Assembly (NCBI GenBank): GCA_964442335.1
Contig: CAYTZI010000001.1
Span: 1 to 39,530 of the forward strand
Source of the DNA: an uncultured Dehalococcoidaceae bacterium
GTDB taxonomy: Bacteria; Chloroflexota; Dehalococcoidia; Dehalococcoidales; RBG-16-60-22
DNA: 39,530 nucleotides
Direction: 5' to 3'
The position numbers were made by a program, and so were the translations under genes. Shown here piece after piece: positions 1 to 39,530 of this stretch. Under the pieces are notes generated by a model, which searched no databases, was not told where the DNA came from, and worked only from the letters and a program-made list of their open reading frames with translations. How positions within the stretch are numbered: the first letter of the stretch is position 1; each line of letters starts with the position of its first letter.

Positions 1-1
1 C

Positions 2-1900
2 GTAGGCCAGGTCACCGAATATGCGCGGGGCCTCCCCTGCGTGGCAATAGCACGTGATTATAAATTCATGTGCTCCGACCCCGGCCAGGACCTGATCAGG
101 AACGACATCAGGGAACAGGGATTGAACCGCGTCGTGGTGGCCTCGTGTTCACCCCGGTTACACGAGCCTACCTTCCGGCGGACCGTAACCAGCGCCGGCC
201 TGAACCCTTATCTCTTCGAGATGGCTAACATCCGGGAGCAATGCGCCTGGGTGCACCAGGACAAAGAAAAGGCCACCGAAAAAGCCAAAGCGCTGGTAAA
301 CGCCGCTGTGAGGCGCGTTTTCTACCACGAAGCGCTGGAGACCAAGGAGGTTTCCGTTAATCCTCACACGCTGGTCGTGGGTGCGGGCATCGCCGGTATC
401 CAGGCAGCCCTGGAAATAGCCGATGCCGGCCATAAGGTCTATCTGGTGGAACGGGAGCCGTCGATAGGGGGCAATATGGCCCGGCTGGACAAGACCTTCC
501 CCACCCTGGACTGTTCCGCCTGAATATTAACACCGAAGATGGCCTCGGTGAGGTCACACAAAAACATCGAGCTGATGACGTACAGCGAGGTGGTGGAGGT
601 ATCCGGCTATGTGGGCAATTTCCAGGTGAAAATAAGAAAGAAGCCGCGCTACGTGGACGACAGCAAATGCACCGGCTGCGGCACCTGCCAGGAAAAGTGC
701 CCGATAAAAGTAGACAATGAATTTGACGCCGGCATCGGCAAGAGAAAAGCAATCTATACGCCTTTCCCCCAGGCAGTGCCGAATGTGCCCGTTATCGACA
801 CGGAGCACTGCACCTATTTCCTTAAGGGCAAGTGCCGAGCCTGTGAGAAGTTCTGCGAAGCCAAGGCGATCGACTATGAGCAGAAAGAGAAAGTAATCGA
901 GGCGGAAGTGGGCAACATTATCGTCACCACCGGCTTCGACTCGTTCGACCCGTCGGTGATGGTACAGATGGGCTATGGCCAGTACGCGAACGTCATCACC
1001 GGCATCCAGTTCGAGAGGATGAGCAACGCTTCAGGGCCGACCGACGGCAAGATACTGCTTAAAGACGGCACCTCTCCAAAGAGCGTCGCCATCCTGCACT
1101 GCATCGGCAGCCGCGATACCAACTATCACAAATACTGCTCGCGGGTCTGCTGCATGTATTCCCTCAAGTTTTCTCACCTGCTTCGAGAAAAAGTGCCGGA
1201 AGCGACTGTTTACCAGCTTTATATCGACATGCGCTGCGCCGGCTCCGGCTACGAGGAGTTCTACGAAAGACTACAGGAGGAAGGCGTTAATTTTATCCGC
1301 GGCAAGGCGGGTGAGGTCACCGATATCCCGGAAAAGCCTGAAGAAAAGGGCAAGCTAATGGTCATCGTGGAGGACACGCTCATAAGGCGTAAGCGGCGCC
1401 TGCCGGTGGACATGGTCGTTTTAAGCTGCGCGCTGGAGCCGCGCTCGGACGCGGAAAGCGTGGCCAGGACATTCTCCCTGAGCCGCAAGGCGGATGGCTT
1501 TTTCCTGGAAAAGCACCCCAAGCTCGACCCGGTGGCCACCACCACGGACGGCGTTTTCATCGCCGGCTGCTGCCAGAGCCCGAAGGACATCCCGGACACG
1601 GTAGCGCAGGCGTCGGCGGCGGCAGCCAGGGTCCTGGCGATGATAACCAAGGGCAACGTGGAGCTGGAATCGACCACCGCCGTCGTAGACGAGGAACGCT
1701 GCGCCGGGTGCAAGATATGCATCGGGCTATGTTCCTACAAGGCTATCACCTACGATGAAGAAAAGAAGGTAGTCCACATCAATGAAGCGCTCTGTAAGGG
1801 CTGCGGCACCTGTGTGGCCGCCTGCCCCAGCGGCGCCATTAAAGGCCGGCATTTTACCACCGAGCAGATCATGTCCGAGATTGAGGGGGTATTAGCATGA
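2..1900 (+). CDS. hdrA: Heterodisulfide reductase subunit A-like FAD/FeS protein, 5'-partial, with an in-frame TGA (521-523) read as selenocysteine
   Basis: The frame is open from the window edge ([29 protein letters not shown]...). Track ORFs 41..523 and 539..1900 share a frame (both 2 mod 3) and are separated only by TGA 521-523, in ...FPTLDCSA-[TGA]-ILTPKM..., where HdrA proteins carry a conserved Cys. GxGxxG FAD motif (VVGAGIAGI). Ferredoxin-type motifs [23 protein letters not shown] and [12 protein letters not shown]. Confidence 0.85.
531..550 (+). promoter_or_regulatory. SECIS-like hairpin downstream of the hdrA UGA
   Basis: CACCGA (531-536) - agatggcc - TCGGTG (545-550). A perfect 6 bp stem with an 8 nt loop, starting 8 nt after TGA 521-523. 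Confidence 0.45.
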
Positions 1901-2319
1901 GCTTTGAGCCGAAGATTGTTGGTATTTTGTGCAACTGGTGCTCCTACGCCGGCGCTGACCTGGCCGGCACATCACGCAAGAAGTACGCTCCCAACATACG
2001 GGTGGTACGCGTCATGTGCTCCGGAAGAGTTGACCCAACCTTCGTTCTGAAAGCCTTTAAAGGGGGAGCCGATGGCGTTCTTGTCTGCGGCTGACATCCC
2101 GGTGAATGTCATTACCAGGATGGTAATATGAAGACAGCCCGAAGGATGCCTTTATTAAAGAAGATGCTTTCCCAGTTCGGGGTTGAAGACGGGAGGGTGC
2201 GCCTGGAATGGGTCTCGGCGTCAGAGGGAGACCGTTTTGCCAGCGTCGTCAACGAAATGACGGAACAGGTAAGGCAACTGGGACCTTTCAGTCGTGATGG
2301 AGGTGGTCAGAATGCCTAA
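1897..2319 (+). CDS. mvhD: MvhD-type (methyl-viologen-reducing hydrogenase delta subunit / FlpD family) protein with an in-frame TGA (2092-2094) read as selenocysteine
   Basis: Track ORFs 1897..2094 and 2128..2319 share a frame (1 mod 3). The joined product [24 protein letters not shown]...GADGVLVCG-[TGA][11 protein letters not shown]...LEWVSASEG fits the MvhD signature ([14 protein letters not shown]-HxG-D/E-CHY), with the TGA at the Cys position. ATGA start/stop overlap with hdrA. Confidence 0.85.
2111..2127 (+). promoter_or_regulatory. SECIS-like hairpin downstream of the mvhD UGA
   Basis: ATTACC (2111-2116) - aggat - GGTAAT (2122-2127). A 6 bp stem with a 5 nt loop, starting 17 nt after TGA 2092-2094. 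Confidence 0.4.
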
Positions 2320-3307
2320 ACCGAAACTGGCCCTGTACTGGGCGGCTTCCTGCGGCGGCTGCGATGTGGCCGTCCTCGATACCAATGAAAAAATACTGGA
2401 TATCGCCAGCCTGGCCGACATAGTGTTCTGGCCGATAGCCCTTGACTTTAAATACCACCACGTCGAGGCCATGGAAGACAAAAGTATTGATTTATGCCTC
2501 TTTAACGGGGCTATCAGGAGCACCGAGCAGGAGAAAATCGCCAGGCTGCTCCGCGAGAAGTCGAAAGTGATGGTGGCTTTCGGCGCCTGCGCCTGCTTCG
2601 GCGGCATACCAGCGCTGGCGAATTTCAGCGACCGCAACGAAATATTCCAGCGGGTTTATATCGAGGCGCCATCAAACAATAACGAGCCCGGAACCGTCCC
2701 GCTGGCACAAACCAGGGTTGCCGAAGGAGAGCTGGAACTACCGGAGCTATTCGACACGGTGCTGACGCTGGCGCAGGTGGTCGACGTGGAATACTTCGTG
2801 CCGGGCTGCCCGCCCCCGCCGGACCTAATTCTAAAGCTGGTGGGCCTCTTTGCCAGTGGTCAACTGCCTCCGGCAGGCTCGGTAATCGCTTCGGACAAGA
2901 CGCTCTGCGACGAGTGCAAGCGCGTCAAAGAGGAAAAGAAGATAACCAGGCTTTACCGGCCCCACGAAATTAAACCCGACCCCGAGAAGTGCCTGCTGGA
3001 GCAGGGTATAATCTGCTGCGGTCCGGCTACCCGGGGAGGGTGCGGCCTGCGCTGCATCGAAGCCAATATGCCCTGCCGCGGCTGCTTCGGGCCGCCGCCG
3101 GGGGTCATCGACCAGGGCGCCAAGCTCGTCAGCGCCATCGCTTCCATTTACCAGGCGGATAACGAGGACGAGATTAAGAAAATGGTGAACGAGGTGGTCG
3201 ACCCGGCGGGTACTTTTTACAGATTCGGGCTGGCCGATTCGATGCTGCGGAGAAAGCGCCTTAACAAGAGCCAAGGGAGGACATCTGATGAAGAAGATCA
3301 GCATTGA
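2312..3307 (+). CDS. mvhG: [NiFe] hydrogenase small subunit, group 3 (MvhG-like)
   Basis: N-terminus [22 protein letters not shown], and Cys clusters (GACACFGG, VPGCPPP, CDECK, CCGPATRGGCGLRC, CRGCFGP) typical of cytoplasmic group 3 small subunits. I prefer ATG 2312 (GGAGGTGG ends 5 nt upstream) over the track start at 2294. Overlaps the mvhD stop. Confidence 0.85.
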   Translation: MPKPKLALYWAASCGGCDVAVLDTNEKILDIASLADIVFWPIALDFKYHHVEAMEDKSIDLCLFNGAIRSTEQEKIARLLREKSKVMVAFGACACFGGIPALANFSDRNEIFQRVYIEAPSNNNEPGTVPLAQTRVAEGELELPELFDTVLTLAQVVDVEYFVPGCPPPPDLILKLVGLFASGQLPPAGSVIASDKTLCDECKRVKEEKKITRLYRPHEIKPDPEKCLLEQGIICCGPATRGGCGLRCIEANMPCRGCFGPPPGVIDQGAKLVSAIASIYQADNEDEIKKMVNEVVDPAGTFYRFGLADSMLRRKRLNKSQGRTSDEEDQH

Positions 3308-4760
3308 CCCTATAACCAGGCTTGAGGGACACGGCAAAATAGAGATATTCCTCAATGACGATGGCGATGTCGAGAATGCCTATCTACAGATACCGGAGCT
3401 ACGGGGATTTGAAAAGTTCTGCGAGGGCAGGCCGGTCGAGGAGCTGCCCCGCATCGTAACGCGTATCTGCGGGGTCTGACCAGGGGCACATCACATGGCC
3501 TCGTGCAAGGCCACCGATGTCGTCTACCACGCCGAACCTCCTCCGGCCGGTAAAAAGCTGCGTGAGCTTTTCTACTGCGCTCACATGCTTCATTCCCATA
3601 TCGCACATTTCTATGCCCTGGCCGCCCCCGATTTCGTCCTGGGCCCGATGAGCGACCCGGCGAAGAGGAATATCCTGGGACTGGTGGAAAAGGTGGGCCT
3701 TAGCACCGGTACCGAGGTAATAAAACACCGCGCTTACGCCCAGGAAATCCAGGCCGTTATCGGCGGCAAGGCGACCCACCCCGTGTGCGGTCTTCCCGGC
3801 GGCATGAGCAAGCCTATAACCGAGGAGGAGCGCCGGGACTTTGAAGAGAAAGCGAAGTCGCTGGTGGAGTTCGCCAGGTTCAGCCTGACGCTCTTCAACG
3901 ACCTGGTGCTTGAAAATAAAGAATATCTGGACTTAATTACCGGCGATATCTACTCCATGAAAAGCTATTACATGGGCATGGTCGATACGAGCAACAAAGT
4001 TAACTTCTACGAGGGAGACATCCGGGTGGTCGACCCCGACGGTAAAGAGGCTGCCAGATTTAAGGCCACCGAATATCTGGACTATATCGCCGAGCATACC
4101 GAACCGTGGTCTTACCTGAAGTTCCCCTTCCTGAAGAAGGTCGGCTGGAAAGGCATGGTCGAGGGCAAGGAAAGCGGTGTATACCGCGTCAGCCCTCTCG
4201 CCCGGCTCAACGCCGCCGACGGCATGGCCACGCCACTGGCGCAGGCCGAATACGAAAAGCTGTACCAGACCCTCGGCGGGAAACCGGTCCACGCCACGCT
4301 CGCCTTCCACTGGGCCAGACTGGTCGAGATACTTTACGCCGCCGAACACCTCCTGGAACTGTGCCAGGACAAAGAAATCACCAGCCCCGACGTGAGGGTT
4401 ATACCCACAGCCACCCCGGACGAGGGTATCGCGGCCGTAGAAGCGCCGCGAGGAACGCTGATACACCACTATAAAACGGACGAGAACGGCATCGTCCAGA
4501 AGGTAAACCTGATTGTAGCCACGGCGCACAACTACCCTGCCATGAACATGTCGATAAGGAACGCGGCCCGGGGGCTTATCAAGAAGGGGCATGAAGTCTC
4601 AGAAGGATTGCTGAACATGGTGGAAATGGCCTTTCGCGCCTACGACCCGTGTATGGCCTGCGCCACACACACACTGCCAGGGCAGATGCCCCTCGAGGTG
4701 ATTATCTACAACAGCCGGGGAGAAGAAACCAGACGGCTAAGCCGGTGTTTACGCGCTTAA
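3288..4760 (+). CDS. mvhA: [NiFe] hydrogenase large subunit, group 3 (MvhA-like), with an in-frame TGA (3477-3479) read as selenocysteine in the N-terminal metal-binding motif
   Basis: Track ORFs 3288..3479 and 3495..4760 share a frame (0 mod 3). MKKISIDPITRLEGHGKIEI..., L1 motif RICGV-[TGA]-PGAHHMAS, and C-terminal motif YDPCMACATH (4641-4670) followed by a short extension. GGGAGGA RBS upstream of ATG 3288. Confidence 0.85.
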
Positions 4761-4787
4761 CGCTTAATTGCTAAATATGAGGGATAA

Positions 4788-5252
4788 ATGCAGACATTAG
4801 TGCTCGGGCTCGGCAATCCAATCCTCAGGGACGACGGCATAGGACCGCGGGTCGCCAGAGAGCTCGAAGGGAAACTGATCGAAAACGTAACGGTTGCTGA
4901 GACCAGCCTGGCGGGCCTGAACCTGCTCGACCTGATGGTTGGCTATGATAAAGTCATTATTATAGATGCCATTAAGACCGATAAAGGTAGACCGGGACGG
5001 ATTTATCACCTTAATGTTGACGATTTTCAGTTTACGCGGCATGCCGCCTCAACCCATGACATCAACCTGGCGACCGCACTCGAACTCGGTAAAAAAATGG
5101 GACTTTTACTGCCGCAGCAGATAGATATACTTGCTATCGATGTAGAGGAAACCGACCATTTCGGCGAAGAACTCACGCCAGAGGTGGAAGAGGCGATTCC
5201 TGTGTGTCTGGAAATGATCCTTGCTGAACTAACAGCCGGCAACATCGCCTGA
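4788..5252 (+). CDS. Hydrogenase maturation endopeptidase (HybD/HycI/FrhD family)
   Basis: MQTLVLGLGNPILRDDGIGPRV... carries the GNxxxxDDGxG signature. Located directly downstream of the large subunit, whose C-terminal extension it would cleave. Confidence 0.85.
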   Translation: MQTLVLGLGNPILRDDGIGPRVARELEGKLIENVTVAETSLAGLNLLDLMVGYDKVIIIDAIKTDKGRPGRIYHLNVDDFQFTRHAASTHDINLATALELGKKMGLLLPQQIDILAIDVEETDHFGEELTPEVEEAIPVCLEMILAELTAGNIA

Positions 5253-5281
5253 CCGGCCATGCTGCCGCTAATTTTAGCAGG

Positions 5282-5467
5282 TCAAGCCAGATTGCTTCTT
5301 ACTCTCGCGAGGGCTTCCTTCCGTGCCCTGGCCCGTCTCCTCGCCCTTGCACGGCTCTCTTTCCAGACCGCCCAGAGACCCGAAACGTTGATAAACCAGA
5401 TGAAAACGGCTGGGAACAAAATGACCGGTATTGCGATGGCTATGGCTATGATTGCTCCGGTTGTCAT
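5282..5467 (-). CDS. Small (61 aa) membrane protein with an Arg-rich C-terminal tail, function unknown
   Basis: MTTGAIIAIAIAIPVILFPAVFIWFINVSGLWAV (one or two TM segments), then KESRARARRRARARKEALARV. Strong RBS on the minus strand (GGAGGTGG, 7 nt before the ATG at 5467). The competing + strand ORF 5259..5558 has no comparable signal. Confidence 0.55.
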   Translation of the reverse strand: MTTGAIIAIAIAIPVILFPAVFIWFINVSGLWAVWKESRARARRRARARKEALARVRSNLA

Positions 5468-5715
5468 TGTTTTCCACCTCCCTCAAGATGTCCTGGAAAT
5501 TCAATTTGCTATTACGGTCGACTCCCCTTCATATTTCCACATTAAGCATATAATGTGAGCGTTAATACACGCTTCCGCTGGAGTGCTTATTTCTTTGCAG
5601 TATTAATGCCTATCAGTAACTATAAACAGATTTCGTAATTGTAGTATACAATTATATTTCTCGTTTCAATGGTGAAAGTGGCCGGCACCAGCTTAACCAT
5701 CAGGACCTGCTAAAT

Positions 5716-6003
5716 ATGCTTTATAAGCATGCCACTCGCCGTTTTAGCCTTTCGAAAAATCCGGTGGCCGAACTCGATGGCATGGCCCAGCTTATAACGT
5801 GGCTGCTGGCGAGGGCCGGGATAAAAGGCTTCACCGGTCATGATTTGCGCCGCACTTTCACCACTCTGGTAACAACCGCCAGCCGTGATGAATTTCTGAC
5901 CTTGCGCCCGATACGCGGCCGCTTTCCCGGCCTCGGCGACCGCTATATCCTTTATCCGATGGGCCAATTAGTCGAAGCTCTCCAGAAGTATTCTCCCATC
6001 AGG
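5716..6003 (+). pseudogene. C-terminal fragment of a tyrosine recombinase (phage-type integrase)
   Basis: ...ARAGIKGFTGHDLRRTFTTLVTT...LRPIRGRFPGLGDRYILY...ALQKYSPI matches the box II region (HxLRxTfat, then the catalytic Tyr region), with the usual LGH His replaced. It is fused in-frame in the track to the downstream GNAT ORF and has no N-terminal domains on this strand. Confidence 0.6.
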
Positions 6004-6129
6004 CAAGCCGCCCGGCTGAACCCCCAATCCTATACCACGATGAAAACCTCAGTTACCCAAATAGAGTTGAGTCCGCGATATCGTGAGGGTATAATAATAA
6101 GCAATCTCCAGTCAAAGTCGCCCAGAGGT

Positions 6130-6606
6130 ATGATAAGAAGACTTTCGATAAAAGACGCTGACGTCATCTTTGAAATCATAAACAAGGCAGCTCACGCTTA
6201 TCAGAGTGCCGTCCCTGATGACTGCTACCACGACCCCTATATGCCTGAGGAAGAGTTGCTCCGCGAGATGGCAGGTATGACTTTCTTTGGCTGGCATGAA
6301 GGTGGCAAGGTCGTTGGCGTAATAGGCTTCCAACGTGTCAAGGACGTGACCCTTGTCAGGCACGCTTACGTATTACCCGAGTACCAGAGAAAAGGTATCG
6401 GCACAAGGTTGCTTAACCACATAAAACAGATGACGAAGACAAAGAAATTACTGGTAGGGACCTGGGCAGACGCCATCTGGGCAATTCAGTTCTACCAAAA
6501 GCATGGCTTTAAGCTTATGCCCGATAAAGACGAACTCCTGATAAAGTACTGGGATGTTCCCTATCGTCAGATTGAGAACTCTGTCGTACTAGGTATCCAA
6601 ATTTAA
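6130..6606 (+). CDS. GNAT family N-acetyltransferase
   Basis: MIRRLSIKDADVIFEIINKA...VGVIGFQRV...AYVLPEYQRKGIGTRLLNHI...FYQKHGF carries the acetyl-CoA binding Q/RxxGxG motif. I chose ATG 6130 (AGAGG upstream) rather than the track start 5716, which reads through the integrase remnant. ATG 6040 is an alternative. Confidence 0.75.
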   Translation: MIRRLSIKDADVIFEIINKAAHAYQSAVPDDCYHDPYMPEEELLREMAGMTFFGWHEGGKVVGVIGFQRVKDVTLVRHAYVLPEYQRKGIGTRLLNHIKQMTKTKKLLVGTWADAIWAIQFYQKHGFKLMPDKDELLIKYWDVPYRQIENSVVLGIQI

Positions 6607-6690
6607 CAATCTGGACTTTTGTGAAATGGAATCTAGACTAATACTTTTGCTGGCCATCGTATTTGTACACTAACTTAATGCCGGCTTCCG

Positions 6691-7254
6691 CTAATAGTTG
6701 TTCACTACCTTGCCCATTACTTTCACGTACTGTTCTTCGATGTGCACATTCTCGGTGTCGAGACCCACGAATTTGGAGAGGCGCAGCCCGACACCGAAAA
6801 GTACCGACAGCACGGCGATATTGCGGCTACCAAGGACGGTTGACTGGTCCTGTGTGGACATGATCCGGGCTATCTCTTCTTCCGAGAGTGTATCGACGAT
6901 CACGGCGGGCAGGCGGGGAGGCCTGACATCCTGGAGAAGATGGGTATCGGTATAGCCCTTCCGATAAAGCCAGTTAAAGAAAGCCCGGAGGGACCTTACC
7001 CGGCAATTTACCGCCTGAACCGTTATCTTATGACCATGGACGCGCCGCTCCTGGCACCAAAGGATATACTAGCGGACAACGTTTTCGTTGACCGAGCCCA
7101 GGGTGATCGGGCGTCCAGCATCGATAAGCCAACCGAGGAAAGCGCCCAGATTCTGGCGGTACCAGCGCAGGGTAGCCAGCGACTTGCCGTCGGTGCGGTT
7201 ATAGGTGTCGAAATGCTGTATCAATTCCGGTAACCGGAATTGACTCTTGTCCAT
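6691..7254 (-). pseudogene. Tyrosine recombinase/integrase, N-terminal and central parts only, with an in-frame TAG and 3' truncation
   Basis: Track ORFs 7069..7329(-) and 6691..6903(-) are in one frame. Reading through TAG (7069-7071) gives MDKSQFRLPELIQHFDTYNRTDGKSLATLRWYRQNLGAFLGWL...VVR*YILWCQ...TVQAVNCRVRSLRAFFNWLYRKGYTDTHLL...LSEEEIARIM...GSRNIAVLSVLFGVGLRLSKFVGLDTENVHIEEQYVKVMGK. This is the typical SAM-like domain plus the start of the catalytic domain (RN.A...L...G.R.SE, I.V.GK), and it ends before the HxLRH/Tyr region. Adjacent to the 3' side of tRNA-Arg. Confidence 0.75.
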
Positions 7255-7454
7255 GTCCTGCCACCTTAAATTTTTTCTACTTCTCATTGTCTCACTTGCC
7301 CTCGGCACGGGGAATAGCCCACCGGACAAGTAGGCAGCGGGTCAGCTTGAACGTGGAAAAAACGAAAGGAAGCGGGTCAACTTCTCCAAAAAGTGGTCGG
7401 GTGCCGCTGTTTTCAGGGTGGCTTTGGGGCAATTATGAAGCTAAAATGGGGTTT

Positions 7455-7531
7455 TGGCGTCCCTGGAGGGATTCGAACCCACGACCTACTGCTTAGAAGG
7501 CAGCCGCTCTATCCAACTGAGCTACAGGGAC
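7455..7531 (-). tRNA. tRNA-Arg (anticodon TCT), CCA encoded
   Basis: The reverse complement GTCCCTGTAGCTCAGTTGGATAGAGCGGCTGCCTTCTAAGCAGTAGGTCGTGGGTTCGAATCCCTCCAGGGACGCCA folds as a cloverleaf. It has a 7 bp acceptor (GTCCCTG/CAGGGAC), anticodon loop CTTCTAA and a TTCGAAT T-loop, with one T-T mismatch in the T stem. Confidence 0.9.
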
Positions 7532-7632
7532 ACAACATAAATCAACTAAAATTTAACACGAATACATCTCAAGGTCAATATTCCCCTGCAAGTATAGCGG
7601 CGTTTAGTGGCGTATATAGCGGACGAAAATGG

Positions 7633-8106
7633 TCAGGCTGTGAACAAGTCCGCTACCGCCCAGCCGAGGACCGTCGCGCAGGTGACGATTACCCCCGCGA
7701 TAATCACTCCCAGAATGATGGCGGCAAATGCGTACTTGAATTTCATTCTGAGTAATACGGCAAGAACCGAGCCTGTCCAGGCACCCGTAACGGGTAGGGG
7801 AATAGAGACGAAAAGCGTAAGACCGAGCCAGCCATACCGTTCAATGGATTTTGACCTGCGTTCTGTCCATCTGAAATACCATTTAATCAGTCTATCCAGA
7901 AAACCCACGCGGCTCAGCAGCGGTATCAGTTTATCTAAAAACAGCAGTATAAAAGGAACCGGCAACAGATTGCCGACGACACTAAACAGGAAGGCATAGT
8001 ACCAGGGCAAACCATAAACGCCGATAGCTATGGGAATTGCGCCGCGGAGTTCTGATATCGGTATGGCCGCGGTCCCAATTGTTTTCAGGATATCAACGGG
8101 GTCCAT
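7633..8106 (-). CDS. Small multidrug-export-like integral membrane protein (COG2426 / Sm_multidrug_ex-like)
   Basis: 157 aa, about 4 TM segments, ...IPISELRGAIPIAIGVYGLPWYYAF...LPVTGAWTGSVLA... resembles the small multi-drug export protein family. The family assignment is from memory of the motif pattern. Confidence 0.6.
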   Translation of the reverse strand: MDPVDILKTIGTAAIPISELRGAIPIAIGVYGLPWYYAFLFSVVGNLLPVPFILLFLDKLIPLLSRVGFLDRLIKWYFRWTERRSKSIERYGWLGLTLFVSIPLPVTGAWTGSVLAVLLRMKFKYAFAAIILGVIIAGVIVTCATVLGWAVADLFTA

Positions 8107-8189
8107 CTAATAAATCCTGCCTGAGTGTAACAAATGCCGGCGGACAGCGTCAAGAACGATAAACCGCGGTGCCGGACACTCGATTTATC

Positions 8190-8218
8190 TTGACAACCAA
8201 ATGTGTGTGGGATAGTAT
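8190..8218 (+). promoter_or_regulatory. Sigma70-like promoter candidate for the dxs cluster
   Basis: TTGACA (8190-8195), a 17 nt spacer, then TAGTAT (8213-8218), about 48 nt upstream of the dxs ATG at 8266. Confidence 0.45.
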
Positions 8219-8265
8219 TAAATTTGAAGCCCCTCATAAGTATCTCGCGGTGTGCTAGAAAAAAG

Positions 8266-10191
8266 ATGCCGAGATTGCTCGATAATATCAATAGTCCCGC
8301 CGATTTAAAAGGATTGTCCCCAACGGCGCTGGAAGAACTGGCCGCCGAAATACGGCAGGAAATAATATCTACCGTCACCTCCACCGGCGGACACCTTGCT
8401 TCCAATCTGGGTGTTGTCGAGCTCACCATAGCCCTTCACCGCGTCTTCGATAGCCCCCGTGACAAAATTATCTGGGACGTGGGGCATCAAAGCTACGTTC
8501 ATAAGCTGCTGACAGGAAGGCGCCGCGAATTCAGCACGCTGCGACAGTACCAGGGCCTGTCCGGCTTTACCTGCCGCGATGAGAGCGAGCACGACCCCTT
8601 CGGCACCGGTCATGCCAGTACTTCAGTATCCGCAGCTCTGGGCATAGCCGTCGCCCGCGACCTCGCCGGCGATGACTATAAGGTGGTTGCCGTCATCGGT
8701 GACGGCGCCATTACCGCCGGGATGGCCTACGAAGCCCTCAACCATGCCGGGCACCTCGGTTCCCGGCTTATCGTTATTCTCAACGATAACGGCATGTCCA
8801 TCTCTCCAACTGTAGGCGCGGTCGCCAAGATGCTCAGCACCGTCCGCTTCGACCAGCGTATCGGGAAAGCCAAGAAAAGGGGCAAAAAAATCGTTACCGC
8901 CCTGCCTCTTGGTGATAAAATATGGCGGCTCAGCCAGCAGATTGAGGCGAGACTGAAGGGTTTCTTTATGCCTACCCCGATATGGGAAGCCCTCGGCTTT
9001 ACTTATATCGGGCCCATCGACGGACACAATATCCACAACCTCGAGAGCGTGCTTACCCGAGCCAGGGACTTTGTCAACCGGCCTACTCTGATTCATGTTA
9101 TTACCACCAAGGGCAAGGGCTACACCCCGGCGGAGACAAATGCCGTCTATTTCCACGGAGTGCCGGCTAAAGGGAGCAATAACGATAAGGTGCCGACCTA
9201 CAGCGAGGTTTTCGCCCAGACGGTACTACGCCTGGCGCGCGAAGACCCGCGGCTTGTAGTGGTGACGCCCGCCATGCCCGAGGGGAACTGTCTGAGCGTC
9301 GTGGCGAATGAATTCCCTGACCGCGTTTACGACGTGGGCATCTGTGAGCAGCACGCTGTCACCTTCGCCGCCGGCATGGCGGTACAGGGCTATATTCCGG
9401 TCGTGGCGATATACTCAACTTTCCTCCAGCGGGCTTTCGACCAGATAATACACGACGTTTGCCTGCAGAACCTGCCCGTCGTGTTTGCCATCGACCGCGG
9501 GGGCATCGTCGGCGACGACGGTAAAACGCACCAGGGCACTTTTGACATATCATATCTGACGTTAGTCCCGCAAATGGTCGTTGCGTCTCCCAAGGACGAA
9601 AACGAGTTGCAGCACCTCCTGTACACCGCGGTCAAGCTGGGACATCCCATGGCGGTGCGCTATCCGCGGAGTCCCGGACTGGGAGTCCAGCTGGATGAAG
9701 AATTACATGAAATACCCCTTGGTAAAAGCGAGGTGCTCAAATATGGAGGGGACGTAGCCATATTCGCCCTCGGCGCCCCGGTAATGCCTGCCCTGGAAGC
9801 AGCCGGCCAGCTGGTGGCGGAGGGGATTAACGCCACAGTGGTCAACGCCCGCTTCGCCAAACCTCTGGACAACGAGCTGATAAAAGACCTTTCAGGTCGC
9901 GTCAAGAGAATAATCACCGTTGAAGAAAACGTCGTGACCGGGGGCTTCGGCAGCAGTGTCGCCAGGGCGATACAGGAAGCTGGCAGGTGCGACGTGAACA
10001 TTAAAAACATTGGCATCCCGGATGAGTTTGTCGAACACGGTACTCAGGCAATCCTGCGGGCCAAGTATAACCTGGACGCTAGTGGTATTGCCCGGGAGGT
10101 GATGAAGATGTTCCCGGAGTCCGCACTAAAACAGACGCCTCATATGAAAGATAAAGCCGGCTCATCGACCTGGCAGGGTAGGGGAGGCTGA
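8266..10191 (+). CDS. dxs: 1-deoxy-D-xylulose-5-phosphate synthase
   Basis: MPRLLDNINSPADLKGLSPTALEELAAEIRQEII...GGHLASNLGVVELTIALHRVFDSPRDKIIWDVGHQSYVHKLLTGRR..., TPP motif GDGAITAGMAYEALN, transketolase-like C-terminal half. I chose ATG 8266, not the track start 8203. Confidence 0.95.
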   Translation: MPRLLDNINSPADLKGLSPTALEELAAEIRQEIISTVTSTGGHLASNLGVVELTIALHRVFDSPRDKIIWDVGHQSYVHKLLTGRRREFSTLRQYQGLSGFTCRDESEHDPFGTGHASTSVSAALGIAVARDLAGDDYKVVAVIGDGAITAGMAYEALNHAGHLGSRLIVILNDNGMSISPTVGAVAKMLSTVRFDQRIGKAKKRGKKIVTALPLGDKIWRLSQQIEARLKGFFMPTPIWEALGFTYIGPIDGHNIHNLESVLTRARDFVNRPTLIHVITTKGKGYTPAETNAVYFHGVPAKGSNNDKVPTYSEVFAQTVLRLAREDPRLVVVTPAMPEGNCLSVVANEFPDRVYDVGICEQHAVTFAAGMAVQGYIPVVAIYSTFLQRAFDQIIHDVCLQNLPVVFAIDRGGIVGDDGKTHQGTFDISYLTLVPQMVVASPKDENELQHLLYTAVKLGHPMAVRYPRSPGLGVQLDEELHEIPLGKSEVLKYGGDVAIFALGAPVMPALEAAGQLVAEGINATVVNARFAKPLDNELIKDLSGRVKRIITVEENVVTGGFGSSVARAIQEAGRCDVNIKNIGIPDEFVEHGTQAILRAKYNLDASGIAREVMKMFPESALKQTPHMKDKAGSSTWQGRGG

Positions 10192-10229
10192 CCTCCGGGT
10201 TTATAGATATCCAGTGTCGGGGGTGATGC

Positions 10230-11420
10230 ATGGACAAAATGACCGTCAGGGATATCGAGGTATCCGGTAAAAGAGTCCTTGTTCGCGTTGATTTTAATGT
10301 GCCGATGGATGCCCAGACCGGGACCATCACCGATGACAGCCGCATCCGGGCGGCTATCCACACGATAAAATACCTTATCGAGCACCAGGCAAAGGTCATA
10401 CTGATTTCCCATTTAGGCAGACCCAAGGGTAAACCGTCAAGGGAGTTCAGCCTGGAGCCGGTGGCAAAGCGCCTCTCGGAAATATTGGGCAAGCCCGTTA
10501 AATTCGAGCCGGACTGCATCGGGCCGGAAGTGGAGAAGTCCGCGGCAGCCCTGAAAGCCGGGGACGTCATGCTTCTGGAGAACCTGCGTTTCCATGCCGG
10601 GGAAGAAAAGGGCGATGACAGCTTCGCCGCGGCCCTGGCCCGGCTGGGCGACGTCTTTGTTAACGATGCCTTCGGCACCTCCCACCGGGCGCACGCCTCG
10701 ATAGCCGGCATCCCCAAATTCCTGCCCGCGGTAGCCGGATTCCTTCTGGAAAAGGAAATCAACACCCTGGGCGGCCTTCTGGCGAATCCGGAACACCCCT
10801 TCGTGTCGCTCTTTGGGGGAGCCAAGGTCAGCGATAAAGTAAGCGTGTTGAAAAACATCATGGGTAAAGTGGACTGCCTGCTTATCGGGGGCGGTATGGC
10901 GGCCACTTTTCTAAAAGCCAGGTCTTATGAAGTTGGCACGTCGGCGGTAGAGGAAGAAAGTCTGGAGATAGCCTCCGAGCTGATTAAGCAGGCGGAACAA
11001 AGCGGCGTGAAGCTGGTACTTCCGGTTGATGTGACTGTAGCCAGCGAAATCGATAACAAGGCGGCGGGGGAAGTTGTAGACATTAATGCCGTGCCCCGGG
11101 ACAAAAAAATAGTCGATATCGGCCCGAAGACAGTAGAAATATTCAGTAAGGAACTTGAAAAAAGCCGGACGGTGTTCTGGAACGGGCCTATGGGCGTGAA
11201 CGAAATACCGCAGTTCGCGGCGGGAACACAGGCGCTGGCGAAACTGCTGCCCGGGCTCAAAGCCAGGACCATCTTGGGGGGAGGTTCAACGGCTGAGGTC
11301 GTTGATGAGCTGGGGCTTTCCGACAAAGTGACCTTCGTTTCCACCGGCGGCGGCGCCTCGCTGGAGTTCCTCGGCGGCGAGAAGCTGCCCGGTGTGGTAT
11401 CATTACTGGATAAGAAATGA
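10230..11420 (+). CDS. pgk: Phosphoglycerate kinase
   Basis: VSGKRVLVRVDFNVPMD...ITDDSRIRAAIHTIKYL...ILISHLGRPKG...FGTSHRAHAS...GGGASLEFL. Full-length Pgk signature. Confidence 0.95.
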   Translation: MDKMTVRDIEVSGKRVLVRVDFNVPMDAQTGTITDDSRIRAAIHTIKYLIEHQAKVILISHLGRPKGKPSREFSLEPVAKRLSEILGKPVKFEPDCIGPEVEKSAAALKAGDVMLLENLRFHAGEEKGDDSFAAALARLGDVFVNDAFGTSHRAHASIAGIPKFLPAVAGFLLEKEINTLGGLLANPEHPFVSLFGGAKVSDKVSVLKNIMGKVDCLLIGGGMAATFLKARSYEVGTSAVEEESLEIASELIKQAEQSGVKLVLPVDVTVASEIDNKAAGEVVDINAVPRDKKIVDIGPKTVEIFSKELEKSRTVFWNGPMGVNEIPQFAAGTQALAKLLPGLKARTILGGGSTAEVVDELGLSDKVTFVSTGGGASLEFLGGEKLPGVVSLLDKK

Positions 11421-12622
11421 ATAACCTGGAACTGATTAGTAGTATCTCCCGGACCTCGCCGGAGAAAATCATCCTGCTGGTCATTGACGGCTTTGGCGGG
11501 CTGCCCGACCCCGTGACAGGCAGGAGTGAGCTTGAGACCGCCCGCATACCGAATCTGGACGCGCTGGCGGCAAAAGGTATCTGCGGGCTGTCCGACCCCA
11601 TTGCCCCGGGCATCACGCCGGGCAGCGGACCGGGGCACCTGGCGCTTTTCGGCTACGACCCCGTGGAGTGCAATATCGGTAGGGGAGTGCTGGAGGCGGT
11701 CGGCATCGACGTCCCCCTTGAAGCGGAAGAAATGGCCGCCCGCGGCAACTACTGTACGATAGATGAAAAGGGCATTATCACGGACCGCCGGGCGGGGCGG
11801 ATTTCCACGGAAAAATCCTCCGAGCTATGTGAATTGCTGAACGGAATCTCGATTGAGGGGATTGGCATAAAAGTATACCCGGTCAGAGAGCACCGCTTCG
11901 TCGTCGTTTTCAACGGCAAAGACCTGCAAACCGAGCTTACCGAATCAGACCCTTCGATAACAGGCGTGGCCCCGCTGGAAATAAAGTCGCTGAACGGGGG
12001 AGCCGGGGGGAAGGCAAAACTCGTTAGCGAATTTGTAGCTAAAGCGAAAGAAATACTGAAGAACTACCACCCGGCCAACATGATTTTGCTGCGCGGCTTC
12101 TCTAAAAAGCCGCACCTGCCGACGATGCAGGAAATTTATAAGCTCAACCCTCTGGCCATAGCAGTTTATCCCATGTACCGGGGGCTGGCGCGTCTGGTGG
12201 GGATGGATATAGCGAAAACGGGCACTACGCTGGAAGATGAATTTCAGACGTTAAAGGAAAGCTATAACAAATACGACTTCTTCTTTGTCCATGTAAAGTG
12301 GACGGACACCGCCGGTGAAGATGGCGATTTCGCCCGCAAAGTGAAAGTGCTGGAGGAAATCGATGCCGCGCTGCCGGTTCTTACCGGCCTGGCACCGGAC
12401 GTATTGGTCGTTACCGGCGACCACTCGACGCCGTCGGCGCTGGGCGGGCACAGCTGGCACCCGGTGCCGGTCGTTATCTGCTCAAAATACTGCCGCACGG
12501 ACGGTGTAAAAGAGTTCTCCGAAAAGGCTCTCCTGGCGGGGGGCCTGGGGAGGATAAGAGCCACGGAAATCATGCCCCTGGCGCTGGCCAACGCTTTAAA
12601 GCTGACCAAGTTCGGGGCTTAG
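11417..12622 (+). CDS. apgM: Cofactor-independent phosphoglycerate mutase, archaeal type (ApgM family)
   Basis: ILLVIDGFGGLP...TPNLDALAAKGICGL...PGSGPGHLALFGYDP..., C-terminal VVTGDHSTPSALGGHSWHPVPVVI. ATGA overlap with the pgk stop. Confidence 0.85.
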   Translation: MNNLELISSISRTSPEKIILLVIDGFGGLPDPVTGRSELETARIPNLDALAAKGICGLSDPIAPGITPGSGPGHLALFGYDPVECNIGRGVLEAVGIDVPLEAEEMAARGNYCTIDEKGIITDRRAGRISTEKSSELCELLNGISIEGIGIKVYPVREHRFVVVFNGKDLQTELTESDPSITGVAPLEIKSLNGGAGGKAKLVSEFVAKAKEILKNYHPANMILLRGFSKKPHLPTMQEIYKLNPLAIAVYPMYRGLARLVGMDIAKTGTTLEDEFQTLKESYNKYDFFFVHVKWTDTAGEDGDFARKVKVLEEIDAALPVLTGLAPDVLVVTGDHSTPSALGGHSWHPVPVVICSKYCRTDGVKEFSEKALLAGGLGRIRATEIMPLALANALKLTKFGA

Positions 12623-12629
12623 GAGTGAA

Positions 12630-13394
12630 ATGACGCGTACGCCTTTGATTGCTGGAAACTGGAAGATGAACACGACGATTGATGAGGCCATCAGTCTAAT
12701 TAAAACGATGCAGCCGCAGCTTCACAAGATACAGGGCGTTGAAAAGGTTCTGTGCCCACCCTTCGTTTCCCTCATGGTAGCACGCGGCATTACTAAAGGC
12801 AGCTCGGTGAAGCTGGGCGCCCAGAACGTCTTCTATGAAGAGAAAGGGGCTTTTACCGGTGAAATTTCGCCGCTGATGCTGGCCGGACTATGCGAATATG
12901 TTATCGTCGGGCATTCCGAGCGCCGGCAGTATTTCGGCGAGACGAACGAGGTTATCGATAAAAAGATAAAGGCGGCCATCAAAGCGGGACTAAAACCGAT
13001 ATTCTGCGTCGGCGAGACACTTGAGGAAAACGAGGCCGGGCAGACTAGAGAGGTGCTGGGACGCCAGCTCATAGATTCCTCCGACCGCTTCTATTTTCTC
13101 AGCGGCTGCGTCATCGCTTACGAGCCGATATGGGCCATCGGCACGGGAAGGTCCGCCAGCGGCGACGACGCCAGCAGGACCATCGGCTTTATAAGGCAAT
13201 TTGTCTCTCGACAACACGGCAGCGGCATCGCCAACTCGGTACGCATCCTCTACGGGGGCAGCGTTAACGCCGCCAATATCGCCGAGTTCATGAGGAAACC
13301 GGACATCGACGGCGCGCTTGTGGGAGGCGCCAGCCTTAAAGCCGACGAGTTCGTCAGTATCGTCAAGCAGGCTTCCGATATTAAAGGCGTATAG
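12630..13394 (+). CDS. tpiA: Triosephosphate isomerase
   Basis: PLIAGNWKMN, VIVGHSERR, AYEPIWAIGTG, ILYGGSV. AGGAG RBS upstream. Confidence 0.95.
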   Translation: MTRTPLIAGNWKMNTTIDEAISLIKTMQPQLHKIQGVEKVLCPPFVSLMVARGITKGSSVKLGAQNVFYEEKGAFTGEISPLMLAGLCEYVIVGHSERRQYFGETNEVIDKKIKAAIKAGLKPIFCVGETLEENEAGQTREVLGRQLIDSSDRFYFLSGCVIAYEPIWAIGTGRSASGDDASRTIGFIRQFVSRQHGSGIANSVRILYGGSVNAANIAEFMRKPDIDGALVGGASLKADEFVSIVKQASDIKGV

Positions 13395-13401
13395 CCACAA
13401 C

Positions 13402-14322
13402 ATGAAGCGTCTTATCGCCATCATCGGGCCTACCGGTATCGGCAAGAGCCGCCTGGCTCTACATCTGGCAGCGGTATTTCAAGGTGAAATAGTCAGCGCG
13501 GACAGCCGGCAGGTCTACCGCTACATGGACATCGGCACCGCCAAACCGACCCCGCAGGAGCTATCACTGATACCCCATCACCTCATAGATATACTCAATC
13601 CGGATGAAGGATTCAGCCTGGCGCAGTACCTGGAGCTTGCCGACCAGGCCATCGAGGACATTTTCCGGCGGCACAAAATGCCTTTCCTGGTAGGAGGGAC
13701 GGGACTTTATATCAAGGCAGTGCTGGAAGGATGGCAGGTGCCGAGGGTTTCTCCCGACAGGGAATTCAGGTATAATATGGAGAAGAAAGCCAGTGAGGGA
13801 AGCGTCGATGAGCTTTACGAAGAACTCGTTACTGCCGACCCTGACGCGGCAGCAAAAATTGACCGCCGCAATGTGCGCCGTGTGATACGCGCGCTTGAGG
13901 TGCGTGCCGGAGCCGGAAAGGCTTTTCCCCGTTTAAGACGCAAGAACCCCCCCGATTTTGCTCCGTTGATTATCGGCCTGACGACCGACCGCGTTGAGCT
14001 TTACCGCATGGTTGACCTGAGAGTGGATGAGATGTTAGAACGAGGCCTGGTGCGTGAGGTTGAAAATCTGTATAAAATGGGATATAAACCCGACCTGCCG
14101 TCCATGTCCGGCATAGGGTACCGTCAGGTAGGGCAGTTCTTGAAGGGCGAAATTACGATGGAGGAGGCCCGGCGGAAAATGAAGACGGAGACACACCGTT
14201 TTATCCGTCACCAGTATGCCTGGTTCCGGCGAGGCGATGAGAATATACACTGGTTCGATGTCAAGCGGAATAACGGGGAAGAGATAGAGAAAACGGTGTC
14301 TGAGTTCCTGGGAAACGACTAA
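13402..14322 (+). CDS. miaA: tRNA dimethylallyltransferase
   Basis: MKRLIAIIGPTGIGKSRLALHLA...IVSADSRQVYRYMDIGTAKPT...HHLIDIL. I chose ATG 13402, not the track start 13318, which overlaps tpiA. Confidence 0.9.
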   Translation: MKRLIAIIGPTGIGKSRLALHLAAVFQGEIVSADSRQVYRYMDIGTAKPTPQELSLIPHHLIDILNPDEGFSLAQYLELADQAIEDIFRRHKMPFLVGGTGLYIKAVLEGWQVPRVSPDREFRYNMEKKASEGSVDELYEELVTADPDAAAKIDRRNVRRVIRALEVRAGAGKAFPRLRRKNPPDFAPLIIGLTTDRVELYRMVDLRVDEMLERGLVREVENLYKMGYKPDLPSMSGIGYRQVGQFLKGEITMEEARRKMKTETHRFIRHQYAWFRRGDENIHWFDVKRNNGEEIEKTVSEFLGND

Positions 14323-14351
14323 TATGAGAGAAGAAAGAGAGAGCGGGACCG

Positions 14352-15209
14352 ATGGACTTCATCAAGATGCAGGGCGCCGCCAACGACTTCGTGATGGTGG
14401 ACGCCCGAAATATAGAACGAGACTGGTCAAAGCTGGCGCTGGGTATGTGCAACCGGCACCTGGGCGTCGGGTGCGATAGCCTTTTAATATTGCTTTCTTC
14501 GGATAAAGCCGACTTCGCCATGCGCACCTTTGACGCCGACGGCTCCGAGGCGGAGACCTGCGGCAACGGCATCCGGTGCCTGGCGCGCTACGCCCTCGAG
14601 AAAGGGCTGATAAGCCCCGATACCGAAGAGATAACCATTGAGACAGTCGCTACAATCAACCGCGTCAAACTGGAGAGAGAAGGCGGCAGGGTGGTCAGTT
14701 TTTCCGCGAACATGGGAAAGCCCAGGCTGACCGCCAGCCAGATACCAGCGAACGTCGCGCCCGGTAAAAACGCGGTCGAGGTCAACGGCATGTTATCCCA
14801 TAAAGTGAAAGTAGCCGGCCGCGAGCTCACGCTCAACCTGGTATCGATGGGAAACCCGCACGCCGTGCACTTTTCCGGTGAACCGGTAGCTGATTTCCCC
14901 CTGTCGACGATAGGACCACTGGTGGAGAACCTGCCAGTCTTTCCCAGGAGGATAAACTTCGAGGTGGCGCGGGTGCTCGCACGCAACAGGATAGAAGCGC
15001 GCGTCTGGGAGCGGGGCGTGGGGGAAACGCTTGCCTGCGGCAGCGGCGCCTGCGCTATCACCGTGGCGTCCCAGCTGCTCGGCTATACGGAGTCGAAGGT
15101 TGAAATCGAGCTACCCGGAGGGATTCTGAAAGCTGAATGGAACGGAGACAAAGAGGTGGTGCTGGGAGGACCCGCGGAGGCGGTATTCGAAGGCAAATGG
15201 CCGGACTGA
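14352..15209 (+). CDS. dapF: Diaminopimelate epimerase
   Basis: MDFIKMQGAANDFVMVD...ETCGNGIRC...SMGNPHAV...RVWERGVGETLACGSGACA. Both catalytic Cys regions are present. Confidence 0.95.
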   Translation: MDFIKMQGAANDFVMVDARNIERDWSKLALGMCNRHLGVGCDSLLILLSSDKADFAMRTFDADGSEAETCGNGIRCLARYALEKGLISPDTEEITIETVATINRVKLEREGGRVVSFSANMGKPRLTASQIPANVAPGKNAVEVNGMLSHKVKVAGRELTLNLVSMGNPHAVHFSGEPVADFPLSTIGPLVENLPVFPRRINFEVARVLARNRIEARVWERGVGETLACGSGACAITVASQLLGYTESKVEIELPGGILKAEWNGDKEVVLGGPAEAVFEGKWPD

Positions 15210-15219
15210 GGTGAAATAA

Positions 15220-16404
15220 ATGAAAATAGCCAGGCGGATAGAGAACCTGAAGCCATATCTGTTCGTCGAGATTAATAAAAAGATCGCCGAAAAAAGGGCC
15301 AAAGGCGAGGAAATAGTGAGCTTTGCCATCGGCGACCCCGATATCCCGACGCCGCCGCATGTCATCAATAAGCTCTGCGAGACAGCCAAAGACCCGGCGA
15401 ACCACCGCTACCCGGAGTCGGAAGGGCTGCCCGAGCTACACGACGCCATCGCGGAATGGTACAAGAAGCGGTTCAACGTTACGCTCGACCCGGCCACCGA
15501 GGTGCTGCCGCTCATCGGCTCCAAGGAAGGGATAGGGCATATAGCGTTCTGCACCATCGACCCGGGGGATTTCGCGCTGGTTCCGGACCCGGCTTACCCT
15601 GTCTACGCCATCGGCACGCAACTCGCGGGGGGCAGGCCCTATTACCTTTCTCTTAAAGAAAGCAGCGGCTTTTTACCAAACCTGAACGGCATACGCGAGG
15701 ACATCCTGAAAAAGACGAAGGTGCTGTGGCTCAACTACCCCAATAACCCCACCGGCGCCATCGCCGATATCAGCTTTTTCAACCAGGCGGTAGAGTTCGG
15801 CAGGAAGAACGATATCCTCATCTGCCACGACGGCCCTTACTCGGAGGTGGCTTTCGACGGCTATGAGCCGGTCAGCTTTATGCAGGCGGAAGGGGCCAAG
15901 GATACCGGTATAGAGTTTCACTCGCTGTCCAAGACCTACAACATGACCGGCTGGCGCATCGGGATGGTGGTGGGCAACGCCCAGGCGGTAGGAGCTTTGA
16001 GGACGCTCAAGTCCAACCTGGACTCAGGTATTCCCCAGGCGATACAGTACATGGCCATCGAGGCTTTTAAGGGACCGCAGGACAGCATCAGCGAGCACAA
16101 CAGCATCTACCAGCGGCGTCGCGACCTCATCTGCGAAGTCCTCAACAACATCGGCCTCAGCGTAAAGCCGCCCAAGGCCGGCCTCTATATCTGGGCGAAA
16201 GTCCCGGACGGCTACAATTCGATAGATTTCACATCGGACCTGCTCGACCAGGTAGGGGTGGCGGTAACGCCGGGCCTAGGATACGGGCGGAGCGGCGAGG
16301 GGTACGTAAGGCTTTCGCTGACTATCCCGGACGCCTCTCTGGTGAAAGGGCTGTCGAAGCTATCGGGGTGGAGAAACACGCGCCGCCTGACGATGAAAAA
16401 ATAA
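15220..16404 (+). CDS. dapL: LL-diaminopimelate aminotransferase (DapL-type, class I/II aminotransferase)
   Basis: MKIARRIENLKPYLFVEINKKIAEKRAKGEEIVSFAIGDPDIPTP..., NYPNNPTG, SLSKTYNMTGWRIG (PLP Lys). Immediately downstream of dapF. Confidence 0.8.
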   Translation: MKIARRIENLKPYLFVEINKKIAEKRAKGEEIVSFAIGDPDIPTPPHVINKLCETAKDPANHRYPESEGLPELHDAIAEWYKKRFNVTLDPATEVLPLIGSKEGIGHIAFCTIDPGDFALVPDPAYPVYAIGTQLAGGRPYYLSLKESSGFLPNLNGIREDILKKTKVLWLNYPNNPTGAIADISFFNQAVEFGRKNDILICHDGPYSEVAFDGYEPVSFMQAEGAKDTGIEFHSLSKTYNMTGWRIGMVVGNAQAVGALRTLKSNLDSGIPQAIQYMAIEAFKGPQDSISEHNSIYQRRRDLICEVLNNIGLSVKPPKAGLYIWAKVPDGYNSIDFTSDLLDQVGVAVTPGLGYGRSGEGYVRLSLTIPDASLVKGLSKLSGWRNTRRLTMKK

Positions 16405-17573
16405 CTCGACATAATAAAAGGACGGGGAAAATCACCAGAACAATAGTATCCACCAGGGCGGAACCCGAGCGGGCCCTTCTTCTGGCGGTATCCAAAAAGG
16501 GGAGGCGAAGCAGACAGTACACTGAAGACTCCCTGGAGGAACTGGGTCAGCTGGCAGATACAGCGGGTGCGGTGGTCGTTGGGAAGATAGTACAGCAGCT
16601 GCCGGCGCCGACGCGCGATTACTACGTCGGCAGGGGCAAGATACAGGAGCTGCTCGCCTTAAAAAGCACCAGTCCGTACAACGTGGTCATTTTCGATGAT
16701 GAGTTGAGTCCCGGCCAGCAGAAGAACCTGGAAGAAGCCCTGGAGGTGAAAGTCCTCGACCGGGTGGCGCTGATACTGGACATATTCGCCAAGCGCGCCC
16801 GCACCCACGAGGGAAGGCTGCAGGTGGAGCTTGCCCAGCACCGCTATCTGCTGCCGCGCCTCGCCGGGCAGTGGAGCCACCTGGAAAGACTCGGCGGGGG
16901 CATCGGCACCAGAGGGCCGGGCGAATCACAGCTCGAGACGGACCGCCGGCTGATAAAGCGCAAGATACAGCGACTGGAAGAGCAGACCGAGGAGATAAGG
17001 AGCCGACGGGCCCATTACCGCCAGCAGAGGCGGAAGAGCGGCATACCGGTGGCGGCACTGGTGGGCTATACCAACGCCGGCAAGAGCACGCTGCTGAACG
17101 CGCTGTGCGGGGCTGACGCCTACGCGGACGACAGGCTTTTCGCCACGCTGGACCCAACAACGCGGAGGCTGACTCTTCCTGGCAACAACACGATATTGCT
17201 CACAGATACGGTCGGCTTCATACGCAAGCTGCCGCCGACCATAATCAACGCCTTCCGGGCGACGCTGGAAGAGCTCGACGAGGCAAGCCTGTTGTTGCAC
17301 GTGGTCGACCTCTCATCGCCGGACGCCACCGAGCAGTGCCGTACGGTAGAGGATATCCTGAAAGAACTCGGGCTGGCGGAACGGCCGCGCCTGACCGTCC
17401 TGAACAAAATCGACCTGCTGGCAGGGGAGCGCGACTGGGACGAGGAACAGGCCCTGGACTACATAACGGCGCAGGGGGCCCCCGCCGACGAACGCACGGC
17501 GCATGTTTCCGCGGCCAGGGGCTGGGGACTAAACCGGCTGCTCGAGATGATGAGCGAGGCGCTGGCCGGATAA
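16368..17573 (+). CDS. hflX: GTPase HflX
   Basis: ...ERALLLAV...EDSLEELGQLADTAGAVVVG...YYVGRGKIQEL...G-domain GYTNAGKSTLLNAL, DTVGFI, NKID. GTG 16368 is the only canonical in-frame start upstream of the conserved region and overlaps the dapL end by 37 nt, so the start is uncertain. Confidence 0.85.
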   Translation: MEKHAPPDDEKITRHNKRTGKITRTIVSTRAEPERALLLAVSKKGRRSRQYTEDSLEELGQLADTAGAVVVGKIVQQLPAPTRDYYVGRGKIQELLALKSTSPYNVVIFDDELSPGQQKNLEEALEVKVLDRVALILDIFAKRARTHEGRLQVELAQHRYLLPRLAGQWSHLERLGGGIGTRGPGESQLETDRRLIKRKIQRLEEQTEEIRSRRAHYRQQRRKSGIPVAALVGYTNAGKSTLLNALCGADAYADDRLFATLDPTTRRLTLPGNNTILLTDTVGFIRKLPPTIINAFRATLEELDEASLLLHVVDLSSPDATEQCRTVEDILKELGLAERPRLTVLNKIDLLAGERDWDEEQALDYITAQGAPADERTAHVSAARGWGLNRLLEMMSEALAG

Positions 17574-17767
17574 GCCACTAAAGCAAATGCCCCGCAACCC
17601 CGGTGCCAATCTTTTGTTTTGTTGTTAAAGTGCGTTTTTGAACCTATTTGTTTTTTGTTTTTATTTCTTCAATTTTTTTATAAATCGTCACGAACGATTT
17701 GTTCGCGGGAATTGTTTTTTTGTTTTTCCATTTTAGCTTCGAATTGTTTTTAATTTATTTTTATCGG

Positions 17768-17815
17768 TTAGCAATTAGCGATTTGCGTTTAGCTGCCCAT
17801 CCACCCCCCGATGAT
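17768..17815. repeat. Heptad array (TTAGCAA TTAGCGA TTTGCGT TTAGCTG) followed by CCACCCCCCGATG, copy 1 of a dispersed module
   Basis: Read directly from the sequence. A homologous module is at 22097-22136. Confidence 0.8.
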
Positions 17816-18059
17816 ACTTTAGGTCAAAACGGTGGAACTTTCAATCGAAGAATGTCGCGGCCGGGGGATAAAACCATCTACATGGATTTTATAGCTGTAA
17901 AAGGCTCCTGCCCGAAGCTACGACGCACCAGAATCGAAATCTGAGCGTTTTAGGGTGCTTTTGAATATCTGAGTACCTTCGAGAGGGTCTATCGGCGTGT
18001 TGCTGATACTAAAATTCACCGCCTTTTTCTTTTTCAGAGGTAACCCACCCCCTTGGTCC

Positions 18060-18182
18060 CCCCTCCCTGCGTTTTCAGGGAGGGGAAAAATAAAGAGGGG
18101 CCGGCGCCCCTCTTAAACGCCCCGCTGGTCAGGAGCAAACCTCTCCCCCTTTAGTTCCCCCTCTCCGCTGGCAGAGAGGGGG
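18060..18182. repeat. Cluster of three perfect polypyrimidine/polypurine hairpins (GAGAGGGG family)
   Basis: CCCCTCCCTG(18060-69)/CAGGGAGGGG(18076-85). AAGAGGGGC(18093-101)/GCCCCTCTT(18106-114). CCCCCTCTC(18157-65)/GAGAGGGGG(18174-82). Confidence 0.9.
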
Positions 18183-18192
18183 AAGATTCAAG

Positions 18193-18491
18193 GTAAGATA
18201 TGGATGGTGCGAGGGCGGTTTGGGTGGGAATCCTTCGACGGGCTCAGGATGAGGGGTAAGAAAATGAAGATACGAGGGCGGCAAGGGTGAGAAGAGATGA
18301 CAACTGAAGGAAGTTGACTTACTGGATTCCGGCCTGCGCCGGAATGACATTAATATATATGGTCTACTGGTAAACAAAGACAGGTAAGAATATGAAGATA
18401 CGAGGGCGGAGGGTGGAAATCCTTCGACAAGCTCAGGATGAGCGGGTAAAAAAATTTCCCGTAAAAATGGATGAGAAAACATGCTCACCCG
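18193..18491. repeat. Three to four imperfect copies of a ~63 nt unit GTAAGAWWATGRAKRTRCGAGGGCGG-N-GGTGGRAATCCTTCGACRRGCTCAGGATGAGSGG
   Basis: Unit 1 is 18193-18255, a truncated unit 2 starts at 18256, unit 3 is 18384-18445, and a partial unit follows from 18446. The array is interrupted by hairpin ATTCCGGC-ctgc-GCCGGAAT (18326-18345). The minus-strand track ORF 18129..18488 (HPELVEGF.../PEPVEGF) is the spurious translation of this repeat. Confidence 0.85.
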
Positions 18492-18718
18492 CCTTTACAA
18501 GCATCAATTATTATGTCAAACGATAAATACCCCAAAACACTGGGGCGTACAATATATGTTATGTAGAGTTTATCACGTACGACAGGTATATTTACATAAA
18601 GTAAAGGGGGCTCCCCTGCTAACAAAAATCAATAATTAAAAATCTAATCTCAAAAATTAAACTTAGAACTAAAACTTTTTTCAGATTGCCGTATAGTTTA
18701 CCGCAGACGGATGATAAT

Positions 18719-19291
18719 TTAACCAATACCTAACTTCTTCAACATCTCCACAATTTCTTTGCCGGTGGCGCGGCACTCATCCATGGCGGTCGTGCCGATG
18801 CCGCCGCCAACGCCCGTCCTGACATCGCCCTTGCCGGGCCCGTAGCCGATAGCGCCCCGGAGGGCTATCATGCCCTGGGTGATGAACCAGCCCTGCACCT
18901 GAACGCGTGTCTGACCCGCTCCTATCCTCCTTAAAGCCAGGACCGGCGCCGCCACCTTGCCCTTGAGCCGGTGGTCGGAAAGGTAGCAAAAAGTACGGTC
19001 GATGACGGCCTTGGCCTGCGCCGTAACGTAATTAAAGTACACCGGGCTCCCGAAAACGATAGCGTCCGCCCACTCCATCTTGGTATAGAGCGACTGCATA
19101 TCGTCCCTGATCTTACAGCCGCCGGTCTGAAAACAGCTCCCGCAGCCATCGCAACCCTCGATTTTCTTACCGGCAACCAGGAAGATATCCGTCTCCGCGC
19201 CCTCTTTGCGGGCGGCGGCCAGCACCTCCTCGACCATTATCTCGGTATTACCGCCGGGCCGGGGGCTGCCAACGATACCCAGAACTTTCAT
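18719..19291 (-). CDS. NADPH-dependent FMN reductase / iron-sulfur flavoprotein-like (flavodoxin fold)
   Basis: MKVLGIVGSPRPGGNTEIMV...CDGCGSCFQTGGCKIRDDM...ADAIVFGSPVYFNYVTAQAKAVIDR. AGGAGG RBS. Confidence 0.8.
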   Translation of the reverse strand: MKVLGIVGSPRPGGNTEIMVEEVLAAARKEGAETDIFLVAGKKIEGCDGCGSCFQTGGCKIRDDMQSLYTKMEWADAIVFGSPVYFNYVTAQAKAVIDRTFCYLSDHRLKGKVAAPVLALRRIGAGQTRVQVQGWFITQGMIALRGAIGYGPGKGDVRTGVGGGIGTTAMDECRATGKEIVEMLKKLGIG

Positions 19292-19362
19292 CTCGAAATC
19301 CTCCTTCCTGCCAACCGAGTATACGCTTTTTACAAAACCTTAATCAAAATTTTATAAAATTT

Positions 19363-19393
19363 AATTCGCCACATGGCGAATTTAGAATATAAT
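19363..19393 (+). promoter_or_regulatory. Palindromic operator-like site overlapping a TATAAT promoter candidate
   Basis: AATTCGCCA-ca-TGGCGAATT (19363-19382, 9 bp arms), immediately followed by TATAAT (19388-19393). This lies in the divergent region between the flavoprotein gene and ORF 19396. Confidence 0.35.
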
Positions 19394-19395
19394 CA

Positions 19396-19815
19396 ATGTA
19401 TATGCTGTTCATCATCAGAAACCTGACAAAGATAGCCGCATTTATCTTTGTCGTTATATTCGTATGCCTGGCGTTTCCGCGCCTCAGCTCGATAGTATTT
19501 CCACCCATACCGGAGCCATCCGCCAGTTTCGATTGCGATGACTGCACCCTGCTCATGCTCGAGCACTTCCAGGAGATCGGCGTAGATTCCACGCCGATTA
19601 TTGGCAACCTAAAGATGACCGGCGAAGACTACATAGAGAGCAACCACGTCTGGCTGCTGGTGAAATCCGGCGACATGGAAATCGCCTACGACTGGGGCAC
19701 GCCCCGCTTCGACCGGCAGCACTACGAAGGCTATGTCATAACACTGGACCAGCTCCAGAGCGCCATCGCTCAGGACGAACAGGGCGGCAGCGCGCTAGCT
19801 GCCACAGAACAATAG
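19396..19815 (+). CDS. Hypothetical membrane-anchored protein (139 aa)
   Basis: N-terminal TM segment (IAAFIFVVIFVCLAF), then a soluble domain with an ordered Cys...His...Asp pattern (DCDDCTLLMLEHF / SNHVWLLV / AYDWG). The start could be ATG 19402. Confidence 0.5.
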   Translation: MYMLFIIRNLTKIAAFIFVVIFVCLAFPRLSSIVFPPIPEPSASFDCDDCTLLMLEHFQEIGVDSTPIIGNLKMTGEDYIESNHVWLLVKSGDMEIAYDWGTPRFDRQHYEGYVITLDQLQSAIAQDEQGGSALAATEQ

Positions 19816-19912
19816 CCGCAAGCTACCATCCATACAGAATCACTGAACGGGGATATACCGCGCTGTTCTGGTAAAAATATTATGAAAAGTGAGCCATTAT
19901 ACCAGTTTGCCA

Positions 19913-20683
19913 TTATGGGTCGATATTTGCTAAAAACGTTATGTAGTAAATATCGCCCAACCTATATGTAGCTACCGCACCATATTTCGTGACGGTACTT
20001 AGAAACTTTGGGGTGAATTCGTGCTTTTGTTGCTTCCAGACCGCCATCACGCCGTTAACCAGGCCGTCGAATGTCTCCTGTCCCGAGGTTATTAAGACAG
20101 CCTGCGTGGAAAGCCAGCTGGTATATTTAAATTCGCCCGTCTCCGACATGGAGACGCTGTTCTGCCTCGCCCAACTGTAAAGGTTCACGCCCCATTCAAG
20201 CTCATCCAATCCGGCATTGCGTCTTTCCTGGTTTACCAGATTGAAAATAGCCTGGTCAACCTCTTCATTGCTGAACTCCGTGCTACTTTGAAACATGCTA
20301 TCATATTGTTTCTGCAGCTCTTCAAATTCCTGATTCAGCATGTCATAATCAATCTCCAGTCCCTGGATTTCACTGAGCCTGGCGTTGTCCTGCACTAAAA
20401 GCTGTTGGTAACTATCGTTCAACGCATCAAAGTCTGACCTGACGGTCTGTAATTCAGCAGCCGCGGCATCATACTGATTTTTCAAATCCTGGTATTGAGT
20501 TTCGAGAATAGTCGCATCATCCAGTTTTTCCTGTAAGGCTTGGACCTGGGTCATGGCGTCGTCAAGTTCATTTTTTACCCGGTCGTACTCTTCGTTTGAC
20601 ACCGACGAGGAACAGCCAAATAATCCAAGAAGGACAACGATTGAAACTACTGAAATTATGATGATTCTAATACTGTATTTCAT
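19913..20683 (-). CDS. Lipoprotein with a coiled-coil region and a C-terminal CAP/SCP (YkwD-like) domain
   Basis: Signal peptide plus lipobox (VVLLGLFGC). A heptad-rich Q/E/D/L region (~100 aa). C-terminus AIFNLVNQERRNAGLDELEWGVNLYSWARQNSVSM...VMAVWKQ...YGAVATY resembles the CAP superfamily. Confidence 0.6.
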   Translation of the reverse strand: MKYSIRIIIISVVSIVVLLGLFGCSSSVSNEEYDRVKNELDDAMTQVQALQEKLDDATILETQYQDLKNQYDAAAAELQTVRSDFDALNDSYQQLLVQDNARLSEIQGLEIDYDMLNQEFEELQKQYDSMFQSSTEFSNEEVDQAIFNLVNQERRNAGLDELEWGVNLYSWARQNSVSMSETGEFKYTSWLSTQAVLITSGQETFDGLVNGVMAVWKQQKHEFTPKFLSTVTKYGAVATYRLGDIYYITFLANIDP

Positions 20684-20730
20684 AGCGCATCTCCATTGCT
20701 TCTCTGAAAAAAGTGCTTCTCAGTTAAAAG

Positions 20731-20759
20731 AGTATATACATTAATTAGCGGATTTGCAA
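20731..20759 (-). promoter_or_regulatory. Sigma70-like promoter candidate for the lipoprotein gene
   Basis: On the minus strand: TTGCAA (20754-20759), a 17 nt spacer, TATACT (20731-20736), about 48 nt upstream of the ATG at 20683. Confidence 0.45.
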
Positions 20760-20833
20760 GGGCTCTGAGGCTCGCGATTGGACTGACACGTTTTCTCAAA
20801 CTCCGGCAGGAAATTATTAATCAGTTCCGGAAG

Positions 20834-20906
20834 TGGGCTCGGTAGGATTCGAACCTACGACCAACCGGTTATGAGCCGGCCGCTCTGACCGCTGAGCTAC
20901 GAGCCC
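20834..20906 (-). tRNA. tRNA-Met (anticodon CAT), no encoded CCA
   Basis: Reverse complement GGGCTCGTAGCTCAGCGGTCAGAGCGGCCGGCTCATAACCGGTTGGTCGTAGGTTCGAATCCTACCGAGCCCA. Acceptor GGGCTCG/CGAGCCC, anticodon loop CTCATAA. It lacks initiator features (paired 1:72, no GGG/CCC anticodon stem). It could also be a lysidine-modified tRNA-Ile2. Confidence 0.9.
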
Positions 20907-20987
20907 ATGGGTCTCCCCTATTTTAATCCCGATACCACCACAATATCAAGCCAACCACGTTTGAAATACAATGTGATAAATAGTAAG

Positions 20988-21251
20988 ATGAAAATAAATC
21001 CAAGAAGGATGGGGATTTTGGCCGGGCCCGACTGGGAAATAACCGCGACAACCGTATACTGTGAAGCCGTCGATGACGAGGTAACGCTGATGGTCTACGG
21101 CGACGGCACCTGCAAATGCACCGGCAGCGAAAAGTACTCCGCGGCGGATAAAAAGACAAAAAGTTCGTCCGGGGTTAAAAAGCGCGAGTGCACCGGGGTT
21201 GATTGCACCATATTAACCGCATACAGGGACAGCCTTTTAAAGAAACAGTGA
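20988..21251 (+). CDS. Small Cys-rich hypothetical protein (87 aa)
   Basis: MKINPRRMGILAGPDWEITATTVYCEAVDDEVTLMVYGDGTCKCTGSEKY...RECTGVDCTIL. The track start 20907 abuts the tRNA-Met 5' end at 20906, so I prefer the internal ATG 20988, which has a weak RBS. Its stop overlaps the GTG start of the next gene. Confidence 0.4.
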   Translation: MKINPRRMGILAGPDWEITATTVYCEAVDDEVTLMVYGDGTCKCTGSEKYSAADKKTKSSSGVKKRECTGVDCTILTAYRDSLLKKQ

Positions 21252-22099
21252 CGACGCCCGATAAAGAACCGACGAAAAACGAAAGCAACCGCGACGTAAG
21301 GATAAGGATTGAAAGCCTTTCACTATCCTTCGGGGGGGTGCGGGCGCTCGTCGATATCAGCGTGGACGTGCGTGACAGGGAAATCCTGGCGATAATCGGG
21401 CCGAACGGCGCGGGAAAGACCTGCCTGCTCAACTGTATCAACGGCTTCTACAAACCGCAGTCCGGCGAGATTTTTTTCGACGGGAAGAGAATCACGCGCA
21501 TACGGCCGGACAGAGCCGCCAGACTCGGTCTTGCCAGGACCTTCCAGAACATCGAGCTTTACACCGGGTTGAGCACGCTGGATAACATCATGGCGGCGCG
21601 GCATGTCCTTATGAAGCAGAACTTCCTGAGCAGCGCCCTCTACTTCGGGCCGGCGCACAAAGAGGAAATCACCCACCGGAAGACAGTCGAGGACATAATC
21701 GACTTCCTGGAAATAGAGTCCATACGCAAGAAAACGGTCGGCATGCTTCCCTACGGCATGAGAAAGCGCGTCGAGCTGGGCAGGGCTTTAGCGCTGGAGC
21801 CCAAGGTCTTACTGCTGGACGAGCCCATGGCGGGCATGAACCTGGAGGAAAAAGAGGACATAGCACGCTTCATCATAGATATATTCGAGGGGCAGGGGGT
21901 AACGTACCCGGACACGCCGGTGCTGCGGGACGGCGTGAGCTGCATCGTGCTGGTGGAGCACGACATGGGGGTGGTGATGGACATCGCGGACCGGATAGTG
22001 GTGCTGGACTTCGGGAGGAAGATAGCGGAGGGGACACCGGAGGAAATAAAGAACAACCCGCAGGTGATAGCGGCTTATCTAGGGGAGGAGAAGGGGTAG
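21248..22099 (+). CDS. ABC transporter ATP-binding protein, LivG type (branched-chain/hydrophobic amino acid transporter family)
   Basis: IRIESLSLSFGGVRALVDISVDVRDREILAIIGPNGAGKTCLLNCINGFYKP, LPYGMRKRVELGRAL, LLLDEPMAGMN, VEHDMGVVMDIADRIVVLDFGRKIAEG. GTG 21248 overlaps the upstream stop (GTGA). ATG 21203 is an alternative. Confidence 0.85.
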   Translation: MTTPDKEPTKNESNRDVRIRIESLSLSFGGVRALVDISVDVRDREILAIIGPNGAGKTCLLNCINGFYKPQSGEIFFDGKRITRIRPDRAARLGLARTFQNIELYTGLSTLDNIMAARHVLMKQNFLSSALYFGPAHKEEITHRKTVEDIIDFLEIESIRKKTVGMLPYGMRKRVELGRALALEPKVLLLDEPMAGMNLEEKEDIARFIIDIFEGQGVTYPDTPVLRDGVSCIVLVEHDMGVVMDIADRIVVLDFGRKIAEGTPEEIKNNPQVIAAYLGEEKG

Positions 22100-22136
22100 C
22101 AGTCAGCAGTTAGCGATTAGCTGTACCACCCCGATG
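22097..22136. repeat. Heptad array (TAGCAGT CAGCAGT TAGCGAT TAGCTGT) followed by ACCACCCCGATG, copy 2 of the module at 17768
   Basis: Starts on the stop codon of the LivG-type gene. Compare tagcgattagctgtaccaccccgatg with ttagcgatttgcgtttagctgcccatccaccccccgatg at 17775-17813. Confidence 0.8.
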
Positions 22137-22214
22137 TCCTTTTCCACATTCAGGATGACATCACTCCCACCTGCGCTCGCCTTTAATACCCTGCTGTAAA
22201 TCCCCCTCACCTTA

Positions 22215-22239
22215 ATCCTCTCCCACAGGGGGAGAGGAT
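22215..22239. repeat. GAGAGGGG-family hairpin
   Basis: ATCCTCTCCC (22215-24) - acagg - GGGAGAGGAT (22230-39), a perfect 10 bp stem. Lies between convergent genes, so it may also act as a bidirectional terminator. Confidence 0.8.
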
Positions 22240-22302
22240 ATGGGCATTGGGTGTACTGCCCTACCTCTGGATCCCCGCTTCCGTGGAAATGAAAGAGAGG
22301 GT

Positions 22303-23586
22303 CTACTCCCACTTGCGCTCGTCTTTAATGCCCTGCTGCTTTTCACCGATACTGCCGGGGGCGACGAACTCGATCCGGTCTATCTTGATACGGCAGATGT
22401 CCTGAAACTTATTATTTATGTCAAGTGATAGCCTGCTTTTGTCAACACTATCGTCTTTTAACTCTAGCTTAAGCGTCATCTCGTCGCGGTGCTGGCGGCG
22501 TCCGACCACCAACTGATACTTTGCGACCTCTCTAAAGCCCGTGATGGCCTGCTCCGCCTGCCTGGCCACGATAAACATGCCCCGAACCTTTACCGCGTCC
22601 CCTGCCCTGCCGACGATGCCGGTGATGCGGTAGGCGGTGCGGCCGCAGGGGCAGGTATCGGTGACGTAAGAGGACAAATCACCCGTGCCGAAGCGGATAA
22701 GCCCCCAGTTCTTGTTCAGGAGCTGCGTGGTAACGATTTCGCCAACCTCGCCGGGGCCCAGCTGCTTCCCCGTCCCGGGGTCGACGATTTCCGTGACGTA
22801 CTCGTCCATGAGGTGCATGCCGGACTTGTGGCGGCACTCGTAAGCGATGGCGCCACCCGGCTCGGTCACGGCATACGCCTGGTAGGTGTCGATACCGTAA
22901 TCTTCTTCAAAGGTCTTTCTCAACGAAGGCGGGAGCATCTCGCCGGTGAACCAGGCGCGATTAACGGAAAGGTCTTTTTTAACGTCGAGACCCATTTCCT
23001 CAGCGCGCCTGATAACGGTATTTAAAAAGCTCGGCGTGCCCACGAAGCCGGTCACCTTGAGGTCTTTCATTATCTGAACCTGGAGGTCGGTGTTGCCAGT
23101 GCCGGCCACGACGACGGTAGCGCCGCAGTCGCGGATGGCCTCGTGGAAGAGGATGCCCGCCGGCGACATGTGGTAGGTAAAAGTGTTGATAACGACATCG
23201 CCCTTCCTGAACCCCGCCGCCCAGAACGACTTGGCGAACCACTTAACGCTGGAGGGCTGTATCTCATAAATAGGACCCGGGGAGATAAAGACGCGCTCGA
23301 CATTTTCAGGTCGCGCGGCGAGAACGCCGCCGAAAGGGAGGCCCGCCTTCTGCATCTCAAGGAGGTCGGTCTTGCGTGTAACGGGCAGCTTTTCCAGGTC
23401 TTTGACGGATTGTATATCCGCGGGGGCAACGCCCGCCTTGTCCAGCAGATTTTTCACCGCCGGCGCGCGCTCATAAGCGTGGGCTACCGTCTCGGCGAGC
23501 TTTTTATCCAGGTACGCAGCGCGGGCTTCCGGTTGCATGATTTCAAGCTCGTCGAAATACTCGTCCCGGCGGGACTTCACAGCCAT
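22303..23586 (-). CDS. Phenylacetate-CoA ligase family protein (PaaK / coenzyme F390 synthetase-like adenylate-forming enzyme)
   Basis: ...YFDELEIMQPEARAAYLDKKLAETVAHAYERAPAVKNLLDKAGVAPADIQSVKDLEKLPVTRKTDL...FTGEMLPPSLR...VTEPGGAIAYEC...GTGDLS... 10 nt overlap with the upstream ATPase gene. Confidence 0.8.
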   Translation of the reverse strand: MAVKSRRDEYFDELEIMQPEARAAYLDKKLAETVAHAYERAPAVKNLLDKAGVAPADIQSVKDLEKLPVTRKTDLLEMQKAGLPFGGVLAARPENVERVFISPGPIYEIQPSSVKWFAKSFWAAGFRKGDVVINTFTYHMSPAGILFHEAIRDCGATVVVAGTGNTDLQVQIMKDLKVTGFVGTPSFLNTVIRRAEEMGLDVKKDLSVNRAWFTGEMLPPSLRKTFEEDYGIDTYQAYAVTEPGGAIAYECRHKSGMHLMDEYVTEIVDPGTGKQLGPGEVGEIVTTQLLNKNWGLIRFGTGDLSSYVTDTCPCGRTAYRITGIVGRAGDAVKVRGMFIVARQAEQAITGFREVAKYQLVVGRRQHRDEMTLKLELKDDSVDKSRLSLDINNKFQDICRIKIDRIEFVAPGSIGEKQQGIKDERKWE

Positions 23587-24368
23587 CGCTTTCTCCTCTT
23601 GTAGTGCTTCACCTCGCGGTAGCTCTTCTTGGTGCCCAGGGCGGAAAGCCCCATGTAGAACTCTTTCACGTCCTCATTATTCTTAAGGAAATCGGCCGTC
23701 CCGTCAAGCACGACGCGCCCGTTCTCCATGACATAGCCGTAATGCGAGATGCTGAGGGCGACGCGCACGTTCTGCTCCACCAGCAGGACGGAAGTCTTCT
23801 GCTCCGTGTTAAAACGCTGGATAATATTGTATATTTCTTCGATGAGGAGCGGCGCCAGGCCCAGCGAGGGCTCGTCCAGCATCATGAGCTTAGGCGTGGC
23901 CATCATGGCGCGGCCGATGACCAGCATCTGCTGCTCGCCGCCGGAAAGGTATCCGGCGATGTTCCGCCGCAGCTCCTTGAGCCGCGGGAAATAATCGTAG
24001 ACCATCTCGAGGTCGCGCTTGACTGCACGTCGGTCGCGCCGGTTATGCGCTCCCACAATTAGGTTTTCCTCGGTGTTGAGGTGCTCGAAGACATGGCGGC
24101 CCTCCAGCGCCTGGATAATGCCCAACCTGCCTATCTCCTCGGCGTTCTTCCTATCGATTCTCTCGCCGTTCCACTCGATAGTGCCGTCGGTTACTTCCCC
24201 CTCCTCCACGTGGAGCAGGCCGGAAACAGCCTTGAGCGTGGTGCTCTTGCCCGCGCCGTTGGCGCCGAGAAGCGCCACGATAGCGCCGTCCTCGACGCTC
24301 ATGGAGACGCCGTGCAGCACCCTGATGACATTGAGGTAGGTGACCTCAATGCTGTTCAGTTTTAGCAT
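23577..24368 (-). CDS. ABC transporter ATP-binding protein, LivF type
   Basis: MLKLNSIEVTYLNVIRVLHGVSMSVEDGAIVALLGANGAGKSTTLKAVSG, LSGGEQQMLVIGRAMM, LMMLDEPSLGLAP, LVEQN. Confidence 0.9.
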   Translation of the reverse strand: MLKLNSIEVTYLNVIRVLHGVSMSVEDGAIVALLGANGAGKSTTLKAVSGLLHVEEGEVTDGTIEWNGERIDRKNAEEIGRLGIIQALEGRHVFEHLNTEENLIVGAHNRRDRRAVKRDLEMVYDYFPRLKELRRNIAGYLSGGEQQMLVIGRAMMATPKLMMLDEPSLGLAPLLIEEIYNIIQRFNTEQKTSVLLVEQNVRVALSISHYGYVMENGRVVLDGTADFLKNNEDVKEFYMGLSALGTKKSYREVKHYKRRKRWL

Positions 24369-24394
24369 TTATTCCCTGCCCTATCCCCCTGTGG

Positions 24395-24437
24395 ATTCCG
24401 GCTCCCGTATCAGGTACGGGACAGGTTTCGCCGGAAT
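24395..24437. repeat. ATTCCGGC...GCCGGAAT hairpin with a 27 nt nested-hairpin loop, copy 2 of the element at 18326-18345
   Basis: GG-ATTCCGGC (24395-24402) ... GCCGGAAT-GACA (24430-24437). It has the same 8 bp stem and flanks as 18324-18349, but the 4 nt loop is replaced by tcCCGTAtcaggTACGGgacaggtttc. Confidence 0.8.
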
Positions 24438-24456
24438 GACAACAGGGCTGCCGGGT

Positions 24457-24488
24457 GGGGCGCCGCCGGAGGCGGCGCCCCCTTTTTT
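24457..24488 (+). other. GC-rich 11 bp hairpin followed by a T-run on the + strand, between the binding-protein and ATPase genes of a minus-strand operon
   Basis: GGGGCGCCGCC-gga-GGCGGCGCCCC (24457-24481), then CTTTTTT. On the sense (minus) strand the hairpin is preceded by an A-run, not followed by a U-run. Confidence 0.6.
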
Positions 24489-24495
24489 CTTTCGC

Positions 24496-25764
24496 TTACT
24501 GGCTAAACCAGTCGAAGTCCTCGTACTTGACTACCGGCGCATCAATCCAGTCGGTAAGCGGCACGATATCGCCGTTCTGGACCTGAAAGACACGCACCGA
24601 TTTGGACAGGCGGTTATCGCCCGGGGTATAGCTTACCGGGCCGTGCAGACCGCCGACATCGAAGTTACTCAGCTTCTGGATACCCTGTTCCTCGATGGCT
24701 TTCCAGGAGTCGGCATCGCCTTTAGCCAGGACATCATAGCCGGCGTTCGTCACGGCGAGTCTCAGGATTTCCGCGACGATGAGGCTCTGCGCCCAGCAGG
24801 TGATGTAGTCCATGTTCTTCTTCTCGTAGTCATCGGGGTGGTTCTTCTGGATGTACTCCGTCATCTTGGCCATGGCGGGAACATCATCGCCCCAGTTGAC
24901 GGTCGGGAAGACGCCGTAGACGCCCTCGGCAATATCCGCCCCGGCGATATCGATAAAGGCGCTGGTGAAGCCGGCATGGCCCGAGCCGATGGTTATACCG
25001 GGATACATGCCGAGCTCGTAGGCGTTCTTAACGATGATAGCCGTCGGCGCCGGAGTGCTGGAAATATAAAGGATATCCGGATTCAGGGCCTTGATGCGTG
25101 TCAGCGATTCAATCTCGGAGGTTGTCGTGCTGGTATGCTCTTCAGTGGCTATAATTTCGATTCCCATGCCGGCGGCATAAGCCCTGGCCGCGTCCCTGGC
25201 GCCGTACCCGGTGGAGTTATTTAGCAGGTGCATGGCCATCTTGGGTTTACCCGGCCCCTTCCAGATATTCTCCATATAGTATTTGGCAAACACAAGGAAG
25301 TCATCCCCGTAATCCGGCATCTGGCCGTAAATATGCTGCGGCGGCCGATAGATAATCGGCGAAGAGAACGCCGCCATCCCGGGGAATCCGGCGCGGTTGG
25401 CAATTTCCATAGAGGCAGTCATCATGGCCGAGGATGAGGTCGTAAACATGAGGCATCTCTCGTCCATGAAGTTCTTGACGATGGTAACGACCTTGGCCGC
25501 GTCATAGCCGTTATCGCGCCAGACGACCTCAATCTGGTAACCTTCCACGCCGCCGAGCTCTTCATTGATGTACTCAAAGCAATCGAGGTTGCCGTGCCCC
25601 ATGGGGGCGCCTTTTTCGGCAGCTTTACCCGTGGTGGGCGTGGTAATGCCCACTTTAAGGGTCTTGCCCTCCTTGCTCTCACCACAGGCGCTGACCAGCG
25701 GCAGAATGGCAATTATCAGCGCCAGACTGATGATGAGCGTGATGATAATTCTCCTGTTTTTCAT
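24496..25764 (-). CDS. ABC transporter periplasmic/extracytoplasmic substrate-binding lipoprotein, LivK/Leu-Ile-Val-binding family
   Basis: Signal peptide plus lipobox (LPLVSAC), ...TLKVGITTPTTGKAAEKGAPMGHG...type I PBP fold pattern. Strong RBS (GAGGAGG). Confidence 0.85.
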   Translation of the reverse strand: MKNRRIIITLIISLALIIAILPLVSACGESKEGKTLKVGITTPTTGKAAEKGAPMGHGNLDCFEYINEELGGVEGYQIEVVWRDNGYDAAKVVTIVKNFMDERCLMFTTSSSAMMTASMEIANRAGFPGMAAFSSPIIYRPPQHIYGQMPDYGDDFLVFAKYYMENIWKGPGKPKMAMHLLNNSTGYGARDAARAYAAGMGIEIIATEEHTSTTTSEIESLTRIKALNPDILYISSTPAPTAIIVKNAYELGMYPGITIGSGHAGFTSAFIDIAGADIAEGVYGVFPTVNWGDDVPAMAKMTEYIQKNHPDDYEKKNMDYITCWAQSLIVAEILRLAVTNAGYDVLAKGDADSWKAIEEQGIQKLSNFDVGGLHGPVSYTPGDNRLSKSVRVFQVQNGDIVPLTDWIDAPVVKYEDFDWFSQ

Positions 25765-25835
25765 TTTACCTCCTCTTGTTTGTACGCTGTCTTGACTACC
25801 AGCGGTGGACTACATAGGCTATCCCCCCTTCATCG

Positions 25836-26888
25836 TTAATATGAAAACGGCCATAAACGGTAGGCTGACTTAAAGAGCGCCCAGCGGTGGGCCAGACCGC
25901 GCGGCTCCAGAATCAAGAAAAGCACGATGACCAGCCCGAACAGCATGGGAGTGACCCCGGTGGCGAACCCCGACGGGAACATGGTGAACGTGCTCTCCAG
26001 AAAAGGCACCAGGTTCATGGTCAGGACCTGCTGTAGAATCCTGATGAACACCACTCCGAAGATAGGCCCGATGCTGGTGCCCAGCCCACCGATAATTATC
26101 ATACCCACGTAGAGTATCGACTCCGTGAAGCTGAACTGCTCGGTGTTCATAAAGCCGATCCAGTGGGCGAGCAGCGAGCCGGCGATGCCGGCGAAGAAGC
26201 AGCCGATGAAAAACGCTATCAGCTTGTAATACAGCAGGTTGACACCCATGACCTCGGCGGCGAGGTCGTTGTCCCGTATGGCGATGAAGGCCCGGCCGAC
26301 CTTCGTCCGGGCAAGGTTCTTGGCGAGGAAGACGCAGATGGCGGCGATGGTGATAATGAGGAAAAACTGGCTCTTTTCGCTGCTGAAAACGATGCCGCCT
26401 ATCGAGGCCAAAGGCACCTTGATGCCCAGGAACCCCCCGGTAATCCCCCAGTGGTTGATGACCCAGATGATGATGAACTGGGCGGCGATGGTGGTGATGG
26501 CCAGGTAAAAACCCTTTACCCTTACCGAGGGCAGGCCGAAGATGATCCCTACAACCCCGGAGACGACACCGGCGGCGAGGAAGCCCACGATAAAAGGCAT
26601 CTCCAGGCGGTTGGTCAGGATAGCGGAAGTATAGGCCCCCACGGCGATAAAACCGGCGTGCCCGATGGAAAGCTGCCCGCAGTAGCCTACCAGGATATTG
26701 AGCCCGATGGCGGCGATAAGGGTGATGCCGATTAAGTTGAAGACGCTCAGCCAGTAGTTGCTGAAGTACAGCGGGGTGGTGAAAAGGAGGACAAGGAAGC
26801 CGATAAGCAGCGCCCAGTGCGTCCGGGTGCGGACGATAGCCATGTCCTCGGCGTAGTTATAATTACGGACCCCGCACGGGAGCGTCAT
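25836..26888 (-). CDS. ABC transporter permease, LivM type
   Basis: Polytopic, ...LIAAIGLNILVGYCGQLSIGHAGFIAVGAYTSAIL... is the LivM signature. Confidence 0.9.
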   Translation of the reverse strand: MTLPCGVRNYNYAEDMAIVRTRTHWALLIGFLVLLFTTPLYFSNYWLSVFNLIGITLIAAIGLNILVGYCGQLSIGHAGFIAVGAYTSAILTNRLEMPFIVGFLAAGVVSGVVGIIFGLPSVRVKGFYLAITTIAAQFIIIWVINHWGITGGFLGIKVPLASIGGIVFSSEKSQFFLIITIAAICVFLAKNLARTKVGRAFIAIRDNDLAAEVMGVNLLYYKLIAFFIGCFFAGIAGSLLAHWIGFMNTEQFSFTESILYVGMIIIGGLGTSIGPIFGVVFIRILQQVLTMNLVPFLESTFTMFPSGFATGVTPMLFGLVIVLFLILEPRGLAHRWALFKSAYRLWPFSY

Positions 26889-26893
26889 GCCGA

Positions 26894-27778
26894 CTATATC
26901 CTTTCGATTCTTTTTTCGCCGAACAGTCCGAACGGCTTGATGACCATAACGATAATTATGATTACAAAGGGGATGATATCCTTAACGCCGGACCAGAGAT
27001 ACTGCGTCAGATAGCCGCCGCCGAGGTTTTCGGCCAGGCCGATAATCGGGCCAGCAACGATGCAGCCGATAAACGAGTCCAGTCCGCCCAGTATGACTAC
27101 CGAGAAAGATTTCAGTCCGGTCTCGATAAGACCCTGGGTGATACCGCCGATACTGGAGATAAGGATGCCCCCGATAGCCGCCACCGTGCAGGCGAACATC
27201 CACGATGTGGAAAAGACCCGGGTCACCGGGATGCCGCAGGCCTGCACCGCCATCTGGTCATCGGCGGTGGCGCGCATGGCAATGCCCATCCGGTGATAGC
27301 GGAAGAACAGCGTCAATAAAATAAAGACCACCAGACAGATACCGATCACCCAGAGATATTCCTGGGAAATAATGGCCGGGCCGATGTGGATTACCTCCTT
27401 GGGGAAGAGGCGTGGCAGCGCGCCGACACTCAGCGGCCAGATAAACGTAACAATACCTTCGATGAAATAGCCTATCCCCAGCGTTACCGTGATAAGAGAG
27501 AGGATGGGCTGGGCGATGAGGGGGCGTAGAGCGAACCGCTCGATGACCCATCCGAGAAACAGGGCGAAGATAATCACCAGAGGGAAGGCTATATAGAGGG
27601 GGAGCTCGGCCTGGACGAGCATAGAGTAGGTGAACCACGAGGATATCAGCACTATTTGACCCAGCGCCAGGTTGGCGACGCTGCTCGACTTCCAGATGAG
27701 GGCGAAGCCCAGAGCAATCAGGGCATAGACCATGCCCACGGAGATGCCGGTGATAACGAATTGTAACAGTTCAGCCAT
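26894..27778 (-). CDS. ABC transporter permease, LivH type
   Basis: MAELLQFVITGISVGMVYALIALGFALIWKSSSVANLALGQ... is the typical LivH N-terminus. Confidence 0.9.
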   Translation of the reverse strand: MAELLQFVITGISVGMVYALIALGFALIWKSSSVANLALGQIVLISSWFTYSMLVQAELPLYIAFPLVIIFALFLGWVIERFALRPLIAQPILSLITVTLGIGYFIEGIVTFIWPLSVGALPRLFPKEVIHIGPAIISQEYLWVIGICLVVFILLTLFFRYHRMGIAMRATADDQMAVQACGIPVTRVFSTSWMFACTVAAIGGILISSIGGITQGLIETGLKSFSVVILGGLDSFIGCIVAGPIIGLAENLGGGYLTQYLWSGVKDIIPFVIIIIVMVIKPFGLFGEKRIERI

Positions 27779-27858
27779 CTTAATAAATCCTGAATCCTAA
27801 ACAATTTTAAACAATTTCAAATTACGAAATACTCAACTCTTGCTTTCCTGTCCTCCTG

Positions 27859-29781
27859 TTAATCTGTTTCGGTCCTCAAGCCACGGACCTGTATCGCCGT
27901 GGTCACCATGCCTTTGCGTCCGTCCCGGTAGGTAACCGGAGCCTGGACGTCCACCTTATCCCTGTCCCCATAAAGAGCATCGATGAGGTCTTTGTACCGC
28001 TGCTCCATGAACTCCCTTCTCAGCTTCCTGGTGCGGGTAAGCTCGGCCTCATCGGGGTCGAACTCTTTATGTAAAAGAACGAACTTGCGCACGCGGGAAG
28101 GCTCCGGAAGGTAGCCGTTAACGCGCTCGAGGTCCTGCCGGATGAGGTCGGCCACCTCTCTTTTCTGGGAAAGGTCGACGAACGTGGTGTAAGGAATCCG
28201 GTGGCGCTCCGCCCACTTACCGACCATGGCAAAATCTATGTTAATGATGGCGGCGACGTACTCCCTGTCCTTGCCGCCGATGACCATGGCGTCCTTGATA
28301 TAGGGACTGAAGCGCAGCCGCCCCTCGATGTACTGCGGGGCGTACCTGGCGCCGGACTTCAGCTCGCCCATGTGCTCCAGGCGGTCCATGAATATCAGAT
28401 GCCCCTGCTCGTCGATGTTCACAGCGTCACCGGTATGGCACCAGCCGTCTATCAGGGTGATGGCGGTCTTCTCGGGGTTTTTATGGTAGCCGGTGAACAT
28501 ACAGTCCGAGCTGACGAGGAGCTCGCCCTCTCTGGTTATCCTCAGCGAGGTGCCCAGAGCGGGACGGCCCACGCTCTCGAACTTTATCTCGCCGGCGCCG
28601 TGGGAAGAGATAAGGCCGGCCTCGGTGCTGGCGTAGCACTGCCGCAGCTCCACGCCGATGGCGTGGATAAGCCTGAAAGTATCCAGGCTCAGCACGGAGC
28701 TGCCCGTCACCGCGAAGCGCACTTTGCTCAGTCCCAGCCGGTCCTTGAGCGGCCGGAACAGCGCAAGGTAGGCGATGCCGTGCAGGATGCGCCAGAAAAG
28801 GTTCGGGGTCTTGCCCTCGAACTTGAGGTCGGCGATCTTATGTCCCACCGGCAGGAACAGGTTATAGGTAAAGCGCTTCAGCGGGTTGGCGTCCAGCATC
28901 TTTACCTGTATTTCACTCACCAGCCCCTCCCACTGCCTCGGCCCGTAGATAACGAAGTTGGGACCTATCTCCCGGGTGTCCTCGGCGATGGTCTCCGGCT
29001 CTTCAGGGAAGTTGAGCCTGGCGCCGGTGAGGAGGTGGGGAATGGTGGCGAAAAAGCTGTCCCCCACCCAGGCCGCCGGGAAGTTGGAAATCAGGTCGTC
29101 GTTCTCGTCAAGCGGATAGCGGTCGACGAAGCCGCGGGCGGTGGTGATGAGGGCGCGGTGGGTCAGGGTAGCGCCCTTGGGCAGGCCGGTAGTGCCGGAG
29201 GTATAATAGATAAACGCGATATCATCTCCTCTGCCCTCCTCAACGTTTTTCTCGAAAAGCCCCGGGGCCGTTTTTTCATATTCGCGCCCCAGCTCAAACA
29301 CCTCGTCGAAGCTGATGAGGAGGGGGTCATCATAGTTGCGCAGCCCCTTGGGGTCCCAGTAGATTACCTTTTTCAGCAGGGGCAGGTCGGCCTTGATTTC
29401 CAGGAACTTGTCCGTCTGCTCCTGGTCGTTAACGATGGCGAAACTGGCGTCTGAATGCGTGGCGATATACTGAACCTCGGAGGGAATGGAGTCCACGAAG
29501 ACGCCGGTGGCGATGCCCCCCGCCGCCTGGACGGCGAACTCTCCCCAGAACCACTGCGGCTCGTTGTCCCCGATAATGCAGACGACGTCGCCGCGCTGAA
29601 GGCCCAGGCTTATCATGCCGAGAGAAAAGTGCTTGACATGCTCGCAATATTCATCCCAGCTATAGCGGCGCCAGATGCCGAACATCTTCATCGACATCGC
29701 CGTTTGCCGCCCCCACTTATTGCGGTTGCTGAGGATGACCTGGGGAATGGTCTCTATTTTTTTTGCGATGCTTACGGCCAA
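27859..29781 (-). CDS. Long-chain acyl-CoA synthetase-like AMP-forming ligase (COG1022/FAA1 type)
   Basis: AMP-binding motif YYTSGTTGLPKGATLTH, ...GYHKNPEKTA...GWCHTGD...RTRKLRR. First gene of the minus-strand operon. The track start is a TTG (AGGGG 8 nt upstream), so the start is uncertain. Confidence 0.85.
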   Translation of the reverse strand: MAVSIAKKIETIPQVILSNRNKWGRQTAMSMKMFGIWRRYSWDEYCEHVKHFSLGMISLGLQRGDVVCIIGDNEPQWFWGEFAVQAAGGIATGVFVDSIPSEVQYIATHSDASFAIVNDQEQTDKFLEIKADLPLLKKVIYWDPKGLRNYDDPLLISFDEVFELGREYEKTAPGLFEKNVEEGRGDDIAFIYYTSGTTGLPKGATLTHRALITTARGFVDRYPLDENDDLISNFPAAWVGDSFFATIPHLLTGARLNFPEEPETIAEDTREIGPNFVIYGPRQWEGLVSEIQVKMLDANPLKRFTYNLFLPVGHKIADLKFEGKTPNLFWRILHGIAYLALFRPLKDRLGLSKVRFAVTGSSVLSLDTFRLIHAIGVELRQCYASTEAGLISSHGAGEIKFESVGRPALGTSLRITREGELLVSSDCMFTGYHKNPEKTAITLIDGWCHTGDAVNIDEQGHLIFMDRLEHMGELKSGARYAPQYIEGRLRFSPYIKDAMVIGGKDREYVAAIINIDFAMVGKWAERHRIPYTTFVDLSQKREVADLIRQDLERVNGYLPEPSRVRKFVLLHKEFDPDEAELTRTRKLRREFMEQRYKDLIDALYGDRDKVDVQAPVTYRDGRKGMVTTAIQVRGLRTETD

Positions 29782-30030
29782 ATATTTACCCCTAAAAATT
29801 AACTACCCCCCGTAACGGGAGGTAATTTTACTAAAACATTAATTATAAATAAGAACTCTATTGACTAACTACCGATGCTATTACCTCCCACGCGCACTCC
29901 GGTGCGCCCGGTAAAGACGAACTTCGATTTCTCCAGTTCGGCCTTGATGATTGACACGTGTTTCATAGCAACGTTCACCAGCTTAACACAGTATATATCT
30001 TCTGTCAACAAAGGTGAAGCTGAGGCGTGC

Positions 30031-30432
30031 TCAGGAAGTGACCACCGTGGTGCCGGTAGCTTTAGCGATGAGCTTGCCGGACTGGTTAGTGACGGTCATC
30101 TCGGAGACGCCGATACGGCGTCCGCTTTTGATAACGCGGCACTCGGCAATTAGCTCGTCGCCGGGAGCGGCGCCGGAGATAAGGTGTATATTGAACTGTG
30201 TGGCGATGCTGGGGGTCACCAGCGAGTTGGTGGCGTAGGCGAAAGCCTGGTCGGCCACGGCCATGACGATGCCCCCGAAGACCATGCCGTTGAAGTTAAG
30301 GTGGTCGGGCATGAGCTTCATGGACACTTTAGCGTAGCCCGGCGTAAGCTCTACGAGCCGCATGTTCAGGAAAGAAGCCACCGGCTCCGACGCTTCTTTA
30401 GTTTTCAGGTTTTCTATATTATCGTCAGGCAC
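30031..30432 (-). CDS. PaaI-family hotdog-fold thioesterase
   Basis: ...FLNMRLVELTPGYAKVSMKLMPDHLNFNGMVFGGIVMAVADQAFAYA...GRRIGVSEMTVTNQSGKLIAKATGT. Confidence 0.85.
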   Translation of the reverse strand: MPDDNIENLKTKEASEPVASFLNMRLVELTPGYAKVSMKLMPDHLNFNGMVFGGIVMAVADQAFAYATNSLVTPSIATQFNIHLISGAAPGDELIAECRVIKSGRRIGVSEMTVTNQSGKLIAKATGTTVVTS

Positions 30433-30483
30433 GGTTAATGTCCTTTCCGGCGGTGATTCCGGTACATTATAACATGTGAAGCA

Positions 30484-30563
30484 GACAGTTAACAGTGAAC
30501 AGTTGACAGTTAAAAGCCGGGGGGAGGCACTGTAAACTTTATACTGTAGACTGTAAACTATAT
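30484..30563. repeat. Two heptad arrays of opposite polarity in a divergent promoter region
   Basis: GACAGTT AACAGTG AACAGTT GACAGTT (30484-30511), then aaaagccggggggaggc, then CACTGTA AACTTTA TACTGTA GACTGTA AACTATA (30529-30563). The cores ACAGT and ACTGT are reverse complements. Confidence 0.85.
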
Positions 30564-30634
30564 ATGCTCCCCTATTGACAAACGGGGCTAATATATCTCC
30601 ATAATAAGCGGTACCACGACGCAGGAGGTTGGAG

Positions 30635-30937
30635 ATGTCCGTCTATCTTATGCTGACAACCCTTACCGACGCCGGGAGGAAAGCCCTCCAGGAAGACCCG
30701 GAGTTACTCAAGGAAATCAATAAAGAGGTGGAGTTCATGGGGGTGAAAATCCTCACCCAGTACGCGCTCCTGGGGCAGTACGATTTCGTCAATATACTCG
30801 AAGCCCCCAGCAACGAAGCCATCGCCAAGCTGGCAATACGCCTCAGCGCCAAAGGCACCACCCAGACACTAACGCTTACCGCCATACCCATCGACGACCT
30901 CATTACGACTCTTAAAGAGAGGGAAAGCCCCTGGTAG
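30635..30937 (+). CDS. GYD domain-containing protein
   Basis: MSVYLMLTTLTDAGRKAL...VKILTQYALLGQYDFVNILEAPSNEA... (GxYD motif). ATG 30635 with AGGAGG (30623-30628) is preferred over the track TTG at 30629. Confidence 0.8.
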   Translation: MSVYLMLTTLTDAGRKALQEDPELLKEINKEVEFMGVKILTQYALLGQYDFVNILEAPSNEAIAKLAIRLSAKGTTQTLTLTAIPIDDLITTLKERESPW

Positions 30938-30938
30938 T

Positions 30939-31610
30939 ATGGAAACGGATAAAATCAAGGTACTGATTGCCGACGACCATGCCGTGGTGCGTGAAGGCAC
31001 GCGCCAGATTCTCGAGCAGGAGCCCGATATAGACGTGGTGGCGGAGGCCGCCGATGGCGAAGAGGCGGTAAAACTGGCCGGCAGCACCCGGCCGGACGTC
31101 GCCATCATCGATATCGCCATGCCGAAGGTTGACGGCATCGAAGCCACTCGCCAGATAAAATCGCTCTACCCCTCGATAGCCGTGCTGATACTATCCGCCT
31201 ATGACGATGACCAGTTCGTCGTCAGCCTCCTGGAAGCGGGCGCCGCGGGTTACCTGCTTAAAAGCATACGCGGCCGCGAGCTCGTCGAGGCCGTCCGGCA
31301 GGTCCATGCGGGGGAATCGGTACTGCACCCGGCTATCGCCCGCAAGGTGCTCAACCGCTTCGTCCCCAGCCCGGAAAAGCCGGGCAAACAGAAGCCCGCC
31401 GAAGTGCTGAGCGAGCGGGAAATAGAGGTGCTGCGGCTGGCGACCCGCGGTCTGAGCAATCAGGACATCGCCGACGAGCTCTGCCTCAGCCTGCGCACGG
31501 TACAGGCCCACCTGGGACATATCTTCAACAAGCTTCAGGTAAGCTCGCGGACGGAAGCAGTAGTGCACGCGCTGAAGCAGGGCTGGGTGACACTGGAAGA
31601 TATCCCCTGA
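30939..31610 (+). CDS. NarL/FixJ (LuxR-type HTH) family response regulator
   Basis: REC domain (KVLIADDHAVVREG...PDVAIIDIAMPKVDGIEATRQIK...ILSAYDD) plus a LuxR HTH (LSEREIEVLRLATRGLSNQDIADELCLSLRTVQAHLGHIFNKL). No histidine kinase in the window. Confidence 0.9.
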   Translation: METDKIKVLIADDHAVVREGTRQILEQEPDIDVVAEAADGEEAVKLAGSTRPDVAIIDIAMPKVDGIEATRQIKSLYPSIAVLILSAYDDDQFVVSLLEAGAAGYLLKSIRGRELVEAVRQVHAGESVLHPAIARKVLNRFVPSPEKPGKQKPAEVLSEREIEVLRLATRGLSNQDIADELCLSLRTVQAHLGHIFNKLQVSSRTEAVVHALKQGWVTLEDIP

Positions 31611-31763
31611 AAGATATCGGCAGGTCCTGCGCCAGAGCTATCGTTAATGCAACAGCAAGGACGCCGTTACGCCAATATTTCACCACTCTTTTTTACTATG
31701 CTCTAACCTGAGTCTAACCATTCGCCTTTATCATTAAAATGGAGTATTTTATGCGAAGGGGTC

Positions 31764-32636
31764 ATGATGAACTGCATCATTAATTTTACGCCTACAGGCA
31801 TGTTACCGACCAAGCAGATGACGCCCTATGTGCCGATAACCCCCCAGGAGATAATCGAGCAGGTGCTAGCGGCGGCGGACGAAGGCATTACGCTGGTGCA
31901 CCTGCACGCCCGGGACCGGCGCACCGGCGAACCAGCGTACCAGGCAGATATTTACGAAGAGATTATAACCGGCATACGCAAGTATCATCCCGAAATGGTA
32001 ATCTGCGTTTCTACGAGCGGTCGCAATTTTTACGAGTTTGAAAAGCGCGCCGAAGTGCTCGGCCTGAAGGGGGAGTCAAAGCCCGATATGGCCAGCCTGA
32101 CGCTGAGCTCGCTTAACTTTAACAAACAGGCGAGCATCAACGCGCCGGACATGATTATCTCGCTCGCCCAGGAAATGAAAAACAACAACATCCTCCCGGA
32201 GCTGGAGGTGTTCGACGTGGGGATGGTCAACTACGCCAAATACCTGGAGAAAAAGGGACTGCTCGAACCGCCACATTACTTCGGGCTGATAATCGGGAAT
32301 ATCGCCTGCGCCCAGGCGGACCTGCTTCACTGCGGCGTGATGATACGCGACCTGCCGGAAGGCTCCGTCTGGAGCATCGGCGGGGTGGGCGACGCGCAAC
32401 TAATGATGAACTCCCTGGCGATAAGCATCGGGGGAGGGGTAAGGGTGGGGCTTGAAGACAATATCTACTACGATTCGCAGCGCACCCGGCTTGCCACCAA
32501 CCTGGATCTGGTCAAACGCATCCACGTCATCGCCGAAGCTAACGAAAAGGCCATCATGAAGCCGGCGGAATTCAGGGAAATCCTGCGTCTGGAGGGCGGC
32601 TTCGGCAAATACGGGCGCAAAGCCCTTCCGCGATAG
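31764..32636 (+). CDS. 3-keto-5-aminohexanoate cleavage enzyme family protein (BKACE / DUF849)
   Basis: ...IINFTPTGMLPTK...PITPQEIIEQVLAAADEGITLVHLHARD...E.FD.G...GGVRVGLEDNIYY. Confidence 0.8.
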   Translation: MMNCIINFTPTGMLPTKQMTPYVPITPQEIIEQVLAAADEGITLVHLHARDRRTGEPAYQADIYEEIITGIRKYHPEMVICVSTSGRNFYEFEKRAEVLGLKGESKPDMASLTLSSLNFNKQASINAPDMIISLAQEMKNNNILPELEVFDVGMVNYAKYLEKKGLLEPPHYFGLIIGNIACAQADLLHCGVMIRDLPEGSVWSIGGVGDAQLMMNSLAISIGGGVRVGLEDNIYYDSQRTRLATNLDLVKRIHVIAEANEKAIMKPAEFREILRLEGGFGKYGRKALPR

Positions 32637-32641
32637 GAAAA

Positions 32642-32717
32642 TGGAGCGGGAGACGGGACTCGAACCCGCGACGGCCTGCTTGGAGGGCAGGAACTCTACC
32701 AACTGAGTTACTCCCGC
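32642..32717 (-). tRNA. tRNA-Gly (anticodon TCC), CCA encoded
   Basis: Reverse complement GCGGGAGTAACTCAGTTGGTAGAGTTCCTGCCCTCCAAGCAGGCCGTCGCGGGTTCGAGTCCCGTCTCCCGCTCCA. Acceptor GCGGGAG/CTCCCGC, anticodon loop CCTCCAA. Confidence 0.92.
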
Positions 32718-32818
32718 TGGCAGCTTCTACACGTAGATTTTAAACCAATCAAGCCGTAAAAACAAGCTTTTTCTCCGTTGCCCCCTACTTTAGTCCTGTA
32801 CCGTAGTCGCAACACAAA

Positions 32819-33217
32819 ATGCCCACGCCGTATAAGTACCAAAGTAATCTTTGGCCTGGTATTCATCTGTGTTATTATTCAAAGCGTATGAGGACTTTTC
32901 AGAGTAAATACAACCGGGGCGACCTCAAGAACAAGTGGAAGATACAGCAGTGCCAGAGCGAGAAAAAGTTCTTCGACTGCCGTAAGGACTGCAATAACTG
33001 TGAAGGCCGCGAGTACTGTCTGAAAGAAAGGTTCCAGCCTTACTGCGTCAGCGTTGCCTCCAGCATGCTGATTTTCGCGGACAGCTTTGAGAACGCCAAA
33101 GAATACGCCAAGAACGGGCACGGCTGGCTGATAGAGCGGGAGAGCATCGGCGGAATGCCCGTGGAGTTAAAGGTCAAGGACGACAGGGTCACCTTCCGGC
33201 CGGGTAACCATCACTAA
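32819..33217 (+). CDS. Hypothetical Cys-rich protein (132 aa; start uncertain)
   Basis: The only sizeable ORF in an otherwise empty stretch. CQSEKKFFDCRKDCNNCEGREYCLKERFQPYC cluster. I recognise no family and see no clear RBS. Confidence 0.3.
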   Translation: MPTPYKYQSNLWPGIHLCYYSKRMRTFQSKYNRGDLKNKWKIQQCQSEKKFFDCRKDCNNCEGREYCLKERFQPYCVSVASSMLIFADSFENAKEYAKNGHGWLIERESIGGMPVELKVKDDRVTFRPGNHH

Positions 33218-33294
33218 AATAGTCCGCCAGAATGGCCCTTTCCCTGTGTTTAATACACGTTTTTATAGCTGTTTGTGTTTGGATAATTTTTTTG

Positions 33295-33560
33295 CTCACC
33301 CCCTTTATCCCCCTCTCAAACAGCTTCATACCGGGCGCTCGACATATTGTTTGTTTGAGAGGGGGAAAGAATCTAAGAGGGGCAAATAGGGAAAGAAAAT
33401 CCCTCTCTTATCTTCCTTTACGAAAGGGAGACGCCAATGCCCGGAAATACAGGGTGTTTGAGAGTGGGCTCCGCCCCTCTCTTCTTGACTCCCCTCTCCA
33501 GCCATGAATACCTGTGATGGCCTTTCGATGACTCTTGCTGGAGAGGGGATACAGGGGTAA
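33295..33560. repeat. Hairpin-rich MITE-like composite element, copy A (~265 bp)
   Basis: Ends CTCACCCCCT...ACAGGGGTAAG. Module 1 is CCCCCTCTCAAAC (33309-21)/GTTTGAGAGGGGG (33353-65). Module 3 is CCCCTCTCCAG (33491-501)/CTGGAGAGGGG (33538-48). Alignable to the reverse complement of 37716-37893. Confidence 0.85.
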
Positions 33561-33683
33561 GGTTATCATTTAGCTGACAATAGCAAACAGAACCCCACTT
33601 CTCACCGTTTGATTCCCGTTAAAGTCTGAAAAGCCACGGCCCTTGTGAGCACTGGCGCTTCAAGGTTATAATTAAGCCGTCCA

Positions 33684-35066
33684 ATGCTTAAAGTCGCGCT
33701 GATAAACCCTCCCCAGCATACCCGTTATCCCCAGCCGCCCGTCGGGCTGGCGTTAATCGCCGCCATAGCGGAAAAAGCGGGACACTCCGTAAAGCTCATC
33801 GACACCAACGCGCTCAATCTATCGCCAGAGGACACAGTAGCGCTGGCGTCCGGGGCGGAGGCGGCCGGAATTACCGCCATGACCCCGACCATCGGGCCCG
33901 CCCTGGAGATAGCCAGATGTCTCAAGCAGGAAAACCCCGGTCTGACCATAATCATGGGCGGCGCCCACCCTACCCTGCTGCCCCAGGAGACCCTTATGGC
34001 CTCGCCCGCGGTTGACGTTATCGTCAGAGGGGAAGGCGATGACACGATAATCGAGCTTTTACGCGCTATAGAAGAAAAACGTAATTTTGAGGGAGTCGCC
34101 GGCATCAGCTTCAGGTCCGGAGAAAAAATAGTCCACACCCCGGAAAGGACCTCCGCCGTTGACATGGACTCGCTCCCCTTCCCTGCCTTTCACCTCCTGC
34201 CCTGGCAAAAGTACAGGCCCCACCCTCCTCACGGCATGGCCATGCCTTTTGCCGCCATTGTCACGAGCCGCGGCTGCCCGTACCGCTGCGCCTATTGCTC
34301 CAAGCCAGTCTTCGGCAGCCGGTTCCGCGCGCAGTCTCCCGCCCGCGTCGTCGACGAGATCATCTACCTGAAAGAAAAATTCGGCGTGAGGGAGATAGCG
34401 TTCTACGACGACACCTTCACGCTCGATAAAAAGCGCGCCGGGGACATCGCGGAGATGATAATCGAGAAAGGGCTGAAGATTGCCTGGACCTGCGAGACGC
34501 GGGTGAACCTCGTGGACAAAGAGCTGCTGAAGACCATGAAAAAGTCCGGCTGTTACGCCATCGCCTACGGAATAGAGTCGGCCTCGCCGGAGATAGTCAA
34601 AATCCTGCAAAAGGACATCACCATTGGCCAGGTCGAAAGCGCCGTCCGCGCCACACGCGAAGCGGGAATACAGGTGGTCGGCTACTTCATGCTCGGCTCG
34701 CCCGGCGAAACGCCGGAGACGATACGGCAGACAATAGACTTCGCCAGGAAGCTCAGAGTGGACTTCGCCCAGTTTTCCGTGACCACGCCTTTTCCCGGCA
34801 CGGAGCTTTACGATATCTACATGCGCGGCCGGCAGGAAAGTCCCGCCTGGGAAAGCTTTATCTACGCCGGGACGGACAACCCCACGACGCCTGTCTTCGA
34901 GAGCGACAATCTCACCCGCGACGACCTCAAGGATTGGACGAGGCGGGCCTACCGCGCTTTCTACCTGCGGCCTTCGTACGTGTGGCAGAGGCTGCGGCGG
35001 TGCACCTCATGGGGCGAAATCAGGATGAACCTCAGGGGACTCGGGATGCTGCTCCGGAGCGTATAA
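33684..35066 (+). CDS. B12-binding domain radical SAM protein (class B radical SAM family)
   Basis: N-terminal cobalamin-binding-like domain (MLKVALINPP...PVGLALIAA...), radical SAM motif SRGCPYRCAYCSKP, YFMLGSPGET. Confidence 0.85.
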   Translation: MLKVALINPPQHTRYPQPPVGLALIAAIAEKAGHSVKLIDTNALNLSPEDTVALASGAEAAGITAMTPTIGPALEIARCLKQENPGLTIIMGGAHPTLLPQETLMASPAVDVIVRGEGDDTIIELLRAIEEKRNFEGVAGISFRSGEKIVHTPERTSAVDMDSLPFPAFHLLPWQKYRPHPPHGMAMPFAAIVTSRGCPYRCAYCSKPVFGSRFRAQSPARVVDEIIYLKEKFGVREIAFYDDTFTLDKKRAGDIAEMIIEKGLKIAWTCETRVNLVDKELLKTMKKSGCYAIAYGIESASPEIVKILQKDITIGQVESAVRATREAGIQVVGYFMLGSPGETPETIRQTIDFARKLRVDFAQFSVTTPFPGTELYDIYMRGRQESPAWESFIYAGTDNPTTPVFESDNLTRDDLKDWTRRAYRAFYLRPSYVWQRLRRCTSWGEIRMNLRGLGMLLRSV

Positions 35067-36095
35067 CTAGCCGAGCGCCCAGCGCCGCTTTTCGACGTAC
35101 TTCATGAAGTCGAGCTTTTCCAGCTTGTTAAAGTTATGCCGGGCATCTATCCAGCGCATGGTGCCGGAGCGGCACCGCATCGCGATGGACTGGGTCTGGG
35201 CCCCGCCGCTGAAATAGCGCACCCCTTTCAGGAAGTCGCCGCTGCTAACACCGGTGGCGGCAAAAAATACGTCCTCTCCGTTGACCATGTATTCCGCGTT
35301 ATATACCTTTTCCACATCCTCCCCCGCGGCCAGGGCGGCCTCTTTCTCGGCATCATTGCGGGGCCAGGCCTTGCACTGGATTTCCCCGCCGATGCAACGT
35401 ATCGCCGCCGCGGCCAGCACGCCTTCGGGAGTTCCCCCGACGCCCATCAGCATATCGACATCCGTATCGGGCAGGGCCGCGTCAATGCCGGCGGCAACAT
35501 CGCCGTCGGAAATCAGTTTGACCCTGGCGCCGGCGCTCCTGATTTCCTGGAGCAGGCCCTCGTGCCGGGGTCGGTCCAGCACCACGACGGTTATCTCCGA
35601 TACCTTCTTTTTCTTGGCGATGGAGACGTTCTTGATGTTTTCCGCGACCGGCGCGTTGATGTCGATACTGTCTTTGGCGTCCACCCCGACGACGATTTTG
35701 TTCATGTAAACGAAGCAGCGCGGGCAGTGCATCGTGCCGCGGGAGGAAAGGGCGACGACGGAAATAGCGCCGGGGAGTCCGCGGGCGGTGAGGGTGGTGC
35801 CGTCTACGGGGTCGACGGCGATATCGACCCTCGGCTCGGAGCCGTCGCCGATTTTCTCGCCGATGTAAAGCATGGGGGCTTCGTCCTTTTCGCCCTCGCC
35901 GATGACCACGACGCCGTCCATGCGGACGAACCCGAGCACATTACGCATGGCGGTTACCGCGGACTCGTCGACCAGGTTCTTGTCGCCCCTGCCCAGGTAG
36001 CGGGCCGCGGACATCGCCGCCGCCTCGGTGACGCGCACCAGCTCCATGGCGATATTACGCTCGATGGGATGGTCGGTATTATTGTTGTTCGTCAT
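35067..36095 (-). CDS. glpX: Class II fructose-1,6-bisphosphatase (GlpX type)
   Basis: ...ELVRVTEAAAMSAARYLGRGDKNLVDESAVTAMR...VVIGEGEKDEAPMLYIGEKIG...DIAVDPVDGTT...GVGGTPEGVLAAAAIRCIGG. Confidence 0.9.
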   Translation of the reverse strand: MTNNNNTDHPIERNIAMELVRVTEAAAMSAARYLGRGDKNLVDESAVTAMRNVLGFVRMDGVVVIGEGEKDEAPMLYIGEKIGDGSEPRVDIAVDPVDGTTLTARGLPGAISVVALSSRGTMHCPRCFVYMNKIVVGVDAKDSIDINAPVAENIKNVSIAKKKKVSEITVVVLDRPRHEGLLQEIRSAGARVKLISDGDVAAGIDAALPDTDVDMLMGVGGTPEGVLAAAAIRCIGGEIQCKAWPRNDAEKEAALAAGEDVEKVYNAEYMVNGEDVFFAATGVSSGDFLKGVRYFSGGAQTQSIAMRCRSGTMRWIDARHNFNKLEKLDFMKYVEKRRWALG

Positions 36096-36117
36096 GATAT
36101 CTCTGTCCCCCTTTCGG

Positions 36118-36196
36118 TGGTCGGGGCGAGTGGATTTGAACCACCGACCTCAGCGTCCCAAACGCTGCGCGCTTAACCAGACTGCGCCACGCCCCG
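36118..36196 (-). tRNA. tRNA-Pro (anticodon TGG), CCA encoded
   Basis: Reverse complement CGGGGCGTGGCGCAGTCTGGTTAAGCGCGCAGCGTTTGGGACGCTGAGGTCGGTGGTTCAAATCCACTCGCCCCGACCA. Acceptor CGGGGCG/CGCCCCG, anticodon loop TTTGGGA. Confidence 0.9.
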
Positions 36197-36292
36197 ACGT
36201 AACGATTAGTAACCGGCGGTCGTACCCTGACTGCCGCCAATCACCACTGACAGTATAGACGAGGCGACCAATAGACGCAATATGCATCAGGG

Positions 36293-37525
36293 TTATTCGT
36301 GTAAATCCGGGGTAAGCCTGTCCCGCTCGATAGTGGCCTGCGCCACGCGTTTTCTGGCCACCGGGTCCCTGGCCCATATCATCAGTATGCCCACTATAAA
36401 AGTCATAAGCGCCGGCGCCAGAAAGGGCATATACGTTATGGTTAAATTCCCCGTATAATCAGCCACGTAAGTGACGGCTATCGGGCCGAGGACCATGCCG
36501 GTGTCCCCGATGACGCGGTAGACTCCCATGGATGTTCCCAGTTTACCTTTGGGGGCAACATCGGCTGGCCAGGCCGCGATGGAACCCTGGAGGCCGCTGG
36601 CCAGACCGTAGAAGGCCATAACGAGGAGGAGGCTGCCCATACTTGTCTGGAGCGGAATCAACAACACGACGATGGTGCTCAGGAAGAGGCAAACCATAAT
36701 AGGTATTTTCCGGCCGATTTTGTCCGAGAGCCACCCGGAAGGAAAAACGAGCAGAGAGGTGACAATCGCCGCTACCATCAGCAATATGCCAATCTTGTCC
36801 TCCGAAAGGCCCAGATTCAGAGAGGCATAGAGCGGGAGCAGCGTGGAACGGACGCCGACCCTGAGGAAGAAGAGCGCAAAAACAGAGCAGTTAACGAGGA
36901 GGAACGGGCCGTTCAACAAAACATCGGGGACATCCTTTAGACGGATTTTGGAGCGCGCCTCCGATGATGATTCGGCGGGCTCCTTCAGAGGGATGGTGGC
37001 CAGCAGACCGCAGAAGGCAAACGCAGCATATATGAAGAAGGGGGCGTTCAGACCGAAATGAACGGCGGCATAGCCGCCGATGGTGGGGCCGAATGAAGTG
37101 CCGGCGAATATGAGCCCCGAATACAGGGACATGTACCGCCCCCTGGCTTCACCGGCGGATACCTGGGCCACCCAGGTCGTTGCCGAGGTCACGTAGAGGG
37201 CGGAGCCCACGCCTTCAACAATGCGGGCCAGGATGAGCCAGTGATAGCTACTGGCCATGCCGGCTCCAATTGAAGACAGGATTATCAACATCAGCCCGAC
37301 TATCATGTTGCCTTTCCTGCCGAAACGGTCGGCGAGAACTCCGGCCGGTATATCCATGACCATGCGGGCCAGGGCAAACGCCGAGACCGCCCATCCGATA
37401 AGGGCCACGGGGATGGAGAACGAAAGGGCATACTGAGGAAGAACCGGAGAGATGATGCTGATACCCAGTATCACAAAACCGGAGACCAGCGAGAGGTTCA
37501 GGATTACAAATATTCGTCGTTTCAT
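36293..37525 (-). CDS. MFS transporter (12-TM type)
   Basis: ...PVLPQYALSFSIP...ARMVMDIPAGVLADRFGRKGNMIVGL... (MFS motif A), polytopic throughout. Confidence 0.85.
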   Translation of the reverse strand: MKRRIFVILNLSLVSGFVILGISIISPVLPQYALSFSIPVALIGWAVSAFALARMVMDIPAGVLADRFGRKGNMIVGLMLIILSSIGAGMASSYHWLILARIVEGVGSALYVTSATTWVAQVSAGEARGRYMSLYSGLIFAGTSFGPTIGGYAAVHFGLNAPFFIYAAFAFCGLLATIPLKEPAESSSEARSKIRLKDVPDVLLNGPFLLVNCSVFALFFLRVGVRSTLLPLYASLNLGLSEDKIGILLMVAAIVTSLLVFPSGWLSDKIGRKIPIMVCLFLSTIVVLLIPLQTSMGSLLLVMAFYGLASGLQGSIAAWPADVAPKGKLGTSMGVYRVIGDTGMVLGPIAVTYVADYTGNLTITYMPFLAPALMTFIVGILMIWARDPVARKRVAQATIERDRLTPDLHE

Positions 37526-37646
37526 TACACGGACTCAGGCAGATTTACCCTGAACAGGCTCATATCCATAGACTGAAATCAATGGTTGCTTTGCGGACTG
37601 CGTCCAGGGTGAAGGAAGAATTACGGGACACCGAGTACTGATATAA

Positions 37647-37675
37647 ATTATAGGCGGTTGAACCACTAAAGTCTA
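37647..37675 (-). promoter_or_regulatory. Sigma70-like promoter candidate for the MFS gene
   Basis: On the minus strand: TAGACT (37670-37675), a 17 nt spacer, TATAAT (37647-37652). This implies a ~115-120 nt leader before the ATG at 37525. Confidence 0.45.
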
Positions 37676-37715
37676 GCTAAAATAGGTTTTATTTGCTTTC
37701 AGTTGTCGGTTCCAG

Positions 37716-37893
37716 CCTCACCCCTGTATCCCCTCTCCAGTCTGTTCAGCATGTAGACCGATTTTTAGTCTGGCTGGAGAGGGGAGTCAAGAAGAGAGGG
37801 GGCTTCGCCCCCTCTCAAATTCTTTCCCCCTCTCAAACAGACTTAAGTCTGGACACTTAATATGGACCTGTTTGAGAGGGGGTCAGGGGGTGA
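37716..37893. repeat. Hairpin-rich MITE-like composite element, copy B (~178 bp), inverted relative to copy A
   Basis: Ends CTCACCCCTG...CAGGGGGTGAG. Module 3 is CCCCTCTCCAG (37730-40)/CTGGAGAGGGG (37774-84). Module 2 is GAGAGGGGGC (37794-803)/GCCCCCTCTC (37807-16). Module 1 is CCCCCTCTCAAACAG (37826-40)/CTGTTTGAGAGGGGG (37868-82). Confidence 0.9.
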
Positions 37894-38081
37894 GTATTAA
37901 AAATCAACCATATGCAAACAGAATATTAAAATACTGCGGGCACCCGGCAGTAACTTAGACTGTAATATGGAAAAGCATAAGGAGAAGGGTAAGTAAATTG
38001 CATTTATGATAAACTGATAACAAAGGGCTGAACACAGCTTTAACGACAGGGAAAAACGCCGGCTACAAAACAGGATTTTGC

Positions 38082-39530
38082 GTGACGGACACCGGGGCAC
38101 CAGCGAAAAAGGGACTTGAGCCCAAGTGGCTGATTCTATCAGCAATAATGCTGGGCACCATCATGTCCCCGCTCGATGCCAGCATAGTCAATACCATTCT
38201 TCCTTCCATCACTAACTCATTCCGTACCGATATATCGATAGTCCAGTGGGTGCCCACGGTCTACCTTTTGACCATTTGCTGTCTCATCCTGCTGTACGGC
38301 CGGCTGGGCGACATAGTCGGTCACAAAAAGGTTTTCCTCTACGGCGTAGGTTCATTTATACTGACTTCCATCCTGTGCGGCTCCTCGCAGAACATCTGGA
38401 TGCTCATTATCTTCAGAGCCCTGCAGGGGCTGAGCGCGAGCATGATTATGGCCGTGGGCCTTGCCATCGTCACCGCCGCTTTTCCTACGACCGAGCGAGG
38501 CAAGGCTATCGGCATCTACGCCATCGGCATCTCCGTAGGCCTCGGGCTGGGGCCGTCCCTCGGCGGGCTGATAACCGAATACCTGAGCTGGCGCTACGTC
38601 TTTTTCATAAACGTACCCATCGGGATAGCAGCGCTAATCTGGAGTTCCCGTGCCATACCGACCGGCAGCAAGAACCCGGGACAGCGCCTCGACTGGTACG
38701 GCGCGATAACTTCCCTGATTTTTCTGCTCAGTCTCCTTCTCTATATCAATAGAGGAGAGGACTGGGGCTGGGCATCGCCGCTGTCCCTCGTACCGCTGGT
38801 AGTGGCGGTCGTGTTCGGCGTGCTGTTCTTCTGGATAGAACACACTTCGGCGCAGCCCATGCTCAACCTGGAACTTTTCACCAACCGCAGGTTCAGCTTC
38901 GCCAGCCTGAGCGCCCTTCTAAGCTACATGGCGCTGTATGCCCTGGTCTTCCTGACGCCCTTTTACCTGACGTTCGTGCTGAACTACGACATACTCAAGG
39001 TGGGACTGGTAATGGCGGCTTCCCCCATAATTACCTTGTTCGTGGCGCCCCTGAGCGGCGCGCTCTCGGACAGAATCGGCACCAGATTCCTGGCGGTGTC
39101 CGGCATGTGCGTCGCCGCGCTGGGCCTGTTTTTTCTCAGCCGCCTGCAGCAGTCCGCCCAGGCCTTTGACGTTATATGGCGTATAGCCATTACCGGGCTG
39201 GGAATGGGCATGTTCCAGAGCCCGAACAACAGCGCCATCATGGGAAGCGTGCCGCTGTGGCACCTGGGTATTTCCTCCGGGATACTGGCCGCGATGCGCA
39301 ACGTGGGGATGGTGCTGGGAATAGCTATCGCCGGCGCCGTGCTTTACAACGTGGCCCCGAGCGCGGCATCCATGCACCCGGGTTCCTTCACCGGCGAACA
39401 AATCAGTGAGTTTCTGTCCGGCTTACGCTGGGCCTATACAGCGGGGGTCGTAATAGCAGGCATGGCTGCCCTGACATCTCTTCTGGCCATAAACCCGAAG
39501 AAAGTATCAGACCAGGGGCCTGTCCCGCAG
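38082..39530 (+). CDS. MFS transporter, DHA2 (EmrB/QacA-like, 14-TM) family, 3'-partial. Not present in the supplied ORF track.
   Basis: My own translation of frame 0 mod 3 is open from 38013 to the window end: VTDTGAPAKKGLEPKWLILSAIMLGTIMSPLDASIVNTILPSITNSFRTDISIVQWVPTVYLLTICCLILLYGRLGDIVGHKKVFLYGVGSFILTSILCG...FRALQGLSASMIMAVGLAIVTAAFPTTERGKAIGIY...RYVFFINVPIG...FTNRRFSFASLSALLSYMALY... I propose GTG 38082 (AGGA 6 nt upstream) as the start. The first ATG (38148) would remove part of TM1. The track ORF 38246..38752 is out of frame relative to this. Confidence 0.85.
   Translation, partial: MTDTGAPAKKGLEPKWLILSAIMLGTIMSPLDASIVNTILPSITNSFRTDISIVQWVPTVYLLTICCLILLYGRLGDIVGHKKVFLYGVGSFILTSILCGSSQNIWMLIIFRALQGLSASMIMAVGLAIVTAAFPTTERGKAIGIYAIGISVGLGLGPSLGGLITEYLSWRYVFFINVPIGIAALIWSSRAIPTGSKNPGQRLDWYGAITSLIFLLSLLLYINRGEDWGWASPLSLVPLVVAVVFGVLFFWIEHTSAQPMLNLELFTNRRFSFASLSALLSYMALYALVFLTPFYLTFVLNYDILKVGLVMAASPIITLFVAPLSGALSDRIGTRFLAVSGMCVAALGLFFLSRLQQSAQAFDVIWRIAITGLGMGMFQSPNNSAIMGSVPLWHLGISSGILAAMRNVGMVLGIAIAGAVLYNVAPSAASMHPGSFTGEQISEFLSGLRWAYTAGVVIAGMAALTSLLAINPKKVSDQGPVPQ

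Follow-up and report, generated by a model that had tools for sequence, protein, structure and literature searches.

A predicted selenocysteine at the Ni–Fe bridging position of a Dehalococcoidia-type group 3c hydrogenase large subunit

Results

Gene content of the locus

The window (the whole stretch of DNA analysed, 39,530 nt from an uncultured Dehalococcoidaceae bacterium) carries near its start a set of Mvh/Hdr-type genes, all on the forward strand. An hdrA-like gene at 2–1900, whose 5′ end lies beyond the window (NCBIfam HdrA2, 844 bits), is followed by an mvhD-like gene at 1897–2319 (NCBIfam VhuD, 138 bits; HdrA2 C-terminal domain, 190 bits) and by an mvhG-like small subunit gene at 2294–3307 (Pfam Oxidored_q6; NCBIfam VhuG, 222 bits), which overlaps by 20 nt the start of an mvhA-like [NiFe] hydrogenase large subunit gene at 3288–4760. 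A HycI/HyaD-type hydrogenase maturation endopeptidase is encoded at 4788–5252, with a match to Pfam HycI and a score of 124.8 bits against NCBIfam TIGR00072 (cut-off 47.45).

Translation of the mvhA-like gene gave one frame across 3288–4760 with a single internal stop, corresponding to 490 codons including UGA at codon 64 (3477–3479). The open reading frame listing divides the gene into 3288–3479 (63 aa) and 3495–4760 (421 aa). With cysteine in place of the stop, the product matched Pfam NiFeSe_Hases (E 2e-37), and its best PDB match was MvhA of 5ODC (E 4e-121), with Vhu (9SFI) at 4e-118 and Group 1 [NiFeSe] enzymes at 2e-42. The best NCBIfam match was VhuA with 443 bits (runner-up 185), a score below the 800-bit VhuA equivalog cut-off; the window protein is homologous to archaeal VhuA but bacterial, and does not count as its equivalog. 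Among the matches listed, the closest proteins were Dehalococcoidia sequences named ‘F420-non-reducing hydrogenase large subunit’ (79–87% identity). The presence of both the L1 and L2 motifs, the similarity to Mvh/Vhu and the mvhG/mvhD/hdrA operon place the gene in group 3c (MvhA/VhuA type); PDB, NCBIfam and operon are in agreement with the original prediction on this point.

The L1 nickel-binding motif at 3462–3491 has the codons CGT ATC TGC GGG GTC TGA CCA GGG GCA CAT, that is R-I-C61-G-V-U64-P-G-A-H with the UGA as selenocysteine (Sec). Residues 1–103 aligned gap-free to 5ODC MvhA (chain F), with codons 61 and 64 on the two cysteines of RICGIC, so that the UGA coincides, as proposed from the DNA, with the second of the two N-terminal RxCGxC cysteines, without any offset. 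In [NiFe] hydrogenase structures this second Cys is a ligand bridging Ni and Fe. The same role is stated by Takano et al. (2026; PMC13582414), and the assignment of the residue as a bridging ligand holds. From L1 the gene runs intact to the L2 motif, Y-D-P-C455-M-A-C458-A-T-H (4641–4670), which proved to be all cysteine as predicted, with TGT or TGC at both Cys codons. The DPUxxC motif of canonical [NiFeSe] hydrogenases is absent from the mvhA-like gene, since codon 455 (TGT) codes for Cys. The C-terminal extension after L2 is presumably cut off by the maturation protease.

In-frame UGA codons in the neighbouring genes

The hdrA-like and mvhD-like genes also contain in-frame UGAs, at 521–523 (TLDCSA-U-ILTPK) and 2092–2094 (VLVCG-U-HPGECHY), respectively, both falling on conserved Cys columns. 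Sec motifs of HdrA and MvhD have been listed (PMC13188914), and the two codons sit at these known Sec sites. A hairpin at 541–555 (GGCCU-CGGUG-AGGUC), 3′ of the hdrA-like UGA, is near-identical to that of the mvhA-like gene described below and is equally spaced from its UGA. In a close relative (L240) the hdrA-like gene is split likewise, and hdrC- and hdrB-like genes also lie upstream.

Reassignment of UGA (genetic code 4 or 25) was ruled out, as TGA terminates 8 of the 26 other genes in the window. No selA, selB, selC, selD or tRNA-Sec was found in the 39.5-kb window, and the Sec machinery is thus deduced solely from the three UGA-containing genes.

Recurrence of TGA at the same column

The 119 best full-length homologues all have Cys at this column, within R[IL]CGVCPxAH or, in P0091, KICGVCPGAH. 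The window TGA is a single substitution away from their Cys codon, as would be expected of a sequencing or assembly error for TGC or TGT. The same gene with TGA is nevertheless present in two further assemblies (L243 and L244), with 1 mismatch in 1473 nt. A lone mutation, suggested by the fact that the best 120 proteins hold only full-length Cys-types, was rejected: the all-Cys list is a database artefact, Sec-types (genes with TGA at this column) being kept as split fragments, e.g. P0019, that rank lower.

The question was settled by DNA pattern scans, which found TGA at the same column elsewhere. In the scan of species-representative genomes, all counts of which are lower bounds, TGA occupied the codon-64 column in at least 62 hydrogenase large subunit genes among the 119 pattern matches listed. 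At least 54 of these, one per species, were group-3c-like, 55–90% identical to the window protein and distributed over at least seven phylum-level groups. The hosts of Sec-types include Chloroflexota (Dehalococcoidia, Anaerolineales), Krumholzibacteriota/Latescibacteria, Acidobacteriota, Nitrospirota, Thermodesulfobacteriota, Myxococcota and Firmicutes. Homologues from cultured strains are those of Desulforudis and of Desulfotruncus alcoholivorax DSM 16058. TGA was also found at this column in 3 of 120 metagenome matches. In each complete Sec-type gene some 420 further codons lead to a DPCxxCxxH motif that is intact and all Cys. With dozens of other genomes sharing both the TGA and a matching hairpin, a sequencing or assembly error can be given next to no weight.

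On a neighbour-joining tree at least 12 Sec/Cys changes are needed, and the two forms toggle repeatedly within Dehalococcoidia.

A predicted SECIS hairpin specific to Sec-types

A SECIS element is predicted at 3484–3525 on the forward strand, from a minimum free energy (MFE) fold and a census of hairpins in Sec-types. In the MFE fold, an upper stem of 6 bp (3496–3501/3508–3513, UGGCCU/AGGCCA) closes the hexaloop CGUGCA (3502–3507), with a lower stem at 3484–3492/3516–3525. The G at loop position 2 (3503) is nt 27, counting from the U of UGA. In the bSECISearch model, the apical loop of a bacterial SECIS reportedly lies about 16–37 nt from the UGA; the hairpin lies in the coding region just after the UGA, with a spacing inside this range. 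Takano et al. (2026; PMC13582414) recognise bacterial SECIS elements by a G as the first or second nucleotide of the apical loop, and the stem-loop 3′ of the mvhA-like UGA carries it at position 2.

In the census, each of the 56 unique Sec-types showed a GC-rich hairpin, its stem 5 bp or longer and its hexaloop N-G-N-N-N-A starting at nt 26–27, whereas 73 of 91 Cys-types have no hairpin and only one of the 91 has G at loop position 2. Hairpin MFEs were −9.3 ± 0.6 kcal/mol for Sec-types versus −4.8 ± 2.9 kcal/mol for Cys-types. Third-codon information over nt 19–39 amounted to 1.48 bits in Sec-types versus 0.31 in Cys-types, with similar values in the flanks; synonymous-site conservation at the hairpin is confined to Sec-types. 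In Nitrospirota the hairpin is kept with a different sequence and in a shifted register. The closest Cys-type relative has TGC and retains the same hairpin, so a hairpin by itself is no proof of recoding.

Other RNA analyses were less informative. For the ungapped set of 56 Sec-type sequences RNAalifold gave no consensus structure, probably owing to the register-shifted Nitrospirota hairpins and to a stem that is almost invariant across Sec-types, with little true covariation. Single-sequence fold z-scores were weak (−1.18 over 84 nt and −1.71 over 54 nt). No SECIS family was detected with Rfam, either across the whole window at the gathering threshold or over 400–3700 at E ≤ 10; this null carries no information, since none of the three UGA sites was hit by a curated model, not even the classical ones of HdrA and MvhD.

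Among the Sec-associated protein columns, residue 73, which is the SECIS loop codon, ranks top. Residue 57 (V versus T) is also among these columns, which phylogeny alone may explain.

The recurrence and hairpin data also bear on the reading of TGA as a true stop, leaving either a pseudogene or two polypeptides (1–63 and Met70–490) akin to the VhuA/VhuU split of Methanococcus. Gene callers do give 63-aa and 421-aa ORFs, an ATG lies 15 nt past the TGA, and natural large subunit splits exist, for which NCBIfam holds separate VhuA and VhuU models. However, a split would lose residues 64–69 (U-P-G-A-H-H) and with them one of the four metal ligands, and codon 70 is ATG in just 68% of Sec-types, being otherwise CTG or TTG. 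Furthermore, both halves are conserved in at least 54 species with intact L2 motifs, and the synonymous conservation fits an RNA element rather than decay. A genuine stop is on this evidence highly unlikely.

Alternatively, the UGA might be read as cysteine by tRNA-ReC or an allo-tRNA, or as another near-cognate residue, yielding an ordinary all-Cys [NiFe] enzyme with an odd codon. Consistent with this are the caveat on tRNA-ReC genomes raised by Takano et al. (2026; PMC13582414), the frequent Sec/Cys interconversion on the tree and the TGC-bearing closest relative with the same hairpin. Against it, no UGA-decoding Cys tRNA was found within the window, and the hairpin with the SelB-type loop G, which would be superfluous for a Cys-inserting tRNA, tracks TGA (56/56 versus 1/91). 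Moreover, HdrA and MvhD of the same operon have UGA at classical Sec positions. Decoding as cysteine or another near-cognate residue appears highly unlikely.

Discussion

The sequences show the UGA and the column it occupies, its repeated occurrence, a hairpin confined to Sec-types and the surrounding operon. UGA codon 64 of this Dehalococcoidia-type mvhA is very probably recoded as selenocysteine. The putative Sec of the original prediction is supported by the specificity of the hairpin to Sec-types and by recurrence across phyla. We infer actual Sec insertion as follows. The hairpin at 3496–3513, 19–36 nt 3′ of the UGA, would act as a bacterial SECIS, recruiting SelB with Sec-tRNA(Sec) and allowing synthesis of the full-length 490-residue large subunit. 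Sec64 would replace the second Cys of RxCGxC as one of the two chalcogenolates bridging Ni and Fe, with Cys61 and Cys455 as terminal Ni ligands and Cys458 as the second bridge; this bridging geometry, and any catalytic consequence, we likewise infer. The large subunit, matured by the adjoining HycI-like protease, would join MvhG and the Sec-containing MvhD and HdrA in a cytoplasmic group 3c hydrogenase, presumably electron-bifurcating.

Whether Sec at this position was novel had been left open. According to PMC13582414, Baltazar et al. (2011) had noted an N-terminal CXXU in a single Group 3 sequence and in two from Group 1, and Takano et al. (2026) described 27 CXXU sequences in a survey confined to Group 4 (PMC13582414). 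Evans et al. (2021) term such cases ‘purported examples’ (PMC8020662), and the statement there that cites the same Baltazar review gives C579 as the substituted bridging Cys, in disagreement with the ‘N-terminal CXXU’ of Takano et al. As the position has already been reported and is common in homologues, most of the novelty is gone and the biology stands; most of the homologues are kept as split ORFs and lack a selenoprotein annotation. Selenium at the N-terminal bridging position is thus not new, and it is the breadth within group 3c that looks under-catalogued. In a table of a 2026 review, UxxC is the sole motif entered for MvhA, and the systematic survey of N-terminal cases is limited to Group 4, so a systematic group 3c catalogue would be new. 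Judging from the sequences, we see roughly even chances that CXXU-type group 3c hydrogenases form a widespread, largely unannotated natural class with selenium at the Ni–Fe bridge.

Databases store Sec-type genes as fragments of 63 aa and about 420 aa. Hydrogenase surveys that start from gene-caller output consequently count too few Sec-types, or misjudge them, in Dehalococcoidia, Krumholzibacteriota, Acidobacteriota and other anaerobes. Biochemical work on a bridging selenolate of natural origin would also be new: to our knowledge, no natural enzyme with Sec at the bridging position has ever been studied, and in all characterised [NiFeSe] hydrogenases that we know of selenium is on a terminal nickel ligand. 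The O2 tolerance and H2-production bias of [NiFeSe] enzymes are explained through this terminal-ligand selenium, and natural selenium at the Ni–Fe bridge would test how general such explanations are. Chemists would gain a second natural Ni–Se–Fe geometry, comparable with the engineered Hyd-1 C79U.

Comparison with known systems

Canonical [NiFeSe] hydrogenases (HysAB of Desulfomicrobium baculatum and Desulfovibrio vulgaris; VhuA/VhuU and FruA of Methanococcus) belong to the same superfamily as the window protein, share its Ni–Fe site and likewise have one of the four Cys ligands replaced with Sec by UGA recoding. In these enzymes Sec opens the UxxC near the C-terminus and serves as a terminal Ni ligand, whereas the window gene has Cys455 there and its predicted Sec at the bridging position of the N-terminal motif. 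The best structural homologues, MvhAGD–HdrABC of Methanothermococcus thermolithotrophicus (5ODC) and Vhu of Methanococcus maripaludis (9SFI), have the gene set hdrA, mvhD, mvhG and mvhA as in the window; unlike the window system they are archaeal, MvhA of 5ODC being all Cys and Vhu carrying Sec in the C-terminal motif of VhuU.

The E. coli variant Hyd-1 C79U resembles the window gene in having Sec at the second Cys of RICGVC. Its H2 oxidation is 13% of native, more than that of any of the three other Sec variants, and it is almost inactive at 10% O2 (PMC8020662). Since this variant is active, Sec at the second Cys of L1 is compatible with catalysis. In contrast to the window gene, it is an artificial product of UAG suppression in a Group 1d O2-tolerant enzyme, and is silent on natural context.

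The closest parallel is with the CXXU variants of Baltazar et al. and Takano et al., which, like the window gene, place Sec at the second N-terminal Cys and keep an all-Cys C-terminal motif. Those of Takano et al. also share with the Sec-types described here a SECIS whose apical loop has G in first or second place and with group 3c a Sec/Cys mosaic in which close Cys-types keep SECIS-like hairpins. They differ in belonging to Group 4, whereas the window gene is a Dehalococcoidia-type, Mvh/Hdr-linked member of Group 3c, one of at least 54 species-level group-3c-like cases found here.

The mvhA reading frame and its in-frame UGA

The mvhA gene (3288-4760, forward strand), encoding an MvhA-like [NiFe] hydrogenase large subunit, translates in one frame as 490 codons whose sole internal stop is codon 64, UGA at 3477-3479. 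The codons at 3462-3491 read CGT ATC TGC GGG GTC TGA CCA GGG GCA CAT, and the translation of 3288-4760 gives ...PRIVTRICGV*PGAHHMASCKATD... around codon 64 and ...AFRAYDPCMACATHTLPGQ... at the product's end. The original prediction, a UGA within the N-terminal motif and an all-Cys C-terminal motif, was exact in its coordinates and in both motifs. The ORF list cuts the gene in two, 3288-3479 (63 aa) and 3495-4760 (421 aa).

With Cys put in for codon 64, the product matched Pfam NiFeSe_Hases. The best solved relative was MvhA of the Methanothermococcus thermolithotrophicus Hdr-Mvh complex (5ODC, E 4e-121), with the Vhu large subunit 9SFI at E 4e-118 and solved Group 1 enzymes much weaker (~1e-42). 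The best NCBIfam model, VhuA, scored 443 bits against an equivalog cut-off of 800 bits, so that the protein is considered a bacterial homologue rather than an archaeal equivalog; the nearest database proteins, among the matches listed, were Dehalococcoidia/Chloroflexota entries named 'F420-non-reducing hydrogenase large subunit' (79-87% identity). Residues 1-103 align without gaps to 5ODC MvhA, and codons 61 and 64 therefore correspond to the two cysteines of its RICGIC motif, placing the UGA at the second N-terminal Cys as had been proposed.

Operon context

The order hdrA-mvhD-mvhG-mvhA is the group 3c arrangement. Upstream of mvhA lie an hdrA-like gene (starting off the window and ending at 1900), an mvhD-like gene (1897-2319) and an mvhG-like small subunit gene (2294-3307); a HycI/HyaD-type maturation protease (4788-5252) lies downstream. 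The overlaps of mvhD with the listed GTG start of mvhG (26 nt, 2294-2319) and of mvhG with the start of mvhA (20 nt, 3288-3307) are both consistent with translational coupling through the operon. Right behind the protease is a 99-aa ORF (5259-5558) without a match in a Pfam search.

The operon holds three in-frame UGAs, that of mvhA together with one at 521-523 in hdrA (TLDCSA*ILTPK), the classical HdrA Sec site, and one at 2092-2094 in mvhD (VLVCG*HPGECHY), the known MvhD/VhuD Sec site. Selenoproteins with CxxU-type motifs are established in both families, HdrA and MvhD/VhuD (PMC13188914). General reassignment of UGA is ruled out because TGA terminates 8 of the 26 well-supported window genes. 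None of selA, selB, selC or selD was found in the 39,530-nt window, whose other content includes housekeeping genes (dxs, pgk, gpmI, tpiA, miaA, dapF, hflX and glpX), a branched-chain amino-acid ABC transporter and four ordinary tRNAs.

Recurrence of TGA at the codon-64 column

A protein search gave Cys at the codon-64 column in 119/119 of the closest full-length homologues among the matches listed. Reading this as an all-Cys column was misleading: gene callers split Sec genes, which are consequently stored as low-ranking fragments, and the window's own product was seen solely as a 421-aa fragment (P0019). DNA was therefore scanned directly with the pattern MGNNTNTGYGGNRTNTGANCNNNNKCNCAY (R-x-C-G-[IVM]-UGA-[PSTA]-x-[AS]-H), using one genome per species. 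At least 119 loci were returned, and the search for TGA at this column in related genomes, suggested with the original prediction, yielded at least 62 hydrogenase large subunits with TGA exactly there. At least 54 of these share 55-90% identity with the window protein and belong, by record title, to Chloroflexota (Dehalococcoidia, Anaerolineales), Krumholzibacteriota/Latescibacteria, Acidobacteriota, Myxococcota, Nitrospirota (including Thermodesulfovibrio), Thermodesulfobacteriota/Syntrophaceae and Firmicutes (Desulforudis, Ca. Desulfopertinax, Peptococcaceae and Desulfotruncus alcoholivorax DSM 16058).

The window mvhA recurs, with the same TGA and a single mismatch over 1473 nt, in two more assemblies (Logan SRR9710561, JGI 3300031255); these independent assemblies, together with the recurrence, effectively rule out a sequencing error. 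Both are short contigs in which mvhA is also called as 63-aa and 421-aa products. A true stop, making mvhA a pseudogene or a two-polypeptide enzyme, is very unlikely: it would remove ligand 64 together with residues 65-69, just 68% of Sec-type genes (those with TGA at the column) among the matches listed have ATG at codon 70, and both gene halves stay conserved. All complete Sec-type genes among the matches listed continue for ~420 more codons to an intact all-Cys DPCxxCxxH.

When metagenome contigs were scanned with TGA, TGC or TGT accepted at the column, 3 of the first 120 matches had TGA and 117 had TGY, which makes the Sec form a minority, roughly 2-3% of the motif class among the metagenome matches listed. 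Two Acidobacteriota Sec-type genes from MFD-series MAG assemblies (L057, L081) align as several shifted pieces, probably through assembly frameshift errors and not as pseudogenes. Some 20 pattern matches in Acinetobacter (L004-L007, L021, L042 and others; common context ...ICGV*AMSHQS..) were ruled out as hydrogenases, having no tblastn match to the query; their TGA probably ends an upstream gene overlapping the start of the next.

At least eight pattern matches (L030, L071, L037, L041, L076, L061, L039 and L029) belong to another family, HysA-like Group 1 large subunits, from Desulforudis, related Firmicutes, Syntrophomonas and a Chloroflexia MAG; the L030 product scored 712.7 bits with NCBIfam NF033181 (cut-off 600). 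Their TGA likewise falls on the second Cys of the N-terminal motif, and their C-terminal motif is all-Cys: the seven complete genes read FDPC[IL]ACA[VI]H there, and L029 is interrupted. Desulforudis sp. Tu-874 carries two HysA-like copies (L030, L071) and one group-3c gene (L003) of the same CXXU form, with Sec at the second Cys of the N-terminal CxxC.

A conserved hairpin downstream of the UGA

Nucleotide-level conservation is striking in Sec-types over the 63 nt from the TGA onward (numbered from the U of UGA), where nt 21-36 read GGCCUCG[G/U]G[U/C]AAGGCC in 52 of 56 unique Sec-types among the matches listed. Third-codon information over nt 19-39 was 1.48 bits in Sec-types and 0.31 bits in Cys-types (TGC or TGT at the column), compared with 0.69 and 0.44 bits at nt 4-18 and 0.38 and 0.31 bits at nt 40-63. 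The local hairpin MFE was -9.3 +/- 0.6 kcal/mol for Sec-types and -4.8 +/- 2.9 kcal/mol for Cys-types. A stem of at least 5 bp with a hexaloop N-G-N-N-N-A at nt 26-27 occurred in 56/56 Sec-types among the matches listed; G at loop position 2 was found in 1/91 Cys-types, 73/91 forming no hairpin. In the four Nitrospirota Sec-types the hairpin differs in sequence and is shifted in register (GCGUC-AGUUAA-GGCGC), and the second loop nucleotide is again G. For Group 4 [NiFeSe] genes, the reported mark of bacterial SECIS elements is an apical loop with G as its first or second nucleotide (Takano et al., 2026; PMC13582414).

A SECIS-type fold was likewise predicted in the window, with an upper stem (3496-3501 pairing with 3508-3513, thus spanning 3496-3513), an apical loop CGUGCA (3502-3507) and a lower stem extending the fold to 3484-3525. 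Covariation is minimal because the stem is nearly invariant. RNAalifold gave no consensus on the Sec-types; z-scores of single-sequence folds were weak (-1.2 to -1.7), and no Rfam model matches the hairpin. The hdrA hairpin (GGCCU-CGGUG-AGGUC, 541-555) has the same UGA spacing and a near-identical sequence, which suggests that hdrA and mvhA have one SelB recognition motif in common. The hairpin predicted in mvhD (GGUGA-AUGUCA-UUACC, nt 10-25 after UGA) is unlike these two in sequence and spacing.

The protein column most tied to Sec is residue 73 (3504-3506; G/C/V in Sec-types, T/A/V in Cys-types), because its codon supplies SECIS loop nucleotides. At residue 57 (3456-3458), upstream of the UGA, 40/44 Sec-types have V and 154/182 Cys-types have T among the matches listed, a difference that may be phylogenetic or functional.

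Recoding of UGA64 as Sec is the best-supported reading, insertion itself being predicted from sequence: SelB would act on the hairpin, UGA64 would be read as Sec and a full-length large subunit would result. That UGA is instead read as Cys via tRNA-ReC is unlikely, since it leaves a SelB-type hairpin strictly tied to TGA unexplained.

Exchange between Sec and Cys

Parsimony on a neighbour-joining tree (44 Sec-type and 182 Cys-type sequences) required at least 12 Sec/Cys changes, the majority within the Dehalococcoidia clade, where both forms are interleaved. The nearest Cys-type relative among the matches listed (P0001, locus L240; 87% identity) comes from an operon whose hdrA and mvhD are split, each with UGA; at L240 6190-6243, TGC at codon 64 is followed by a hairpin identical to the window's. 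Either P0001 has recently reverted from Sec to Cys and its SECIS is a fossil, or its sequence is pre-adapted; it looks like the former. The same pattern, a Cys-type keeping a SECIS-like hairpin, is described in Group 4 (Takano et al., 2026; PMC13582414).

A predicted bridging selenolate and comparison with known enzymes

In [NiFe] sites each CxxC contributes a terminal Ni ligand through its first Cys and a ligand shared by Ni and Fe through its second. On this basis Sec64 is predicted to bridge the two metals as a selenolate, together with Cys458, and Cys61 and Cys455 would be terminal ligands. We take C79 of E. coli HyaB to occupy the codon-64 column, from the shared RICGVC motif and the HyaB sequence. 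The proposal that the UGA residue is a bridging ligand agrees both with this structural knowledge and with Takano et al. (2026; PMC13582414), where Sec of N-terminal CXXU 'is predicted to bridge Ni and Fe atoms'. The C79 numbering fits positions 76 and 79 named by Evans et al. (2021; PMC8020662), whose Hyd-1 C79U variant had 13% of native H2 oxidation, the highest of four Sec variants, and was nearly inactive at 10% O2. Any catalytic effect of Sec64 is, like its insertion and geometry, inferred.

In canonical [NiFeSe] enzymes Sec lies in the C-terminal UxxC, whereas in the window mvhA it is predicted at the N-terminal motif; a 2026 review table gives MvhA/VhuA/VhuU solely with UxxC (PMC13188914). 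N-terminal CXXU was noted in two Group 1 and one Group 3 sequences by Baltazar et al. (2011), as cited in PMC13582414, and the HysA-like genes are probably the Group 1 cases, as far as that citation describes them; Evans et al. (2021; PMC8020662) call such cases 'purported examples'. Takano et al. (2026; PMC13582414) describe 27 Group 4 sequences of the CXXU form. Our literature search found no paper describing N-terminal CXXU in Dehalococcoidia. Of the original prediction, which had left novelty uncertain, the biology thus stands and most of the newness does not: because CXXU had been noted before, the window gene is a further example of a kind known from sequences alone, and its commonness within group 3c appears under-reported.
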